Assembly (NCBI GenBank): GCA_963794325.1
Contig: CAWCDG010000005.1
Location: forward strand, 224,001 to 288,000
Reading direction: 5' to 3'
DNA from: an uncultured delta proteobacterium
Lineage (GTDB): Bacteria; Desulfobacterota; Binatia; Binatales; Binataceae
Length of the DNA: 64,000 nucleotides
Translations under genes and position numbers: made by a program
Shown here: positions 1 through 64,000 of the stretch, piece by piece
Numbering within the stretch: the first letter of the stretch is position 1
Layout of the letters: every line of letters starts with the position of its first letter
The notes under the pieces: generated by a model
What the model was told of the DNA's origin: nothing
Seen by the model: the letters and a program-made list of their open reading frames with translations, nothing else
Databases searched by the model: none

Positions 1-590
1 TGCCCGAAGAACGGCTCGCCATCGAAGACGAAGGTTGGAACGCCCCAATGGCCCGCCGCCTTATGAGCAGACTGGTTTTGTTCGATCGCGCGCTCGAAGG
101 CTTCAGGGTCCGCGGCGACCTCGCGATCCATTGTTGCGAGATCGAGCCCTGCGCGCTCGGTCGCTCGAGCGAGATGCTCGCCTTGATCCCAACCCGACAC
201 TACTCCGCCCCAGATCAATTTCGAAACTTCGCTGATGAAGGGGAGTCCGCGTCCTTTTTTGCTCGCATCGACGCCCAGCCGCGTCAGGCGATGTATGTAA
301 GGTTGATCAGGAGCGGCTTTCGGAGTGTGATCCACCACGACCGGATCGGGACGCGGCCAGGCAAACGGCAGCTTCAGATACTCGGCAATTCTCGTGGTGT
401 CGCGAAAAAGATACGGGCCGAACATCGGATCGACGCGCTGGAAAAAAGATGCGTCGCGAACTGCCAGCGGATAGACCGGTCGCACCTGGAACTCCACGTC
501 ATACTCAGCCTCGATCTCGACCACGCGCGGCACGGCGAGATATGAGTACGGGCTCCTGAACGACCAGAACAAATCAACCTGCAAGCTCAT
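1..590 (-). CDS. 2-hydroxychromene-2-carboxylate isomerase / DsbA-like (GST kappa) protein, 3' end beyond window
   Basis: Not in the ORF track. Manual translation from ATG at 590 gives MSLQVDLFWSFRSPYSYLA...GHWGVPTFVFDGEPFFG, with the family motifs SPYSY and GVPTF..GE.F.G. Confidence 0.85.
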   Translation of the reverse strand, partial: MSLQVDLFWSFRSPYSYLAVPRVVEIEAEYDVEFQVRPVYPLAVRDASFFQRVDPMFGPYLFRDTTRIAEYLKLPFAWPRPDPVVVDHTPKAAPDQPYIHRLTRLGVDASKKGRGLPFISEVSKLIWGGVVSGWDQGEHLARATERAGLDLATMDREVAADPEAFERAIEQNQSAHKAAGHWGVPTFVFDGEPFFG

Positions 591-635
591 TCGAAAGCTC
601 CATTGCGTCGGACTCGTTTTGAAAAGCCAAGCAGA

Positions 636-1682
636 CTACCTGCCTGACTTCAGCACCGGCAAAACCTCTTTGGTGAACAATCCGAGGGCTTGCATCTGGT
701 CGGAGGGCGCTACGTCAGCACCGGGTCCAACGACGATCAAATGATCGAGGCCAAGTTTCAGCAACTCCTCGAAGCGCCTGATGCAATGATCTGGAGCGCC
801 TGCGATGGCGAACCGATCGACGAATGCGTCGTCGAGGAATTGCGCGTGACCGGCGTCTCCGCGCGCGTGGCGGGACATATCGTAGGTCTCACCAATCTTC
901 TGCGCGACCGCGCGGTCCGCGGGACGCATCCCCTCCGTGGCACTGCCCGACATCCCGGAGAAGTGGGCGATCGTGCCAACGGTTCCGCGCGACATCGCAC
1001 GCGCACGCGCGACATCGCGATCCACTACCACATTTAGAAAGGCGCCGAGCTTCAGCGTCGAAGGATCCAGTCCAGCCTGCTTCCGCGCCTGCCGCGCGTG
1101 ATCGGCAGCCCAGGCAATGCGTTCCGGATCGGCGCCCACCGCAAAGCTTAGTGAATCGGCGAGCGTAGCGCCGACCTCGATCACGCGAGGCCCGGTAGCG
1201 GCGACATCTACCGGCACCTTGGGCAGACCACCGCGCGCGATCCACTCATTACGGCTCTGGAAGCCGTTGTCGAGCGTGACCTGCTCGCCACGGAGGAAGC
1301 CTTGCACTTGCGAAATGTAGCGCGCGAAATTTTTGCTCGACGGCGCGCGCTCACCAATCTTGGCGACGGCGGAATCACCGCGGCCGATTCCGAGTACCGC
1401 ACGGCCGCCGGACTCCGCCTGCACGGTTGCGATCGCGGAAGCGGTCACCGCTGGATGACGAGTGACCGGATTCGTCACCGCGGTGCGCAGCTTCAGATGC
1501 CTGGTAGCGTGAGCCGCGAGACACAATTCCGAGTATGGATCCGCCGCAAGATTTTGAGTGTCGACAATCCCGATACCATCGAAGCCGCTTTCCTCGACCA
1601 TCCGCGCCATCTGCACAAAAGCTCCGGGAATCGGAAAGGTAATCATCCATATCTCAGGGCTGCTCTTAGTCATCAGAATCAA
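636..1682 (-). CDS. LLM-class flavin/F420-dependent oxidoreductase (Mer-like)
   Basis: Motifs TAVTNPVTRHP, GRAVLGIGRGDS, VAATGPR are typical of luciferase-like monooxygenases. Confidence 0.85.
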   Translation of the reverse strand: MILMTKSSPEIWMITFPIPGAFVQMARMVEESGFDGIGIVDTQNLAADPYSELCLAAHATRHLKLRTAVTNPVTRHPAVTASAIATVQAESGGRAVLGIGRGDSAVAKIGERAPSSKNFARYISQVQGFLRGEQVTLDNGFQSRNEWIARGGLPKVPVDVAATGPRVIEVGATLADSLSFAVGADPERIAWAADHARQARKQAGLDPSTLKLGAFLNVVVDRDVARARAMSRGTVGTIAHFSGMSGSATEGMRPADRAVAQKIGETYDMSRHARGDAGHAQFLDDAFVDRFAIAGAPDHCIRRFEELLKLGLDHLIVVGPGADVAPSDQMQALGLFTKEVLPVLKSGR

Positions 1683-1748
1683 CCCCGCCGAATGGAGAGG
1701 AGGAAAGGCTGGCTCAGCCCGTCGCCGAGCCGCCTACGATGTTTCCGC

Positions 1749-2015
1749 TTAGTAACCCTTCTCGGGAACGATCGTGTTTTTGTTGGTGTCGTGCTCCGCA
1801 CTGCCGCCGCAGGCTGCGACTTTGTCCGCCGAGGAATTCAAGTTCGCTGCAATCTGAGCATCGGTCTGTCCAGCCGACCTCTGCGTTTTCACAACATTAC
1901 AATCGACGGGATCGTTCGACGTAGAAAACGTCGAGCATCCGGAAAATCCTACGGCCACGACTAACAGCGCCGATGCGGTTGAGATCCAAAGTCCGTTGCG
2001 TTCTTTTCGCTGCAT
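1749..2015 (-). CDS. small predicted lipoprotein (88 aa)
   Basis: GGGAGG RBS before ATG at 2015; basic N-terminus, hydrophobic stretch, lipobox FSG-C; two further Cys. Confidence 0.7.
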   Translation of the reverse strand: MQRKERNGLWISTASALLVVAVGFSGCSTFSTSNDPVDCNVVKTQRSAGQTDAQIAANLNSSADKVAACGGSAEHDTNKNTIVPEKGY

Positions 2016-2160
2016 TATTTTCCTCCCGGCTAAATCGCGATCCTTGTTCGAGTTCCCCAGATATCCGATCCCCACGTTCAGCATGAGGCATTCTTACCAC
2101 TTGTCGTCAAAATTCGATAGCAATGAAAGGTCCGCGCAACCCGGCGCAGCCGGCGGATAT

Positions 2161-3147
2161 TTATGCGGCGGTGGGGGCTGATTTCAACCGCAGAATCGTG
2201 TCGTCGGGAGTCAGCTTGACCATCGACGCGCTCGACTCCCACAACTCCGTCGCCATCGCAGGATCGTACGAGTCTTTCGAAGACGGGACGTCGCGCAAGC
2301 CCTGGAAGTATTTTCCCGAGATGCGCTCGAATCTGGGATCGGTAACCATGCTAGCGAGCGAGCGGCCCGATCGTCCGACACTGTTCACGTTCGGCACGAA
2401 TGGGCGCAGCGCCGGCAGCACGAAGCGCCATGCGAATCGCGCGAAACTGCCGTAATCTCGCGCGAGCCCGGTCCCCGGCATCAGGCCAGGATCGAACGCA
2501 TTGACGGTAATCGAGCGGCCATTCGAACCGACCCTCTTTTCGGCGCGCAGCCTGCGATCGAGTTCGTAAGTGAACAGGACGTTGCACAACTTCGACGTGG
2601 TGTATGCGCGCCGGCCCGCCGTTCCATTGGGATCATCGAGAGGTTTGGAATCTTGATCGGGACGTGCGATGAGTCGAGCGGATTTGTACACCGGCGGCGG
2701 CATTCCGGTCGTCTGAGCGGGATCGTGAGTACCACTGCTCACGACGACAATCCGTGCCGGCGGCGCCATCTGCGCGAGCATCAGGTTCACCAACAGAAAA
2801 TGCCCGAGATGGTTGACGGCGAACGTCGTCTCGAAGCCGTCGTCAGTATAGGTCCTGCCGCTCACGATTTGCGTCGCTGCATTGCAAACCAGCGCTCGCA
2901 GCGCAGGGCGCGGTTCAGTGGCGTAGTCCCGCGCAAAATTGCGCACCGATTCGAGCGAAGCGAGGTCGAGCGTCATCGCTTCGATCTCCTGCTGCCCCGT
3001 CTGCTCAATCAGATGCTGGACCGCCTCGCGACCTTTTTCGGGGCTGCGGCAAGCGACGATTACGTGCCAGTCGCGCGTCTCGGCGAGCGCTCGCGCGCAT
3101 TCGAAGCCCAAGCCGGTATTGGCACCCGTCACGATGGCGGTGTTCAT
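2161..3147 (-). CDS. SDR family oxidoreductase (retinol dehydrogenase / protochlorophyllide reductase-like subgroup)
   Basis: TGANTGLG, NAA, TFAVNHLGHF and catalytic YTTSK. Confidence 0.9.
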   Translation of the reverse strand: MNTAIVTGANTGLGFECARALAETRDWHVIVACRSPEKGREAVQHLIEQTGQQEIEAMTLDLASLESVRNFARDYATEPRPALRALVCNAATQIVSGRTYTDDGFETTFAVNHLGHFLLVNLMLAQMAPPARIVVVSSGTHDPAQTTGMPPPVYKSARLIARPDQDSKPLDDPNGTAGRRAYTTSKLCNVLFTYELDRRLRAEKRVGSNGRSITVNAFDPGLMPGTGLARDYGSFARFAWRFVLPALRPFVPNVNSVGRSGRSLASMVTDPRFERISGKYFQGLRDVPSSKDSYDPAMATELWESSASMVKLTPDDTILRLKSAPTAA

Positions 3148-3265
3148 GTGCGGCGATAATTACATTCTCGCAAACCTGATGGGAGTGGGGCCGCGACGGC
3201 CATCAACAAGATGAGAGCCCGACGGGTTGCGTCCGCGCGCGCTAAGATGGGAAATTTATCGTTCG

Positions 3266-4393
3266 ATGAGCATCGAAAGACAACGCCCCACTGTCGCCGA
3301 GATCGACCTCCGCGCGCTGCGCTCCAACTTTCGCGCACTGCGGGCGGTGGCCTCGCACGGCGAGTTGATGGTGGTGGTCAAGGCCGACGCTTACGGGCAT
3401 GGCGCGGTGACGGTCGCCCGCACGCTGCTCGACGAAGGATGCCGTCATTTCGGAGTCGCCACGCTCGACGAGGGGCGCGAGCTGCGCGAGGCGGGAATTC
3501 GGGCGCGGGTGTATTTGCAAGCGGGCTTCTTCGCGGAGCAAGTGGCGGAGATCGTTGCCCTCGATCTGACGCCGTTCGTTTTCGAAGCCGGGATGATCGG
3601 AATGCTCGACCGCGCATCAGCGTCGGCCGGACGCAAAGATTTTCCGATTCATATCAAAGTCGACAGCGGCGCGACACGCCTCGGCGTGCTGCCAGCGGAC
3701 ATTCCGGCTGTGATTGAGGCGATAAGAAGCGCGTCGGCCGCGCGCCTCGAGGGCGTCTGCACGCTGCTCGCCAATGCCGGCGATCCGAAAAGTCCGATCA
3801 CGGATGCGCAGCTCCGCGTATTCAACCAGACCCTCGACACGCTGAACGCGGCCGGCATGAAGCCTCAGATCATTCATGTCGCAAACTCGGCGGCGCTGGT
3901 GCTGCGATTCGACTCGCACTTCAACCTCGCACGGCCCGGGCTGGCCATCTACGGACTGCCGCCGGTAGCTGCGGTCCGCGAGCGCGTCGAGTTGCAGCCG
4001 GTGATGACTTTCAAGACGCGGCTGATGCAAATCAAGCGCGCGCCCGCTGGCAGCGGCGTCGGCTATGGGCATACATTCGTCGCGCCGCGCGAGAGCCTGA
4101 TAGGCGTGCTGCCGGTGGGTTACGCCGACGGTTACCGGAGGGGACTACAGCATGGCGGCGAAGTGATTGTGCGCGGCGCGCGCGCACCGGTGGTCGGCGC
4201 GGTGTCGATGGATCTGACGACGATCGACGTTACCGACATAGCAGGCGCGTCGGTCGGCGATGAGGTAATCTTGTGGGGCGAATCCGGCGGCGAGGTCATT
4301 AGTGTAAACGACGTCGCGCGGCTGGCGCAGACAATTTCATACGAGATGCTATGCACGGTCGGCAAACGAGTGCCGCGTGTGACTCGGAATTAG
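3266..4393 (+). CDS. alr: alanine racemase
   Basis: PLP-lysine motif VVKADAYGHG, plus GYADG and SMD; start taken at ATG 3266 (MSIER). Confidence 0.95.
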   Translation: MSIERQRPTVAEIDLRALRSNFRALRAVASHGELMVVVKADAYGHGAVTVARTLLDEGCRHFGVATLDEGRELREAGIRARVYLQAGFFAEQVAEIVALDLTPFVFEAGMIGMLDRASASAGRKDFPIHIKVDSGATRLGVLPADIPAVIEAIRSASAARLEGVCTLLANAGDPKSPITDAQLRVFNQTLDTLNAAGMKPQIIHVANSAALVLRFDSHFNLARPGLAIYGLPPVAAVRERVELQPVMTFKTRLMQIKRAPAGSGVGYGHTFVAPRESLIGVLPVGYADGYRRGLQHGGEVIVRGARAPVVGAVSMDLTTIDVTDIAGASVGDEVILWGESGGEVISVNDVARLAQTISYEMLCTVGKRVPRVTRN

Positions 4394-5968
4394 ATGGCGA
4401 CAATCAACGACAAGATCACGATCAGGCGTGCACTGATAGGCGTCGCCGACAAGGCCGGTGTCGCGGACTTCGCCAAAGCACTGGTGCGCCACGGCGTCGA
4501 AATCGTATCGACGGGCGGTACGATGGCGGCTCTGGAAGCGGCTGGCGTCAAGGTGAGGTCGGTTGAGAATTTCACCGGCTCGCCCGAGATGCTCGATGGC
4601 CGGGTGAAGACGCTGCATCCGAAGATTCACGGCGGCATCCTCGCCCGGCGCGGTGAGGAGAGCCATCAGCGTCAAATGCTTCAACATGAAATCGAGCCGA
4701 TCGACTTGGTGGTCGTGAATTTCTATCCGTTCGAGAAGACGGTCGCGAAGCCCGGCGTGAGTCTCGACGATGCAATCGAAAATATCGACATCGGCGGACC
4801 TACGCTGGTGCGCGCGGCGGCGAAGAATTATGGCGATGTCACAGTCGTCGTTGATGCGGCCGACTACGCCACGATCGTCGCGGAACTCGACGCGAACAAG
4901 GGCGCGATGACGGCGAACACGCGATGGCGGCTGGCGCGCAAGGCATTCGCGCGGGTGACGGCGTACGACGCGGCAATCTCAAATTATCTCGGCACGCATT
5001 CGGGAGACGGCGACAAGACTAGTCTCGGCGAGACGTTCAGCCTCGCGCTCGAGCGCGAACAGGCGCTGCGCTACGGCGAGAATCCGCATCAGTCGGGCGC
5101 ACTCTACGGGCGCTTCCTGGAAATCACGCATCAGCTTCACGGCAAGGAGCTGTCGTTCAACAACGTCGTCGATATCAGCTCGGCGATGAACCTGATGCTC
5201 GAATTCGAGGACGAGCGGCGCGCAGTCGTCGCGATCCTCAAGCACAACACGCCGTGCGGCGTCGGCATCGCGGACACGCTCAAAGGCGCGTGGGACAAGG
5301 CGTTCGCAACCGACCCGGATTCGCCGTTCGGCGGCATCATCATTGCGAACCGCCCGTGGGACATGGAGTTCGCGCGCGCTGTCGATGAGCTGTTCACCGA
5401 AGTGCTGATCGGTCCCGCGTATCCTGAGGATGTGATCGCGTTCCTGCGCAAGAAAAAGAATCGGCGCGTGATGACGTTCGATTTGAAGGCGGTGGATCGC
5501 GGCGAGCTCGACGTCAAGAAGGTGCTCGGCGGATTGCTGGTGCAGACGCCGGACCTGGCGATCGAGGATCCGCGCAAGGGCAAAATCGTGACGCGGCGCG
5601 CGCCCACTGACGCCGAGATGCGCGCGCTCACCTTCGGAGTCAAGGTCTGCAAGCACATCAAGTCTAATGCGATCGCGTTCGTTGCCGAGGATCGCACGCT
5701 GGCGGTTGGCGGCGGCGCGACCTCGCGAATCGATCCGGTGTACGCAGCGCGCGAGAAGGCCGCGCGACTCAAGGTCCGGCTCGAAGGTTCGGTGCTGGTG
5801 TCGGAAGCGCTGTTTCCGTTTCCGGACGGCCCAACCCTCGCGGCCGAGGCGGGCGCGACGGCGATCGCACAGCCCGGTGGCGCCGTACGCGACGACAAAG
5901 TGATCGAAGCCGCCGACAAGTTCGGCCTCGCCATGGTCTTCACCGGCGTGCGTCACTTCAGGCATTAG
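4394..5968 (+). CDS. purH: bifunctional AICAR transformylase / IMP cyclohydrolase
   Basis: GRVKTLHPKIHGGIL, IDIGGPT, LRYGENPHQ, C-terminal RHFRH. Confidence 0.97.
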   Translation: MATINDKITIRRALIGVADKAGVADFAKALVRHGVEIVSTGGTMAALEAAGVKVRSVENFTGSPEMLDGRVKTLHPKIHGGILARRGEESHQRQMLQHEIEPIDLVVVNFYPFEKTVAKPGVSLDDAIENIDIGGPTLVRAAAKNYGDVTVVVDAADYATIVAELDANKGAMTANTRWRLARKAFARVTAYDAAISNYLGTHSGDGDKTSLGETFSLALEREQALRYGENPHQSGALYGRFLEITHQLHGKELSFNNVVDISSAMNLMLEFEDERRAVVAILKHNTPCGVGIADTLKGAWDKAFATDPDSPFGGIIIANRPWDMEFARAVDELFTEVLIGPAYPEDVIAFLRKKKNRRVMTFDLKAVDRGELDVKKVLGGLLVQTPDLAIEDPRKGKIVTRRAPTDAEMRALTFGVKVCKHIKSNAIAFVAEDRTLAVGGGATSRIDPVYAAREKAARLKVRLEGSVLVSEALFPFPDGPTLAAEAGATAIAQPGGAVRDDKVIEAADKFGLAMVFTGVRHFRH

Positions 5969-5975
5969 CAGCACG

Positions 5976-7289
5976 ATGAAGGTGCTGGTCATAGGAAAAG
6001 GTGGGCGCGAACACGCGCTGGTTTGGCGGCTCCATCAGAGCGAGACGGTCTGGAAGATTTTCTGCGCGAGCGGAAATCCAGGCATCGATCAGATTGCGGA
6101 ACCGGTACCGATCGCGCCGACCGATGTCGCGGCGCTCGTGGAATTTGCAAAATCAAAATCCGTCGACCTGACCATAGTTGGTCCGGAAGATCCGCTCGCC
6201 GCCGGGATCGTCGATCAGTTCACGCGTGCTGGTCTGAAAATATTTGGGCCGACAGCGGCCGCATCGCAGCTCGAAACGAGCAAGTCGTTCGCGAAAGCAA
6301 TCATGCGCGAGGGCGGCGTGCCAACTGCCGACTTCGCCGCTTTCGACGATGCTGAATCCGCGCGGCGCTACGTGAAGGCGCGCACCGGCTCGATGGTGGT
6401 CAAGGCGGACGGACTCGCGCTCGGAAAAGGCGTCACGGTTTGCCACGACACGACCACGGCTCTGGAAGCCATCACAGATGCGATGGAGCGGCGGCGGTTC
6501 GGAGCCGCGGGCAGTCGAGTGATCGTCGAGGAGTTTCTGACCGGCGAGGAAATTTCATTCTTTGCGCTGTGCGACGGCGAGAACGCGATCCCGCTCGGCA
6601 CCTTCCAGGATCACAAGGCGATTTTCGACGGCGATCGCGGCCCCAACACCGGCGGGATGGGCGCATATTCGCCAGTCCCGCAATTCGGGCCCGAGATGGA
6701 AGCGCGCACGATGCGCGAAGTGATCTTGCCAACACTTGGCGCGATGAACGCGCGCGGGACTCCGTTTCGCGGAATGCTGTATGCAGGTTTGATGACCGAC
6801 GGCGAACGAATCAATGTGATCGAATTCAACGTCCGCTTCGGCGATCCGGAATGCGAACCTCAGATGATGCGGTTGGACAGCGACCTGGCGGAGATCCTGC
6901 TCGCTGCTGTTGAAGGCAAAGTGGCGAATGCCGCGGTCCGGCTGTCGCCGCGCAGTGCGGTCGCGGTCGTGCTCGCGTCGGGCGGATATCCGGGCGAATA
7001 CAAAAAGGGCATCGCGATTCACGGGCTGGACCGGCTCGAAGGCAACGTCCCGTCGGACATCAAGATAAAATGGGCGATGAAAAAGATTCGCGTGAAGGTT
7101 TTCCATTCGGGCACTGCGATGCGCGACGGACAGTTGGTGACTGATGGCGGGCGCGTGTTGACGGTGACCGCGATGGCGCCGGAGCTGGCGACGGCAGTCG
7201 ATGCGGCATACGAAGCGGCGGAAATGATCGAGTTCGAGGGACGTCACTTCCGCCGCGACATTGCGCGCCGCGCGCTCGGCCACTCGTGA
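5976..7289 (+). CDS. purD: phosphoribosylamine--glycine ligase
   Basis: GGREHAL, KADGLALGKGV, GPNTGGMGAY, EFNVRFGDPE. Confidence 0.97.
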   Translation: MKVLVIGKGGREHALVWRLHQSETVWKIFCASGNPGIDQIAEPVPIAPTDVAALVEFAKSKSVDLTIVGPEDPLAAGIVDQFTRAGLKIFGPTAAASQLETSKSFAKAIMREGGVPTADFAAFDDAESARRYVKARTGSMVVKADGLALGKGVTVCHDTTTALEAITDAMERRRFGAAGSRVIVEEFLTGEEISFFALCDGENAIPLGTFQDHKAIFDGDRGPNTGGMGAYSPVPQFGPEMEARTMREVILPTLGAMNARGTPFRGMLYAGLMTDGERINVIEFNVRFGDPECEPQMMRLDSDLAEILLAAVEGKVANAAVRLSPRSAVAVVLASGGYPGEYKKGIAIHGLDRLEGNVPSDIKIKWAMKKIRVKVFHSGTAMRDGQLVTDGGRVLTVTAMAPELATAVDAAYEAAEMIEFEGRHFRRDIARRALGHS

Positions 7290-7894
7290 TGTTTCGGCTC
7301 GAAGACGGAATTGCCGCCTTGCAAGCCGGCGAGCTGGTCGTCTATCCAACTGAAACGTTCTATGCGATCGGTGCTGACGCGTTTTCATCGACCGCACTGC
7401 GGCGACTGTTTATGGTGAAGGGACGCGAACCCGGGCGGCCCGTTGGATTGATCGCAGCTGACGCCGCGATGGCATTTTCAGTGGCGCGTGAAATACCGAT
7501 CGATGCGCGGCGGCTCGCCGACGCGTTCTGGCCGGGACCGCTGACTCTCGTGTTGCCGGCTCGCGACGACATCGCGCCGGAGCTGGCTGGAGCAGACGGC
7601 GTCGGCGTGCGGGTATCTCCAAATCCCGTCGCGCGCTCACTCAGCGCGGGAATCGGGAAACCGATCACCGCGACCAGCGCAAACCTGAGCGGAGCACCTC
7701 CGGCGAGCACGCTCGCGGAAGCGCGCGCGGCGTTCGGCGCAAAAGTTAAAGTATACCTTGAAGGTGGGAAATTGATGGCGTCGGCGCCGAGCACGGTCGT
7801 TGCCGTCAGCGGGAGCGGATGGAAAATGGTGAGAGTTGGAGCGATTTCGCTAAGTCAGATCGCAATCGCGCTGGCGGGGGACGCGTTGAAATGA
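7286..7894 (+). CDS. tsaC: L-threonylcarbamoyladenylate synthase (Sua5/YrdC)
   Basis: YPTETFYAIG, FWPGPLTLV, TSANLSG. Confidence 0.9.
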   Translation: MMFRLEDGIAALQAGELVVYPTETFYAIGADAFSSTALRRLFMVKGREPGRPVGLIAADAAMAFSVAREIPIDARRLADAFWPGPLTLVLPARDDIAPELAGADGVGVRVSPNPVARSLSAGIGKPITATSANLSGAPPASTLAEARAAFGAKVKVYLEGGKLMASAPSTVVAVSGSGWKMVRVGAISLSQIAIALAGDALK

Positions 7895-9187
7895 GCGGGC
7901 TCGGCAAACGGATCGAGCCCTTGCGCGCGCTGATGTACAACCGTCAAATCGCCGGCGAGCCGGCACTCGTCGTGGCGCCGCCTTACGATCTGATCGGTGC
8001 CGCGCGTCAGAATCAACTATACGAGCGCAGTCCGTACAACGTCGTGCGGCTCGAACTCGCGCGCGAGACGGACCGTTATGGCGCGGCGGAGAAAACGCTC
8101 GCGGATTGGATGGCGACGAGCGTCCTTGAACGGCCGGCGCGGCCTGCCATTTTTCAATACACGCAGACTTTCGACGTCGAGGGGCGGCTGCTGCATCGCA
8201 CCGGATTCATCGCGCGCGTTCGGCTCGAGGAGTTCGATCGCGGACGCATCCTCCCGCACGAGAAAACTTTTCCAGCCGCCAAAGAAGACCGCCTTCGCCT
8301 GCTGACCGCGCTGCAGGTCAACACGAGCTCGATCTTCGGTCTGTACTCAGGCATCCATCCTGAGATCGATCGATTGCGCGATCAGGTCGCTGCGCGCGAG
8401 CCGCTGATCGATCTGGTCGATGACCTTGGAATCCGCAATGAGCTGCGGCCGATCGAGGCGGACGACGAAATCGCGATCATTCAGCGCGAACTCGAATCGC
8501 CGCGCATCCTGATCGCCGACGGACACCATCGCTACGAGACTGCGCTGAACTATCGCCGCGCGCGGCGCCACGAGAATGCTTCCAACGAACCGGCGCCATA
8601 CGACTATACGATGATGACGTTGGTCGCGTGCGACGATCCCGGGCTGGTGATTCTGCCGACGCATCGGGTTGTAAAGTCGCTGCCCGTCTGCCGCGATTAC
8701 GTCGTTTGCGCAACGTGCGCGCGAAGTGTTCGAGGTCGACGAGATCACTCATCGCGATGAGTTTCGCACGCGCCTGAATGATTCGGGCCCCGGCGCGATC
8801 GGCGTATCGCTCAAGGGGAGTCCGCATTACTTTCTTCTGCGACTCCGCGATGCAGCAGCGATGAAGTCCGCGAGGCCTGAGGCGCCGGACGAGGTTCGGC
8901 GCCTCGACGTGTCCGTTCTGCACGCGCTGGTGTTCGACCGAATCTTCGGGCTGCGCGACGACGAAATTCGCAAGGGCGGAAACATCGAATACACGATCGA
9001 GATTGGCGGCGCGCTCGGCGCCGTGGCGCAGGGGCATGCCGACGGCGCGTTCCTGATGAATCCGCCGTCGATTCAGGATGTCGAGCGGGTGAGCGATGCG
9101 GGCGCTACGATGCCCGAGAAGTCGACCTACTTCCATCCCAAGTTGCTGACGGGCCTCGTGATGAATCCGCTGTTCGACGACCAATGA
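7891..9187 (+). CDS. DUF1015 family protein, split by a +1 frameshift near 8683-8685
   Basis: PPYD, PHEKT, IADGHHRYETA and PTHR are in ORF 7819..8760; MPEKSTYFHPK is in ORF 8726..9187. Removing one C from CCC joins them (KSLPSAAITSFAQRAREVFE). Confidence 0.85.
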
Positions 9188-9804
9188 TTCGCACTGGGCG
9201 GTTGATCCTCGTGCGCCACGGCGAGACTGAGGGCGAGTCGAGCATCAGGTATCACGGCCGCACCGACGTGGCATTGTCGGAACCCGGACGCGCGCAGATG
9301 CGCCTTGCGCGCCGCGCGATCGAGACGCGTCACGGGGTCAAAACTTACGCCCAGGTTTTTTCGAGTCCGCTGATTCGCGCGTCCGAAGGCGCGCGCATCG
9401 TATCAGGCGATTCGTCCCCGCTGGTCACAATCGATGAGTTCGCCGAAGTGCACTTCGGATTGTTCGAGGGACTCACGGCAGATGAGATTCGCGAGCGCTA
9501 CCCCGACGAGTTCGCGCGATGGAACGCTGATCGACTCGCGCCGACCTACACCTATCCCGAGGGCGAGAGCCGCGCCGACTTTACCAATCGCGTCGAGCGT
9601 GGCCTGGAACGCATGCTGACCATGTGGACGCCGCGCGATCGCGAAGCGCTGTTGGTGGCGCATCGCGGGGTGATTCGGGCAATTGTGCGAAAGCTCACCA
9701 ATCATGAGCCCGTGGTGGAGCTTGGATCGATTCACATTCTGCGCTTCGACGGCGGCTGGCAAGCTTACCTGCTCGATCTGATCGATCATCTCGACAACAC
9801 CTGA
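9184..9804 (+). CDS. histidine phosphatase family protein
   Basis: LVRHGET, SSPLIRA, E..FG..EG, PEGES, VAHRGVI. Confidence 0.9.
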   Translation: MIRTGRLILVRHGETEGESSIRYHGRTDVALSEPGRAQMRLARRAIETRHGVKTYAQVFSSPLIRASEGARIVSGDSSPLVTIDEFAEVHFGLFEGLTADEIRERYPDEFARWNADRLAPTYTYPEGESRADFTNRVERGLERMLTMWTPRDREALLVAHRGVIRAIVRKLTNHEPVVELGSIHILRFDGGWQAYLLDLIDHLDNT

Positions 9805-9807
9805 ATT

Positions 9808-10585
9808 TCACACGCGGCGAAGAACTCCTGTCCATCGGTAGCGGCATCTGTCGAGCGGTTTGGTGAACGACAGGTCGCAATACACGGCGGCCATTTTGAA
9901 CATCCCGGACGCCAGCGCTGCGAGTTCCAGAATCGACGGAGTCGTGTAACGCACTGGAATCAGGTCGCGTGTCATCACCGGCCCGGTGGGAAAATTGATA
10001 GTGCATTCGAGTTCGTAGATCGAGTGAAGCGGCGAATGCCACGCGATCGGTCGATGGAACTCCCTGATACCGAGTGCGACGCCGGCGGCGCTCGCGGTAC
10101 GCTCTCGCCACATCGTGCGCTGCGACACGCGCGCCATCGGATCCTGACGATCGATATCGATGCAGTACAGACCGCCGCGCTTGAGCGCACGGCCGACGGA
10201 TTTGAGATGCGACAGCAGTTCGGCGTTCTCGACGATCACCGGAAATGTTTCGGACATGAAGATTGCGACATCGAATGGGCGCTCGGGCAGCGCTGAACTT
10301 CTCGATCGGCCGCCGGTAAAAGCGAAGGTTCGCGTTCGCCTTGCGGCGCCCTGCCGCGATCATCGTGGGTGAGCGATCGATTCCGACGACCTCGAATCCA
10401 TCTTCAGCCAGCAGGCGGCCGTGAGGCGAGTCGCCGCACGCTATGTCGAGGATGCGGCGCGTCGAACCTTTGCGATGCCGCTTCCAAACCTGCTGTAGAA
10501 AAATGACTTCGGCTGGAATCTCGCCGGGACTTTCCAAATGCGCGCGCCGAAAAATGTCGGGATACAGATAAATGCTCGGTTCCAT
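9808..10585 (-). CDS. class I SAM-dependent methyltransferase, frameshifted near 10290
   Basis: ILDIACG and GIDRSPTM are in the 5' ORF; removing one base restores LPERPFDVAIFMSET...LKRGGLY in ORF 9808..10257. Confidence 0.75.
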
Positions 10586-10700
10586 CGGCGATGAGCGTAC
10601 AAGCGGCGCGCGCGGGAATCGACGCTTGAGATTTTGCGGCGAACGGCGGGATAATGCGCGCCTCTACAGTTCCTGAACGATCGTTTGGGAGAAAACCGCG

Positions 10701-11912
10701 ATGAGCAAGCCGCTGGAAGGAATCAAGGTCGTCGAGATCGCGCAGGAAATCCAGGGGCCGTTCGCGTCGCTGGTTCTGGCCGACATGGGCGCCGACGTGG
10801 TCAAGGTCGAGAACAAGGAGACGGGCGATCTCAGCCGCTGGATGTTGACTGCGTTGATCGGCGGGCCGGACGTAAAGAACGCGACGGTGTCGCATTACTT
10901 CATCGCGATGAATCGCGGCAAGCGGAGCATCACCGCCGATCTGAAAAAGCCCGACGCGATCGAGATGGTCCGCCGGATGGTGAAATCGTACGACGTGCTG
11001 GTCACCAACTATCGTCCCGGCGTGCTCGACCGGCTCGGACTCGGCTATGACGACGTGCGCAAGATCAATCCGCGCATCGTGTACGCGCAGGGAAGTTCGT
11101 GGGGACCGCGTGGGCCGTGGGTAATGCGGCCGAGTCGCGACACGCTCGCGCAGGCCGCGAGCGGCGTGATGGCCAAGACGGGAATGCCGACCGATCCGCC
11201 GCTGGCGGCCGGGATGTTCATCGCCGATCATTCGGGCGCGCTCAGCCTGGCGAGCGGAGTGCTGGCGGCGCTATTCGCACGCGAGCGCACCGGCAAGGGG
11301 CAGAAGGTTGACGCGTCGATCTACGGCACGATGATCGCGATGCAAGGAATGGAGATCAATTATACGTCGATCACCGGGGTCGAGCCTGAGCGGGCCGGCA
11401 GGGGCCATCAGTTTTTGCGCGGCGTGTGGGGCGCGTTCCCGACCAGCGACGGGTTCATCTGTATTGCGGGCGTGGACGAGAAACGCTGGCCGTCGTTCTG
11501 CAAGATCGTCGGGATTCAACATCTCGAGAAAGATCCCGAGTACTCGGACAACGTGGTTCGCAATTTTCATGGCGAGAAGATTCAGAAAGTGCTCGACGAG
11601 ATCTTTCCGAACAAGACGAGCAAGCAATGGCTCAAGGAACTTACCGACGCCGACATCCTGGCGACCGAGGTCGTCGATTACCGCACGATGCTGAAAAGCG
11701 AACAGGCGCGCGTCAACGGATACCTGCTCGAACTCGACCATCCGGTGGCGGGCAAGGTGCTCGTGTCGGGCACGCCGATCACGATCAACGGCGAAGTTAC
11801 GACGGCGGCAGAGGCCGCGCCCGAACACGGGCAGCATACTGAGGAAGTGCTGATCGAACTCGGCTACACGTGGGAAGAGATCGGCGGGCTGCGCGAAAGC
11901 GGCGCGATCTAA
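10701..11912 (+). CDS. CoA-transferase family III (CaiB/BaiF)
   Basis: PLEGIKVVE, LADMGADVVKVE, NRGKRSI, NYRPG, APEHGQHT. Confidence 0.93.
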   Translation: MSKPLEGIKVVEIAQEIQGPFASLVLADMGADVVKVENKETGDLSRWMLTALIGGPDVKNATVSHYFIAMNRGKRSITADLKKPDAIEMVRRMVKSYDVLVTNYRPGVLDRLGLGYDDVRKINPRIVYAQGSSWGPRGPWVMRPSRDTLAQAASGVMAKTGMPTDPPLAAGMFIADHSGALSLASGVLAALFARERTGKGQKVDASIYGTMIAMQGMEINYTSITGVEPERAGRGHQFLRGVWGAFPTSDGFICIAGVDEKRWPSFCKIVGIQHLEKDPEYSDNVVRNFHGEKIQKVLDEIFPNKTSKQWLKELTDADILATEVVDYRTMLKSEQARVNGYLLELDHPVAGKVLVSGTPITINGEVTTAAEAAPEHGQHTEEVLIELGYTWEEIGGLRESGAI

Positions 11913-11918
11913 ACGCGG

Positions 11919-12842
11919 TCACGGACGGGTGACTCGATAGATCTCGAAGGTGCCGTTCACCTGCAGGTGAAAATAGAGCGACTTCTCGTCGGGGGACAGC
12001 GCGGGCGCCTCGGCGAATCCGGTGATCGCTGCGATCTTGCGAGGTTTGCCGAACGGCTTCGTAACCTTCGAGCGTGTCGCCGTATAAATCACCGGCGGCG
12101 GCTTGGGCTGCGAACCCACTTTCGGAATCCGAGTAAAGAAGAACTCGAGTCCCGACTTCGACACATCGGGCGCGTAGTTGAGGTCGTGGGTGTTGATCTT
12201 GCGCATGATCTCGGCGCTGTTCTTGAGTCGAGTGAACTGATCGCCGTTGCGCTTCGCAATCGCGATGCGCGCGGCAGCCGGGACGCTGCCACCGTTGAAG
12301 ACGCCGTCCACGAAATACAACGTGCTGCCGTCGGGGCTGATGCATTGATCGAAATTGACGTCGCCCATTTTGTCCTTCGAAACGCCAGGCACCAACGCGA
12401 CGTTCGAGAGGCTGCCGCTGGAAAAGGTCCCCGAATAGATGGTCGAGAGGGTCTGCGCGTAGCTCCTGTTCGAGATGAAATAGAAAATATCGTTCATGTC
12501 GATCGAGGGGACTGCGGTAAGCGTCATCCCGCCAGAATTCGCACCAGCAATCTCACTCTGAAATTGGAACGTCACGTCGTCGATACGTGTCGCGTAGTAA
12601 AGGTTGGTGGTCTGCGCGCTGTTCGAATTGTTGAAGAAGAGATAGTTGCCGTCGGGGCTGATGAACGGCTCCATCGCGTCCTGGGTGTAGCCCTCAATCG
12701 TCACGTGCTCCGGGTTGGTGAAGACCCCGAAGGACGGCGTGGCATCCGGCGCGTCCGCGATCTCGGCGTTCGAGTTGAACGACGTGCAGAAGAGCAACAG
12801 CGAAAGAATCGAAAGAGTGACGGTGCGATTTGTCGAGCGCAT
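11919..12842 (-). CDS. secreted TolB-like (PD40 repeat) beta-propeller protein
   Basis: Signal peptide; repeated P.ISPDG..LYF units (PFISPDGNYLFF, CISPDGSTLYF, PALSPDEKSLYF). Confidence 0.8.
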   Translation of the reverse strand: MRSTNRTVTLSILSLLLFCTSFNSNAEIADAPDATPSFGVFTNPEHVTIEGYTQDAMEPFISPDGNYLFFNNSNSAQTTNLYYATRIDDVTFQFQSEIAGANSGGMTLTAVPSIDMNDIFYFISNRSYAQTLSTIYSGTFSSGSLSNVALVPGVSKDKMGDVNFDQCISPDGSTLYFVDGVFNGGSVPAAARIAIAKRNGDQFTRLKNSAEIMRKINTHDLNYAPDVSKSGLEFFFTRIPKVGSQPKPPPVIYTATRSKVTKPFGKPRKIAAITGFAEAPALSPDEKSLYFHLQVNGTFEIYRVTRP

Positions 12843-12926
12843 TGTAACTTCTCAGCCTAACTCCCTTGTTGCATATTAGTTCAACTCGCGTTCAATGACA
12901 GTAAGCGAAATCGTGGAGGACCCGCT

Positions 12927-13358
12927 ATGGCGTTACCAGCTCGAATCAGCATCGCGACCCTCGGCGTGAGCGACCTCGCGCGTTCGACCAGGTTTTATCT
13001 GGCGCTCGGCTGGAAACTGGCAGAAGGCTCTTCGCCCGAGATCAGCTTCTTTCGCACCGCGGGAGGAGTGCTGGCGCTCTACCCTTTCGATCTGCTCGCC
13101 AAGGACGCGATGCTGCCAGCGTCGCGAGCGAGCGGATTCGGCGGAGTCACGCTCGCGATCAACCTCGAGCGGCCCGAAGACGTGCAACCGGGACTCGACG
13201 CCGCGAAACAGGCGGGCGCAACGATTCTCAAGGCCGCGACCAAGGCTGAGTGGGGAGGAGTGTCGGGATATTTCGCCGACCCCGACGGCTATCCGTGGGA
13301 AGTAGTTTGGGCGCCCAGGTCTAAGTTCAAGCCCGACGGCTCGCTTGATGTGAGCTAG
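12927..13358 (+). CDS. VOC/glyoxalase family protein
   Basis: TLGVSDLARS..FY..LGW and WGG.SGYFADPDG..WE. Confidence 0.9.
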   Translation: MALPARISIATLGVSDLARSTRFYLALGWKLAEGSSPEISFFRTAGGVLALYPFDLLAKDAMLPASRASGFGGVTLAINLERPEDVQPGLDAAKQAGATILKAATKAEWGGVSGYFADPDGYPWEVVWAPRSKFKPDGSLDVS

Positions 13359-13367
13359 GCGACGAAC

Positions 13368-14081
13368 ATGGCGGAGCGGCACATCGTTGCGATGGGTGGT
13401 GGCGGATTCTCGATGGAGCCGCGCAATCCGAGGCTCGACGATTTTGTATTGAGCCTGGCGCGACGCAGGCGGCGTCCGCAGGTATGCTTCGTCGCCACCG
13501 CGACTGGCGATAGTGATTCGTACATCAGACGGTTCCACGAAGCGTTTCCACCGTCGCGCGCCGCCGCGACTCACCTCACTTTCTTCGAGCGCACGGTTCC
13601 CGACCTCAAAGCGTTCGTGATGGAGCAGGACGTTATCTACGTCGGCGGCGGCAGCAGTGCGAACATGCTCGCAGTATGGCGCTTGCATGGATTCGACAAA
13701 GTGCTGCGCGCGGCGTGGAACGCAGGCGTCGTGATGGCGGGAATCAGCGCGGGCGCTATTTGCTGGTTCGAAGACGGCCTGACGGATTCGTTCGGCATGC
13801 CGTATCGCCCACTCAAGGACGGGCTTGGATTGGTGCGTGGCGCTTGCTGTCCGCATTATGATGGGGAGAAGGAGCGGCGGTCGGTGTTGATGCGATTGAT
13901 CAAGCGTGGATTCCCATCGACGCTCGCGCTCGACGACGGAGCGGCGGCGCATTTCGTCGGAACGCGGCTTAAGGAAGTCGTTTCGTCGCGACCCAAGGCG
14001 CGAGCTTTCCGAGTCACGCTGAGACGCGGTGTCGCAGTCGAGATCGCGATTCCAGTACGATACCTGGGCGCGGGCAGATAG
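13368..14081 (+). CDS. peptidase E (family S51)
   Basis: IYVGGGS, nucleophile motif GISAGA, CPHYD. Confidence 0.88.
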   Translation: MAERHIVAMGGGGFSMEPRNPRLDDFVLSLARRRRRPQVCFVATATGDSDSYIRRFHEAFPPSRAAATHLTFFERTVPDLKAFVMEQDVIYVGGGSSANMLAVWRLHGFDKVLRAAWNAGVVMAGISAGAICWFEDGLTDSFGMPYRPLKDGLGLVRGACCPHYDGEKERRSVLMRLIKRGFPSTLALDDGAAAHFVGTRLKEVVSSRPKARAFRVTLRRGVAVEIAIPVRYLGAGR

Positions 14082-14092
14082 AGGAGAGACGG

Positions 14093-14761
14093 ATGGCGAC
14101 AACCGGAACAATGGACGAGGCCAAGCGAAGTTACATCCCCGCCTTCGGGAAGCGCTGGCTGTTGCCGCTTTACGATCCATTCCTGTGGCTGTTGGGAGCG
14201 GACAAGGCGAAACGGCCGCTGATCGAGCAGGCAAAAATCAAACCAGGATTTCGTGTGCTCGATATCGGATGCGGTACCGGATCGATGGCAGTAGAGATCA
14301 AGCGAATGCATCCTGAGGCCGAGGTTGTGGGAATCGATCCGGACCCATCGGCTTTATCGACCGCAGAGCGCAAGGCGAAGCGTGCGGGACTCTCGATCGA
14401 ATTCGATCGCGGCTTCGCGGACCACATGCCTTATGCGGATGCGTCGTTTGACCGGGTGTTCTCGTCGTTCATGTTTCACCATCTGGCTGCGGACGAAAAG
14501 ACGGCGACGCTCGGCGAGATTCGGCGCGTGCTGAAGGCCGGCGGATCGCTTCATCTGCTGGACTTCGTCCGGGAGCACGGCGCGCACTCTGGAACTGCGG
14601 AGCATGGAAATTGGATCCATCGCCATGGCGCGGTGGCTGAGCGGATCGAAGGTCGGATGACGTCGCTCATGGACGAGGCGGGGTTGGCCGATTCGAGGGA
14701 AGTGTCGCGGGGGAAGAACTTCTTCGGGCCGATCGCTTACTACCGTGCCGCCAATCCCTGA
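14093..14761 (+). CDS. class I SAM-dependent methyltransferase
   Basis: VLDIGCGTG, DASFDRV, RVLKAGG. Confidence 0.9.
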   Translation: MATTGTMDEAKRSYIPAFGKRWLLPLYDPFLWLLGADKAKRPLIEQAKIKPGFRVLDIGCGTGSMAVEIKRMHPEAEVVGIDPDPSALSTAERKAKRAGLSIEFDRGFADHMPYADASFDRVFSSFMFHHLAADEKTATLGEIRRVLKAGGSLHLLDFVREHGAHSGTAEHGNWIHRHGAVAERIEGRMTSLMDEAGLADSREVSRGKNFFGPIAYYRAANP

Positions 14762-14803
14762 ATCGAGCTGACTCGCGTGACAAGGTGGGCTGGCCTGCTC
14801 TAG

Positions 14804-16131
<1,328 letters not shown>

Positions 16132-16132
<1 letters not shown>

Positions 16133-17677
16133 TGCCCGCGAGGCCGCCGGTCGCAGCGCTGATAATTTTCGACGGATGGGGAATCAGCAAAGGCCGCGCT
16201 TCGAATGCGATCGCGGCGGCGAAGACGCCGGTCATGGATCGCCTCTACGCGACGAGTGCGCATACTGAACTCGACGCGTCGGGCGAAGCGGTCGGATTGC
16301 CGCCGGGGGTGATGGGCAATTCCGAAGTCGGGCATCTTACGATCGGATCGGGCCGCGTTATCTACCAGGATTTGATGCGGATCACGAAAGCGATCGAGAG
16401 CGGGGCTTTCGCTCGAAACCCGACGATTCTCGCGGCGATCAAAAAGGCCGTCGCGTCCGGCACGACGCTGCATATCTGGGGGCTGCTTTCCGACGGCAGC
16501 GTGCACAGTCATATCGATCATTTGATCGCTTTGCTCGACGTCGCCAGCGCAAACGGAGCGACCCGGATTGCGGTTCATGCGGTGCTCGACGGTCGCGACA
16601 AGCCGCCGCGATCGGCGCTGGAGTTTATCGACCAAGTCGAAGCGAAGCTGAAGCAGCTGGGGTGCGGGCGGATCGCGACGGTCATTGGGCGTTATTATGC
16701 GATGGATCGCGACAAGCGATGGGACCGAGTCGAGCAGGCTTGGCGCGCGATGGTCGAGGCAGAAGGAATCGCCGCGGCCAGCGCACGCGAGGCGGTCGAG
16801 AAATCGTACGCCGCGGGCAAGAGCGATGAATTCGTCGAGCCGCACGTGATCGGTGAGCGAGCGCCGATGGCGGATGGCGATCAGATCATCTGCTTCAACT
16901 TCCGGGCGGACCGGGCGCGCGAGCTGACGGCGGCGATCGCGCTCGAAGGATTCTCGGAGTTCCGGCGTCTCGCGGATTCCGAAAGTCGGGTACGTGTGTA
17001 TGACCGAGTACGATCGATCGTTCGGGCTTCCGCTCGCGTTCGGTCCCGAAGATGTGCGCAACACGCTGGCCGAGGTGATGGCGCATGCGGGAATCAGGAA
17101 CCTGCGGGTCGCGGAGACCGAGAAATATGCGCACGTGACCTACTTCCTGAACGGTGGCGTCGAGAAGGCGTTTCCACTCGAGGAGCGCGCGCTGATTCCG
17201 TCGTCGAAGGTCGCGACCTATGACCTCGAGCCACGGATGAAGGCGGCGGCGATCGCGACGCGCGTCGAAGAAGAAGTGGCGAGCGGCAAGTTCGACGTGA
17301 TTGTGATGAACTTCGCAAATCCCGACATGGTGGGGCATACCGGCAAGTTCGATGCGACGGTGGCGGCGGTCGAGGCGACGGACGCGGCGCTCGGCGTTGT
17401 GATCGGGGCGCTCGAGAAGCGCGGGGGCGTCGCGCTGATCACGGCGGATCACGGCAATGCGGAATTCATGGCAGATCCGGCGACCGGGCAGGCGCATACG
17501 GCGCACACGACGAATCCGGTGCCGCTGATTCTGTACGATCCGAAATTCAAAGGACGGTTGAAAGATGGCGGCACGCTCGCGGACGTGGCGCCGACGATTC
17601 TCGGGATGCTCGGGGTGAAGGCGCCGAAAGAGATGACTGGGCGCGATTTGCGGGTCGACGCGGTGCCAGGAACCTAA
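16132..17677 (+). CDS. gpmI: 2,3-bisphosphoglycerate-independent phosphoglycerate mutase, frameshifted near 16970
   Basis: GNSEVGH, GRYYAMDRD and NFRADRAR are in ORF1; ETEKYAHVT, NPDMVGHTG and ADHGNAE are in ORF2. One extra base separates the frames. Confidence 0.93.
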
Positions 17678-17790
17678 CCCCTAACCCCTTCCCGAGCGGG
17701 AAGGGGAACCGAATTAAAAGAAACAGCGCTTCGCGCGCGGGAAGGGGAACCGGATTAAAGGAAACACCCGCTTCGCGCGCGCGAAGGGGA
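17671..17790 (+). repeat. REP-like palindromic repeat copy 1, plus two ~41-nt tandem partial units
   Basis: AACCTAACCCCTAA-CCCCTTCCCG-AG-CGGGAAGGGG-AACCG, then GGGAAGGGGAACCG..TTAAA.GAAACA..CGCTTCGCGCGCG repeated. Confidence 0.85.
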
Positions 17791-17799
17791 GCGAGTGAG

Positions 17800-19881
17800 C
17801 TACCAGCGGATTACTTGCTCGTAGATTTTTGGGAGCTGGCGCGGCAACGATGCGATGTCCTCGATTACCAGGTAGCGCGAGGATTGGCACATCTGGCGGA
17901 GGTAGTCGTGGCCGGTTTTGTCCACTGTGATGCAGAAGGGGAGGACGCCGGCGAGTTCGAGTTCCTTCAGCGCGACCATCGTGTCCTGGATGCCGTAGGC
18001 GTTTGAGCGGCGGTCGTGGCCGTAGTCGAAATCCTGGGGGAAGCCGTCGCTCAGCAGGATCATGTGCTTGGCGCGCGACGACACGTCCTTGAATTTTTCG
18101 CGGACGTGGCGAATCGCCGCGCCCATCCGGGTTGAGCGCTTGGGCTCGACCGCGCCGACCCGCGCCTTCACCTCATCGCTGAGTTCCTGATCGAATTCCT
18201 TGATCACGTAGAACTCGACGTTGTCGCGGCCGTGGCCGGAGAAGCCCATGATCGCGTACGCGTCGCCGATTTCCTCGAGCGCCTGCGCCATGATGACGAG
18301 CGCTTCCTTGTTGACGTCAATGATGCGGCGCGGGCGATTTGCGGTTTGCGGGCGTCGCTGCCATGCCTTCATCCAGTCGTCGGTGTCGTCATCGTCGGTA
18401 TGCTTGCGCGGCTCGCGATGCACGGGCTCGTCGGTCGAGGCCGACATGTCGAGCAGGAACAGCGTGGCGACGTCGCGCGCCTCTTTCTTGCGAGCCTTGT
18501 AGAAGCGGCCGTCGGGCGTCTCGCCCATCAGGCGCGCCACGCGAGCTTCGATGGTGCGGTCGATGTCGATTTCCTCACCGTCTTCGAGTCCGCGGACCAT
18601 CCGGTACGAGGCGGGGCGGATGCGCTGGAAGTTGCGGCGCACACCGGGGAGCATCTCAGCATAGCGCACGAGCGTGTTCTCGAAAAAATCGCCCTCGTCG
18701 CCGGTCAGCGGAATTTCGCGCAATCGGCACCAGTTGCGGCGGTAGTCGTTCAGCACGTAGTCCCATTCGTCGTACGCGTAGTACGAATCCTGGCGGCCGC
18801 GGCCGATCATCAGGCGTCCTTGCCCGGTGACGGTGCCGACTTCGCCGAGCTGCTCGCGCATCTGCTCGAGCTCGCTGAGCTGCTTGCCGGTGAGTTGCGT
18901 CAGGTACATGCCGTCGCCGTCGGCGCTGCCGTCGCCTTGCGAGGGTTTGATCTCGGCGCCCTGCTCGATCAGCTTGCGCAATTCTTCGGGCGAGAGCGCC
19001 CTGCCCTGTCCGCCCTTGGACTGCTTGCCCGAGACGTCCATCTGGACGTTCTGATCGGGCTCGCCGCCGCCGTCGCCCTGTTCGCCGTCTTCGCCTTCGC
19101 CGGCGGTCTGCGATTCGGAGCCCTTCATTCCTTTGATCAGGTCGTTGCGCATCCGCTCCGCTTCTTCTTCGGTGAGCGGATCGCCCTCGCCGCGCTCGCG
19201 CGCCTGCCGAATCAGCTCCTGGAGCCAATTGTAGAGCGCGCTGACCTGGCGAACGCTGGTCATCACGTCGGCGCCGCGGGCGCGCACGGGCGCGAAGTGA
19301 CGCGAGGCCATCATCACCAGCGGTGATTCGATCGCTTCGCCGGTGGCATCGAGGTCGAGCGCCGCGCGCACCAGCATCGTGCTGAGCGACTCGGGATGGA
19401 GCCGTTCGAGCAGCGAGTGGTTAAGGGTCGCGATGCGCGGTGCGAGTCCGCGATAACGTCGCGCGAGCTCGGCGTCAATTCGCGCCGACTCGGCGAGCCG
19501 CATTAGGGCACCGGCGAGGCCGGGGTCGTCGAATGAGGCGACAAAGCTGTCGATCGCCTCGACGCCGGTCTCGCCGCGCTCTTCGAAGCCCGCGATATCC
19601 GCGAGCTTCAGCTTGAAGGTGCCGAAGTCGTGCCGCGCGGCGAGATGCGCGGTCGTGACGAAATAATAAATGTAGGCGTCGCCGCGAGTGCCGAACGGCT
19701 CGAGCTTTTCCGGCAGGTAGATCATTTCGCCCGGCAGGAGCGGGTAATGGAACGGCAGCATCGGGGCGCTGTTGGCGATCGAGTCGATGCGGAATTCAAG
19801 CGGAAACAGCATCCGCATGAATTTTGTCAGCACACCCTTTATTTCGAAGAGGTTCTGAGGTTTCTCGGGAACTTCGGGCAT
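17800..19881 (-). CDS. von Willebrand factor A domain protein, NorD/CbbO-like
   Basis: Y.YDEWDY, GEEIDID, MIDAS motif LLDMSAST, STRMGAAIRH, LSDGFPQD; start uncertain (ATG 19881 or TTG 19917). Confidence 0.85.
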   Translation of the reverse strand: MPEVPEKPQNLFEIKGVLTKFMRMLFPLEFRIDSIANSAPMLPFHYPLLPGEMIYLPEKLEPFGTRGDAYIYYFVTTAHLAARHDFGTFKLKLADIAGFEERGETGVEAIDSFVASFDDPGLAGALMRLAESARIDAELARRYRGLAPRIATLNHSLLERLHPESLSTMLVRAALDLDATGEAIESPLVMMASRHFAPVRARGADVMTSVRQVSALYNWLQELIRQARERGEGDPLTEEEAERMRNDLIKGMKGSESQTAGEGEDGEQGDGGGEPDQNVQMDVSGKQSKGGQGRALSPEELRKLIEQGAEIKPSQGDGSADGDGMYLTQLTGKQLSELEQMREQLGEVGTVTGQGRLMIGRGRQDSYYAYDEWDYVLNDYRRNWCRLREIPLTGDEGDFFENTLVRYAEMLPGVRRNFQRIRPASYRMVRGLEDGEEIDIDRTIEARVARLMGETPDGRFYKARKKEARDVATLFLLDMSASTDEPVHREPRKHTDDDDTDDWMKAWQRRPQTANRPRRIIDVNKEALVIMAQALEEIGDAYAIMGFSGHGRDNVEFYVIKEFDQELSDEVKARVGAVEPKRSTRMGAAIRHVREKFKDVSSRAKHMILLSDGFPQDFDYGHDRRSNAYGIQDTMVALKELELAGVLPFCITVDKTGHDYLRQMCQSSRYLVIEDIASLPRQLPKIYEQVIRW

Positions 19882-19943
19882 CGTCGTAATTGATTCTTGC
19901 AAGAACGGCTGTAGCAATCAAATTTGATTGCAGTGATACCAAG

Positions 19944-19987
19944 AACCTAACCCCTAGCCCCTTCCCATAGTGGGAAGGGGGACCGGA
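19944..19987 (+). repeat. REP-like palindromic repeat copy 2
   Basis: AACCTAACCCCTAG-CCCCTTCCCA-TAG-TGGGAAGGGG-GACCGG. Confidence 0.85.
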
Positions 19988-20023
19988 GGTGAAAAATATT
20001 TGATTCGGCTTCTGAGAGATCGC

Positions 20024-20052
20024 TTGACACAAAAAATACGGACGTACATATT
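20024..20052 (+). promoter_or_regulatory. sigma70-type promoter with overlapping putative TetR operator
   Basis: TTGACA-17 nt-CATATT containing AATACGgaCGTACATATT; near-identical copy at 21460-21488. Confidence 0.7.
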
Positions 20053-20104
20053 TGATTGGTCAACCGCGACTGACCCATAAATTTCCCCTCCCAAGGAGTT
20101 CACT

Positions 20105-20851
20105 ATGAATACCCCCGTTGTTTTGATCACAGGCGCCCTCACAGGAATTGGTCGCGCCACCGCGATTGCTTTCGCGCGCAAAGGCGCGCGCATCGCCATC
20201 TCAGGCCGCCGCGACGAAGCCGGCCAGAAATTAGTCGCTGAACTCCGCGAGATTGGCGCCGAGGCCGAATTTTGGCGTACCGACGTGCGGCACGATGAAG
20301 ATGTCCGCGACCTGGTTGATAAGACCGTCGCGCGCTTCGGCCGCCTCGATGCTGCCGTGAACAACGCCGGCACCGAAGGCAAGCAAGGTCCGGTAACTGA
20401 GCAGACCGCGGAGAGCTACGCGGCGACCTTCGACACTAACGTGCTGGGCACGCTGCTGAGCATGAAGCACGAGCTGCGCGCGATGCTTCCGCAAGGCAGT
20501 GGGAGCATTGTCAACGTTTCATCGGCCTATGGCAGCGTAGGCGCTCCGGGAGCATCGGTGTACGTCGCGAGTAAGCATGCGGTGGAAGGAATGACCAAGT
20601 CCGCTGCACTGGAAGTCGCGGGAACCGGCGTTCGCGTAAACGTAGTAGCTCCGGGCACTACGGACACGGGGATGCTCACACGCTTCACCAGTACAGATGA
20701 AAATAAGGCGGCACTGGTCTCGACCGTGCCGGTCAAACGCCTCGCAACACCGGAAGAGATCGCTAATGTGATCGTCTTTGTAGCCTCCGCAGAGGCCTCG
20801 TACATGACCGGTGCGTCCATTCCAGTGGATGGAGGAATGCTAGCTGACTAA
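20105..20851 (+). CDS. classical SDR oxidoreductase
   Basis: TGALTGIG, NNAG, YVASKHA, VNVVAPG; AAGGAG RBS. Confidence 0.93.
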   Translation: MNTPVVLITGALTGIGRATAIAFARKGARIAISGRRDEAGQKLVAELREIGAEAEFWRTDVRHDEDVRDLVDKTVARFGRLDAAVNNAGTEGKQGPVTEQTAESYAATFDTNVLGTLLSMKHELRAMLPQGSGSIVNVSSAYGSVGAPGASVYVASKHAVEGMTKSAALEVAGTGVRVNVVAPGTTDTGMLTRFTSTDENKAALVSTVPVKRLATPEEIANVIVFVASAEASYMTGASIPVDGGMLAD

Positions 20852-20872
20852 CACTATTGGGAGAGTGGCAAC

Positions 20873-21439
20873 ATGGTCACTGGCAACGGTTATCGCCGGG
20901 TTGTAACGGGACATCGGGGCGGAAAATCCGTGGTGCTGAGCGATCAGCGTCGCGAGCCTTATAAATTCAAGACCGTCGCCGGCTTCGAACACACCTACAT
21001 GTGGTCGACGGACGGGTCGCTTGAATCCGATCTCGATCAGGTTGATCAGAAACTGCCGAAATCGGCGCTGCCTTCCGCCAACGGCTCCCTTCTCCAGATC
21101 GTGACGTTTCCGCCCGCGACGGTAGCTTCACCTACGTCGGACCCTTCGCAGGCAGCCCAGGAACTTCTCACACGCCTGCCGGGACTGGCCGATACTTTCG
21201 AGCGCGACGGGTCGCGGATGCACGTAACGCAAACTGTGGACTACGCGATCCTGCTCGACGGCGAGTTGTGGCTGGAACTCGACGACGGCGAGACGGTGCA
21301 TCTTGTTGCGGGCGACATCGTCGTGCAGCAGGCGACGCGCCATGGATGGCGCAACAAGGGTGAGCGCCCGGCGACGATCGCTTTCGTGATGCTCGGTTCC
21401 AGCTCGGCGCGCTCGAAGCAGAGATCAAACCATGACTGA
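20873..21439 (+). CDS. cupin domain protein
   Basis: RRVVTGH, MHVTQTVDY...GE, GD.VVQQATRHGWRN. Confidence 0.88.
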   Translation: MVTGNGYRRVVTGHRGGKSVVLSDQRREPYKFKTVAGFEHTYMWSTDGSLESDLDQVDQKLPKSALPSANGSLLQIVTFPPATVASPTSDPSQAAQELLTRLPGLADTFERDGSRMHVTQTVDYAILLDGELWLELDDGETVHLVAGDIVVQQATRHGWRNKGERPATIAFVMLGSSSARSKQRSNHD

Positions 21440-21459
21440 GGACGCGAGGTCTTCAGCCG

Positions 21460-21488
21460 TTGACCTTCTCAATACGAGCGTACATATT
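21460..21488 (+). promoter_or_regulatory. sigma70-type promoter / putative TetR auto-operator
   Basis: TTGACC-17 nt-CATATT containing AATACGagCGTACATATT; GTG start 7 nt downstream. Confidence 0.7.
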
Positions 21489-21495
21489 GCGGCTA

Positions 21496-22077
21496 GTGGC
21501 CAAACCGTCGAATCGGGAGAAAATCCTGACTGAAGGCCTTCGCGTTGTGCACGAACGCGGGTTTGGAGGCGCGAGCGTTCGCGATATCGTCGAGGCCGCA
21601 GGAGTGCCGCAGGGGTCGTTCACCAATCACTTCACTTCGAAAGAAGCCTTCTGCCTTGAAATACTCGACCTCTATTTCAAAGACGTCCGGGCGACGATTG
21701 ACAGAACTCTTCGCAATGACTCGCTTCCGCCGCTTAAGCGCTTGCGCGCCTACGTCGATGCACAGATCAAGTATCTCAATCGGATCGGTTGGCAGAACGG
21801 ATGTCTGGTCGGTAATTTCAGCGCCGAAGCGAGCGAGCACAGCGAAGTGATCAGGAAGCGGCTGGTCGAAATATATGAAGAGATGCGCCAGGCGGCCGCG
21901 TATTGCTTGAAAGCCGCGGTGAAGCTTGGCGAGTTGCCGCGGAAGACGGAATGCGATGAGCTCGCGGGCTTTTTGATTGCGTCATTGCAGGGCGCGATAC
22001 TTCAGTCGAAGACAGAGCGCAGCGCGGTTCCCGTCGAGCGGTTCAAGCATTTGATTTTTTCCACCATCCTGGGTTGA
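21496..22077 (+). CDS. TetR/AcrR family regulator (NemR/LmrA-like)
   Basis: HTH SVRDIVEAAGVPQGSFTNHFTSKE and GCLVGN; start set at GTG 21496. Confidence 0.92.
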   Translation: MAKPSNREKILTEGLRVVHERGFGGASVRDIVEAAGVPQGSFTNHFTSKEAFCLEILDLYFKDVRATIDRTLRNDSLPPLKRLRAYVDAQIKYLNRIGWQNGCLVGNFSAEASEHSEVIRKRLVEIYEEMRQAAAYCLKAAVKLGELPRKTECDELAGFLIASLQGAILQSKTERSAVPVERFKHLIFSTILG

Positions 22078-22116
22078 ATTAGCGCTTCACGATGCAGAGG
22101 CCTGGGACCTGCCTAC

Positions 22117-22185
22117 AACCTAACCCCTAACCCCTTCCCGAGCGGGAAGGGGAACCGGATTTGAGAAGGGAGACCGGATTTGGGA
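22117..22185 (+). repeat. REP-like palindromic repeat copy 3, plus degenerate tail
   Basis: AACCTAACCCCTAACCCCTTCCCGAGCGGGAAGGGGAACCG is identical to copy 1, followed by GAAGGGAGACCGGATTT. Confidence 0.85.
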
Positions 22186-22250
22186 AAGATGCGGTCCGAA
22201 CTTCTTTCTTGACTTGCCGGGCAGCGGCAGACTTAGATTGATCCATACCT

Positions 22251-23636
22251 ATGCGCATCACGATTTTTGGCAATCATCGCCGTCTCGTTTCGATGACGGC
22301 GTTCGGTACCCTTCTATGCCTGATCGCTTCGACGCCTGCGCGCGCGGGAATGGCGGACGCGGTTAAGGCTCAAACGCTGCCCAACGGGCTTCGAGTGCTG
22401 GTGCTGGAGAATCACAAGGCACCACTGGCGACATTCAACGTCTTCTACAAAGTTGGATCGCGCAACGAGCAATTCGGCAAGACCGGAATCTCGCATCTGT
22501 GCGAGCATCTGATGTTCAAGGGCACCAAGAAGCTCGGCCCCGAAGAGTTTTCGCAAATAATCCAGCAGAACGGCGGCGAGGATAACGCGTTCACCGAGTC
22601 GGACTTCACCGATTACTTCGAGACGATAAACAAGGATCATCTCGACGTGCCGATCTCGCTCGAAGCCGATCGGATGGCCAACTTCGAGCCCAAGGAATTC
22701 GACAAGGAAAAGCACGTCGTGCTCGAGGAGCGGCGGATGCGCACCGAAGACAATCCGGAGGATGCACTCGACGAGATGGTGCGCGCGCAAGCCTACGTGG
22801 CGCATCCGTACCACTGGCCGGTGATCGGGTGGTTCCACGATGTTGACGGGCTGACGCTCGCGGACGCGATGGCGTATCACAAAATCTATTACTCACCGCA
22901 GAACGCGCTGATCGTGGCGGTCGGCGATTTTGACAGCGACCAGGTGCTGAAGCTAATCAGCGAGGCCTTCGCGGGAATCAAGAACGGACCCAAGCCGCCG
23001 CCATTGACGGACCTCGAGCCGCCGCAAACCGGAACCCGGCGTGTCGAGTTGCAGCATGCCGCGAATTTGCCGGCGTTCGAAGAGGCGTATCACGTGCCGA
23101 ATATTTCGAGCCCGGACAGTTACGCGCTCGAAGTGGCGTCGGAAATTCTGAGCGATGGGCAAAGCTCGCGGCTGTACAAGAAGCTGGTGGTTGAAAAGCA
23201 GATGGTGGTGGATGTCGGCGCCGGCTACGACATGACCTCGTTCGATCCCGGATTGTTCGTTGTGTCGGCGCAGATGCGGCCGGGAGTGACCGCCGCAAAC
23301 ACGCAAACGGAAGTCGAGAAGGAAATTGCCGCGATGCGTGAAACGCCTGTCGGAGCGGAGGAATTGCAGAAGGCCAAGAATCTCGAAGCGGCGCAATTCG
23401 TGTACGGGCAGGACTCGGTGATGCGCGAGGCTGAGATGCTCGGGGTTTACGAAATGCTCGGCGACTATCACATGGTCGATAAATATCTCGACGGAATCGA
23501 CAAGGTGACCGCGGCTGACGTGCAGCGCGTCGCCAAGACTTACCTGATCGCGTCCAACATGACCGAGGGCGTGCTGGTGCCAACGGGAGTTCTGCCGCAC
23601 GGAAGCGCGGGACTGAGCAGCGGAGAATTGCGATGA
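22251..23636 (+). CDS. M16 family zinc peptidase, catalytic subunit (secreted)
   Basis: Inverted zinc motif HLCEH, MFKGT, NAFT, EERRMR; signal peptide. Confidence 0.92.
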   Translation: MRITIFGNHRRLVSMTAFGTLLCLIASTPARAGMADAVKAQTLPNGLRVLVLENHKAPLATFNVFYKVGSRNEQFGKTGISHLCEHLMFKGTKKLGPEEFSQIIQQNGGEDNAFTESDFTDYFETINKDHLDVPISLEADRMANFEPKEFDKEKHVVLEERRMRTEDNPEDALDEMVRAQAYVAHPYHWPVIGWFHDVDGLTLADAMAYHKIYYSPQNALIVAVGDFDSDQVLKLISEAFAGIKNGPKPPPLTDLEPPQTGTRRVELQHAANLPAFEEAYHVPNISSPDSYALEVASEILSDGQSSRLYKKLVVEKQMVVDVGAGYDMTSFDPGLFVVSAQMRPGVTAANTQTEVEKEIAAMRETPVGAEELQKAKNLEAAQFVYGQDSVMREAEMLGVYEMLGDYHMVDKYLDGIDKVTAADVQRVAKTYLIASNMTEGVLVPTGVLPHGSAGLSSGELR

Positions 23637-25015
23637 GCGGCGCGACAACGATGAAGAAGATGTTGGCGAGCGTCGCGGCGATCGCGGCGTTGGCATTCGT
23701 CGCGACGCCGTCGCATGCGCTCGACATCAAGAAGATGACTCTCAGCAACGGCGCGACCCTGCTCGTCTCGGAGCAGCATCAACTGCCGATGGTGACAGTG
23801 ATGATCGAGTTCGACGCGGGCACGCGTCGCGATCCGAAGGGCAAGGAAGGTTTGGCCGAGCTGACGGCGCGATGTATTTCGCAGGGCACCAAGACTCTCA
23901 CTGCGCCGGAGTTCGATGAGAAAACCGATTTCATGGGCAGCTCGGTTAGCGTGTCGGCGGGGCGAGACTATTCGACCGCCGGGATGACGTCGCTCAAGAA
24001 ATATCAGGGCGAGACGCTCCAACTGTTGTCGGGAATTTTGACGGAACCGGGACTGCGCGATGCCGATATCGAACGCAAGCGCGCCGAGCAGGTCGCGGAA
24101 ATCAAGGCGGCGGAAGAACAGCCAGGCTACACTGCGAGCGTCGAATTCACCAAGGACCTGTTCAGCGACTCGCCGTACGGGCATCCGGGCGCGGGTTCAG
24201 CGGATTCGGTGGCGAAGCTCACGAACGACGACGTGCGCAACTTCTACCGCGATTACTACAAGCCCGGCAGCGCGATCATCGCGGTGGCCGGCGACGTGAG
24301 CGCCGACGAAATTAAAGTATCACTTGAGAAAGCGCTGGCGGGTCTGGCGGGCTCAGTCGCGGCTCAAGCTGCGCCGCCGCCAATCATGGTTCCGCCGGGC
24401 CTGCACGTAAAACTGATCGATCGGAACGTGATGCAGGCCAACATCATAATGGGTTCCGGCGGCGTGGAGCGCTCGAATCCTGATTTTTACCGGCTCAAGG
24501 TGATGAACTACATCCTGGGTGGCGGCGGATTTTCGTCGCGGCTGGTGAAGGTCGTTCGCAGCGCGCACGGGCTCGCCTACTCGGTCAACAGCGGCTTCGA
24601 GCCCGGGAAATTCCAGGGCTCATTCGAGATCGGCGTTCAGACCAAGAACCAGAGCTCGAACGAGGCAATCGATCTGATCTTGCAGCAGCTTCGCGAGATC
24701 CAGGAAAAACCTGTCAGCGACGCCGAGCTGGATGGGGCGAAGAAATTCCTGATCGGCAGTTTCCCGCTGAACCTCGAGCGGCAGAGTGCGATCGCGTCCT
24801 ACATGATCCAATTTGAGTTCTACGGCCTTGGGCTCGACTACGCGGATCAGTATCCGAAGCTGATCGGATCGGTGACCAAGGATGACGTGCTGGCGGTCGC
24901 GAAGAAATATCTGCATCCCGATTCGATGATCGTCGTCGCAGTCGCGAACCAGGCAGAGGCGAAGATCAAAACCTCGCAGACGGAGAAGGGAACCGACGCC
25001 CCCGGCGCGCAATAG
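23633..25015 (+). CDS. M16 family peptidase, non-catalytic partner subunit
   Basis: M16 motifs (GGGGFSSRL, VR...GLAYS) but no HxxEH; 4-nt overlap with the upstream gene. Confidence 0.88.
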   Translation: MSGATTMKKMLASVAAIAALAFVATPSHALDIKKMTLSNGATLLVSEQHQLPMVTVMIEFDAGTRRDPKGKEGLAELTARCISQGTKTLTAPEFDEKTDFMGSSVSVSAGRDYSTAGMTSLKKYQGETLQLLSGILTEPGLRDADIERKRAEQVAEIKAAEEQPGYTASVEFTKDLFSDSPYGHPGAGSADSVAKLTNDDVRNFYRDYYKPGSAIIAVAGDVSADEIKVSLEKALAGLAGSVAAQAAPPPIMVPPGLHVKLIDRNVMQANIIMGSGGVERSNPDFYRLKVMNYILGGGGFSSRLVKVVRSAHGLAYSVNSGFEPGKFQGSFEIGVQTKNQSSNEAIDLILQQLREIQEKPVSDAELDGAKKFLIGSFPLNLERQSAIASYMIQFEFYGLGLDYADQYPKLIGSVTKDDVLAVAKKYLHPDSMIVVAVANQAEAKIKTSQTEKGTDAPGAQ

Positions 25016-25017
25016 AG

Positions 25018-25556
25018 ATGCGCTGATCTTCACGATCGGACACTCGACGCATCCGATCGAGCGCTTCCTCGGATTGCTCGGCGAGCATCGCATCGCGATC
25101 GTCGCCGATGTGAGATCGTTCCCCAGCTCGAAGCGATGGCCACAGTTCAATCAGGCGGAGCTGTCAGCGTCGCTCGAGCGAGCGAATATCGAATACCGCT
25201 GGATCAAGAAGCTCGGCGGCAGGCGCAGCTCGAAGCGCGACGAGTCGCCGCATACTGCATGGCAGGTTCCCGCATTCCGATCGTACGCGGACTACACGGA
25301 GAGCGCGGATTTTGAAGATGGCTTGGGCGAATTGATACAGGCTGCCGAGGCCTCGCGGACTGCGTACATGTGTTCGGAGGGATTGTGGTGGCGATGCCAT
25401 CGGCGAATCATCTCGGACAATCTCCTGGTGCGCGACTGGACGGTCGAGCACATCATGCCGACCGGGAAATTATCGCCGCACGTACTCGCGCCCTTCGCGA
25501 GGATCGTCGAGGGACGAATTGTTTACGACGGCGCCGCTCAGAAGGAATCGAACTGA
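25018..25556 (+). CDS. DUF488 family protein; start codon out of frame by one base
   Basis: IFTIGHST, DVRSFP, LGGRR, MCSE..WWRCHRRII. ATG 25018 becomes in-frame if one G is restored (atg gcg ctg atc ttc). Confidence 0.85.
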
Positions 25557-25583
25557 TCGCGCAGAAGAAAAATCAGGTTTGAC

Positions 25584-25961
25584 TCAAATTGCGATCCGGA
25601 GGGCAATCTCCTCGAAGAGGACTTGCGGCACTTTGACTTTTCGTTTGCCGCGCGGCTTCCTTGCGATCCGCACGAGACCGTGCCGTTCCAAAATCTTGAT
25701 GTCCTCCTGAACGTTCTTGAAATCGCGGCCGAGCATTTTCGCCAGTTCATAGAGCGAGCCGGGATGGCGCGTTCGAATCGTATGCATCAGGGCGAGCCGT
25801 TCGCGCGTCATGAAGTTGCGGGCAGCTTCAATACTGGTGAAACCGACCTCGTCGCGCGGTTTCTTCGAAACGTGCCGGCGTGACCGAATTGCGTCGAAGG
25901 TCTTCGCGAAATCGTCTGCGACTTCACTCAAGGGCTTGATCGAAAACGTCACTGTCTTCAT
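25584..25961 (-). CDS. putative HTH antitoxin (HVO_A0114-like)
   Basis: SLYELAKMLGRDFKNVQEDIKILE..GLV winged HTH; 4-nt overlap with the upstream gene. Confidence 0.8.
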   Translation of the reverse strand: MKTVTFSIKPLSEVADDFAKTFDAIRSRRHVSKKPRDEVGFTSIEAARNFMTRERLALMHTIRTRHPGSLYELAKMLGRDFKNVQEDIKILERHGLVRIARKPRGKRKVKVPQVLFEEIALRIAI

Positions 25962-26254
25962 TTCACGTCTCCTGCCGATGCGTGCGCCTCAGCGAGGAAA
26001 TCGGCCACGAGCTTCCTGGCTGTCACAAAAGTGTACGGCGCTTCTCTGCCGCGAATGTGCCGATGGTGGCCCTTCGGGTGATGATTGTCATAAAGAATCG
26101 CGGGAACCTCCTCGCCTGCGCGAATGAAAGCGAGCCGGTACCGAACACCTTCGGGATGGCGAGCGTTGCGCTCGACCCTCCACAGCACCATCTCGTAGAG
26201 ATTCCCTTGTTCGTCGGTCCACTTTCGCCGTGCGATCAGTTTGGCCGGCGCCAC
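25958..26254 (-). CDS. DUF6516 (TumE-like) putative toxin
   Basis: GVRYRL and YDNHHPKGHHRH motif; 98 aa; upstream of the HTH gene. Confidence 0.78.
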   Translation of the reverse strand: MAPAKLIARRKWTDEQGNLYEMVLWRVERNARHPEGVRYRLAFIRAGEEVPAILYDNHHPKGHHRHIRGREAPYTFVTARKLVADFLAEAHASAGDVK

Positions 26255-26321
26255 TCCTGAACCCTTCTACGTGGCATCATACACCACGTACTTTTGTCCA
26301 TCAACAGGAAATGGTTCGGTC

Positions 26322-29156
26322 CTAAGCGGCGGCGCGATGGTTCAGGGCTTGGCGCAGGAAGCTTGCGGTGTACGAGGCCTTCACGCCTGCGACTTCTTCG
26401 GGAGTGCCTTTCGCGACGACCTGGCCGCCGCGGTCGCCGCCCTCGGGGCCAAGATCGATCAGGTAGTCGGCAGTCTTGATGACGTCGAGGTTGTGCTCGA
26501 TTACGACGATCGTGTTGCCTGCGTCAGCGAGGCGGCCGAGTACGCCGAGCAGGCGCTTGATGTCGTCGAAGTGCAGGCCGGTGGTCGGTTCGTCGAGGAT
26601 ATAAAACGTGCGGCCGGTCGCGCGCCGCGCGAGTTCCTTGGCGAGCTTGATGCGCTGCGCCTCACCGCCGGATAGCGTCGTCGCTGACTGGCCGAGATGA
26701 ATGTAATCGAGGCCGACGTCGCGCAACGTTTCGAGCTTCTGGCGGATCGGCGGAACTGACCCAAGGAATTCGACCGCGTCGAGCACGGTCATGTTGAGCA
26801 GCTCGGCGATATTTTTGCCCTTGTACTGAATCTCGAGCGTGTCGCGATTGTAGCGTTTGCCGCCGCAGACCTCGCAGGTGACGTAAACGTCGGGCAGAAA
26901 GTGCATCTCGATTCGGATGATGCCGTCGCCCTCGCACGCCTCGCACCGCCCGCCCTTGACGTTGAACGAAAATCGCCCCGGCCCGTAACCGCGCATGCGC
27001 GCCTCGGGCAATTGCGCAAACAGCTCGCGGATATGGGTGAACAGGCCGGTGTAAGTCGCGGGATTCGAGCGCGGCGTGCGTCCGATCGGGCTTTGATCGA
27101 CGTGAATGACCTTGTCGAGATGTTCGACGCCCTCGAGCGTCTTGTACGCGCCCGCACGTTCGCGGCTGTGATTCAGTTTCTGCGAGAGTGCGCGATACAT
27201 CGTGTCGAGCACCAGCGTCGATTTGCCGGAACCCGAAACGCCGGTGATGCAGGTGAAGACGCCGAGCGGAATCGCGACCGTGAGATCGCGCAGATTGTTT
27301 TCGCGCGCGCCCTTGACGGTCAACCATCGGCCCGAGAGCTGGCGGCGGCGCGACGGCACCGGAATCTCGACTTGCCCCGAAAGATATTTGCCGGTGAGCG
27401 AGTTCTCGTCGCGCATCACATCGTCGGGAGTCCCCTGCGAGACGATGTAGCCGCCGTGAATTCCGGCGCCGGGACCCATGTCGATCAGATGATCGGCTTC
27501 GAGCATCGTCTCGCGATCGTGCTCGACGACCAGCACGGTGTTACCGAGTTCCTTGAGGCGCTTGAGCGTTGCGAGCAAGCGCTGATTGTCGCGCTGATGA
27601 AGTCCAATCGACGGCTCGTCGAGGATGTAGAGCACGCCTACCAGGCTCGATCCGATTTGCGTGGCGAGACGAATGCGCTGGCCCTCGCCGCCGGAGAGAC
27701 TGCCCGAAGGGCGATCGAGCGTGAGGTACTCGAGGCCGACGTCGGCGAGAAAATTCAGCCGTTCGCGAATCTCCTTGAGGATTAGTTTGCCGATTTCCGC
27801 TTCCTGCGCACTCAGCTTGGGCGCGGCGAAAAACGCGAGCGCCAGCTTGATCGACATCGCAGTCACTTCGGAAATCGACTTGCCGTTGAAGCGCACGAAC
27901 AGGCTTTCCTTCTTGAGCCGCGCGCCGTCGCAAGTCGGACACGGGCGCATGTTCATATACGCCTCGAGGAATTCGCGCACGCCCTCAGACTCGGTTTCCT
28001 TGTAGCGGCGATCGAGCCACTGGACCACGCCCTCGAACGGCTTCGAGTACTCGGCGCGATGGTGCCCGCGCTCGTAGGCGAACTCGATGTCCTCGCTGCC
28101 GGAGCCGTTCATGATTGCTTTGCGCGTCTTGGCTGGAATGTCCTTCCACGGCTGATCGAGGCTGAACTTGTAGTGCTTCGCAAGCGCGTCGAGCACCGGC
28201 TGCAGATAGTTCATCGTCGCCCACGGAGCGATCGCGCCATCCGCAATGCTCAAGTCCTCGTTCTGCACAACCAGCTCGGGATCGAAGTACATGATCGATC
28301 CGATCCCGGAGCATTCCGTGCAGGCGCCGTGCGGGCTGTTGAAGGAGAACATTCGCGGCTCGATCTCCGGATACGAGATCCCGCAATCGACGCACGCGAA
28401 GCGCTGGCTGAAATAAATTGCGCTCTCGTTTTTGGGACCGTCCAGGCGCTCGACCTTGAGCAGGTCCTGCCCGTACTTGAAGGCGACTTCGAGCGAATCC
28501 GACAGGCGCTTTTCGATTCCTTTGCGGATCGCGAGCCGATCGACCATCACCTCGATAGTGTGGCGCTGATTCTTGTTCAGCACCGGCTCCTCGCCCAGTT
28601 CGTGGAGTTTGCCGTCGATCTTCACGCGCACAAAGCCCGCGCGCTTCATCTCGGACAGCTCCTTGCGATACTCGCCCTTGCGATCGCGGACGATCGGCGC
28701 GAGGACGTGAATCCTCGAGCCCTCGGGCCATCCCATGATTCGATCGACGATCTGCTGGACGCTCTGCTGGGTGATTTCGCGGCCGCAGTTGTAGCAGAAC
28801 GCATGGCCGACGCGCGCGAAGAGCAGGCGCAGGTAGTCGTAGATTTCGGTGATAGTGCCGACGGTCGAGCGCGGATTGCGCGAGGTGGTCTTCTGCTCGA
28901 TCGAGATAGCGGGCGAGAGCCCCTCGATCGAATCGACGTCCGGCTTTTCCATCTGCTCGAGGAACTGGCGCGCGTACGCCGACAGCGATTCGACGTAGCG
29001 GCGCTGGCCCTCGGCGTAAATCGTGTCGAAGGCGAGCGACGACTTGCCGGAGCCGGAGAGGCCGGTGATTACGACGAGGCGGTCGCGCGGAATCTCGAGA
29101 TCAATGTTCTTGAGATTGTGCTCGCGCGCACCTTTGATGACGATTCGATCGGCCAT
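26322..29156 (-). CDS. uvrA: excinuclease ABC subunit A
   Basis: Two Walker A motifs ([16 protein letters not shown]), zinc fingers, LSGGEAQR. Confidence 0.98.
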
Positions 29157-29161
29157 CGTTC

Positions 29162-30211
29162 CTATGCCGCCGCCCGCCTGGCGATCTTTTCGCGGCTAAG
29201 CGCGGCTCGCCATGCATATTCAATCGCGGCAATCATGCTTGATGGATTTGCGATTCCCTTCCCGGCGATGTCGAAGGCGGTGCCGTGATCCGGAGAGGTC
29301 CGGACGAACGGCAATCCAATCGTGATATTCACCGCGCGATCGAACTCCAGTGTTTTGAGCGCTATCAACCCCTGATCGTGATACATCGCGACTGCCGCGT
29401 CGAAATTGAACGCGCCTAGTTTGCGGATGAACGCGGTGTCGGGCGCGAGCGGACCGTAGGCGTCGATGCCGTCGCGATTTGCGCGGCGAATCGCCGGCGC
29501 GATCACGCGAATTTCTTCGTCGCCGAACATCCCGCTTTCACCCGCATGAGGATTCAATCCGAGCACTGCGATTCGCGGCCGTGCCACGTCGAGCGCGCCG
29601 CGCAGATGCGTCGCGAGCAGGCGGATGGTATCGAACACGTTTCGCTGCGTAAGTGCATTCGCCACTTTTGCAAATCCGATATGCGCAGTCACCAGCGCGA
29701 CCGTCAGCTCGCCGCCCGCGAACATCATGCGCCACAGCCGGGTCCGCGAAAGCTGCGCAAGCAGTTCGGAATGCCCGGGAAAATGATGGCCCGCGCGGTT
29801 CATCCAGTCCTTGCTGATGGGCGCGGTCACGAGCGCATCGACCTCGCCGCTAATCGCCATTCGCGCTCCAGTTACAATGTAATCATAAGCGGCGCCGCCG
29901 CCTTCGACGCTGGGATGCGCCGGGCGGATTGCGCGCGCCGATAAATTCGAAATCGAAAGTACGCCGAGTCCCTTGGTGAGGCGAATGGGCGGCTCGCCCG
30001 GATGCCATTCGGATAGAGCCGGCACGTCGCGCAGGCGGGACGCCGCCGCGCGCATCGCGGACAAATCGCCGACTACCACGATCGACGGCGCGCCACGGCG
30101 GCTGGCGAGCGCGGCTGCGGCTTTGAGGATACACTCGGGGCCTACGCCCGCCGGATCGCCCATGCTGACAGCCAACAGCGGCGGCGTCTTTCGTCTGATC
30201 GCCGTCATCAT
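29162..30211 (-). CDS. pdxA: 4-hydroxythreonine-4-phosphate dehydrogenase
   Basis: [32 protein letters not shown]. Confidence 0.96.
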
Positions 30212-31572
30212 CTAGTACATGGTCTCGACGTAATGTTGTTTCACGAGATCGGACTCGACCCATTTCTCGAGCTGCACACTGGCTTGCTGATCGACGAGTT
30301 GAGAGCGGATTTCCGTTTTGACTTCGCTGAGCGGCACCACGCCAGGGACTTCATGTTCCTCGAGCTTGACGATATGGAAGCCGTGGCTGGTGCGAATCGG
30401 CGCCGAAACTTCGCCGGGCTTGAGCGGCTTTACGCCAGCCAGGATCGCATCATTGATATCGGCCGGCGCGAACCATCCGAGCTCGCCGCCGTTGGACTTT
30501 GAATCGTCGTCGGAATACACGCGCGCCAGATCGCCGAAGTCGTCGCCCTTGAGGGCGCGCGCTCGAACCATCTCGGCTTTCTTCTGCGCAGCGGACACTT
30601 GCGCGGGAGTCGGGTTGGCGGGCAGCGAAATCAGAACCTGTGAGAGCCGGAGGCGTTCCTTGGCGATTGTGAAATCGGCCTGATGGGCGTCGTAGTACGC
30701 CTTGATATCGGCGTCAGGCACGTTGATTTTCGCGCGGACTTCCTGCTCGATCATCATCGCTTTTTCAAGATCGAGCCGCGCGCGCTTGCGCAATTCATCG
30801 TAACTCATCCCGCTCGCTTGAAGCTGCGCGCGGAATTCCGCGTCGCTCAGGTGCCTGTCCAACCGCAATTGCGTGATGTACTTGTCGATTTGAGCGTCGT
30901 CGACCTTGTCATCGTACTTCTTCACTTCCTGTTCGAGCAATTTCTCGCCGATCAACGCCTTCACCGCGGTCTTGGCGACTTCCGAATTAGAGAAGTCGTC
31001 GGTGTCGATCGGCTGGCCATGCTGTGATGCGAAGTCCTTGACCTCACGCATCGTGATCGGATCGCCGTCAACGCTCGCGACGACGCGATCGACCGCTGGC
31101 GTGCTTGCCTCTGCTTCCTCGTCGGCAGTTTCGGGCGGTTCTACTGGAGCGGGAGGCGCCGGCTGCGGCTCTTCTTTCTTCTCAAAGAGGCTGGAGAGCG
31201 GGAGCCCGCCGCCGGGAGCGTCTGACGCCGGCACCATCCGCGCCTCGCGTGACGGGTTTACCGCGCCCGCGGGTGGAGGAGGCAGAGGTACCGGCTGCCA
31301 CGCTTGCGTCGGTTGCCCCGATGGAGACGATGCCGATGCCACCAGTGTCTGCGGTGTCGGTCTGGACGAGGGCGTGCCTACCACAGCGGGCGATTCTCCC
31401 GGGACCGGTGTGGCCGACAACGCTTCTTTGATGAAGGAGTAGGACTCAGGTTTGAAGAAGTCGATCGAGCAACCCGAGAAGGCGATCGCAATCGCAACGC
31501 CCATCGACACCGCCGAAGCTGCCGTTACTATGCATCGCGCGGCGGCTCGCGGAAACGATCTTATGTTCTGCA

Positions 31573-31573
<1 letters not shown>
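30212..31573 (-). CDS. surA: SurA-like chaperone / parvulin PPIase with Pro-rich N-terminal extension
   Basis: VDRVVASVDGDPIT, F.DLARVYSDD, GGELGWF, HGFHIVK; lies between mfd and pdxA. Confidence 0.85.
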
Positions 31574-35148
<3,575 letters not shown>

Positions 35149-35273
35149 CTTTTTCCGATCTCAATACGCAAATTCGCCCTGCGGCGATGCGCGCGAGGAG
35201 CGCGCATGCCGCTGGCGTCACGACGATGATAGCAGAAAATCGTGTGGGAACGCGCGGGGATCAAAAAGAAGAG

Positions 35274-36116
35274 CTAGTGCGGGGAGCTGTCAGTACCGGC
35301 CGGCGCCGCATTCGCGATCGGCTCGCCGACCGCGCCTACTTTGACCGCGATTTGGAGCGAGGGACCATGAGTGTGCTCATCCGTGCCGTTTGGCCTGATC
35401 ACCGTTAGGTACATCGTATCTCCCGGCTTGAGCTGCGACATGGCGGACTCCAGATCGCTCTGGTCGCGGACGCGATTGCCGTCAACCGCGATAATCAGAT
35501 CTCCGCCCTGGCCCATCGCGCCGGAACTCGACAGCGCGTTGTTGGCCACGCTCGTACCAAAAGGAAGGCCAATCATTCCGGTCAGTGTCTGGACCGCCGC
35601 GCCGACCGCCGTCATGCCCGACCGCGCATGCAAACCCGCCTGCGCCGCTGGACTGTTGGGATCGATGGTCAGCACCTCGAGTCCGTGTAGCTCGCCGCCT
35701 TTGTAGCACTTCGAAACGTAGGCCGCGGTGATACCGAGGTAGGGGCGCGCATGCGGCCGGTTGCTATCGACGTTATTGTTCTGATTGCTGTTGAGGTTGC
35801 TCTCGTCATTACCGGTGCCGTTCTCGGTGCCCGGTCGAAAGTTGGGATCGATCGAAGAGGTATCCTCGCCCGGATTGAAATTCCGGTCGCTGGGAATTTC
35901 CTTGACGGCGGGCTTTGGCGCGACCAAGCCGGGTTGCGGGGCAATCTCAAGCGTCGCGTCGTCACTGCCGCCCTGCCCCGCTATTCCGTGCGTGACTGAA
36001 TCACCGCCGCCTTGCGAACCATTTTGCGAATCCTGGTTCTGCGCGATTGCAACGTGAGAGAACGCGAACAGCGCCGCTGTCGCTACTCCCAGGCTGAGAA
36101 TCTTTTGCAGCTTCAT
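35274..36116 (-). CDS. secreted PDZ-domain protein
   Basis: Signal peptide MKLQKILSLGVATAALFAFSHVAIA; low-complexity linker; PDZ motifs PYLGI, SPAAQAGL, GDLIIAVDG. Confidence 0.75.
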   Translation of the reverse strand: MKLQKILSLGVATAALFAFSHVAIAQNQDSQNGSQGGGDSVTHGIAGQGGSDDATLEIAPQPGLVAPKPAVKEIPSDRNFNPGEDTSSIDPNFRPGTENGTGNDESNLNSNQNNNVDSNRPHARPYLGITAAYVSKCYKGGELHGLEVLTIDPNSPAAQAGLHARSGMTAVGAAVQTLTGMIGLPFGTSVANNALSSSGAMGQGGDLIIAVDGNRVRDQSDLESAMSQLKPGDTMYLTVIRPNGTDEHTHGPSLQIAVKVGAVGEPIANAAPAGTDSSPH

Positions 36117-36240
36117 CTTTGTCACTATCGGTCGATCCGGCGATCCAGTGGCTGTCCAAATATAAGCCCGCTGTGAGATCTCCTCAAGCTGGACGATTTC
36201 TCCTTGAAGGCCGCGCAAACCCATGCGAGAGTTTTGCTCG

Positions 36241-37248
36241 ATGAAAATAATTTCCACAGTTGCGCTCCAACCTGCGCATCGCGCCGCGATTGCGCACGCC
36301 GTGCCCGGAGCCGAGGTGCTCGACCGGGAGGTTCGGTCGCGAGAGGACTTCAGCGAGCTGCTGAGCGGAGGATGCGATGTCCTGCTGACGTTCCGGCTGC
36401 CGCACGACGCCGTGGAACGAGCGCCGAACATCCGCTGGATTCAATTGCTCAGCGCGGGCGCCGACCATGCGCTGGGCGGCCCGCTCAAGGGCAGCTCGAT
36501 ACCGCTCACGACTGCCAGTGGGATTCATGCGACGCCGATCGCGGAATACACGCTAGGGTCGATGCTGGCATATGCGCATCGGATTCATCTGGCGATTCGC
36601 GCGCAGATTCGCCATGAGTGGTCGCGTTCCCGCGTCTTAACCGAAAATATCGACGAGCTCCGCGGGCACACGATTGGAATCATTGGCTACGGGTCAATCG
36701 GCAGGGAAACTGCGCGGCTCGCGCAAACATTCGGGATGACGGTGCTGGCGCTCAAGCGCGACCCGGCCAACCGCGCAGATACTGGATGGTGTCCCGCGGG
36801 GCTGGGCGATCCCGACGGCAAAATTCCCGCTCGCTTCTACGGTCCCGATGAACGCGAAGCGATCTTGCGCGACAGCGACTACGTGTCGGTCACGCTCCCG
36901 CTCAGCGCGCACACGCGCAAATTTATCGGCGCACGGGAAATCGCCGCGATGAAACCGGGCGCATACCTGGTCAACATCGGGCGCGGCCAGGTGATCGACG
37001 AGGCCGCGATGATCGCGGCGCTGAAGGCGGGCAAGATTGGCGGCGCGGGGCTGGACGTATTCGAGCACGAGCCGCTCGAACCGGACAGTCCGCTGTGGGA
37101 CATGGAGAACGTGATTCTGACGCCACACGTGTCGGGCGACAATCGCGGGTATATGGACAAGGCCTGCGAGCTATTCGTAGAGAACCTGAAACGCTTCGCC
37201 GCCAATCGTCCGCTGCTGAACCTGGTCGATCCGAACCTCGGCTATTAG
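36241..37248 (+). CDS. D-2-hydroxyacid dehydrogenase family protein
   Basis: GIIGYGSIG, LVNIGRG, LDVFEHEPL, TPHVSG. Confidence 0.93.
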   Translation: MKIISTVALQPAHRAAIAHAVPGAEVLDREVRSREDFSELLSGGCDVLLTFRLPHDAVERAPNIRWIQLLSAGADHALGGPLKGSSIPLTTASGIHATPIAEYTLGSMLAYAHRIHLAIRAQIRHEWSRSRVLTENIDELRGHTIGIIGYGSIGRETARLAQTFGMTVLALKRDPANRADTGWCPAGLGDPDGKIPARFYGPDEREAILRDSDYVSVTLPLSAHTRKFIGAREIAAMKPGAYLVNIGRGQVIDEAAMIAALKAGKIGGAGLDVFEHEPLEPDSPLWDMENVILTPHVSGDNRGYMDKACELFVENLKRFAANRPLLNLVDPNLGY

Positions 37249-37255
37249 CTTCACG

Positions 37256-37284
37256 TTGACACTGGCTATCGGCTGTTCTAGATT
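37256..37284 (+). promoter_or_regulatory. sigma70-type promoter of the exosortase operon
   Basis: TTGACA-17 nt-TAGATT, 41 nt upstream of ATG 37326. Confidence 0.6.
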
Positions 37285-37325
37285 CACGCCGCGTTCCGCT
37301 AATCAGTATCGATACAAACAAAATA

Positions 37326-39074
37326 ATGGCGAAAGGTGCGCATTCGCTGGCACAGGGTACTACCCTGGAACCGTCGATCGCGCCGGATACGATTCCGATC
37401 GCGTCGGGCTCGCGTGATCTCAATCGCCAGGTCTCCGCACCCCCATACGTCGCGTTCCTGATCGTCGTTCTGTCCGGCGAAGTTATAGCTTACTACCGTT
37501 TTTCAAATTCAGCGGCGATTCTCATGCAAGGCGGTCCCGACGTCCGCTACTTGCTGATCATGCTCACGGAATGGATCCGCTACATGATCCTGGCTGCGGC
37601 AGCGACGACGATTCTGCTGAGCCGGAACGAGTTTGCCGCGACAGCGATGCGGATGTGGGTCACCCCGGTTCCGATTTCCAGACGCAAGAAAATTCTCGCG
37701 ATTCAAGTGATACTGGCGGGCGCGCTGGTGGCGTGGAGCGGCATCCGTCCCAGGTATTTTGCGTCGCCGGAAGCTGTCGCGGGCTGGGCGCTGGTCCGGC
37801 TGGCGCTGGCCATGGGCGCGATGGCGACGTTCGCGATCGCATTTACTCCACTCGAGGTCTGGCGCGAATGGTACCTCGCGCGGCCGGGCGCATTCCGAGC
37901 AGGCCTCGTCGTTGGACTCGTCGCCGGGCCCGTCCTGCGAAACTTCCTTCCAATGTTCTCTTCGGCAATGTGTGAGATTCCTATTCTGACGGCGGCGATG
38001 TACGACTTTACCATTTGGATCGCGGCCGCGACGCTGAGGGCGCTTGGACAGCATGCGGTGATCAACTGGCAGCGCCAGTCCATCGGGGTCCCGGGTTTCA
38101 GGGTTATTGTCTCGCCGCAATGCGCGGGAATCGATGGCATCGTTGTTATCACGCTTTTTCTTACGGCATATCTCTGGTTTTGCCGCCGCGATTTGCGATT
38201 CCCGGTTGCTCTGATCCTTCTTCCGCTGGGCATGATTCTGAGTTGGATTTTGAACGACGTCCGGCTCACGGCGTTGATAATGATTGGCCCGCACAATCCG
38301 AAGATCGCGATAGGATTTTTTCACACGATCGCAGGATGGGCCTTCCTCAATCTGCTGGGAATCGCGATGGTTGTATCGAGCCGGACTATGTCCATCTTCC
38401 GCGCGGAACCACTCGACGCGCTCCCGCAGGCGAGCGAGCGAACCTCGTCAGCGGACATGTATATCCTTCCGATGCTGGTGACACTCGCGGTCGGGATGCT
38501 GACCCGGCCGTTCGCGGCGTCACTCGACTTTCTATATCCGTTGACCGTGATTGCAACCGCCGCGGTCTTGTTCGCGTATCGCGGCAAGATCTTGGCACTC
38601 GGATGGAATCCAGACTGGACCGCGCCAGCGGCGGGCGCCGTGGTTTTTGCGATCTGGATTGCGATCGCGCGACAGTCCGGGACGTTGCACGATTCGGCGA
38701 TGGCGGCTTCGTTGCAAAGCCTTCCTGATTGGGACCGCTGCTGCTGGCTAGTATTCCGGGTGGCGGGCGCGGTGATCAGCGTGCCTATCGCGGAAGAGTT
38801 GTTTTTTCGCGGTTACCTGTTGAGAAAGCTGGTCTCGGCGGACTTCGAATCCGTCGATGCGCGGCAGTTCACCTGGATGTCTTTTCTAATCTCGTCGATG
38901 TTATTCGGCGTGCTGCATCGTAATTGGATCGGCGGCATCCTTGCGGGGATGGGCTTCGCAATCGTGCAATATCGGCGCGGACGGCTGACCGACGCAATCG
39001 TCGCGCATTCCGCCTGCAATGCGCTGGTGGCGGCGTACGTGATAGCGACGGGCAGTTGGGGACTATGGAATTAG
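37326..39074 (+). CDS. xrtE: exosortase fused to CPBP (CAAX/Abi) intramembrane protease, exosortase E/protease-like
   Basis: Polytopic membrane protein. Exosortase triad: Cys in VSPQCAGIDG, Arg in LNDVRLTALI, His in FFHTIAGW. C-terminal CPBP motifs PIAEELFFRG, FGVLH, AHSACN. Confidence 0.88.
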   Translation: MAKGAHSLAQGTTLEPSIAPDTIPIASGSRDLNRQVSAPPYVAFLIVVLSGEVIAYYRFSNSAAILMQGGPDVRYLLIMLTEWIRYMILAAAATTILLSRNEFAATAMRMWVTPVPISRRKKILAIQVILAGALVAWSGIRPRYFASPEAVAGWALVRLALAMGAMATFAIAFTPLEVWREWYLARPGAFRAGLVVGLVAGPVLRNFLPMFSSAMCEIPILTAAMYDFTIWIAAATLRALGQHAVINWQRQSIGVPGFRVIVSPQCAGIDGIVVITLFLTAYLWFCRRDLRFPVALILLPLGMILSWILNDVRLTALIMIGPHNPKIAIGFFHTIAGWAFLNLLGIAMVVSSRTMSIFRAEPLDALPQASERTSSADMYILPMLVTLAVGMLTRPFAASLDFLYPLTVIATAAVLFAYRGKILALGWNPDWTAPAAGAVVFAIWIAIARQSGTLHDSAMAASLQSLPDWDRCCWLVFRVAGAVISVPIAEELFFRGYLLRKLVSADFESVDARQFTWMSFLISSMLFGVLHRNWIGGILAGMGFAIVQYRRGRLTDAIVAHSACNALVAAYVIATGSWGLWN

Positions 39075-40118
39075 CGCCTCGACCTTTCCGGCTTACGACC
39101 GGGGCGAGCGCAGCGGTGTTCTCGATTTTGGCGGCCGGCCTGATTGCCGGTTCCATCCTCTATACACACATCGCCGCGACCCACCCGGGTGCACTGGTGG
39201 GAATGCCGGCGCTTGCGGGGATGAACAACCTGAGGCTGTCGCGCTTTCTGCTGGGCGCGGGGATCTGGGCTGCGGCCGTACTGATGTGGAGCTTCGCGCT
39301 CCAGCGGCTATTTCCGATGGACGCGTCCGATCGCATGATGACGCGAGGCCTCTGGTTCGATTCGATCTGGTTCGGCGGGGAGCTGGCGCGCCAACTGACC
39401 TGGATACCCCTGTATTTCGTTTTTCTCATCTGGATCAAGCGCAACCTGCTCGGCAACTTCGAATTGATTGCGCCAGGAACGATGCCACGCGCGATGCTGC
39501 TGATCGTAGGCAATATTGGCCGGTGATTTTCTCGCCTACCTAAGTCACATCGCACGGCATCGATTCGATTTTCTGTGGAATTTTCATGCCGTCCACCACT
39601 CGCAAAGGGAACTCAACTTATTCACGCAGCATCGCTTTCACGACCTTGATACTTTCGCCGACATGGCGATCAGGACTTTGCCGGTTTTGATTCTGACGCC
39701 GGGTCTCGTCGTGGTTGGCGTTTACAATACTGTGGCGCTGATTCATTTTCGCCTCTACCATTGCCCGATCCGATCGAACTACGGACCGTTGCGATACATC
39801 CTGGTGACGCCGCAGTCTCATCGCATTCATCACGCGAGCGATCCGCGCCTGCAGAATAGTAATTTCGGAATATTCTTTAGCGTGTGGGATCATATTTTCG
39901 GGACGCAGCATCGCTCCTACGATGAGTACGAAGTACAGCTCGGCCTTCAGGATGTTGCCTTTCCCGTCGAACAGGACGCTTCCGTAGGCGAATTTGTCGC
40001 AGCGTATGCGGCGCAACTGGTCTATCCGCTCGCGAGACTTCTACACGCGACTACACCCGCAACGGCGCCAGAGTTAGTGGGCAACAAAGGATTTGAAATA
40101 ACGAAGTCATCCGAGTAG
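39065..40118 (+). CDS. sterol desaturase / fatty-acid hydroxylase superfamily protein, frameshifted at 39509-39510
   Basis: His boxes HIARH, HAVHH, HRIHH and NFG...S.WDHIFGT. ATG 39065 overlaps the end of xrtE; deleting one G gives LLIVAILAGDFLAY. Confidence 0.85.
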
Positions 40119-40149
40119 ATAAGGCTGTCACTGGGGAGGATCAGATTGG

Positions 40150-40338
40150 ATGAGAGATGCGTTGCGAGTCGCCGGGGTTGTGGCGTTGATCGTATTCGTT
40201 CTCGTACCGGGAGCCGCGTTTGCGGGGGCCCCAGTGGCGGCGCCTGAGCTCGATCCAGGTCTAGGTATAGCGGGGTTGGCGTTGCTGGGTGGCACCGCCG
40301 CTTTTGTAGTCGAGCGCTATCGCCGGCGTTCGAAGTAA
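40150..40338 (+). CDS. APELDP-CTERM micro-substrate 1 (core GAPVA)
   Basis: 25-aa signal ending AFA, GAPVA, APELDP, TM helix, ERYRRRSK; GGAGG RBS. Confidence 0.88.
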   Translation: MRDALRVAGVVALIVFVLVPGAAFAGAPVAAPELDPGLGIAGLALLGGTAAFVVERYRRRSK

Positions 40339-40382
40339 GAGACTGGTAACCGGGGGAGATTGGGTTCGTCAGAGAGGATCAG

Positions 40383-40568
40383 ATGGAGAATGCGTTGCGA
40401 GTGGCTGGGGTTGTGGGATTGATAGTCTTCGTTGTCGCGCCCAGAGCCGCGTTAGCAGGTGCGGTCGGCGCACCTGAGCTCGACCCGAGCCTCGGCATCG
40501 CGGGGTTAGCGTTGCTGGGTGGCACCGCCGCTTTTGTAATCGAGCGTTATCGGCGCCGCGCGAAATAA
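40383..40568 (+). CDS. APELDP-CTERM micro-substrate 2 (core GAVG)
   Basis: Signal ending ALA, GAVG, APELDP, TM helix, ERYRRRAK; GAGG RBS. Confidence 0.88.
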   Translation: MENALRVAGVVGLIVFVVAPRAALAGAVGAPELDPSLGIAGLALLGGTAAFVIERYRRRAK

Positions 40569-40587
40569 CCGGGAGGAGTCGGACTCA

Positions 40588-40773
40588 ATGAAAGATATGA
40601 TCCGCTTCGCGGGGGTCCTTGCGTTGATTGCATTCGTTCTCGCACCGGGAGCCGCGTTCGCTGGTATCACGCCGGCGCCTGAGCTCGATCCAAGCCTGGG
40701 TATCGCTGGGTTGGCGTTGATGGGTGGAACTGCAGCCTTTGTAATCGAGCGTTATCGGCGGCGTTCGAAATAA
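40588..40773 (+). CDS. APELDP-CTERM micro-substrate 3 (core GITP)
   Basis: Signal ending AFA, GITP, APELDP, TM helix, ERYRRRSK; GGAGGAG RBS. Confidence 0.88.
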   Translation: MKDMIRFAGVLALIAFVLAPGAAFAGITPAPELDPSLGIAGLALMGGTAAFVIERYRRRSK

Positions 40774-40792
40774 CCGGGAGGAGTCGGATTCA

Positions 40793-40975
40793 ATGAAAGA
40801 TACGATCCGAGTCGCGGGGGTCCTTGCATTGATCGCGTTCGTTCTCGCACCGGGAGCCGCGTTGGCGAGTGTGGGCGCGCCTGAGCTTGATCCAGGCATG
40901 AGCGTCGCTGGGTTGGCGTTGCTGGGCGGTTCAGCCGCTTTTGTAATCGAGCGTTATCGGCGCCGCCCGAAGTAA
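40793..40975 (+). CDS. APELDP-CTERM micro-substrate 4 (core SVG)
   Basis: Signal ending ALA, SVG, APELDP, TM helix, ERYRRRPK; GGAGGAG RBS. Confidence 0.88.
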   Translation: MKDTIRVAGVLALIAFVLAPGAALASVGAPELDPGMSVAGLALLGGSAAFVIERYRRRPK

Positions 40976-41002
40976 GACCTCGATCCGTTCCTTTGCAGAA
41001 GG

Positions 41003-42454
41003 CTATCGGGCCTGCAGTTTCGCCAAGAACCGTTCCTTTAATCCATCGAACGGGCCGTTCGACATGAACAGCGCGATGTCGCCTGAGCGCGCGTCGGCGA
41101 GCATCCGCTCGAGGATTTCATCGTTCGACGCGCACGCAATCGCATGCGCTCCGCGCGCGCTGATCGCACTGGCGAGCGCGCCAGTTTCGAGCCGCTCGTT
41201 CGGGGCGATCTGATCGTTCTCCTTGAAATAGACCGGCCCCAGGTAAACCCGCGAGGCTCGATCGAATGCGCACGCGAATGCGTTTTGGAAAACGTTACGC
41301 CGCGCCGTGTTCGAGCGTGGCTCGAACGCCGCAAGTATACGACGGCCGGGAAATCGCTCGGCGATCGCTTCGAGCGTGACGCCGATCGCCGTCGGATGAT
41401 GCGCGAAGTCGTCCACCACGGTCACTCCTGCCGCCTCGCCGATCACCTGCTGCCGCCGCACCACGCCTTTGAAGGTCCGCAGGCCGGCGGCGATCTCGTC
41501 GCCGGAAACTCCAAACGCGCTGAGCAGCACGTAAACGCCGAGCGCATTGGCGACGTTCATGCGGCCGCCGATCGGCAGATGGATCGATTCGTGGATTCGA
41601 TCGCCGTCGCGCGTCACCGAAAATCTCGCGCCGTCTGAGCCTACCGTCACGTCCGTCGCGCGATATTCACCTTCGCGCAGTCCGTAGGTGAGCCGTCGCG
41701 AGCGAGCGCTCGCGCTGACTTCGAGTGCGTGCGGAAAATCGGCGCATACCGCGAGCACGCGCCACGAATCCATCTGATCGACGAGCGCACGGAAGCTCGA
41801 CTTCACGTGCTCGAGATCGCGATAGATATCCGCATGATCGAATTCCACCGCGGTGATTATCGCGCCGCTGGCGCGGTAGTGCAGAAACTTCGGGCCTTTG
41901 TCGAAAAATGCGGTGTCGTACTCGTCGCCCTCGATCACGAAGTCGGCGCCATTGCCTAACCGGTAGTTCGAGCCGAAATCGCTTGCGACACCTCCAACCA
42001 GCATCGATGGGTCGCGGCCCGCGGCTTCGAGCACGTGCGCCATCATCGCGGTTGAAGTGGTCTTGCCATGCGTTCCCGTGATCATCAGCACGCGCCGGTC
42101 CTTCAGAAAAAAATGCCAGAGCGCCTCGGGCATCGAGAGATATGGAATCGGCGAAGCGAGGAGCGCGACGGCTTCGGGATTGGCCGGCACGATCACGTTG
42201 CCCACCACGGCCAGGTCGGGAGCAGGCGATAAATTCGCGGGCGAAAATCCGGTCATCAATTCGACTCGCGAATTTTTGAGCAGCGACAGGGTTGGCTCGT
42301 AGAGCTGATTGTCGGAGCCGGTGACAGAAAATCCGCGCTCGACCAGCATCCCGGCCAGCGCAGCCATCGCGGTGCCGCCGACTCCTACAAGGTGCACGCG
42401 GCGGACGGACGCTGGAATGCGCGCGAGGCGCGATGCGCTTGCAACATCAGCCAC
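41003..42454 (-). CDS. mpl: murein peptide ligase (UDP-MurNAc:L-Ala-gamma-D-Glu-mDAP ligase)
   Basis: GVGGTAMAALA, TGTHGKTT, EGDEYDTAFFDK, DDFAHHPTAI, FEPRSNT. Confidence 0.93.
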   Translation of the reverse strand: MADVASASRLARIPASVRRVHLVGVGGTAMAALAGMLVERGFSVTGSDNQLYEPTLSLLKNSRVELMTGFSPANLSPAPDLAVVGNVIVPANPEAVALLASPIPYLSMPEALWHFFLKDRRVLMITGTHGKTTSTAMMAHVLEAAGRDPSMLVGGVASDFGSNYRLGNGADFVIEGDEYDTAFFDKGPKFLHYRASGAIITAVEFDHADIYRDLEHVKSSFRALVDQMDSWRVLAVCADFPHALEVSASARSRRLTYGLREGEYRATDVTVGSDGARFSVTRDGDRIHESIHLPIGGRMNVANALGVYVLLSAFGVSGDEIAAGLRTFKGVVRRQQVIGEAAGVTVVDDFAHHPTAIGVTLEAIAERFPGRRILAAFEPRSNTARRNVFQNAFACAFDRASRVYLGPVYFKENDQIAPNERLETGALASAISARGAHAIACASNDEILERMLADARSGDIALFMSNGPFDGLKERFLAKLQAR

Positions 42455-43577
42455 TGGCGAGTGCGTCCATGATCAAATCGTGAATCTTCGGGCGGAAGTC
42501 GCGAATCTTCTGATTGTCGCGCCGCGGATGAACGCGGTTGGTCAGCATCGAGATCGCAACTTCGCTCTCCGGCTCGATCCAGATAGAAGTCCCGGTGAAG
42601 CCGAGATGCCCGACAGCCGCAGGCGAGAAGCGATGGCCCGAGCTGGAATGCTCGGCCGACGGCGTGTCCCATCCGAGCGCCCAGGTCGAGCCGGGCACGG
42701 TCGCATCGCGGGTCCAGAACTCGCGGATTATTTTCTGCGGCACGAAATCCGAGCGTCCCGCGTAACAGGCGATCAGCTCGCCAGCGATTCGATCGACCTC
42801 GCGCACCGGCGCGAACAGTCCCGCATGACCGGCGACTCCGCCCATCGCGAAGGCGTTCTCGTCGTCAACCTCGCCGACCAGCAGTCGCTTGCGTGAAGGG
42901 CAAATCTCGGTTGGCGCGAACATGTCGGGGACCGGCTCGAGGCGCCGCGACCGAACATGCGAGATGTCTATATAATCGGTCGCGCGCAAACCGAGCGGGC
43001 GGAAAATTTTCTCGCGGCAGAATCGGTTGAGCGCGACGCTCGATACCTTCTCGATCGTTTCGCCGAGCAGGATGAATCCAAGATCCGAGTATATAGTTTT
43101 GGTCGCGGGCGTCGCTTCGGGTTTCTCGCGATGAATCTCCTCGTAGGCGAACTCCTTGGCGCCGTAGCTCGCCATGAAATTCACCCGCCCGCCTTTTTCG
43201 ATTTCCGCAATCCGCTGATAGAACGGACGCCACGCCGCCAGGCCCGAACAATGCGCCAGCAGATGCCGAAACGTGATGACGGTCTTGCCGTGCACGCCAA
43301 AGTTCGGGAAAAAGCGCGTCGCGCGATCGTCGAGGCGAAACTTGCCGTCGCGCGCCAGAATCATCAGCGCGACCGTCGTCGCCAGCGCCTTGGTGAGCGA
43401 CGACAGGTCGTAAACAGTTTCGAGTTTGGCTGGCGAACGGGCCGGCTCGATCGACCTGAATCCGAACGCGCCTTCGAACGCGACATCCGCGCCGTGCCGC
43501 ACGACCAGCGTCGCGCCGGGAATCACCCCTTGCTCGACCGCGTCGTTGAAAGCCTGCTCGACCTCACTCCAACCCAA
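42447..43577 (-). CDS. serine hydrolase, beta-lactamase/AmpC-like family
   Basis: SLTK, YSDLGF, GHAGLF, GHLGFTGTS, LTNRVHP. Confidence 0.9.
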   Translation of the reverse strand: MGWSEVEQAFNDAVEQGVIPGATLVVRHGADVAFEGAFGFRSIEPARSPAKLETVYDLSSLTKALATTVALMILARDGKFRLDDRATRFFPNFGVHGKTVITFRHLLAHCSGLAAWRPFYQRIAEIEKGGRVNFMASYGAKEFAYEEIHREKPEATPATKTIYSDLGFILLGETIEKVSSVALNRFCREKIFRPLGLRATDYIDISHVRSRRLEPVPDMFAPTEICPSRKRLLVGEVDDENAFAMGGVAGHAGLFAPVREVDRIAGELIACYAGRSDFVPQKIIREFWTRDATVPGSTWALGWDTPSAEHSSSGHRFSPAAVGHLGFTGTSIWIEPESEVAISMLTNRVHPRRDNQKIRDFRPKIHDLIMDALASG

Positions 43578-43600
43578 CGCCCATCCTCCAAAAACTGCCG

Positions 43601-44527
43601 TTAATGTGAAACGGCCGGCTCCGTAAAAATAATCCGGCGCGCGCTGGAATCGATTCGCGCGACCACGCCGAACGGAATCGTAAAATTCTCAGTGCCATGC
43701 CCGGCTTCGACGCCGTACAGCACGGGACATCCGAGGCCCGCGGTCTGCTCGGCAGCGAAGCGCGCTATCAATTGAGTCTCCTGCTCATTTCCATCGATCG
43801 CGCGAATCGCGCCGAAAACAATTCCCGCAACTCTGCCGAGCGCTCCCGACTGGCGCAACTGCACGAGCATCCGGTCGATACGATAAGCCTTCTCGCCGGT
43901 GTCTTCGAGGAACAAAATTCGCCCGTCGAAGCGCGGCTCGAACGGCGTGCCGATCATCGCAACCAGCACCGACAGGCATCCGCCGATAACTTCGCCCTGC
44001 GCTCTCCCGGGATGCATCGCTTCGCGCGCCTCGAGTTCGAAGCCGTCGAGCTTGCCGGTGAGCAGTCCTTGCAGGTGTTCGAGCGCGCGCGGACTCAAGC
44101 CTCGGGCAAAATCCATCGCGACCATCGGTCCGTGAAACGACACAATTCCTGCTAGATCGACCAGCGCGTTGAGCAGGAATGTGGGGTCCGAAAAGCCGAC
44201 GAAAATTTTTGGCGTGCGCGCAATCGCCTTGAAATCGAGGAGCGGCAGCAGCCGCCCGCATCCGTAACCGCCACGCGCAGAAAAAATCGCCTTGACCTCG
44301 GGGTCGGCGAAGTAGGTTTGAAGCTCACTCGCGCGCTCGCGATCATCGCCAGCTAAAATCCCGGAACGCGCCAGCACCCGCTCCGAAACTTTGACTCGGT
44401 AGCCCATCGAGCCAAGCACGTTGACGCCGCGCTCGAGATGCGCCCGCTCGATCGCGGCGGCGGACGCGACGACGGCTACCGTCTCGCCCGGTTGGAGCGC
44501 GTCAGGTTTGATTGGTTTGTTCTTCAC
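43601..44527 (-). CDS. ldcA: LD-carboxypeptidase (family S66)
   Basis: ARGGYG, GFSD, HGPM, LFLED, GHG. Confidence 0.9.
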   Translation of the reverse strand: MKNKPIKPDALQPGETVAVVASAAAIERAHLERGVNVLGSMGYRVKVSERVLARSGILAGDDRERASELQTYFADPEVKAIFSARGGYGCGRLLPLLDFKAIARTPKIFVGFSDPTFLLNALVDLAGIVSFHGPMVAMDFARGLSPRALEHLQGLLTGKLDGFELEAREAMHPGRAQGEVIGGCLSVLVAMIGTPFEPRFDGRILFLEDTGEKAYRIDRMLVQLRQSGALGRVAGIVFGAIRAIDGNEQETQLIARFAAEQTAGLGCPVLYGVEAGHGTENFTIPFGVVARIDSSARRIIFTEPAVSH

Positions 44528-44608
44528 GCTGTCGATCCGAATCCTACCAGATGGACCGCGCCAACGCCCGTCAGTCGCGCGAAATTACGCCGCTTCTGAT
44601 TTTTCGGA

Positions 44609-45913
44609 TCATTCGGCGACAGCCGGCGCGGCATGCTCTTCCATCCCGGTCAGCGAACCCACTTCCGAGAAACCGAGCAGCGCGGCCGTGACCCACAGAC
44701 CCGCCGCACCGATCGCGATCGTCGGACGGAGTCCAATCAGCCCGCCCGCGATTCCGGCGACGAGTTGGCCGCCGAGCACGCTGGCGAGCCTTACGAAGCG
44801 CAGGCTCGCGTTGACGCGGCCGAGCATCGGCTTGGGAGTGATCGTCTGGATCAAGCTGACGGCGTTGATGAAATAGACCGTCGCGGCGCTGTCACCGATT
44901 AGCTGCTGTGCGACCAGCAGCGCCACCGATATGGGTCCGCTGCCCCGCGCGATCGGCAGCAGCATGTATGCGACGCCCTCGATCGCGAGTCCCGCCACCA
45001 TCGCACGTCCGGTGCCGAAAATCTCGGCGCTACGGCGTGCCGCCAATGCGCCGAAGAGCGAGCTCGCGCCACCGACTGCGAAGATCATGCCGAGGACGCC
45101 GGGCCTGAAGCCGAGCGCATTGACGACGAACAGCATGTAGAGCGTGCCGACCAGGCTGTTCGCGAAGCCGCCGGCGATCACGTTGACTCCGAATGCGCGC
45201 AGACGGCCGTCGGCAAATATCAGTCGCGCCCCGGCCGCTATGTCGCCGGCTACGCTGGAATCGCGGGCACGCGGCGCAGGAACGGGTTCGGGCTTGCGGA
45301 TGAGCGCGATCGCAAGCGCCGACGCGAGAAATGATATCGCGTCGATCAGAATTGCGAAGGGCGCCGTCAGCCATTGCACGAGCCAACCCGATAGCGCGAA
45401 ACCGCCGGCTTCGGCGACCCCGGCGCTCGCGGTGAGCTTGCTGTTGGCGTCGATGAGATCTTCGCGCTCGACCAGGGACGGCAGGTACGATCGATAGGCG
45501 ACGTCAAAGAAGAGATCGAGTGCCGAGTACGCGAGCATCACGGCGCATAGCTGTCCCATCGTCAGCGAAGCGAACATCGCGGCAACTGGAATCGTTCCCA
45601 ATACAACGAAGCGGCCGATGTCGGTAGCGATCAGAATCGGGCGGCGTCGGACGCGATCCACCAGCACGCCAGCGAACAGGCCGAGGACCAGCGTCGGGAC
45701 AATCCCGGCCGCCGCCAGGAAGCCCATCTGAAATGGAGTCGCCTTGAGCGCAATCACCGCGGCGAAGCTGATCGCGACGTCGCCCATTCGCGTGCCGAAT
45801 AGAGAGACCGTCTCGCCGGTCCACAATTTCATGAAGTCGGCGTGGCGAAATAATACGCTCGTACGGCGCACGTCTGTGCCGATTGGTTCGTTGTCTTTTT
45901 CGTTCGAGTACAT
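44609..45913 (-). CDS. MFS transporter (macrolide/H+ antiporter-like)
   Basis: About 12 hydrophobic segments; GVLVDRVRRR motif A; LGRVNAS. Confidence 0.9.
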   Translation of the reverse strand: MYSNEKDNEPIGTDVRRTSVLFRHADFMKLWTGETVSLFGTRMGDVAISFAAVIALKATPFQMGFLAAAGIVPTLVLGLFAGVLVDRVRRRPILIATDIGRFVVLGTIPVAAMFASLTMGQLCAVMLAYSALDLFFDVAYRSYLPSLVEREDLIDANSKLTASAGVAEAGGFALSGWLVQWLTAPFAILIDAISFLASALAIALIRKPEPVPAPRARDSSVAGDIAAGARLIFADGRLRAFGVNVIAGGFANSLVGTLYMLFVVNALGFRPGVLGMIFAVGGASSLFGALAARRSAEIFGTGRAMVAGLAIEGVAYMLLPIARGSGPISVALLVAQQLIGDSAATVYFINAVSLIQTITPKPMLGRVNASLRFVRLASVLGGQLVAGIAGGLIGLRPTIAIGAAGLWVTAALLGFSEVGSLTGMEEHAAPAVAE

Positions 45914-45941
45914 TTTAGGTCTCACGCGCGGCGCGCCGCGC

Positions 45942-45983
45942 AGAAAACAAAAGAGCCCCAGGCTCCGACGCCCGAGGCTCTTT
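45942..45983 (-). terminator. intrinsic terminator / attenuator hairpin upstream of the MFS gene
   Basis: Minus strand AAAGAGCCTCGGGC-gtcgga-GCCTGGGGCTCTTT then TGTTTTCT; 14-bp stem with two G-U pairs. Confidence 0.8.
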
Positions 45984-46006
45984 CAAGCCAGGTTTCGAAG
46001 TATTCC

Positions 46007-46051
46007 TCAACCAGTAGGTGGTTGGTTGATATGGATGAGGGTGACTTTCAT
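46007..46051 (-). CDS. putative leader peptide MKVTLIHINQPPTG
   Basis: GGAG RBS 6 nt before the ATG; 14 codons; stop about 23 nt before the terminator stem. Confidence 0.65.
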   Translation of the reverse strand: MKVTLIHINQPPTG

Positions 46052-46124
46052 GGGATTCTCCGACTTCTGACTTCTAACCAGCCGCGAGACTAATCGCGGC
46101 GCGCGGATGGGTCAAGAAACCGCA

Positions 46125-47105
46125 TCAGTCGAACTTGAGAACAATTTTGCCGAAGTGCTCGCTCGCCTGCATCATGCGATGCGCGGTCGGCGCGTCCGCG
46201 GCCGGTATCACTTTGTAGATAGGCGGGCGTAAACGTCCCGCCGAGAGCGCAGCGCCGAATTGCTCGAGGAACGCGGCGACGATCTGCGCTTTCTCCAACG
46301 CCGGGCGGTTGCGCAAAGTCGAGCCGAAGATTTTCAGATGGCGCCGCAGTACTGCTGCGAGGTCGAGCTCTGCGCGCATCCCGTTCATCAGGCCAATCAG
46401 CACCAACCGCCCGTCTTGCCCCAGCGACTCGATATTCGGCGCGAGATAGGCGCCGCCGATGCTGTCGAGAATCACGTCAACGCCGCGTCCGTCGGTCGCG
46501 GCCTTCACTGCCGGCACGAATGGCCCGCTCTTGTAGTTGATGGCGACGTCGGCGCCGAGCTTGCGGCACTGCTCGCATTTCTCGTCGGTGCCGGCGGTCA
46601 CGATCACGCGCACGCCCGCTTCCTTGAGCAACTGAATCGAAGCGGTGCCGATGCCGCTGCCGCCGCCATGAATCAGGCCAGTCTCGCCGCGCTTTATTCC
46701 GGCGAGCATAAAAAAATTCAGGAACACCGTAAGAAAGACTTCGGGGAGTCCGGCGGCTTCCTCGAAGCTCAGCAGTGCGGGGATTTTCATCGCGGAGCCG
46801 TAATGCGCGCCGGCCTTCTCCGCGTACCCGCCGCCGGGTATCAGCGCCATCGCGCGATTCCCGATTTGCCATCCTTTGACCGCCGCACCGACCGCGACAA
46901 CTTCGCCGGCGACCTCCATCCCGATAATTTCCGACGCGCCAGGTGGCGGCGGGTAGAATCCCTGGCGCTGCAGAAGGTCCGCGCGATTCACCCCGGCAGC
47001 TCGCACGCGAATCAGGATTTCATCGGGCTTGATCGCGGGCTCGGGAACTTCACCGAGTTTCAGCGCATTTTCGTCGCCCGGTTTTTCGACAATTACTGCT
47101 TTCAT
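46125..47105 (-). CDS. NAD(P)H-quinone oxidoreductase (PIG3 / zeta-crystallin family)
   Basis: GVNRADLLQRQG.YPPP, HGGGSGIG, HFGKIVL. Confidence 0.92.
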   Translation of the reverse strand: MKAVIVEKPGDENALKLGEVPEPAIKPDEILIRVRAAGVNRADLLQRQGFYPPPPGASEIIGMEVAGEVVAVGAAVKGWQIGNRAMALIPGGGYAEKAGAHYGSAMKIPALLSFEEAAGLPEVFLTVFLNFFMLAGIKRGETGLIHGGGSGIGTASIQLLKEAGVRVIVTAGTDEKCEQCRKLGADVAINYKSGPFVPAVKAATDGRGVDVILDSIGGAYLAPNIESLGQDGRLVLIGLMNGMRAELDLAAVLRRHLKIFGSTLRNRPALEKAQIVAAFLEQFGAALSAGRLRPPIYKVIPAADAPTAHRMMQASEHFGKIVLKFD

Positions 47106-47114
47106 AAATTCACA

Positions 47115-47576
47115 CTATCTATAGATCATCTTTACCGGTATCTGCTTCCAGCCATTGCCGTCGTAGTGAAATTTGCACTGGTCGAATGTCGGCGCGCTGA
47201 ATTGCGGCACGACGTTGTTCGAAAATCCGTAGCCCTCGAGCGGATAGCCGATCATATTCGATTTGAATTTGCCGCTGTTGTCCTCGTCGTGAAAAAGCGT
47301 GACGGCGTAGTCGCCAGCCGCAAAATTTCCCCCGAAGACGCATTCGCCGCCGGCGTTCTTAATCGGCCCCGTGACGTGCTTCAGGATGTGCGAGTCGTCG
47401 CGCGGGAAACCCGCCGGTCCCGGCCACAGCGAGCATACCAATTGCCCGTTGTTATTTCGAAGTCCCGTGATTTCAACCTTGATACCCTTCGACGCGTCCT
47501 GCGCTCGCGACGGGACGGGCAGCGCGACCACTGGCAGCAACAGTGCCAGTGCTACGAACCGGATTCTCACTCTCAT
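47115..47576 (-). CDS. DUF2141 family secreted protein
   Basis: Signal peptide; YAVTLFHDED.S, G.PLEGYGFSNN, P.F. Confidence 0.85.
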   Translation of the reverse strand: MRVRIRFVALALLLPVVALPVPSRAQDASKGIKVEITGLRNNNGQLVCSLWPGPAGFPRDDSHILKHVTGPIKNAGGECVFGGNFAAGDYAVTLFHDEDNSGKFKSNMIGYPLEGYGFSNNVVPQFSAPTFDQCKFHYDGNGWKQIPVKMIYR

Positions 47577-47654
47577 CAAATTACGACTCCACAAACGAAG
47601 AGGGTCCACTGAGGACCCTCTCACGGGTTAATTCTCGCGAACGCGAATGCGCGT

Positions 47655-48710
47655 CTAGTTGTAGTTGTTGATCACCGTGACGCCGACATTCTGGAACGTG
47701 TTCATCTCATTGAAAATCTTATTTATGCCGTCGAGTGCGCAAGTGCCGGTCACCATCGCCTTGGGCGTGACCTTCTTTGCCACGACCATTTGCAGCATCG
47801 CCGGATAATGTGACGCCTGCATCCCGAGGGATCCGATCATCTGCAGTTCCATCGTGACGATTCGGTCGATCGGCATCGGAATCTCGCCCTGCTCCGCCGC
47901 AGTCGTCAATCCGATCTGCAGATGACGTCCCTGTTTGCGCAGACTCATGATCGAATTCCGGCACGTCGCCGAAACCCCGAGCGCATCGACCGATACGTGC
48001 GCGCCGCTGCCGGTCAGATCCATTATCGCGGAAATCGGATCGGTCTTCTTCGCGTTGATTACGTGCGCCGCACCCATGCCCTTGGCGAGTTCGAGCTTGG
48101 CCGAATCGAGATCGACGCCGATCACGTTGGCTCCCATAGCGGCCGCGATATTGATCGCCGAGAGCCCGATCCCGCCGCATCCATGCACGACGACCCATTC
48201 GCCCGGCTTTACCTGCGCGCGATCGACGACTCCATGAAATGACGTCATGAAGCGGCAGCCCATCGAGGCGGCCTCGACGAAATCGATACTCGGCGGCAGC
48301 GTGACGAGGTTCATATCAGCGAACGGCACCGCAACCAGATGACCGAATCCGCCGTGATACGAAAATCCCGGCAGCAGCGGCGTGAGGCATACGTTGGATT
48401 GCCCGTTGCGGCAGTATTCGCAGGTGCCGTCGCCCTGGCTGAACGGCACGACCACGCGCGCGCCCTTCTTGAAGTTGCGCACGTCCTTGCCGACTTCCTC
48501 GACCACGCCGGTGAACTCATGCCCAAGGATCGCGCCGGGCTGCGCCGACAGGCCCATCCAGGTCCAATCGCCCGACCATGCGTGCCAGTCCGACCGGCAG
48601 ATGCCGTTGGCTTCGACGCGAACGATCGCGCTGGTCGGTTCGCACTCGGGATCGGGAACAGTTTTGACGACGAGCGGCTTCTTGGTTGCTTCGAACACTG
48701 CAGCTTTCAT
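47655..48710 (-). CDS. zinc-dependent alcohol dehydrogenase
   Basis: GICRSD, GHE, structural Zn site D.TC..C.......C, GCGGIG. Confidence 0.93.
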   Translation of the reverse strand: MKAAVFEATKKPLVVKTVPDPECEPTSAIVRVEANGICRSDWHAWSGDWTWMGLSAQPGAILGHEFTGVVEEVGKDVRNFKKGARVVVPFSQGDGTCEYCRNGQSNVCLTPLLPGFSYHGGFGHLVAVPFADMNLVTLPPSIDFVEAASMGCRFMTSFHGVVDRAQVKPGEWVVVHGCGGIGLSAINIAAAMGANVIGVDLDSAKLELAKGMGAAHVINAKKTDPISAIMDLTGSGAHVSVDALGVSATCRNSIMSLRKQGRHLQIGLTTAAEQGEIPMPIDRIVTMELQMIGSLGMQASHYPAMLQMVVAKKVTPKAMVTGTCALDGINKIFNEMNTFQNVGVTVINNYN

Positions 48711-48803
48711 TGTTGGCTGAGCCTCCTAATCAATGTCGCGATCGATTTCGATATAGCGCCTTCTAACAAGTTCTTAAAAACCGGTGATCTACCCTTCGCT
48801 GTC

Positions 48804-49799
48804 CTAGAGCAGCCGCGCGACAGTCTTCTCGAACTCGGCCGGCGTGCTCGCGTCGATGTCCACCGGATGCAAATCGACGCCCGCTTCGTCCTGCGCCTTC
48901 AGGCGCTCGACCGCTCCTTCGATGCCGCCGATATAACCCAACTCCGCGAGCAGCTTGGGCGATAGCGCCGCAGTTCCCTGTTTTGAGCCGCCCGCTTCCC
49001 ACGCCTGCTTGACCTTCTGCACATCGTCGCCGAAGCCGAAGCGCGTGAGTTGCTCCGAATAGAAAGTCCCCATGCGCGCGGCATAGAACGCGACGTTCGC
49101 AGCATGTCCCGCCACCGCGCGATCGACGTTTGCGGTAACGGTCACATGTCCGGGAGCCTTCACTGCCACGTCGCGCGGATTGCGTCCCGCGGTGGTCGCA
49201 ATCTCACGGAAGTCCGCGATCGCTTTCTTGAGTGAGTTGATCGGGATCATCACCGGCAGCCATCCGTCGGTTTTCTTCGCGGTGAACTCGACGCTCTTCT
49301 TGTTGAGCGACGCGATCCAGATTGGGATGTGCTTGCGCGGAGTCTCGAAGCGCATCGTGAAGCCGCGCTGCAGCTTGAACACCTTGCCATCGAAGTTCAG
49401 CGGCGTCTGCGCGAAAATCATGTTGATAATTTCCACGTATTCCTTCATCCGGGTGAGCGGCGGATTGAACGGGACGCCGTGGAAATGCTCAATCACCTGC
49501 GGGCCGCTGGTGCCGAGCCCGATGATCATGCGGCCGTTGCTCAACTCGTCGAGCGTGCCGAAATGCTGCGCGAGCGCGGCCGGCGTGCGCGAGTAGATAT
49601 TCACGATCGAGGTCGCGAGCTGAATCTTGCTGGTATGCTCGGCGAGCAGGGTCAGCACCGTGAACGCGTCGCGGCCCCAGGCCTCAGCCACCCAAATAGA
49701 ATGGATACCCGCGGCCTCCGCGATTTTCGCGTGCTCGATCGTCTTCTTGAAATCGGGCTTGCCTTGCCAATTGACTCCGACTGCTAATTTGCGCGCCAT
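48804..49799 (-). CDS. LLM-class (probably F420-dependent) oxidoreductase
   Basis: WVAEAWGRDA, SRTPA, GLGTSGPQVIE.FHG. Confidence 0.88.
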   Translation of the reverse strand: MARKLAVGVNWQGKPDFKKTIEHAKIAEAAGIHSIWVAEAWGRDAFTVLTLLAEHTSKIQLATSIVNIYSRTPAALAQHFGTLDELSNGRMIIGLGTSGPQVIEHFHGVPFNPPLTRMKEYVEIINMIFAQTPLNFDGKVFKLQRGFTMRFETPRKHIPIWIASLNKKSVEFTAKKTDGWLPVMIPINSLKKAIADFREIATTAGRNPRDVAVKAPGHVTVTANVDRAVAGHAANVAFYAARMGTFYSEQLTRFGFGDDVQKVKQAWEAGGSKQGTAALSPKLLAELGYIGGIEGAVERLKAQDEAGVDLHPVDIDASTPAEFEKTVARLL

Positions 49800-49811
49800 T
49801 AAAATTTCCTC

Positions 49812-50450
49812 CTAAGCGATATCGCGAACTCTTTCATGCCATCGACTGACGTTTTTGAAATCCTTCACCATCGAAAAGTTCGACGGGTTGAGCGCGAGAA
49901 AAAACAGCGGATGGTAGAGCGACGCGTCCGCCATCGTAAAGCTCTTGCCGAGAAAAAAATCCTTGCCCGCGAGCTGATCGTCGATCATCTTCAGACAGGC
50001 CGCCAGCTGCTCCTTCATCGGCGCGTGACGCTCGCGCATCTGCGCGGTCGTCATCCCGATCAGCTTCTCGCGATTCGCCGAGAGCTTCGCGTCGCCGACG
50101 CCGTCAAGCAAATCGGGAATCGTCAGAAGTAAAATCGGCATGAAGAAAGTGTTGTCGGCCCAATGATCGATAATCTCGATCAGTCCGCGCGCGTCGTCGG
50201 GAATCACGCGATTCGCCGGCACCTTGCGATCGATCCATTTGATGATGTCGGCCGAGTTGTAAACGACCTCGCCGTTCCATTCGAGCACCGGCACGCGGGT
50301 CCACGCGCCCTTGGTCACCGCGAGGAGATTGGTCTTGTCCTCATAATGACAATCAATCGGATGCCATTTGAGATGCTTGAAGGTAAGCACGCGCCGCACC
50401 TTCTCGGTGAACGGCGAGATTGGATACTGGTAGAGATTTATTTCGCCCAT
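49812..50450 (-). CDS. glutathione S-transferase family protein
   Basis: SPFTEKVR, RVPVL, NSADII, FTMADASL. Confidence 0.88.
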   Translation of the reverse strand: MGEINLYQYPISPFTEKVRRVLTFKHLKWHPIDCHYEDKTNLLAVTKGAWTRVPVLEWNGEVVYNSADIIKWIDRKVPANRVIPDDARGLIEIIDHWADNTFFMPILLLTIPDLLDGVGDAKLSANREKLIGMTTAQMRERHAPMKEQLAACLKMIDDQLAGKDFFLGKSFTMADASLYHPLFFLALNPSNFSMVKDFKNVSRWHERVRDIA

Positions 50451-50454
50451 TTTT

Positions 50455-50940
50455 TTAGAGCCGTCTAATCTCCAACGCGAACGACACGTCGTCGCGGATC
50501 AGGTTTCGTATGTGGCATCCGCGCTCGGCGACTTCGACCAATCGACGAAGCTGTTCGTCATTCGCGCTGGATTCAACTTGAAGTTCTACTTTAATTTCTT
50601 TCAGATGTCCTTTTTCATTAGTCCGCGCATGAACTGACGACCGCCCCAGCTCGACTTTGCGCACGCGCGCAGCGACTCGGAGCGACATCAGCAGGCATCC
50701 ACCGAGCGCGCCAAGGAACGACGACACCGGATCAGGCGCGGTTGAATCCTCTCCCGACAGACGCCATCGCAGCTCGCCGTACGTCACCTCGGCGTTGAGC
50801 GAATCGCCCACCGCCTCGATCGTGACGTCGCGATGACGCGTCGGGTCCTGCGATGAATCCGTACCTGGCACTGAAGTCGCTCCGTCCTCCAACGCCCAAC
50901 CTAGCCGAGAGTGAGACTTTTCTACAAACCGTTCGTTCAA
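50455..50940 (-). CDS. OsmC family protein
   Basis: P...FLGALGGC and AERGCHI two-Cys pattern; start uncertain. Confidence 0.75.
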   Translation of the reverse strand: MNERFVEKSHSRLGWALEDGATSVPGTDSSQDPTRHRDVTIEAVGDSLNAEVTYGELRWRLSGEDSTAPDPVSSFLGALGGCLLMSLRVAARVRKVELGRSSVHARTNEKGHLKEIKVELQVESSANDEQLRRLVEVAERGCHIRNLIRDDVSFALEIRRL

Positions 50941-51008
50941 GGATTTTTCGGCTGCTCGATTTATCCGCGGCGAAGTATCATTGTACGAGATAGCCCGGGG
51001 GTCAGGTC

Positions 51009-51859
51009 ATGAAGACACGATTCATATCTCTTTTCGTCGCCGTCGCATTAGTCGCCGCTCTCACCTCATACGCGATTGGCCACGACATGGACAACATGGA
51101 TTCGGATTCCGGCAACGACAGCGGCGGCACCGGCGCGATGGGCCAGATGGGCGCGCATATGAAGATGAGCGACCACATGACGATGACCGAGACGCGGCCG
51201 ATGACGCCGGCAGACACGCAGCGCGGCGAGCAGATCATCGCGACGATGCGCGCGAAACTGACAAATACGAGGACTACAAGGCCGCGATGGCCGACGGGTA
51301 CGTGCCTTACATGGAGTCGGTGCCGCAGGACGTTTACCACTTCGCCAATCGAGAGGCGACGGCCTCCGAGTACATGGGCGATTTCGATCTCGCGCGGCCG
51401 GGCTCGCTGCTCTATGAAAAAAAGACTTTCGGCGGATACAAGCTGGTCGGAGCAATGTACGATGCACCGGCCGCCGACACTCCGGAGCAGCTCGACGCGT
51501 TGATCCCGCTGAGCCTTTCTCACTGGCACGCGCACACCAATATATGCCTCCCGAAAGGCGTGACCGAAGAAGACGTGATGAGTGGCAATGTCGCTGCGAG
51601 GATGCGTCCGGATATTTCGTCAGCGTCCCGTGCTCCGGACGAATTTGGTCGTCGCAGCAGCGGCGCGGGCGACGCCGTGCGGATGCGGGTTGGGTACCTG
51701 GCCGATCCGCGCTTCGGCTTCACCGGCACGATTTCAAATCAGGCGGACTGCGAGGCGGCGGACGGAAATTTTCACAAGCAGATTTTCGGCTGGATGATCC
51801 ACGTCTATCCGTTCGCGAGTGAAGATCTCAAGGTTGCGTTCAGCCTCGAAGCGCCGTGA
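51009..51859 (+). CDS. secreted Met/His-rich hypothetical protein, frameshifted near 51260
   Basis: Signal peptide and Met-rich N-terminus in ORF 51009; conserved-looking YEDYKAAMADGY, LLYEK, HWHAHTNIC and GWMIHVY in ORF 50981..51859. Confidence 0.7.
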
Positions 51860-51871
51860 CCGACGCCTGAA

Positions 51872-52514
51872 TCACAAGTCCGCCGCAGTGATCCGATACG
51901 CGCAGCGGCGGGCGCCTGCGAGGATGTGATCGGTGCGCTCGACCCGCGCCTTCTCGCCAAGCACCGCGCGGAACAGCGACAGCTCTTCGCGGCATAGGCC
52001 CTGGCAGGTCGAGGCCGCCGCGCAAATCGGACAATGGTTCTCCGCCAACAGCATCGAGCCGTCGGGCAACCGCGAGCATTCGGCCATATAGCCCTGCTCG
52101 CGGCGAATCTCGGCCAACGCGTGCGCACGCTTCGCGATCGACGTTCCCGCGGGGCGAAGCCGCGTGCGGTATTCTTCGATCTGGCGGCGCGTCCTCTCGC
52201 GCAGCAGCTTGTCCATCCCCGCCTCGCCGAACGCCGCGCGAACCGCAGCCGATGATCTCAACGGTCAGGTCGCCGTGCGTGTCGGGAAAGCGCTCGGCCG
52301 CGGCGCTGGTCAATCTCCACACTCGCGCCGGCCGTCCCACCTTGCGCCGTTCGTCGGAGAATTCGACGAGGCCCTCAACCCTCAGTCGATACAGATGCTG
52401 CCGTACGGCCATCGCCGTGACGCCGAGGCGTCGCGCTACCTGCGCCGCAGTTTGCGGCCCGCGAGTCTTGAGCTGGAACAGGACACCCTCTTCCGCACGC
52501 GCATCATTCTTCAT
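51872..52514 (-). CDS. SufR-like winged-HTH regulator with C-terminal Cys cluster, frameshifted near 52250
   Basis: TAAQVARRLGVTAMAVRQHL, VGRP..W.LT, then ENHCPIC...CQGLCREEL...RRC; removing one G joins the frames. Confidence 0.82.
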
Positions 52515-52544
52515 GGAATGAGATGGTACCCGTCGCAGAATATT

Positions 52545-52588
52545 AGTCAAGATATCGCTTGACTTAGTATATAAAGCGAGTACTTTAT
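52545..52588. promoter_or_regulatory. two inverted repeats in a divergent promoter (putative operators)
   Basis: AGTCAAG-N6-CTTGACT (52545-52564) and ATAAAG-N6-CTTTAT (52571-52588). Confidence 0.65.
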
Positions 52589-52620
52589 TAATTGTCGAGA
52601 CGCGAGGAGGATTCGCATCG

Positions 52621-53685
52621 ATGAACAGCACACTTGCCGCCGACTATTCTGCCCTTGATGAGACGCTCGAAATCATGGCGCCGATGGGGCCTGACCTGAG
52701 CAACGGCTTTTCCAATCATGCGCCAATGGCGATCGAAGCGATGTGCGCGATGAGTCGAGGCGACGCTGTGATGCCGTGGTTCGAGAACTATCGACATTCG
52801 CTTATGCCGCGTCGTGCGCGTGTCGCGCGCCTCACGAATGACAATTGGCGCGCCGCGCTTGGCGACCATCGTCGCACCGAGGATTGGTTCGAGTTCTTTC
52901 GCAACGAGCTCGAAGAGCGTCAATGGCCCGAGTTGCTGGACACCTGGGCTGCGCGGCTCGGTCCGGGTTTGATGGCGGCCGCGACACACGGGGTCATCCG
53001 CACCGGGCATGCGACTCGCGCATTGGCTCTCGACAACAATCCTGCACGCCGGCGCGAATTGGCCGACGGACTCGCATACTGGGCCGCCGAATACATGCCG
53101 CTTCCCGCTGAGCGCCACAAGGTTGCTCGCGCGATCCCGTCGAAAGCCATCGCTCGCGTGCAGATGATTCCGCTGAACCTTCGCGGCGGCAACTTCGGCG
53201 CACTCACCGACGCGCTCGCGCAGCTCGATTCTTTCCCGCCGTTCAAGGACACGCTCGACGCGGTCGATCCTTCCGGCGACGCAGGCGCATTTCTATCTGA
53301 TCTGACGGCGACCTTTGCGCGCGTCTTTCTAGCCAACGCTCACGACGTTTATACCACCATCGCGTTCGTTCATGCGGTCACTGGACCGTCCGCACTACGT
53401 CCCTTAATCCCACACCTGCGCGATAAGACTCTGCGCGACGCGCTCGCCTATGCGTGGCAAACTGCGGCTGCGATGTATGCGACCTTCGGCACAAACGCAG
53501 ACCTATCGCAGTTCGATGAGACCAAGGCGTGGAGTAAGGATGAACTCTTCGATCGTGCGATAGGGTGCGGCGACGAGCACGCGATCAAATTCACAGAGGT
53601 TTGCCTGCGGGAGCATGCGCTCAAAACTGACCCCGCGTTTCTTGCGGCGGCCAGCCATGCGATTCGAATGCTGAGCCCTACTTGA
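52621..53685 (+). CDS. questin oxidase family protein (DUF4243-like)
   Basis: NHAPM, AATHG.IR.GHA, LAYWA, VHAVT, DEHAIKF. Confidence 0.8.
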   Translation: MNSTLAADYSALDETLEIMAPMGPDLSNGFSNHAPMAIEAMCAMSRGDAVMPWFENYRHSLMPRRARVARLTNDNWRAALGDHRRTEDWFEFFRNELEERQWPELLDTWAARLGPGLMAAATHGVIRTGHATRALALDNNPARRRELADGLAYWAAEYMPLPAERHKVARAIPSKAIARVQMIPLNLRGGNFGALTDALAQLDSFPPFKDTLDAVDPSGDAGAFLSDLTATFARVFLANAHDVYTTIAFVHAVTGPSALRPLIPHLRDKTLRDALAYAWQTAAAMYATFGTNADLSQFDETKAWSKDELFDRAIGCGDEHAIKFTEVCLREHALKTDPAFLAAASHAIRMLSPT

Positions 53686-54358
53686 GGCCGCAGTAAACGG
53701 CGAAGATGAGGTTCTTATAGGCGCAATCGATGTCGCGGAAGCCTGTCTCGCGCATCCATTCGAGTTGATCTTCGAGCGTCGCCGCGCGATCGAACTTCAT
53801 TCGGTCGAGCGCGGCAGTCAGATCACGATCGTCCACGCCCAGTTCGCGCACCCGCGTGACCCATCGCTCGTGATGAAACGTATGGCGCTCCGGCGTCGCG
53901 CAGCGAAACTGCTCGGCGTTGACGAATACCCCACCGTCGTTGAGCGCGCCGTGGATTCGACCGAACAAGGAACGCTTTTGCTCGTCGGTCAGGTGATGGA
54001 TCGACAGCGCAGAGACGATCGCGTCGTACTTCTCCTGGATCTGATCGATGCCGTAGTCGGAGACCTCGAAGCGGAAGCGCTCACCGGCCAGTTCGAAGCG
54101 AGCGCGCGCCCGCTCGAGCATCTCGTTGGAGATATCGACCATCGTGATTCGCGCATTCGGGAAACTGTAAGCGATAAATGCCGCCATCAGGCCCGTGCCG
54201 GCGCCGAGATCAAGCACCTTGATCGCGCTCTCGCGCGGGAACCGGATCAGATCGATAGCAGCGCGGTAAAAGTCGTCGAAGCCGGGCACCAAGCGGCGCC
54301 GCGTGCGGTCGTAATCCTCCGCCGCAATATCGAACGCGTGCTGTACTGAATTCGCCAT
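53678..54358 (-). CDS. class I SAM-dependent methyltransferase
   Basis: VLDLGAGTG, SALSIHHL, LNDGGVFVNAE. Confidence 0.9.
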   Translation of the reverse strand: MANSVQHAFDIAAEDYDRTRRRLVPGFDDFYRAAIDLIRFPRESAIKVLDLGAGTGLMAAFIAYSFPNARITMVDISNEMLERARARFELAGERFRFEVSDYGIDQIQEKYDAIVSALSIHHLTDEQKRSLFGRIHGALNDGGVFVNAEQFRCATPERHTFHHERWVTRVRELGVDDRDLTAALDRMKFDRAATLEDQLEWMRETGFRDIDCAYKNLIFAVYCGLK

Positions 54359-54431
54359 CTGAAGATTGTGCGGACGCGACGGGCGTGAATCAACCGCACG
54401 CTTGAGACGGCTGTCAAAAATGCCGTCTCGC

Positions 54432-54689
54432 TTACTTGCCGAGTTTCGTCATTCCTTTCTTTCGGCGCTCGGCCCATCGCTTCTTCATTAGCTCAGAAAG
54501 CCGCTTGCGACCTTCCTTGCTGATGCCGCCGCGCCGTTTTCTTGTCGTGGTGGTGGCCGCCTTAGGACCAGGTTTGCGGCCTCTGCGCTTGCCGGTGGAC
54601 GCAGCACCCACGCCTACCAGGGCCGCGATCGCTTTGACCAGACGGTCTCTTTCCTTCTTCAAATCTGAAACGATTTTGTCGATCTCCAA
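54432..54689 (-). CDS. small very basic protein, putative nucleoid-associated
   Basis: AGGAG RBS before TTG 54689; N-terminal coiled coil, KRRGRKPG, GISKEGRKRLSELMKKRWAERRK. Confidence 0.75.
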   Translation of the reverse strand: MEIDKIVSDLKKERDRLVKAIAALVGVGAASTGKRRGRKPGPKAATTTTRKRRGGISKEGRKRLSELMKKRWAERRKKGMTKLGK

Positions 54690-54823
54690 GTAAGTGCTCC
54701 TGTAGGTCTCCGGAGTTTTATTAGTTGCAACGATAACCTGTCCCAACAATTATAATTGCTGGAGTTACCAGGAATTGCAATTCTATAAAGCTAGCTTGCA
54801 AGACCTTATCATAGGACTCGCGC

Positions 54824-56515
54824 TTACTTGGCGGCGTGGCCGTGGCGCAATAGTTTGCCCGGCAATGAGCCGTCTGCGGTGACTTGGTCCTTGTTCTCAC
54901 GCCTTATGACTGTTCCATTGACGATTACTGCGTCAATTCCTTCCGCATCTGCGACCAGCCGGTCCTGATTTGCCGGAAGGTCGTAAACGCGACGTAGTTT
55001 ACTCGCACCTACCTTGTCAGGATCGAAAATAGTGACGTCGGCAGCCAAGCCCGGCAAAAGGCGCCCCCGGTCCGTGATTCCAAATACTTCGGCAGGCCGC
55101 GCGGTAAGCATCCAGATTGCACGCTCCATCGGGATTGCCCGCTTCTCACGAACCCATCGGCCCAGCATGTAGGTCGAGAAGCATGCATCGCAGAGCTGGC
55201 TTGCATGCGCGCCGGCGTCGGACAGGCCCAGCACTGTATGCCGTCCGGCGAGGAGTTCCGCGACTTCATCTTCGACGTTATTGAGAATCGACATGCGAAA
55301 GCGTGCTTCGAGATTCGACGCCAGCGCGAGATCGAGCGCCAGGTCGATTGGATCGAGGCCGCGCTCGCGCGCGACTTCATTGAGGTTGCGCTCTTCGAGT
55401 TTCGGATCGGTTGGCGAGAACGAAATCACCGTGCGATCCCAGCGGTTGGCGAACGCACCGTGCGAGCCCTCGCCCGCCTTAGATTTGAAAGCGCGGCGGA
55501 ATTCCGGGTCGGCGTAGATTTTCTTCTTGCCCTCGAAGTCGGCGGCTGACACCGGCGCGAACAGACTCATGCTTTCGAAAATGAACGGCGCCTTGAACTG
55601 GAATTCGAAGTTCAGCGGCCGGCAGGTAACCTGCGGAATGATGCTAAGCCCTTCGTCGCACAGTTTCTGCGACGCCTCGAGCGGCCCGCGATGTCCGCCG
55701 GGTCCGTTCATGCCGGCGAGCAGTGCGGTGTAGGTAATCGGGCGATGAATCTCTCTCGCGATTTCCGCAAACTCGCGCAGGAACAGCTCGCGACCGATAG
55801 TCGCCTGCATGATTCCGTGACCGGCCTCGCCCATCGCCGACGCGAGCGATCGAATCTCATCGAAATCCGACATGCGGCTCGGGACCGGCTTGCCGCTGTA
55901 TCCGACGTGGGTGGGAGACTTCGAGGTCGCGAAGCCAATTGCGCCGGCGTCGAGCGCGCGACGGACCAACAGCTTCATCTGTGCGACTTCGTCGGCGCTG
56001 GCGGAACGCTCGGTCGCTTCCTCGCCCATCACGTAGAGTCTTATCGGCGTGTGTCCGACCAGAGCGCCGAGGTTGATCGCGGTGCCGCGCCGCTCGATGG
56101 TATCCATGTAATCCTCGAAACTCTCGAACGGCCACTCGTAGCCGAGTCCGGTCTCGAGCGCCTTCAGACTCATCCCTTCGACGTTTTCGAGCGTCCGCAT
56201 GATTAGCCCGCGATGCTCGGGACGGGTTGGCGCGACGCCGAAACCACAGTTGCCCATGACGACTGTGGTCACGCCGTGCCACGGCGAGATGGTCATCATG
56301 CGATCCCACATCACTTGCGCATCGTAATGCGTATGAATATCGACGAAGCCCGGCGCGACGACCTTGCCTTTGGCCTCGATGGTCTGCGCCGCTTTGCCTT
56401 TCGCTTCGCCGACCGCCGCGAGCTTGCCGTCCTTAATCGCAACGTCGCCGACGCGTCCGGGCGCGCCAGTACCGTCGTAAATCGTGCCGCCAGTGATCTT
56501 TAGATCGTAATCCAT
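54824..56515 (-). CDS. N-acyl-D-amino-acid deacylase family amidohydrolase
   Basis: PGFVDIHTHYD, GVTTVVMGNCG, SDAGAH. Confidence 0.9.
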   Translation of the reverse strand: MDYDLKITGGTIYDGTGAPGRVGDVAIKDGKLAAVGEAKGKAAQTIEAKGKVVAPGFVDIHTHYDAQVMWDRMMTISPWHGVTTVVMGNCGFGVAPTRPEHRGLIMRTLENVEGMSLKALETGLGYEWPFESFEDYMDTIERRGTAINLGALVGHTPIRLYVMGEEATERSASADEVAQMKLLVRRALDAGAIGFATSKSPTHVGYSGKPVPSRMSDFDEIRSLASAMGEAGHGIMQATIGRELFLREFAEIAREIHRPITYTALLAGMNGPGGHRGPLEASQKLCDEGLSIIPQVTCRPLNFEFQFKAPFIFESMSLFAPVSAADFEGKKKIYADPEFRRAFKSKAGEGSHGAFANRWDRTVISFSPTDPKLEERNLNEVARERGLDPIDLALDLALASNLEARFRMSILNNVEDEVAELLAGRHTVLGLSDAGAHASQLCDACFSTYMLGRWVREKRAIPMERAIWMLTARPAEVFGITDRGRLLPGLAADVTIFDPDKVGASKLRRVYDLPANQDRLVADAEGIDAVIVNGTVIRRENKDQVTADGSLPGKLLRHGHAAK

Positions 56516-56700
56516 CGTAGTGCGCCTCGATTTCCTAGCTATATCGTGCGGGGTTCGTCGCGGTCCAGACCGATCGGTATGTGACCGCCACGTTGTAAAT
56601 CCCACGATGCTCTAGTAATAGGAATCTCAGCAGTCATCACTTTTCACAGAAAAACCCGGTCAGGAGTTCGCGCCGCCGCGAAGCCAATCGAGGGCGAAAA

Positions 56701-57798
56701 ATGCAGAAGCCAATCATCTCAGCCGATTCTCACATTACCGAACCGCCCAACACTTACGTCGATCGAATCGATCACAAGTACAAGGACACGGCGCCGCACA
56801 TGGTGCATGACGAGAAGCTGGGCGACGTGTTTATCGTCAAAGACTTCCCGCGTCCTATCAACGTCGCGCTGGCGGCAGCCGCGGGCAAGGACGCAAGCGA
56901 GCTGAGGACGATTGGCGCGAAGTTCGAGGAAATGCATAAAGGCGGATGGGATCCCAACGCGCGCATGGCCGATCAGGATCGCGATGGTGTCGCGGCCGAA
57001 GTTATCTACCCGACGGTCGGCATGATTCTCTGTAACCATCGTGACTTCGACTACAAGAAGGCTTGCTTCGACGCCTACAACCTGTGGATAGGCGAGTACT
57101 GCGCGACGCATCCGGATCGCTTGATAGGAACCGGGCAGACTGCGATGCGATCGGTCGAAGAAGGTATCTCGGATCTGCGCAAGATGAAGGACCTCGGGCT
57201 TAAGGGCGTCATGATGCCCGGCAACCCCGCGCTCGAGGATTACGACAGTCCTGTCTATGCGCCTTTCTATGAGGCCGCGATCGATCTCGAGATGCCGCTG
57301 AGCTTTCATATCCTGACCAGCAGCAGCGACAACTTTCAGACTCGCGGCCCCAAGCTCAACAGTTTCCTGTCGATCATCCGCGGATGCCAGGACATCATCG
57401 GCACGTTCGTGCTCGGCGGAGTTTTCGAGCGCCATCCGAAGTTGAAAGTAGTTTGCGTCGAGGCGGACGCGGGATGGGTGCCGCATTATATGTATCGGAT
57501 GGATCACGCTTATGATCGCCATCGCTACTGGCTACCGGCCGGCACGCTTAGCAAGATGCCGAGTGAGTATTTCCGCGAGAACGTGTACACGACATTCCAG
57601 GACGACTACGTCGCGTTCCAGGTGAGGAATCTTTGCAACATCAAGCGCCTGATGTGGGCGAGTGACTTCCCGCATAGCGACTCGACGTGGCCGTGGTCGC
57701 AAGACGTCATAGCCAAGCACACGGTCGGGATGACGGCGGACGAGAAGAACCTGGTGCTGCACGACAACGTCGCGGAGCTGTATCATCTGAGTATCTAG
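56701..57798 (+). CDS. amidohydrolase_2 family protein
   Basis: ISADSH, GGVFERHP.L, WASDFPHSD. Confidence 0.9.
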   Translation: MQKPIISADSHITEPPNTYVDRIDHKYKDTAPHMVHDEKLGDVFIVKDFPRPINVALAAAAGKDASELRTIGAKFEEMHKGGWDPNARMADQDRDGVAAEVIYPTVGMILCNHRDFDYKKACFDAYNLWIGEYCATHPDRLIGTGQTAMRSVEEGISDLRKMKDLGLKGVMMPGNPALEDYDSPVYAPFYEAAIDLEMPLSFHILTSSSDNFQTRGPKLNSFLSIIRGCQDIIGTFVLGGVFERHPKLKVVCVEADAGWVPHYMYRMDHAYDRHRYWLPAGTLSKMPSEYFRENVYTTFQDDYVAFQVRNLCNIKRLMWASDFPHSDSTWPWSQDVIAKHTVGMTADEKNLVLHDNVAELYHLSI

Positions 57799-57951
57799 CG
57801 GGTCCGCTGCTACACGTCGATTTGGGATTCACACCGTATGTAGTGGTTCCTCGGGTTGGGGCCACTACCACTGGGCACTGGTTCAGTTTGAAAGCGAAAC
57901 CAATTCTTCGATAGTCGATCGGCCAAACACGAAAAATGCGGAGGGCATCAA

Positions 57952-58410
57952 ATGAAGACCGTTCGCGAGCTGCTCGAAACTGCTTCAATCATTGAGCTGG
58001 TTGATTGGCCCAACCAAGAAGTACCTGCGACGCTTTTTCGAGCCGGTTACACTGTTGTTGGCCACGAACCTCGGGGCTTCCTATCTTACGTAGTCGCCTC
58101 AAGTCCGGCTGAAGACGCAAGCATCCGCTCGTTACCGCTCGCCGACGGTGCTTATCTCGTCGCTCATCCAATAGATGCGTTGCCGGACGGGATCGACATC
58201 GTCAACACATACCGACCAGCGGAGGAACAGTCCGACATTGCTCGCAGTGCGATTTCGCTTGGCGCGCAGGCTTTTTGGGTCCAACCAGGAGAAAAAACAT
58301 CAGACGAAGCTAGAAAGATCGCTGGTGAGGCTGGTCTCATTTTCGTCGAGGGTATCTGTATCGCGGATACGGTTCGCAAGCTTGGCATCTCCAATCGGTC
58401 ACGTACGTAA
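57952..58410 (+). CDS. CoA-binding (YccU-like) protein
   Basis: IDIVNTYRP, AFWVQPG, FVEGICI; N-terminus divergent. Confidence 0.7.
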   Translation: MKTVRELLETASIIELVDWPNQEVPATLFRAGYTVVGHEPRGFLSYVVASSPAEDASIRSLPLADGAYLVAHPIDALPDGIDIVNTYRPAEEQSDIARSAISLGAQAFWVQPGEKTSDEARKIAGEAGLIFVEGICIADTVRKLGISNRSRT

Positions 58411-58554
58411 GGGTGTGCGCCCAAGACCAGCCGACAAGCGCGAGCGCGGCAGTGTGTCGAGATTTCATGACCCCTTGTCTATCTGGCTCGCTTCCCAATC
58501 GTCCACGATCCCGATCAGATCGTCAAACGACATAGATGATCGGTAACGCCCGGG

Positions 58555-59955
58555 TCAGACTTGGATGTGTTCCCAGTGGCCGGTTTGGAAGCGCCAGACT
58601 TTTACGGTTGAGCGGACGATGTAGTCGGCGAGCAGCGACCACCAGATGTAGTTGATGCTGCCGCCGTGGTACCAAATCAGAATCGTCAGGAAGAGGCGCA
58701 TCCCGTAGAAGCCCGCGAGCGAGCCGTAGAGCGGGAAGCGTGAGTCGCCTGCGCCGCGCAGTGCGCCGGTGATGGTCCAGTCGATTGCCATCAGCGGTTG
58801 CGCGGCGGCGAGTGCGTACATGAACTGCACCGTGTCGGCGATCACAGTTTTGTCGTCGATGAAGAGCGCGGCGATGAAGTGGGCGAAGATGATGAACACC
58901 AGGCCCATCGCGGTCATCAGCACGATCGACATCCGGGTCGCTTCCCATCCGGCCTTGCGCGAAAACTTCGGATCGCCCGCGCCGAGGCCCTGGCCGACGA
59001 GCGTCGCGGAGGCGGCGGAGAATCCGAAGCCGGGCAGGAATGAGAGCGCGAGGATTCGAACGCCGATGAAGTATGCGGCGATTTCCTTGGCGCCGTAGCG
59101 CGCGACGAATCCGACGTAGGCGACGAAGCCGAACTGGATCAACAATTGTTCGATGGCGGCGGGATTGCCGACGCTGAGCATTCGCCGGCCCAGGTCGAAG
59201 TCGGGCCACAACCCCTTCCATCGAAAGTTGAGCACCATTCCGGGGATCGACAGTGCGTAGAAAAACAAAATCCCGCCGATCGCGATTGCGAGCAACGTCG
59301 CAACCGCCGAGCCGTCAACCCCGAGTGCGGGAAATCCGAACTTGCCGAAGATGAGCACGTAGTTGAAGAAGATCGCGATCACGTCGATGATGCCGCCGAT
59401 CCACAGCGGGGTGCGGGTGTCGCCCGCGCCGCGCAGCGCCGACGCGCACATCAGGAAGATTCCCTGGAACGGCTCCGAGAGCATCACGACTTGCAGGTAA
59501 CGCGCGCCCATGTCGGCCATCCGGCCGTGCACCTGGAACAGTCCCATCAGAGGACGCGCGAAAATGATCACGGGGATAGCGATGATGGTCGAGACCAGTA
59601 CGCCGAAGACGACGGATTGCTTCAGCACGTCCTCGGCGCTGTCACGATCGCTCGCGCCGATGTAACGCGCGACCAACGCGACGGTGCCGGTACCGACCGC
59701 CGCGATTCCCGCGCGCACAGCGCCGAGAATTTGGGTCGCGAGTCCGACTGCGCCGACGGCGTCCGCGCCAAGCCGTCCTACCATCAGCATCGAGGAGAGG
59801 CTGAGAATCGAATCGAGGGCGAACGACAGGATCACCGGCCACGCGAGCGCCCACACCTCGAAGCGGATGCGCTCGATTGGTGGCAGGGTCATCGCGACCC
59901 CGCCGCCCCGCCCGCCGGCTTCGACTTCGGGAACCGCTTCGAGAAACTCAGACAT
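58555..59955 (-). CDS. MATE family efflux transporter
   Basis: Two RGAGD.R.PL repeats; about 12 hydrophobic segments; TLVGQGLGAG. Confidence 0.92.
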   Translation of the reverse strand: MSEFLEAVPEVEAGGRGGGVAMTLPPIERIRFEVWALAWPVILSFALDSILSLSSMLMVGRLGADAVGAVGLATQILGAVRAGIAAVGTGTVALVARYIGASDRDSAEDVLKQSVVFGVLVSTIIAIPVIIFARPLMGLFQVHGRMADMGARYLQVVMLSEPFQGIFLMCASALRGAGDTRTPLWIGGIIDVIAIFFNYVLIFGKFGFPALGVDGSAVATLLAIAIGGILFFYALSIPGMVLNFRWKGLWPDFDLGRRMLSVGNPAAIEQLLIQFGFVAYVGFVARYGAKEIAAYFIGVRILALSFLPGFGFSAASATLVGQGLGAGDPKFSRKAGWEATRMSIVLMTAMGLVFIIFAHFIAALFIDDKTVIADTVQFMYALAAAQPLMAIDWTITGALRGAGDSRFPLYGSLAGFYGMRLFLTILIWYHGGSINYIWWSLLADYIVRSTVKVWRFQTGHWEHIQV

Positions 59956-60076
59956 GATCCAGATCAGTTACGCCAGCACGGGGCATGATAGTCAATGGAC
60001 TCTGCACGCGAGCGCGTGAGGATGAAGATCGTGCGTGCGAAATCGGTTACTATGCGGTTCACGAAGCGGGGTGGAG

Positions 60077-61561
60077 ATGAGGCAGGCAGATTCACTGACA
60101 TTGGAATCGCCGCGAGCAGAAGCTTCACGCTGGGAGCTGTCATCGATCCGGCCGACGGCAATATTCGCCGCGATCTTCGGCGTCGCCGCAATCATATATT
60201 CGTATCACTTGGGCGCCGATGCGCTGGGCGCGAGCGAGGCGTTCAGTGCGTGGTCGGCGGCAAAGCCGGGAATCGGCGCGATTGCGCGAACCCCGGTACT
60301 CGAGGAGCCGGGAAAGTTTCTGTTCTACTACGCCGCGCTGCATTACTACACGCGGATTTTCGGGCTGAGCGAAACCTCGCTGCGATCGATGTCGGTAGTA
60401 CTTTCGTTGGCGACGCTGGTGCTGGTGTTCGCGATCGGGCGCGAAATGTTCGACCAAGGCACGGCGCTCGCGGCGGCTGCGATGTGGGCGTTCAACCCGT
60501 TGGCAGTAGCGTTCGCGCACACGGCGCGAATGTACCCAATGATCATGGCGCTCGCGCTCGCGCAACTGCTGATGCTGTGGCGGATACGCAAGCGTCCGCG
60601 CGCGAGCCTCGCCGTGATGTGCGGTTTCGCAGGCGCTGCGATGCTCTATACACACATGGGTGGGATTCTGTTCATCGGTGCGGGACTGGCGATGCTGGTG
60701 CGCGACTACGTACGCGGGCTGCGAAGTCCAATGGCGTGGCTGGCGATGGCAGTAACGCTGGCGCTGTTCGTTCCGTATCTGCCGGTGCTGCGCGCGCAAA
60801 GCGAGACGATGATCTCCGGCCATTGGCTCGATTGGATCGGAACCGCGTACGAGTATCCACTCTGGATCAAAATAGCGGCGGCGCTGATAGCAGCGGCGGT
60901 CGCGGCCTGGTTCGTGTTCGGTGCATCAACAGCATCGGATGACGACGAGAAACTGCGCTGGCTAGGCGCATGGACGATCCTGCCGGGACTCATGCTAGCG
61001 GCGGGATCGATCGCGATACATCCGATGTTCAATCTGCGGTACGTTGCTCCGTCGCTGGCCACATTCGCGTTGCTGCTTGCCGCAGGAGTCGCGCGGGTGA
61101 GCGTGAAATGGCGCAATCTGATGGCGGCAGGTTTCGCACTGGTCTGTTTGATCGTGCTGCCGTTCGATCGGACCACGCCGCAGCCGTGGCGAGAGCTGGC
61201 GGCGCAGGTGTCGGCGGGCGGCGGAGCGTCGGAGCCGGTGTTCTTTGAATCGGGGTTCGTCTCGACGGACACCGCGCCGAGTGTCCCCAATGGCGGATTT
61301 CCGTTTGGGTTCTACTCTGTTCCCTTCGATTACTACTTCAAAGGAAAAAATCCGCGAATAGCTATTCCGGGATTTGATAGTGCGGCGGCGCGAGTGACTA
61401 TTGAGAAGCGCGTTGCAGCGGCGGGCGGCGGATGGCTGGTGAGTTGGAAGGGTCGCGACGCAGTAAGTTCCGAACTTCCGGACCCGACGCGGTTCAAGGC
61501 TGTCGAGAAATATCGCGGCGACCGGCTGGCATTCTATCGGATTACGCCGATCAGGAGGTGA
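60077..61561 (+). CDS. GT-C fold glycosyltransferase (family 39 / ArnT-like)
   Basis: SE.SLR..SV, ARMYP, LYTH, RY; polytopic membrane protein. Confidence 0.8.
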   Translation: MRQADSLTLESPRAEASRWELSSIRPTAIFAAIFGVAAIIYSYHLGADALGASEAFSAWSAAKPGIGAIARTPVLEEPGKFLFYYAALHYYTRIFGLSETSLRSMSVVLSLATLVLVFAIGREMFDQGTALAAAAMWAFNPLAVAFAHTARMYPMIMALALAQLLMLWRIRKRPRASLAVMCGFAGAAMLYTHMGGILFIGAGLAMLVRDYVRGLRSPMAWLAMAVTLALFVPYLPVLRAQSETMISGHWLDWIGTAYEYPLWIKIAAALIAAAVAAWFVFGASTASDDDEKLRWLGAWTILPGLMLAAGSIAIHPMFNLRYVAPSLATFALLLAAGVARVSVKWRNLMAAGFALVCLIVLPFDRTTPQPWRELAAQVSAGGGASEPVFFESGFVSTDTAPSVPNGGFPFGFYSVPFDYYFKGKNPRIAIPGFDSAAARVTIEKRVAAAGGGWLVSWKGRDAVSSELPDPTRFKAVEKYRGDRLAFYRITPIRR

Positions 61562-61643
61562 TCATCAGGCGTTGTGATCGCTTTTCGCGCCGCTTCGGGA
61601 TTCTTCGCCGCGGCGGCTCTGAATGACACAAAACGAAAAAAGA

Positions 61644-63707
61644 TTACGCGGCTTGGGAGGTTTGCGGGATTGCCATCGAGCCGGCGCCGACGCGGATCGG
61701 CAGGATCACGAGGCTGTAGCCGTAGAGCTGCAACCAGTTCTGGATCTCGACCGAGGTATGATTGTGCAGGAAGCGGCCGATGAACCCTTCGACCTCGTCG
61801 GAGAAGATGAGCTTGCCGGCGAAGAACACGACGTGCGGGAATTCGTGCGCGACTTCCAGGCATAGCCGGCGCAGCTCGACGACGACGTCGGGCGCGAGGC
61901 CCGCGCGCAGTTCAGGATGAAGGCCCAGGTCGGCGGCGAACTGGCAGTACTCATTCAAGTCGTCGGTCATCCGCTGCTCAAGCTCGTGCACTTCTTCGGG
62001 ACCTTTTAACAACGCCGCATCGACTTCGCCGACTCCGATGAAGACCACGTTGCGGAACTCGTTGGGAAACAACTGATTGACTGCGATCAAAGTCGCCAGC
62101 CCGAGGCCGTTGTAGCCGCTGACCAGGATTGCGGCGGTCGGCGCATTGGGATCGCGCGGGGCGGGTGGCTGCTTCTTGACCGAGTACAATTTCGGCAGGA
62201 TGTCGGCCTCGAGCTGTTCGATTGCCTTCGAGACCCGCTCGTAATGCCGCCGGACTGTGTGACACAGCGCGATCAGACCTCCCGTGATGACGACGGTCAC
62301 CCATCCTCCGTCGTGGAACTTGAGTGTCAGCGTGATCACCAGGATGGTCGCGGTAAAGAAGGTTCCGATGCCGTTGATGATCAGCTTGCGGAGCCATCGC
62401 TTTTCGGTCTTGCGCTCAAGCCACCAATGCGTCGTCATCCCGAGTTGCGAGAGCGTGAACGTCACGAAAACGTTGATCGCGTAGAGGACGACCAGCACAT
62501 CGACCTTCGCCTCGGTGCCTATTAGCAACAGGATTGCGGCGAGTCCGATCGTGATGACGCCGTCCTGCGTCACCAGCCGCGCGCTCAGGTTGGCGAAGCG
62601 CCGCGGCAGCCATCGGTCACTCGCCATCGTGGCAAGCACTCGCGGTCCGTCAACGAACCCGGTCTGCGCGGCGACGAACAGCAGCGCGCCCTCGGTCAGC
62701 AGCGCGAAGGTGATTATCTCGGGCCCGACGTGCAAGCCGAATATCTGCCAGTTGGACGCCAGCCGCTCGAACATCACGGCGTTGAGGGTCTTGCCGGCTT
62801 CGGCCTCGACGTTGAGCAGCAGGTAGCCGAGCAGGATTCCGCCGGCGACAAAGGCGAGCGATAGCGCCATGTAGATCATCGTGCGCTTGCCGGTCTCGGC
62901 GCGCGGCTCGCGTAGAATCGGGAGGCCGTTGCTGACCGCCTCGATCCCGGTGTAAGTGCCGCCGCCGAGGCTGTAGGCGCGGAAGAAAATCACCGCGAGC
63001 GCGAGCATCCCGATGCTGTTGGCGCTGGCGTGGACTTCGCGCACGGCATGGCCGACGATTGACGGAAGCTCGGGAGCGCGGCTCAGGATCGCGTAGCCAA
63101 CCAGCCACGCGTGCATGATGATGAAGGCGATGAAAATCGGCAGCAGCGACAGGACCGATTCCTTCACTCCACGCAGATTCATCAGGACCATCAACACTAC
63201 AACCAGGATGCAGAGCCAGAACTTGAAGGGGAGCCAATCGACGGGCAGGAAGCTGAAAATCGCGTCGGCGCCGCTCGCGATCGAAATAGCGATGGTCAGC
63301 ACGTAGTCGACGACCAGCGCCGAGCCGGATACGAGGCCGAAGTATTTGCCGAGTAGTTTGGTCGCGACCAGGTAACCGCCGCCGCCGGTCGGGAACAGGT
63401 CGATGGTTTGCGAATACGACGCCGAGATGATGAAGACCGTCAGCGCCATCAGCATCGCGAGGAACACTGCCAGGTACTGGTGGTGTCCGAGCGCGAGGAA
63501 GGCCTCCTCGGGTCCGTAGCAGGAAGAGCTCAGGCCGTCAGAGCCGAGGCCGACCCACGCGAGAAATGCGACGAGCGAGAGGCTATGGAAGATTTCGGGG
63601 TCGCGGACGTCGCGAGCCGGTCCGATCAGAACGTCACTGAGCGTGCGTTTGCCGGACTTGCCGCCGCTGGAGCCGGTAATCTTCGAACCGTTGGTCGGTG
63701 ATGCCAT
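61644..63707 (-). CDS. APC family permease (KimA/YdaO-like)
   Basis: GSDGLSSSCYGPEE, GGGGY, DYVLT, TGIEAVSNG; C-terminal cytoplasmic domain. Confidence 0.87.
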   Translation of the reverse strand: MASPTNGSKITGSSGGKSGKRTLSDVLIGPARDVRDPEIFHSLSLVAFLAWVGLGSDGLSSSCYGPEEAFLALGHHQYLAVFLAMLMALTVFIISASYSQTIDLFPTGGGGYLVATKLLGKYFGLVSGSALVVDYVLTIAISIASGADAIFSFLPVDWLPFKFWLCILVVVLMVLMNLRGVKESVLSLLPIFIAFIIMHAWLVGYAILSRAPELPSIVGHAVREVHASANSIGMLALAVIFFRAYSLGGGTYTGIEAVSNGLPILREPRAETGKRTMIYMALSLAFVAGGILLGYLLLNVEAEAGKTLNAVMFERLASNWQIFGLHVGPEIITFALLTEGALLFVAAQTGFVDGPRVLATMASDRWLPRRFANLSARLVTQDGVITIGLAAILLLIGTEAKVDVLVVLYAINVFVTFTLSQLGMTTHWWLERKTEKRWLRKLIINGIGTFFTATILVITLTLKFHDGGWVTVVITGGLIALCHTVRRHYERVSKAIEQLEADILPKLYSVKKQPPAPRDPNAPTAAILVSGYNGLGLATLIAVNQLFPNEFRNVVFIGVGEVDAALLKGPEEVHELEQRMTDDLNEYCQFAADLGLHPELRAGLAPDVVVELRRLCLEVAHEFPHVVFFAGKLIFSDEVEGFIGRFLHNHTSVEIQNWLQLYGYSLVILPIRVGAGSMAIPQTSQAA

Positions 63708-63805
63708 TCGATTTGTGCGGCGGTCCCCTGATGCAATTTGCAAATGTACGGGAAACTCGAACCTTGCGCAAAGCAATGCGGGTCGGGTTTTGGAAACGGC
63801 CCGTC

Positions 63806-64000
63806 TCAGACGGAATACGTGGCGCGCGGCATCCCGAGTTGGTAGCGGGTCGCGTCGATCAGGTTTTGCATTAATGCAGCCACGGTCATCGGGCCGGTGC
63901 CGCCGGGATTGAGGGTAATCCAGCCGGCGACTGTTTTGACCGCTTCGAAATCGACGTCGCCCACGAACTTGCCGGGGCCGACGCGCCGGAAGCCCACGTC
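63806..64000 (-). CDS. folD: methylenetetrahydrofolate dehydrogenase/cyclohydrolase, C-terminal end
   Basis: DVG...VGDVDFE...[20 protein letters not shown]. Confidence 0.85.

What the first reader, a model, noticed from the sequence alone, without database searches (positions are those of the whole stretch)
37256..40975. Exosortase-CPBP protease + lipid desaturase + four micro-substrates: candidate ribosomal micro-lipopeptide system
Seen: one co-oriented cassette with its own promoter, encoding an exosortase (Cys/Arg/His intact) fused to a CPBP protease (EExxxR, FxxxH, HxxxN intact), an overlapping di-iron desaturase/hydroxylase gene, and four small genes ending in APELDP-TM-RYRRR. Established: exosortases and archaeosortases process C-terminal motif-TM-basic signals, and archaeosortase ArtA processing is linked to lipid attachment. 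The fusion matches, as I recall, the TIGRFAM exosortase E/protease of the VPEID-CTERM system, whose function is uncharacterised. Inference: these substrates have no passenger domain, so the cassette may make very short peptides transferred to a lipid that the desaturase tailors. That would be a RiPP-like lipopeptide or signal pathway with a sortase-type enzyme as the maturase.
Basis: partly seen in the sequence, partly recalled or inferred. Interest (0 to 1): 0.92.

Follow-up and report, generated by a model that had tools for sequence, protein, structure and literature searches.

The report
Exosortase E cassette with tiny substrates
A soil bacterium carries a compact, portable gene set in which a membrane sorting enzyme is paired with four 60-residue proteins that are almost nothing but their own export and sorting signals; this is a typical member of a named but never tested system.

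Summary
Window 37326-39074 encodes an exosortase E/CPBP-protease fusion (TIGR04162, 204 bits, cut-off 150), with Cys266/Arg313/His333 and the CPBP motifs invariant. It is followed by four tandem 60-62 aa genes: signal peptide, 3-5 variable residues, then APELDP-TM-RYRRR.

These are the only such signals in the 85%-complete genome. Tiny substrates are the family-wide rule, not a local oddity. I found 111 such ORFs beside XrtE in 83 of 96 non-redundant loci from several phyla (median 56 aa from signal-peptide core to C-terminus). In 10 of 10 genomes searched, only small frames matched.

A complex model places the PELD motif at the Cys/Arg/His triad (score 0.72, best control 0.00).

The fatty-acid hydroxylase gene is a sporadic accessory, present in 8 of 96 loci and directly adjacent in 7. 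In this assembly a 1-nt insertion splits it. The insertion is absent from the one read-derived contig covering the site and from both relatives aligned.

Verdict: a new member of the known but uncharacterised XrtE/VPEID-CTERM system. Transfer of the short peptide to a lipid is an analogy with archaeosortase A, not shown. The desaturase-tailoring idea is weakly supported.

The parts
37256..37284 (+). sigma-70-like promoter, TTGACA-17 nt-TAGATT, in the 77-nt gap upstream of xrtE
   Evidence: 10 of 12 matches. Conserved in same-genus G103 despite different upstream genes. The count in the region is not above the shuffles (1 vs 1.7).
37326..39074 (+). xrtE: exosortase E domain (about residues 155-350, Cys266/Arg313/His333) fused to a CPBP/Rce1-like glutamic intramembrane protease domain (about 398-581; EE490-491..R495, F527..H531, H561..N565)
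   Evidence: It is the only exosortase-family match in the genome.
39065..39526 (+). fatty-acid hydroxylase gene, N-terminal membrane part (153 codons, then TGA). Its ATG overlaps the xrtE stop by 10 nt.
   Evidence: 72% identical to residues 1-149 of the intact G103 protein.
39511..39513 (+). site of one extra base (GGCAATATT here, GGCATACTG in G103) that shifts the hydroxylase frame by +1
   Evidence: alignment with G103 and L001; the only Logan contig covering the site, run X1 record 7, depth 11.6, has one letter left out at 39511; dropping one base gives a 350-aa open frame, 283/350 identical to G103 with no gaps.
39516..40118 (+). fatty-acid hydroxylase gene, C-terminal catalytic part, with His boxes HIARH, HAVHH and HRIHH
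   Evidence: PF04116 88.1 bits (cut-off 31). His boxes. OlsE model only 88 bits against a cut-off of 475.
40150..40338 (+). small substrate 1 (62 aa): signal peptide ...AFA|GAPVA, then APELDP-TM-ERYRRRSK
   Evidence: (E 3e-11).
40383..40568 (+). small substrate 2 (61 aa): ...ALA|GAVG, then APELDP-TM-ERYRRRAK
40588..40773 (+). small substrate 3 (61 aa): ...AFA|GITP, then APELDP-TM-ERYRRRSK
40793..40975 (+). small substrate 4 (60 aa): ...ALA|SVG, then APELDP-TM-ERYRRRPK
40465..40975 (+). 205-bp tandem repeat (2.5 copies, 83% matches), showing that substrates 2-4 arose by tandem duplication

Best explanation
This is a self-contained, portable XrtE (exosortase E/CPBP protease) sorting cassette. 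Its only substrates are the four tandem ~60-aa pre-peptides.

Proposed course, with status of each step:
(a) Each precursor is exported by Sec. Its N-terminal signal peptide is removed at AxA by signal peptidase I. This is inferred from sequence.
(b) The C-terminal helix and the RYRRR cluster hold the remaining ~37-residue peptide in the inner membrane, N-out, with APELDP at the periplasmic face. This is inferred.
(c) The substrate helix docks in a groove between the exosortase and CPBP halves of XrtE, putting the PELD motif at Cys266/Arg313/His333. This is supported by a complex model, not shown.
(d) Cys266 cuts in or next to PELD and passes the N-terminal 7-10-residue peptide to an acceptor. 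By analogy with ArtA the acceptor may be a membrane lipid, but it is unknown. My odds that it is a lipid are about 0.25-0.3.
(e) The fused CPBP domain packs against the middle of the substrate helix (invariant G42/A44/L45/G48) and cuts or clears the leftover helix. This is inferred.

The 3-5 residues between signal peptide and motif are nearly unconstrained. Whatever the product does therefore depends little on their sequence.

The fatty-acid hydroxylase is a lineage-specific accessory that travels with the cassette in this genus. Its broken frame in this assembly is most likely an assembly indel or a strain variant, not a fixed loss.

The confidence given (0.75) is for the identity of the system and the enzyme-substrate pairing with cleavage at the motif. 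It is not for the nature of the acceptor.
For: Identity:
- TIGR04162 scores 204 bits against a cut-off of 150.
- The catalytic residues of both domains are invariant in 16 homologues.

Exclusive pairing with tiny substrates:
- The four ORFs are the only hits in the genome to a 108-sequence C-terminal profile (E 2e-11 to 2e-10; next best 1.2) and to a regex scan.
- XrtE is the only exosortase-family gene found.
- 83 of 96 non-redundant XrtE loci carry 1-4 adjacent ORFs of this kind.
- Across 111 such ORFs the median is 56 aa from signal-peptide core to C-terminus (90th percentile 79, maximum 111). The median is 8 residues from the hydrophobic core to the P of PExD.
- In 10 of 10 genomes searched whole, the profile hits only 1-4 small frames, 59-183 aa stop to stop.

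Real genes:
- pN/pS is 0.22-0.41 in signal and sorting parts and 0.84 in the core.
- GGAGG-like sites precede each gene.

Docking:
- Complex score 0.72 (median of 3 runs), best of 3 controls 0.00.
- That mark was reached by 58 of 80 solved complexes and 2 of 110 mismatched pairs. These counts hold only roughly because my own alignments were used.
- The runs agree in at least 82% of contacts, and the partner pLDDT is at least 66.
- The confident interface includes XrtE 265-271, 310, 313-314 and 333-335 (the triad), and CPBP 493, 497, 501, 505-506 and 529-530, with substrate residues 30-58.
- No PDB relative of XrtE by sequence profile at E<=0.01, so a pass from memory of a like complex is unlikely.

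Portability:
- The same gene order (xrtE, hydroxylase, substrates) and the same promoter occur in same-genus G103, between different flanking genes.

Hydroxylase:
- It is directly adjacent to XrtE or the substrates (gap <=443 nt) in 7 loci and 1.1 kb away in an eighth, and appears nowhere else in the ~15-kb loci.

Frameshift:
-.

Background:
- ArtA-dependent removal of the C-terminal helix with lipid attachment, and the Cys/Arg/His triad, are described in passages of Haft's preprint 10.1101/2023.06.07.544157.
- EpsH-CAAX protease fusions were noted in PMC1569441 (passage).
Against: - The four substrates do not reach the curated VPEID-CTERM cut-off: three score 13.9-17.6 bits and one has no hit, against a cut-off of 33. 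Only 1 of 10 small ORFs tested from other loci reaches it.
- No processing, cleavage site, acceptor or product has been observed for any XrtE system that I could find. 'VPEID' appears in 0 papers of the held library.
- Signal-peptide cleavage was not run through a predictor.
- 13 of 96 loci show no small ORF, though several are short or cut at the contig end.
- 88 of 96 loci lack the hydroxylase. The family is common in the class: 117 of 201 genomes at E<=1e-15, a count that includes the unpublished genome G183. Its nearest non-genus homologues (34-40% identity) are in genomes without a detected XrtE or on other contigs.
- The contig that lacks the extra base differs from the window at 4 other positions in 851, so it may be another strain. 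X2-X4 do not cover the site.
- The genome is 85% complete.
- The complex score is a model's confidence, not a measurement.
Confidence: 0.75

Rival explanations
1. The short N-terminal peptide is not the point. The small proteins are membrane micro-proteins: single-pass after signal-peptide removal, or two-helix hairpins if the first helix is not cleaved. XrtE/CPBP cleavage then regulates something or releases the conserved helix-plus-RYRRR fragment. The sorting machinery would be acting as a dedicated intramembrane processing switch.
For: - The strongest constraint lies on the PELD-to-end segment (pN/pS 0.22), while the core is near neutral (0.84).
- G42, A44, L45, G48, E55 and R58 are invariant in the substrate helix and tail.
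- The glycine equivalent to G48 is invariant in 21 sequences from several phyla.
- The complex model packs this helix against the CPBP helix that carries EExxxR.
Against: - Sorting-signal helices of all exosortase substrates are conserved because the enzyme recognises them, so constraint there is expected under the main reading too.
- AxA sites directly after the first helix argue for signal-peptide removal (sequence).
- No partner that could sense such a fragment is conserved nearby.
Confidence: 0.15
2. A peptide signal or bacteriocin-like system. The small genes encode secreted short peptides, and the CPBP (formerly Abi) domain serves in maturation or self-immunity, as proposed for CPBP genes next to bacteriocin genes.
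For: - Several tandem, diverging small precursor genes sit next to a CPBP protease.
- The core is variable.
- CPBP members are often found downstream of bacteriocin genes and were suggested to act in self-immunity (passage of 10.1101/2023.06.07.544157).
Against: - The precursors have Sec-type signal peptides and a C-terminal membrane anchor, not double-glycine leaders.
- After both cuts the core is only about 7-10 residues and is not conserved between orthologues.
- No exporter, receptor kinase or immunity gene recurs nearby.
- The exosortase half is invariant in its triad, so it is not a passive fusion.
Confidence: 0.06
3. The small ORFs are not the true substrates, or are not genes. XrtE acts on larger proteins encoded in the missing 15% of the genome.
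For: - The genome is 85% complete.
- The curated VPEID-CTERM model does not reach its cut-off on them.
Against: - In-frame purifying selection.
- Adjacency in 83 of 96 loci.
- In 10 of 10 genomes searched the profile hit only small frames. Four of the five Binatia genomes are 95-100% complete, and no completeness figure was given for the five from other phyla.
- Complex model pass.
Confidence: 0.03

Closest known systems
Exosortase E/protease with VPEID-CTERM sorting domain (NCBIfam/TIGRFAMs TIGR04162 and TIGR04161; defined in silico. The defining paper, Haft et al. 2012, J Bacteriol 194:36, was not readable here.)
   Same: Exosortase-CPBP fusion above the curated cut-off. Adjacent genes carry a (V/A)PE(I/L)D motif, a helix and an Arg cluster. 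There are one to four substrates per genome.
   Different: The signature here is APELDP...ERYRRR and falls below the TIGR04161 cut-off. The lineage is Binatia rather than the proteobacteria I recall as the seed (recalled, not checked). A hydroxylase gene lies between the enzyme and its substrates.
PEP-CTERM/exosortase A (EpsH) systems
   Same: Same enzyme superfamily and Cys/Arg/His triad. Same tripartite C-terminal signal. A CAAX-protease-like partner is known, sometimes fused (PMC1569441, passage).
   Different: As I recall, those systems have many substrates, large and often glycosylated. They sit in exopolysaccharide loci (PMC1569441 title; passage of 10.1101/2023.06.07.544157). Here the substrates are 60 aa, no PEP-CTERM match was found (a search whose control rang nowhere), and no polysaccharide genes recur nearby.
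Archaeosortase A / PGF-CTERM (Haloferax volcanii)
   Same: Homologous enzyme. Removal of the C-terminal helix is linked to attachment of a lipid. This is the only basis for the lipid idea (passage; PMC7157517, title and abstract start only).
   Different: Archaeal. The substrates are large S-layer and other glycoproteins. There is no fused CPBP domain.
Myxosortases (CPBP family) with MYXO-CTERM and related Cys-containing signals
   Same: A CPBP glutamic intramembrane protease processes a tripartite C-terminal signal (10.1101/2023.06.07.544157 passages; PMC11980579 title and abstract start). The window's CPBP half gives weak hits to Mrt models.
   Different: Those signals have an invariant Cys, while none of the four substrates has any Cys. 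Scores on the Mrt models are far below cut-off: 26-40 bits against 75-250.
Fatty acid hydroxylase superfamily (PF04116), for example ornithine lipid hydroxylase OlsE
   Same: Membrane di-iron enzyme with three His boxes. OlsE is the best NCBIfam hit.
   Different: Scores of 88-99 bits against a cut-off of 475 mean it is not OlsE. The substrate is unknown and no solved relative exists by sequence.

Membership tests
Exosortase E/protease, VPEID-CTERM system (TIGR04162) | Score at or above the curated cut-off of the family model | tested here: met
   204.1 bits against a cut-off of 150. 206.6 bits in the genome search.
Exosortase E/protease, VPEID-CTERM system (TIGR04162) | Exosortase catalytic Cys, Arg and His | tested here: met
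   C266, R313 and H333 are invariant in 16 homologues. TIGR04178 signature 46.3 bits against 23.
Exosortase E/protease, VPEID-CTERM system (TIGR04162) | C-terminal CPBP/Rce1-like domain with EExxxR, FxxxH and HxxxN | tested here: met
   PF02517 58.1 bits against 22.4. TIGR03008 147 bits against 81. E490, E491, R495, F527, H531, H561 and N565 are invariant.
Exosortase E/protease, VPEID-CTERM system (TIGR04162) | Cognate sorting-signal proteins encoded in the genome, usually adjacent | tested here: met
   Four adjacent genes. The same arrangement occurs in 83 of 96 loci.
VPEID-CTERM sorting domain (TIGR04161) | Score at or above the curated cut-off (33 bits) | tested here: not met
   Scores of 13.9, 17.6 and 16.4 bits, and no hit for the fourth. 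Only 1 of 10 small ORFs from other XrtE loci reaches it, so the model is narrower than the family.
VPEID-CTERM sorting domain (TIGR04161) | Tripartite architecture at the extreme C-terminus: PE(I/L)D-type motif, hydrophobic helix, basic cluster | tested here: met
   P, E, D and a helix Gly are invariant in 21 sequences. Own profile gives 45 bits, E about 1e-11.
Fatty acid hydroxylase (PF04116) | Family model above the gathering score, and the His boxes | tested here: met
   88.1 bits against 31. HIARH, HAVHH and HRIHH.
Fatty acid hydroxylase (PF04116) | One uninterrupted reading frame | tested here: not met
   The gene is in two frames in the window. It is uninterrupted in G103 and L001 and in the run X1 contig.
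Ornithine lipid hydroxylase OlsE (NF052566) | Score at or above the curated cut-off (475 bits) | tested here: not met
   88-99 bits.
Myxosortase-type CPBP sorting system | Invariant Cys in the signature motif of the sorting signal; Mrt model above cut-off | tested here: not met
   No Cys in the four substrates. Mrt models score 26-40 bits against cut-offs of 75-250.
   The precursor layout (leader, variable core, follower) fits. No product or modification can be shown by sequence.

The most novel reading that the evidence does not exclude
XrtE systems as a whole have turned a protein-anchoring machine into a maker of ultrashort ribosomal peptides. Sec and signal peptidase trim the front. The exosortase Cys cuts at PE(I/L)D and transfers a peptide of roughly 5-10 residues (longer and low-complexity in some lineages) onto a membrane lipid or other envelope acceptor. 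The fused CPBP protease destroys the leftover helix. In several lineages a neighbouring fatty-acid hydroxylase tailors the lipid part. The product would be a ribosomally encoded peptide-capped lipid of the Gram-negative envelope, widespread in soil Binatia, Acidobacteriota, Planctomycetota and Proteobacteria.
Probability: 0.25. Interest if true: 0.8.

Novelty: new member of a known kind. Interest (0 to 1): 0.45.

Why it matters
No exosortase substrate has had its acceptor chemistry solved in bacteria. XrtE offers the smallest conceivable test case. It needs one enzyme gene and one 60-aa substrate gene, with no conserved helper genes. The expected product is small enough for direct mass spectrometry.

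The survey here shows that passenger-less substrates are a property of the whole family, across at least four phyla. It also shows that the curated substrate model misses most of them (1 of 10), so these genes are likely under-annotated.

If the peptide goes onto a lipid, this would be a new class of envelope molecule. If not, the system still isolates the exosortase reaction from any cargo.

For this window specifically, the result is ordinary: a typical family member, with a probable assembly indel in the accessory gene.

Tried and rejected
- Literature: 'VPEID-CTERM' gave 0 papers. 'exosortase E / XrtE / VPEID' gave 40 papers, 20 of them listed. None of the 20 was on this system: 'XrtE' matched xrTestes papers and others, and 'exosortase e' matched 'exosortase epsH'. 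The defining paper (Haft 2012, PMC3256604, id confirmed from a reference list) is not held. I could therefore not check whether it already states that VPEID-CTERM proteins are tiny. Supplements are closed.
- Haft's 2023 preprint has no mention of fusions, TIGR04162 or TIGR03008.
- Expression: no RNA holder was listed for the stretch. This is no evidence either way.
- Runs X2-X4 have no cover at the frameshift site. This is a hole, not a finding.
- PEP-CTERM model TIGR02595 gave no match in the genome. The control rang in no genome either, so the blank is uninformative.
- A programmed frameshift in the hydroxylase is rejected. The shift is absent in G103 and L001.
- A dedicated XrtE-linked hydroxylase clade is not supported. 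XrtE-linked copies from other phyla are 30-37% identical to this one. That is no closer than unlinked copies within the class, at 34-40%. No tree was built.
- Terminator scan: 5 found against 4.7 expected, none placed after the fourth small gene.
- A topology count by eye, to place the two active sites on membrane faces, was considered and dropped as too uncertain.
- Structure prediction and fold search of XrtE alone were not run, because coordinates are not returned.

Full report
WHAT IS THERE

The window is G000:C5:224001-288000 of a 4.45-Mb, 10-contig, 85%-complete genome. Its nearest named relatives in public contigs are Binataceae and 'delta proteobacterium' soil MAGs.

Between a 2-hydroxyacid dehydrogenase gene (36223-37248, +) and a convergent Mur-ligase gene (41003-42454, -) lies one co-oriented block.
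- A TTGACA-17-TAGATT element at 37256-37284.
- A 582-aa gene at 37326-39074.
- A fatty-acid hydroxylase gene whose ATG at 39065 overlaps the preceding stop by 10 nt.
- Four small genes at 40150-40338, 40383-40568, 40588-40773 and 40793-40975.

THE ENZYME

The 582-aa protein scores 204.1 bits on TIGR04162, 'exosortase E/protease, VPEID-CTERM system' (cut-off 150). It scores 147 bits on the PEP-CTERM-associated CAAX-protease model TIGR03008 (cut-off 81) and 46 bits on the exosortase/archaeosortase signature (cut-off 23). Pfam PF02517 gives 58 bits (cut-off 22.4).

In an alignment with 15 homologues of 27-74% identity, the invariant residues include the exosortase triad C266/R313/H333. They also include the CPBP motifs E490-E491-x3-R495, F527-x3-H531 and H561-x3-N565.

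It is the only exosortase-family gene detected in the genome. The database search found 72 homologues at E<=1e-10. Sources that name them all use the XrtE name. Fusions of EpsH-like and CAAX-protease-like domains were already noted in 2006 (PMC1569441, passage read).

THE SMALL GENES

Each of the four has the following layout:
- a GGAGG-like site 4-10 nt upstream;
- a K/R-containing N-terminus;
- a hydrophobic stretch ending in AFA or ALA;
- three to five variable residues (GAPVA, GAVG, GITP, SVG);
- then APELDP, a Gly/Ala/Leu-rich helix, and ERYRRR plus two residues.

Copies 2-4 form a 205-bp tandem repeat. Across the four copies and the two orthologues of same-genus genome G103, pN/pS is 0.41 in the signal part, 0.84 in the 6 columns before PELD, and 0.22 from PELD to the end. 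The pairwise comparisons are not independent. The frames are therefore under selection as proteins, and the 'core' is almost free to vary.

The curated VPEID-CTERM model gives only 13.9-17.6 bits (cut-off 33) for three of them and nothing for the fourth. By that model they are not members.

I built a profile from the C-terminal domains found beside XrtE genes elsewhere (108 sequences, 30 positions). It scores the four at E 2e-11 to 2e-10 against all 82,098 six-frame ORFs of the genome. The next hit has E 1.2. A regular-expression scan found the same four plus two unrelated ORFs.

ARE TINY SUBSTRATES SPECIAL TO THIS LOCUS? NO.

I fetched the best 80 of 262 confirmed XrtE relatives from one-genome-per-species contigs. 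I added 20 loci from the window's own class. With the window that makes 101 loci, of which five are duplicates, leaving 96.

ORFs with the same C-terminal domain lie next to XrtE in 83 of the 96 (87 of the 101 before removing duplicates). Among the 13 without one, several are short or cut at the contig end (L011, L050, L059, L080).

For 111 non-redundant ORFs (one degenerate copy in L118 was dropped for lack of the motif), one search gives these figures:
- From the start of the signal-peptide hydrophobic core to the C-terminus: median 56 residues (10th-90th percentile 50-79, maximum 111).
- From the end of that core to the P of PExD, which includes the signal peptide's own c-region: median 8 residues (quartiles 5 and 18.5).

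Where a longer spacer exists it is low-complexity, rich in Gly, Pro or Trp.

The domain profile was then searched through ten whole genomes. Five were Binatia, including G000. The other five hold a Bryobacteraceae, a Gemmataceae, a Silvibacterium, an Isosphaeraceae and a Methylobacter locus. It hit 1-4 places per genome, all in open frames of 59-183 aa stop to stop, and none in a large protein.

The substrate repertoire of XrtE is thus one to four dedicated micro-proteins. This is a family trait, and the window is a typical member. Only 1 of 10 such ORFs from other loci reaches the curated cut-off, so the public model is narrower than the family.

DOES ENZYME MEET SUBSTRATE?

I folded XrtE (alignment of 16) with residues 24-62 of substrate 1 (alignment of 8).
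- The score was 0.72 (median of three runs: 0.72, 0.76, 0.65). The best of 3 controls scored 0.00.
- That mark was reached by 58 of 80 solved complexes and 2 of 110 mismatched pairs. These counts hold only roughly because my own alignments were used.
- The runs agree in at least 82% of contacts. The partner pLDDT is at least 66.

The confident interface covers substrate residues 30-58. On the enzyme it covers 265-271, 310, 313-314 and 333-335, which is the catalytic triad. It also covers helices 337-353 and 374-394, and CPBP residues 493, 497, 501, 505-506 and 529-530, next to EExxxR and FxxxH.

The model supports binding and does not show it. No PDB chain matches an XrtE profile at E<=0.01, so recall of a solved like complex is unlikely. 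Read as geometry, the substrate helix lies between the two catalytic halves with PELD at the Cys. That suits a two-step action on one substrate.

THE HYDROXYLASE

The C-terminal 200 codons (39516-40118) match PF04116 at 88 bits (cut-off 31) and carry HIARH, HAVHH and HRIHH. The best NCBIfam hit is OlsE, at 88 bits against a cut-off of 475, so this is superfamily membership only.

The N-terminal membrane part lies in another frame (39065-39526). Alignment with G103 and L001 shows one extra base in the window: GGCAATATT here, against GGCATACTG and GGCATTCTG. Both relatives have a single frame, 353 aa in G103.

Logan contigs of four soil-metagenome runs from one study were laid on the stretch. 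The only contig covering the site is run X1 record 7 (851 nt, depth 11.6). It has one letter left out at 39511, plus four substitutions elsewhere. Dropping one base gives a 350-aa open frame, 283/350 identical to G103 with no gaps. The break is therefore an assembly indel or a strain variant, and an intact allele exists in the population.

IS THE HYDROXYLASE PART OF THE SYSTEM?

A homologue lies in 8 of the 96 loci: the window, G103 (L111), L001, L026, L037, L046, L064 and L072. In 7 of them it is the next gene after XrtE or after the substrates, with a gap of 443 nt or less. In L064 it is 1.1 kb away. None lies elsewhere in the ~15-kb loci.

The loci come from Binatia, three or four acidobacterial lineages and a proteobacterium. 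Crude clustering of all ORFs of 90 aa or more found no other family consistently adjacent. The other recurrent clusters are generic (short-chain dehydrogenases, ABC ATPases, kinases, response regulators) and scattered.

Against a tight link:
- 88 of 96 loci lack it.
- The family is common in the class: 117 of 201 genomes at E<=1e-15, a count that includes the unpublished genome G183. Genomes often hold several copies.
- The orthologue occurs only in G000 and G103.
- The next-closest homologues (34-40% identity) sit in genomes with no detected XrtE or on other contigs.

I read it as an accessory recruited more than once. This is weakly consistent with a lipid being involved and is no more than that.

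PORTABILITY

XrtE occurs in 38 of 201 sampled genomes of the class and in only 2 of the 9 other sampled genomes of the same genus.

G103 has the same order (xrtE, overlapping hydroxylase, two small genes) and the same promoter-like element (TTGACA-17-TAGAGT). There it lies between an Fe-S assembly gene and an FAD-linked oxidase gene, not the window's neighbours. The cassette behaves as a unit that has landed in different places.

MECHANISM AND ITS STATUS

Shown by sequence and comparison:
- the identity of the enzyme;
- its intact active-site residues;
- the exclusive, adjacent, tiny substrates;
- selection on their frames.

Supported by a model:
- docking of PELD at the triad and of the helix against the CPBP half.

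Inferred:
- Sec export and signal-peptidase cleavage at AxA;
- N-out orientation;
- thioester formation at Cys266 and transfer of the 7-10-residue N-terminal peptide to an acceptor;
- clearance of the helix by the CPBP domain.

The acceptor is unknown. A lipid is suggested only by archaeosortase A, whose action is linked to removal of the C-terminal helix and attachment of a large lipid. Even there it remains unclear whether this is a one-step transpeptidation (passages of 10.1101/2023.06.07.544157).

RIVALS
- The helix/tail fragment or the cleavage event is itself the function (0.15).
- A bacteriocin- or pheromone-like peptide, with CPBP in maturation or immunity (0.06).
- The true substrates lie elsewhere, or the small ORFs are not genes (0.03).

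COMPARISON AND NOVELTY

This is a member of the XrtE/VPEID-CTERM system, which is defined in curated libraries. As far as the held literature shows, it has never been tested: 0 papers contain 'VPEID', and the defining 2012 paper could not be read.

It differs from PEP-CTERM/XrtA systems in substrate size and number, and in lacking polysaccharide genes nearby. It differs from myxosortase systems in having no Cys in the signal.

New here:
- the Binatia variant of the signature (APELDP...ERYRRR), which lies below the curated cut-off;
- quantification showing that passenger-less substrates are the family rule;
- the recurrent hydroxylase adjacency;
- the docking model.

I cannot say whether the small size of the substrates is already stated in the 2012 paper or in the family text.

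VERDICT
- Observation: confirmed.
- Interpretation: partly supported.
- Class: new member of a known kind.
- Interest: 0.45. The locus is ordinary as a locus, but the family is an unusually clean system for solving what exosortases attach their substrates to.

Noticed in passing
L111 (G103:C1:309000-322000) 5762-9358 versus window 37256-40975: The whole cassette, promoter-like element included, sits between different neighbours in two species of one genus. In G103 the neighbours are an Fe-S assembly protein and an FAD-linked oxidase. In the window they are a 2-hydroxyacid dehydrogenase and a Mur ligase. Only 2 of the 9 other sampled genomes of the genus have XrtE. This points to gain or loss as a unit.
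   Followed up: partly
G079:C2:1179652-1179744 (-) and G079:C2:1295962-1296060 (+): This same-genus, 100%-complete genome has two extra substrate-like small frames (69 aa, stop to stop). They lie on a different contig from its XrtE, so they are unlinked copies.
   Followed up: no
L076 6082-6381, L077 6027-6380, L129 7832-8161, L015 5901-6230, L123 5399-6085, L040 5936-6265: Some XrtE substrates carry short low-complexity spacers instead of none. Examples are Trp-rich (WWPWWWDW, PWWWPF), GRGNDD repeats, Gly/Asn-rich stretches and Pro-rich stretches.
   Followed up: no
L118 9065-9520 (-): A degenerate substrate copy (APAIDAP...VPGDRFRR) lies beside an intact one. It is possibly a decaying paralogue.
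   Followed up: no
ten small ORFs of other loci: The curated VPEID-CTERM model reaches its cut-off in only 1 of 10 XrtE-adjacent small ORFs (L013, Methylobacter, 56 bits). These genes are probably missed or left unnamed in many annotations.
   Followed up: partly
window 38001-40000: G+C is 57.7% here, against about 59-63% in most of the window. This coincides with the 3' half of xrtE and the hydroxylase gene.
   Followed up: no
window 35274-36431 (-) and 36223-37248 (+): The longest ORF of the PDZ-domain gene overlaps the start of the divergent dehydrogenase gene by about 200 nt. A later start, before a signal-peptide-like MKLQKILSLG..., is more likely the true one.
   Followed up: no
window 38900-40300 versus runs X1-X4: Contigs from four soil-metagenome runs of one study carry this stretch, with scattered substitutions. 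Some pieces differ at 6-16 sites, so several close strains of this organism co-occur.
   Followed up: no

What the first reader, a model, noticed from the sequence alone, without database searches (positions are those of the whole stretch)
40150..40975. Four precursors with conserved leader and follower around a 3-5 residue variable core
Seen: all four have a 25-aa signal ending A-x-A and a near-invariant 32-aa tail, APELDP(G/S)xxxAGLALxGGxAAFVxERYRRRxK. Only the segment between them varies in length: GAPVA, GAVG, GITP, SVG. Known sorting-signal substrates carry a domain or a long low-complexity region (from memory, VPEID-CTERM proteins are roughly 80-120 aa). Here the mature product would be under about 10 residues. 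Conserved flanks around a variable core are the hallmark of RiPP or peptide-pheromone precursors. An alternative is that the uncleaved two-helix hairpin or the released TM tail is the functional unit.
Basis: partly seen in the sequence, partly recalled or inferred. Interest (0 to 1): 0.85.

Follow-up and report, generated by a model that had tools for sequence, protein, structure and literature searches.

The report
Tiny tandem substrates of exosortase E
Four tandem 60-62-residue genes encode proteins that are almost nothing but an export signal and an exosortase sorting signal, which turns out to be normal for the unstudied exosortase E system encoded beside them.

Summary
Four tandem ORFs (40150-40975, + strand) encode 60-62-aa proteins. 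Each has a 25-aa signal peptide ending A-x-A, a 3-5-aa variable segment and a 32-aa tail, APELDP-TM helix-ERYRRRxK.

They are real genes. In 24 independent pairs of close homologues PELDP has 28 synonymous and 0 non-synonymous changes. dN/dS is 0.16 for the tail, 0.41 for the signal and 1.2 for the core.

They lie in one operon-like unit with an exosortase E/CPBP-protease fusion (TIGR04162, 204 bits, cut-off 150). They are the only tail-bearing ORFs in the genome. Pfam 38.1 labels close homologues VPEID-CTERM.

Small size is the family norm. At 65 of 80 XrtE loci from several phyla, adjacent tail-bearing genes have a median length of 63 aa, range 49-105. No longer relatives were found.

They are therefore dedicated XrtE substrates with almost no cargo. 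The RiPP/pheromone reading has no positive support: no modifying enzyme, no receptor, an unconstrained core. The fate of the 5-9-residue product is unknown and is inferred only. This is a new member of a known but unstudied kind.

The parts
37256..37284 (+). Promoter-like site (TTGACA-17-TAGATT) ahead of the XrtE gene; possible single promoter for the whole unit
   Evidence: 10 of 12 matches. It was the only site in 36800-41400, and shuffles give a mean of 2.0, so this is weak evidence.
37326..39074 (+). Exosortase E / CPBP (CAAX-type) glutamic intramembrane protease fusion, XrtE, 582 aa
   Evidence: TIGR04162 204.1 bits (cut-off 150); TIGR03008 147.4 bits on residues 398-581; TIGR04178 46.3 bits on residues 260-349. 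Pfam Rce1-like on 474-567. C266, R313, H333 and E490, E491, R495, F527, H531, H561, N565 are invariant in 23 diverse homologues; it is the only exosortase in the genome.
39065..40118 (+). Fatty-acid hydroxylase superfamily membrane protein, split between two frames in this genome (ORFs 38924-39526 and 39516-40118) by a 1-nt insertion near 39513
   Evidence: PF04116 on the 3' ORF; one intact 353-aa ORF at the same place in L123; the window has one extra base relative to L123, L120 and L124; only 100 bits to OlsE (cut-off 475).
40150..40338 (+). Mini-substrate 1, 62 aa: signal 1-25 (..AFA), core GAPVA, tail APELDP..ERYRRRSK
   Evidence: TIGR04161 13.9 bits, below cut-off 33. Identical to P0014, which carries PF27847 in the precomputed column.
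40383..40568 (+). Mini-substrate 2, 61 aa: signal ..ALA, core GAVG, tail APELDP..ERYRRRAK
   Evidence: TIGR04161 17.6 bits. Identical to P0038, which carries PF27847.
40588..40773 (+). Mini-substrate 3, 61 aa: signal ..AFA, core GITP, tail APELDP..ERYRRRSK
   Evidence: TIGR04161 16.4 bits. 113 homologues of 51-72 aa.
40793..40975 (+). Mini-substrate 4, 60 aa: signal ..ALA, core SVG, tail APELDP..ERYRRRPK
   Evidence: No TIGR04161 hit at E<=1. Own tail profile E about 4e-20. Identical to P0030.

Best explanation
The four genes are tandem paralogues encoding the dedicated substrates of the adjacent exosortase E/CPBP-protease fusion (XrtE). They form a VPEID-CTERM-type sorting system in which the 'cargo' is reduced to 3-5 residues. 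Shown: they are protein-coding and under selection. The selected parts are the A-x-A signal-peptidase site and the tail (PELDP, TM helix, ERYRRR). The piece between is free to vary in sequence but is kept short, small and uncharged. They are the only such ORFs in the genome, and XrtE is its only exosortase. The pairing of XrtE with an adjacent mini-gene recurs across phyla. Inferred: Sec export with the N and C termini inside; signal peptidase I cuts after A-x-A. The exosortase domain has its invariant Cys266/Arg313/His333 at the outer ends of TM helices (crude hydropathy). It cuts in or next to PELDP, which abuts the substrate's TM helix. This releases a 5-9-residue peptide ending in the conserved (A/V)PE part. 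By analogy with archaeosortase A, that peptide is passed to an envelope acceptor such as a lipid head-group amine, or else it is released. The fused CPBP domain then cuts or clears the remaining TM-ERYRRR stub. The tandem copies (1 to 6 in close relatives) would mainly set dosage. The neighbouring fatty-acid hydroxylase hints at a lipid partner, but it is frameshifted here. My confidence is about 0.75 for 'dedicated XrtE substrates with vestigial cargo' and about 0.3 for the specific fate of the product.
For: XrtE identity: TIGR04162 204 bits against a cut-off of 150, with intact catalytic motifs. Tail similarity to VPEID-CTERM: full-length 1-31/31 matches for 3 of 4 peptides, though below cut-off. 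PF27847, named VPEID-CTERM, is attached to the window's own peptides 1 and 2. Exclusivity: the peptide profile finds 4 places in the genome. The tail profile run over 82,098 ORF C-termini finds the four at E about 1e-20, and the next best hit is E 1.9. There is one exosortase. Recurrence: 63 of 80 XrtE loci have a tail-bearing ORF at E<1e-3 (81 ORFs), and four more have one at E 0.001-0.0023. Of 83 genes with an assigned start, in 65 loci, 81 are on the XrtE strand. The nearest lies within 300 bp of XrtE in 60 of 65 loci. 61 of 84 hit TIGR04161 at E<=0.1, best 2.3e-15. XrtE is the only neighbour conserved across loci. Selection: dN/dS is 0 for PELDP (28 synonymous, 0 non-synonymous), 0.19 for linker+TM, 0.17 for ERYRRRxK, 0.41 for the signal and 1.23 for the core (95% CI 0.77-2.15). 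Signal-peptidase site: Ala at -3 and -1 in 48 of 48, Pro at -6 in 47 of 48. Topology: C266 precedes a TM helix that ends in the loop RRDLR, and R313 and H333 sit at the opposite ends of the next two helices. Operon-like spacing: gaps of 19-44 nt between genes. Analogy: ArtA-dependent lipid anchoring needs the PssA and PssD homologues (PMC7157517, abstract read). Exosortases and archaeosortases share a Cys/Arg/His triad, and their motifs abut the TM helix (10.1101/2023.06.07.544157, passages read).
Against: No cleavage, product or acceptor has been observed for any XrtE system, and none can be shown here. The peptides score below the curated TIGR04161 cut-off (13.9-17.6 bits against 33), and the fourth gives no hit. 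The signal-peptidase site rests on rules and conservation, not on a trained predictor or an experiment. A product of 5-9 residues with an unconstrained core is an odd thing to 'sort', so the true functional unit may be something else (see rivals). The core dN/dS is inflated to an unknown degree by indels in a 6-column stretch. The fatty-acid hydroxylase is found in only 7 of 81 loci. It is frameshifted in the window, and only short tblastn matches to it remain in L136, so it cannot be essential to the system. 13 of 80 XrtE loci showed no tail-bearing ORF at E below 0.003. A few of those are cut by contig ends, for example L048, L087 and L096.
Confidence: 0.75

Rival explanations
1. The uncleaved protein (a two-helix hairpin) or the released TM-ERYRRR stub is the functional unit. 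It would be a membrane microprotein that regulates or occupies XrtE/CPBP or another membrane process, and the 'cargo' is merely the loop.
For: The most strongly selected part is the tail: TM 0.19, ERYRRRxK 0.17. The TM segment carries small-xxx-small motifs (GLALLGG) that suit helix packing. The loop is kept short (3-8 residues in 139 of 140) and almost free of charge, as expected for a tight turn at the membrane surface. The acidic-basic ERYRRR motif is more specific than a plain positive cluster.
Against: The A-x-A site is invariant with a variable -2 position and Pro at -6, which is the signature of a cleaved signal peptide. The N-terminal helix evolves about twice as fast as the C-terminal one, with non-overlapping bootstrap intervals (0.31-0.55 against 0.14-0.24). 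In distant relatives it is not alignable, and many matches cover only query positions 28-60. That argues against a specific helix-helix pair. Strong conservation of a tail is also what a recognition signal for an intramembrane enzyme would show.
Confidence: 0.12
2. The short cores are bioactive: diffusible peptide signals or RiPP-like natural products, with the signal peptide as leader, the sorting tail as follower, and several cores per array giving a small library.
For: The pattern is conserved flanks around a hypervariable core. There are 81 distinct cores among 140 parsed close homologues. Every copy within an array carries a different core: window, L130, L127, L121. The predicted +1 residue is Gly in 99 of 140. 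That would suit an amine nucleophile for ligation or head-to-tail cyclisation by a Cys transpeptidase (my inference).
Against: No enzyme of a known RiPP class, ABC exporter, receptor or two-component system lies in the unit. Its neighbours are housekeeping genes: 2-hydroxyacid dehydrogenase, Mfd, Mpl, LdcA. The core has no Cys or Lys and no positionally conserved Ser or Thr. Its dN/dS interval includes 1, so there is lack of constraint but no demonstrated diversifying selection. A specific receptor would be hard to reconcile with that. In distant XrtE systems the piece is 2 to about 50 residues of low-complexity His-, Gly-, Trp- or Pro-rich sequence. In most species representatives there is a single copy (51 of 65 loci).
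Confidence: 0.08
3. The ORFs are non-functional: chance frames in a DNA repeat, or decayed remnants of longer sorted proteins.
For: They are very short. Three of four score below the curated model's cut-off and one does not score. One array copy in a relative is broken (L134).
Against: Codon-level purifying selection is strong: PELDP has 28 synonymous and 0 non-synonymous changes, and the tail dN/dS is 0.16. Each copy has its own ribosome-binding site. There are 113 homologues of 51-72 aa. Of the 80 representatives found in a library of 1.84 billion, 77 are 113 aa or less. Of the three longer ones, two are unrelated repeat proteins and one is a mis-framed gene call. No match among 865 candidates of 108-2000 aa (weak evidence).
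Confidence: 0.02

Closest known systems
VPEID-CTERM / exosortase E (XrtE) system: NCBIfam TIGR04161 and TIGR04162, Pfam PF27847
   Same: The adjacent exosortase/CPBP fusion scores above the TIGR04162 cut-off. The tail has the same three parts and aligns end to end with TIGR04161 (1-31/31). PF27847, named VPEID-CTERM, is attached to two of the window's four peptides in the precomputed column. It is a dedicated, adjacent enzyme-substrate pair.
   Different: The motif is (A/V)PELDP rather than VPEID, and the basic cluster is the specific ERYRRR. Scores are under the curated TIGR04161 cut-off. Arrays hold 1-6 tandem copies, whereas 51 of 65 other loci have one copy. Close relatives add a fatty-acid hydroxylase gene. 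That the family was first described in Alphaproteobacteria, and the wording of its description, are recalled and were not checked.
PEP-CTERM / exosortase A (XrtA, EpsH) systems
   Same: The enzyme superfamily is the same (TIGR04178 signature). The tail has the same logic: a PE-containing motif abutting a TM helix, then an Arg cluster. A PEP-CTERM-associated CPBP protein (TIGR03008) matches the C-terminal half of XrtE at 147 bits.
   Different: Those systems have many dispersed substrates, often large or Ser/Thr-rich, and sit in exopolysaccharide loci (10.1101/2023.06.07.544157, passages read). Here there are four tiny adjacent substrates, one exosortase and no polysaccharide genes nearby.
PGF-CTERM / archaeosortase A (ArtA) lipid anchoring in Haloferax volcanii
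   Same: It is a homologous Cys/Arg/His enzyme. The C-terminal helix is removed and a lipid is attached, and this depends on phosphatidylserine synthase and decarboxylase homologues (PMC7157517, abstract read; 10.1101/2023.06.07.544157, passages read). It is the model for the inferred transfer of the peptide to a lipid amine.
   Different: The substrate there is a large S-layer glycoprotein. No lipid attachment is shown for any bacterial exosortase. No PssA/PssD-like gene lies in this unit, only a frameshifted fatty-acid hydroxylase.
RiPP precursors with leader, core and follower (for example cyanobactin-type multi-core precursors)
   Same: Conserved flanks surround a short hypervariable core, there are several different cores per locus, and a protease/transpeptidase is encoded beside the precursors.
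   Different: The leader is an ordinary Sec signal peptide and the follower is a membrane-spanning sorting signal. No modifying enzyme of a known RiPP class is present, and the core has no conserved modifiable residue. The comparison with cyanobactins is recalled, not tested.
MYXO-CTERM and related signals cut by CPBP-family myxosortases
   Same: A CPBP (Rce1-like) intramembrane glutamic protease is dedicated to a C-terminal tripartite sorting signal. The XrtE C-terminal domain gives weak hits to the MrtP, MrtC and MrtJ models.
   Different: Those signals have an invariant Cys in the motif and no exosortase (10.1101/2023.06.07.544157, abstract and passages read). Here there is no Cys, and the CPBP domain is fused to an exosortase.

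Membership tests
VPEID-CTERM / XrtE system | Exosortase E/protease fusion encoded beside the substrate and scoring above the TIGR04162 cut-off | tested here: met
   204.1 bits against a cut-off of 150 on residues 155-580. It lies 1.1 kb upstream on the same strand.
VPEID-CTERM / XrtE system | Tripartite signal at the extreme C-terminus: short motif abutting a hydrophobic helix, then a basic cluster | tested here: met
   APELDP, then about 18 residues of linker and hydrophobic helix, then ERYRRRxK and the stop codon, in all four.
VPEID-CTERM / XrtE system | Score above the curated cut-off of TIGR04161 (33 bits) | tested here: not met
   17.6, 16.4 and 13.9 bits, and no hit at E<=1 for the fourth. 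In the whole genome nothing passes the cut-off.
VPEID-CTERM / XrtE system | Assignment to Pfam PF27847 (VPEID-CTERM, Pfam 38.1) | tested here: inconclusive
   The precomputed column attaches PF27847.1 to P0014 and P0038, which are identical to peptides 1 and 2, and to about a third of the 113 homologues. It does not attach it to P0030, which is peptide 4. The model is not in the local Pfam copy, so I could not score it myself.
VPEID-CTERM / XrtE system | N-terminal Sec signal peptide | tested here: met
   There is a K/R/D n-region, a hydrophobic core of about 15 residues, Pro at -6 and A-x-A. Ala at -3 and -1 is invariant in 48 of 48 sequences with varied codons. This rests on rules and conservation only; no trained predictor was available.
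VPEID-CTERM / XrtE system | Cleavage of the tail by XrtE | not testable with these tools
No experiment is known to me.
RiPP precursor | Post-translational modification enzyme of a known RiPP class encoded with the precursor | tested here: not met
   The unit holds only XrtE/CPBP and a fatty-acid hydroxylase, and the flanks are housekeeping genes. Across 81 loci XrtE is the only conserved neighbour.
RiPP precursor | Core with conserved modifiable residues or under diversifying selection | tested here: inconclusive
   There is no Cys or Lys, and Ser plus Thr make up 17% without a fixed position. dN/dS is 1.23 with an interval of 0.77-2.15 that includes 1.
PEP-CTERM / XrtA type system | Many dispersed substrates per genome and a link to an exopolysaccharide locus | tested here: not met
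   There are four adjacent substrates and no others, one exosortase and no polysaccharide genes in 29-46 kb of the window.
Secreted peptide pheromone system | Cognate receptor or sensor kinase and a dedicated exporter encoded nearby | tested here: not met
   None appears among the annotated neighbours or among the conserved neighbours of 81 loci.

The most novel reading that the evidence does not exclude
XrtE systems are not protein-sorting systems at all but ribosomal short-peptide ligases. The mini-precursors would be consumed to make 5-9-residue peptides, most starting with Gly (99 of 140) and all ending in the conserved (A/V)PE. These would be amide-linked to a membrane lipid head group, giving a ribosomally encoded lipopeptide coat. 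Alternatively they would be joined head to tail through the free N-terminal Gly into small cyclic or polymeric peptides. Array copy number would set the dose and the free-running cores would give surface variability.
Probability: 0.2. Interest if true: 0.85.

Novelty: new member of a known kind. Interest (0 to 1): 0.48.

Why it matters
What exosortases attach their substrates to has been open since the family was described. The passages I read in 10.1101/2023.06.07.544157 still call the transpeptidation step unknown. Ordinary substrates are large, glycosylated or low-complexity proteins that are hard to analyse. Here the whole product would be a peptide of 5-9 residues with a predictable mass. 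There is one enzyme, there are no competing substrates in the genome, and the core tolerates almost any small uncharged sequence, so it may accept a tag. Related systems occur in cultured strains, for example Silvibacterium bohemicum S15 (L089). That makes the linkage chemistry directly testable by mass spectrometry. The survey also corrects an expectation: for this exosortase class, substrates with almost no cargo are the rule (median 63 aa). This raises the question of what is actually being 'sorted'.

Tried and rejected
Decayed remnants of longer proteins: rejected.

Chance ORFs in a repeat: rejected.

Other, larger XrtE substrates in the same genome: none found, either with the peptide profile, with TIGR04161 (the other hits have E 0.38-5.6, are partial, and the same model 'rings' in 10 of 14 control genomes) or with my own tail profile. 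The genome is 85% complete, so one could still be missing.

A structured RNA in 36500-41500: no Rfam match at E<=0.1.

tRNA genes as an island marker: none in the window.

Direct repeats at the island borders: I compared the two junctions by eye only and saw no homology.

RNA evidence: no RNA holder was listed for 37300-41000. This is no evidence either way.

Literature:
- 'VPEID-CTERM' gave 0 papers.
- 'exosortase E' / 'XrtE' / 'VPEID' gave 40 papers. The 20 listed were on germ-cell culture or otherwise unrelated. One was a Curvibacter paper with a single 'exosortase E' occurrence, which I did not read.
- Three further searches gave general exosortase, myxosortase and archaeosortase papers but nothing on XrtE substrates.
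- The 2012 J Bacteriol paper on archaeosortases and exosortases, which I recall as the source of the XrtE name, is not held. What it says about substrate size could not be checked and may already cover the 'small substrate' point.
- A term search in PMC1569441 found none of five phrases about short proteins.
- Supplementary files were not requested.

My signal-cleavage heuristic for the distant loci often picks too early a site. I therefore report total lengths rather than cargo lengths for them.

Rows dropped:
- In one search I kept genes of 57-64 aa from L118-L136, L141 and the window (53 genes, 48 after removing identical DNA). I left out L137-L140 (distant), partial copies without an ATG, the two 72-aa genes (L124, L134) and the 207-aa read-through in L134.
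- In one search, 5 of 145 sequences could not be parsed.
- In some searches, tail hits in L054 and L075 got no start codon and are not counted.
Full report
WHAT IS THERE. Window 40150-40975 holds four + strand ORFs of 62, 61, 61 and 60 codons. They align with 37 invariant columns of 62. Each has a 25-residue N-terminus: a charged start, a hydrophobic run, Pro-Gly, then A-F-A or A-L-A. A segment of 5, 4, 4 and 3 residues follows (GAPVA, GAVG, GITP, SVG). Then comes a 32-residue tail, APELDP(G/S)xxxAGLALxGGxAAFVxERYRRRxK, followed by the stop codon. The DNA copies are 69-86% identical and spaced 202-233 nt apart. Each ATG is preceded by a GGAGG-like site.

THE GENES ARE REAL AND WHERE SELECTION ACTS. 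A word-indexed search found 113 homologues, all 51-72 aa. A metagenome scan gave 24 contigs carrying such genes with their DNA. I took 48 distinct gene sequences of 57-64 aa and formed 24 phylogenetically independent nearest pairs.
- Signal: dN/dS 0.41 (bootstrap 0.31-0.55).
- Core: 1.23 (0.77-2.15).
- PELDP: 0, with 28 synonymous and no non-synonymous changes.
- Linker plus TM helix: 0.19 (0.14-0.24).
- ERYRRRxK: 0.17 (0.11-0.26).
- The window's own six pairs give the same ranking.

The Ala residues at -3 and -1 of the putative signal-peptidase site are invariant in 48 of 48, each using three synonymous codons. The -2 position is L, F or S, and Pro at -6 is present in 47 of 48. So the reading frames are translated. 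The A-x-A site and the tail are under purifying selection, and the core is not constrained in sequence. The core value is probably inflated by indels in that stretch.

The core is nonetheless constrained in kind. In 140 parsed close homologues the segment between the A-x-A site and PELDP is 3-8 residues in 139 (mode 4). It begins with Gly in 99. It is made of G, V, A, T, P and S, with no K or E, 2% D and 1% R.

THE NEIGHBOUR. The 582-aa protein encoded at 37326-39074 scores 204 bits on TIGR04162, 'exosortase E/protease, VPEID-CTERM system' (cut-off 150). It carries the exosortase signature on residues 260-349 and a CPBP/Rce1-like domain on 398-581. In an alignment with 22 homologues at 28-74% identity, the invariant residues are C266, R313 and H333, and E490, E491, R495, F527, H531, H561 and N565. 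These are the triad expected of exosortases and the Glu-Glu/His motifs of CPBP proteases. That reading of the motifs rests on the passages I read in 10.1101/2023.06.07.544157 and on general knowledge.

A crude hydropathy reading places C266 just before a TM helix that ends in the loop RRDLR. R313 and H333 sit at the far ends of the next two helices. That puts all three on the outer face, where the substrate's PELDP would sit (inference). No solved structure matches the family by sequence.

Between XrtE and the four genes lies a fatty-acid hydroxylase superfamily gene. The gaps between genes are 19-44 nt, and one promoter-like site precedes XrtE.

EXCLUSIVE PAIRING. In the window's genome (4.45 Mb, 85% complete) the peptide profile finds only these four places. 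TIGR04178 finds one exosortase. A profile I built from 186 tails, run on the last 60 residues of 82,098 ORFs, finds the four at E about 1e-20, with the next hit at E 1.9. XrtE therefore has no larger substrate in the assembled genome.

HOW GENERAL IT IS. A profile search of 1.84 billion representative proteins, with no length filter, returned 80 hits at E<=0.001. Of these, 77 are 113 aa or less. Of the three longer ones, two are unrelated beta-propeller-like repeat proteins and one is a mis-framed gene call through an array. A search restricted to 108-2000 aa found nothing among 865 candidates (weak evidence).

Starting from the enzyme instead, I collected 80 XrtE loci from species genomes labelled Acidobacteriota, Planctomycetota, Pseudomonadota (alpha, beta, gamma), Binatia and 'delta proteobacteria'/Myxococcales.
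- 63 loci have at least one ORF with the tail at E<1e-3 (81 ORFs), and four more have one at E 0.001-0.0023.
- With starts assigned, lengths are 49-105 aa, median 63 (79 genes).
- 81 of 83 genes are on the XrtE strand, 59 of them upstream.
- The nearest is within 300 bp of XrtE in 60 of 65 loci.
- 51 of 65 loci have a single copy.
- 61 of 84 hit TIGR04161 at E<=0.1, best 2.3e-15.
- XrtE itself is the only neighbour conserved across loci.

The pieces between signal and tail range from two or three residues to about 50. The longer ones are low-complexity His-, Gly-, Trp-, Pro- or Asp/Arg-rich stretches. So a near-absent cargo is the rule for this exosortase class, not a peculiarity of this window. 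The one such locus here, L075, has a longer ORF, but I did not survey them.

FAMILY NAME. The four peptides align end to end with TIGR04161 but score under its cut-off, and the fourth does not score. The precomputed Pfam column gives PF27847 for peptides 1 and 2 and for about a third of the close homologues. The atlas search names PF27847 'VPEID-CTERM' (Pfam 38.1), and its nearest clusters are 57-62 aa. The local Pfam copy lacks the model.

THE LOCAL LINEAGE. In close relatives the order 2-hydroxyacid dehydrogenase, XrtE, hydroxylase, mini-genes, mpl (opposite strand) is kept. Contigs that reach from the hydroxylase to mpl hold complete arrays of:
- 1 copy (L136);
- 2 copies (L120, L123, L125);
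- 3 copies (L122, L124, L131, L133);
- 4 copies (L132, L134 and the window);
- 6 copies (L130).

All cores within an array differ. In a same-genus genome (G317, Mpl 90% identical) and a same-family genome (G263), mpl and the dehydrogenase gene lie about 100 bp apart, with no XrtE and no tail ORF. The 3.7-kb unit is therefore an accessory module. In a sample of 401 genomes of the phylum, only 2 have a match above the TIGR04162 cut-off. G+C in the unit is slightly lower, 0.52-0.61 against 0.62-0.65 in the flanks.

MECHANISM: WHAT IS SHOWN AND WHAT IS INFERRED. Shown:
- coding status and the pattern of selection;
- exclusivity in the genome;
- recurrent adjacency to XrtE;
- intact catalytic motifs.

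Inferred:
- Sec export;
- signal peptidase I cleavage after A-x-A;
- exosortase cleavage at PELDP on the outer face;
- a product of 5-9 residues that keeps the conserved (A/V)PE part;
- transfer to an acceptor by analogy with ArtA, whose lipid anchoring depends on PssA/PssD homologues (PMC7157517, abstract);
- removal of the TM-ERYRRR stub by the fused CPBP domain.

Whether exosortases are one-step transpeptidases is still open (10.1101/2023.06.07.544157, passages). The hydroxylase gene hints at a lipid partner. However, it is present in only 7 of 81 loci and is frameshifted here, and only short matches to it remain in L136.

RIVALS. Three are considered.
- A functional hairpin or stub. This is favoured by the fact that the tail is the best-conserved part and the loop is short and uncharged. 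It is weakened by the selected A-x-A site and by the faster, non-alignable N-terminal helix.
- A bioactive core (RiPP or pheromone). This is favoured by core diversity and the frequent N-terminal Gly. It is weakened by the absence of any modifying enzyme, exporter or receptor, by the lack of constraint on the core, and by the low-complexity pieces in distant systems.
- Non-functional ORFs. This is rejected.

VERDICT. This is a new member of the VPEID-CTERM/XrtE kind. That kind is named in curated libraries, but I found nothing about it in the searchable literature. The founding paper could not be read. The value of the finding is practical: it offers a minimal, single-enzyme system in which the product of an exosortase could be identified.

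No fold or docking evidence enters this report.

Noticed in passing
window 39460-39580 (extra base near 39513); ORFs 38924-39526 and 39516-40118: The fatty-acid hydroxylase gene between XrtE and the mini-genes is split over two frames by one extra base relative to L123, L120 and L124, where it is a single 353-aa ORF. This is either a pseudogene or an assembly error.
   Followed up: partly
window 37249-41002, compared with L148 2425-2526 and L149 2486-2579: The whole XrtE-hydroxylase-mini-gene unit (about 3.7 kb) is missing at the same site in a same-genus and a same-family genome, where mpl and the 2-hydroxyacid dehydrogenase gene are about 100 bp apart. By eye I saw no repeats at the borders. 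In G204 the genes beyond mpl are different.
   Followed up: partly
L134 1139-1762; L124 1214-1432; L136 662-961: The arrays show decay and rearrangement in relatives. In L134 the last copy is broken after PELDP and reads through for 207 aa. L124 has a 72-aa copy with an internal duplication of the AAFAG stretch. L136 has a single copy, and only short matches to the hydroxylase gene remain.
   Followed up: no
L049 5152-5271, just upstream of its XrtE ORF at 5332-7002: A 40-codon frame looks like a signal peptide joined directly to the end of a tail (..LLLAAERSRSRRP) with no PE motif. It may be a deleted substrate gene. The tail profile gives E 15, so this is only an impression.
   Followed up: no
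P0133, P0136, P0151, P0118; L113 and L114; L052 4949-5227; L014 1050-1388: Distant XrtE-type mini-proteins carry short low-complexity pieces of distinct flavours: His-Gly repeats, Trp-rich runs (WWPWWWDW), (NDDGRG)n repeats, and Gly/His/Lys-rich stretches. This suggests metal-binding or interfacial peptides.
   Followed up: no
window 41003-44527, minus strand: Downstream, on the opposite strand, lie a Mur-ligase family gene (Mpl-like), a beta-lactamase-family serine hydrolase and an LD-carboxypeptidase (S66). This is an ordinary peptidoglycan-recycling set, conserved in relatives that lack the XrtE unit.
   Followed up: partly
NCBIfam NF058583 (hit listed): A curated model named 'LAXTG motif-containing small protein' exists, so very small substrates are also catalogued for classical sortases. 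One of the 84 mini-proteins gave a weak hit to it (E 0.013).
   Followed up: no
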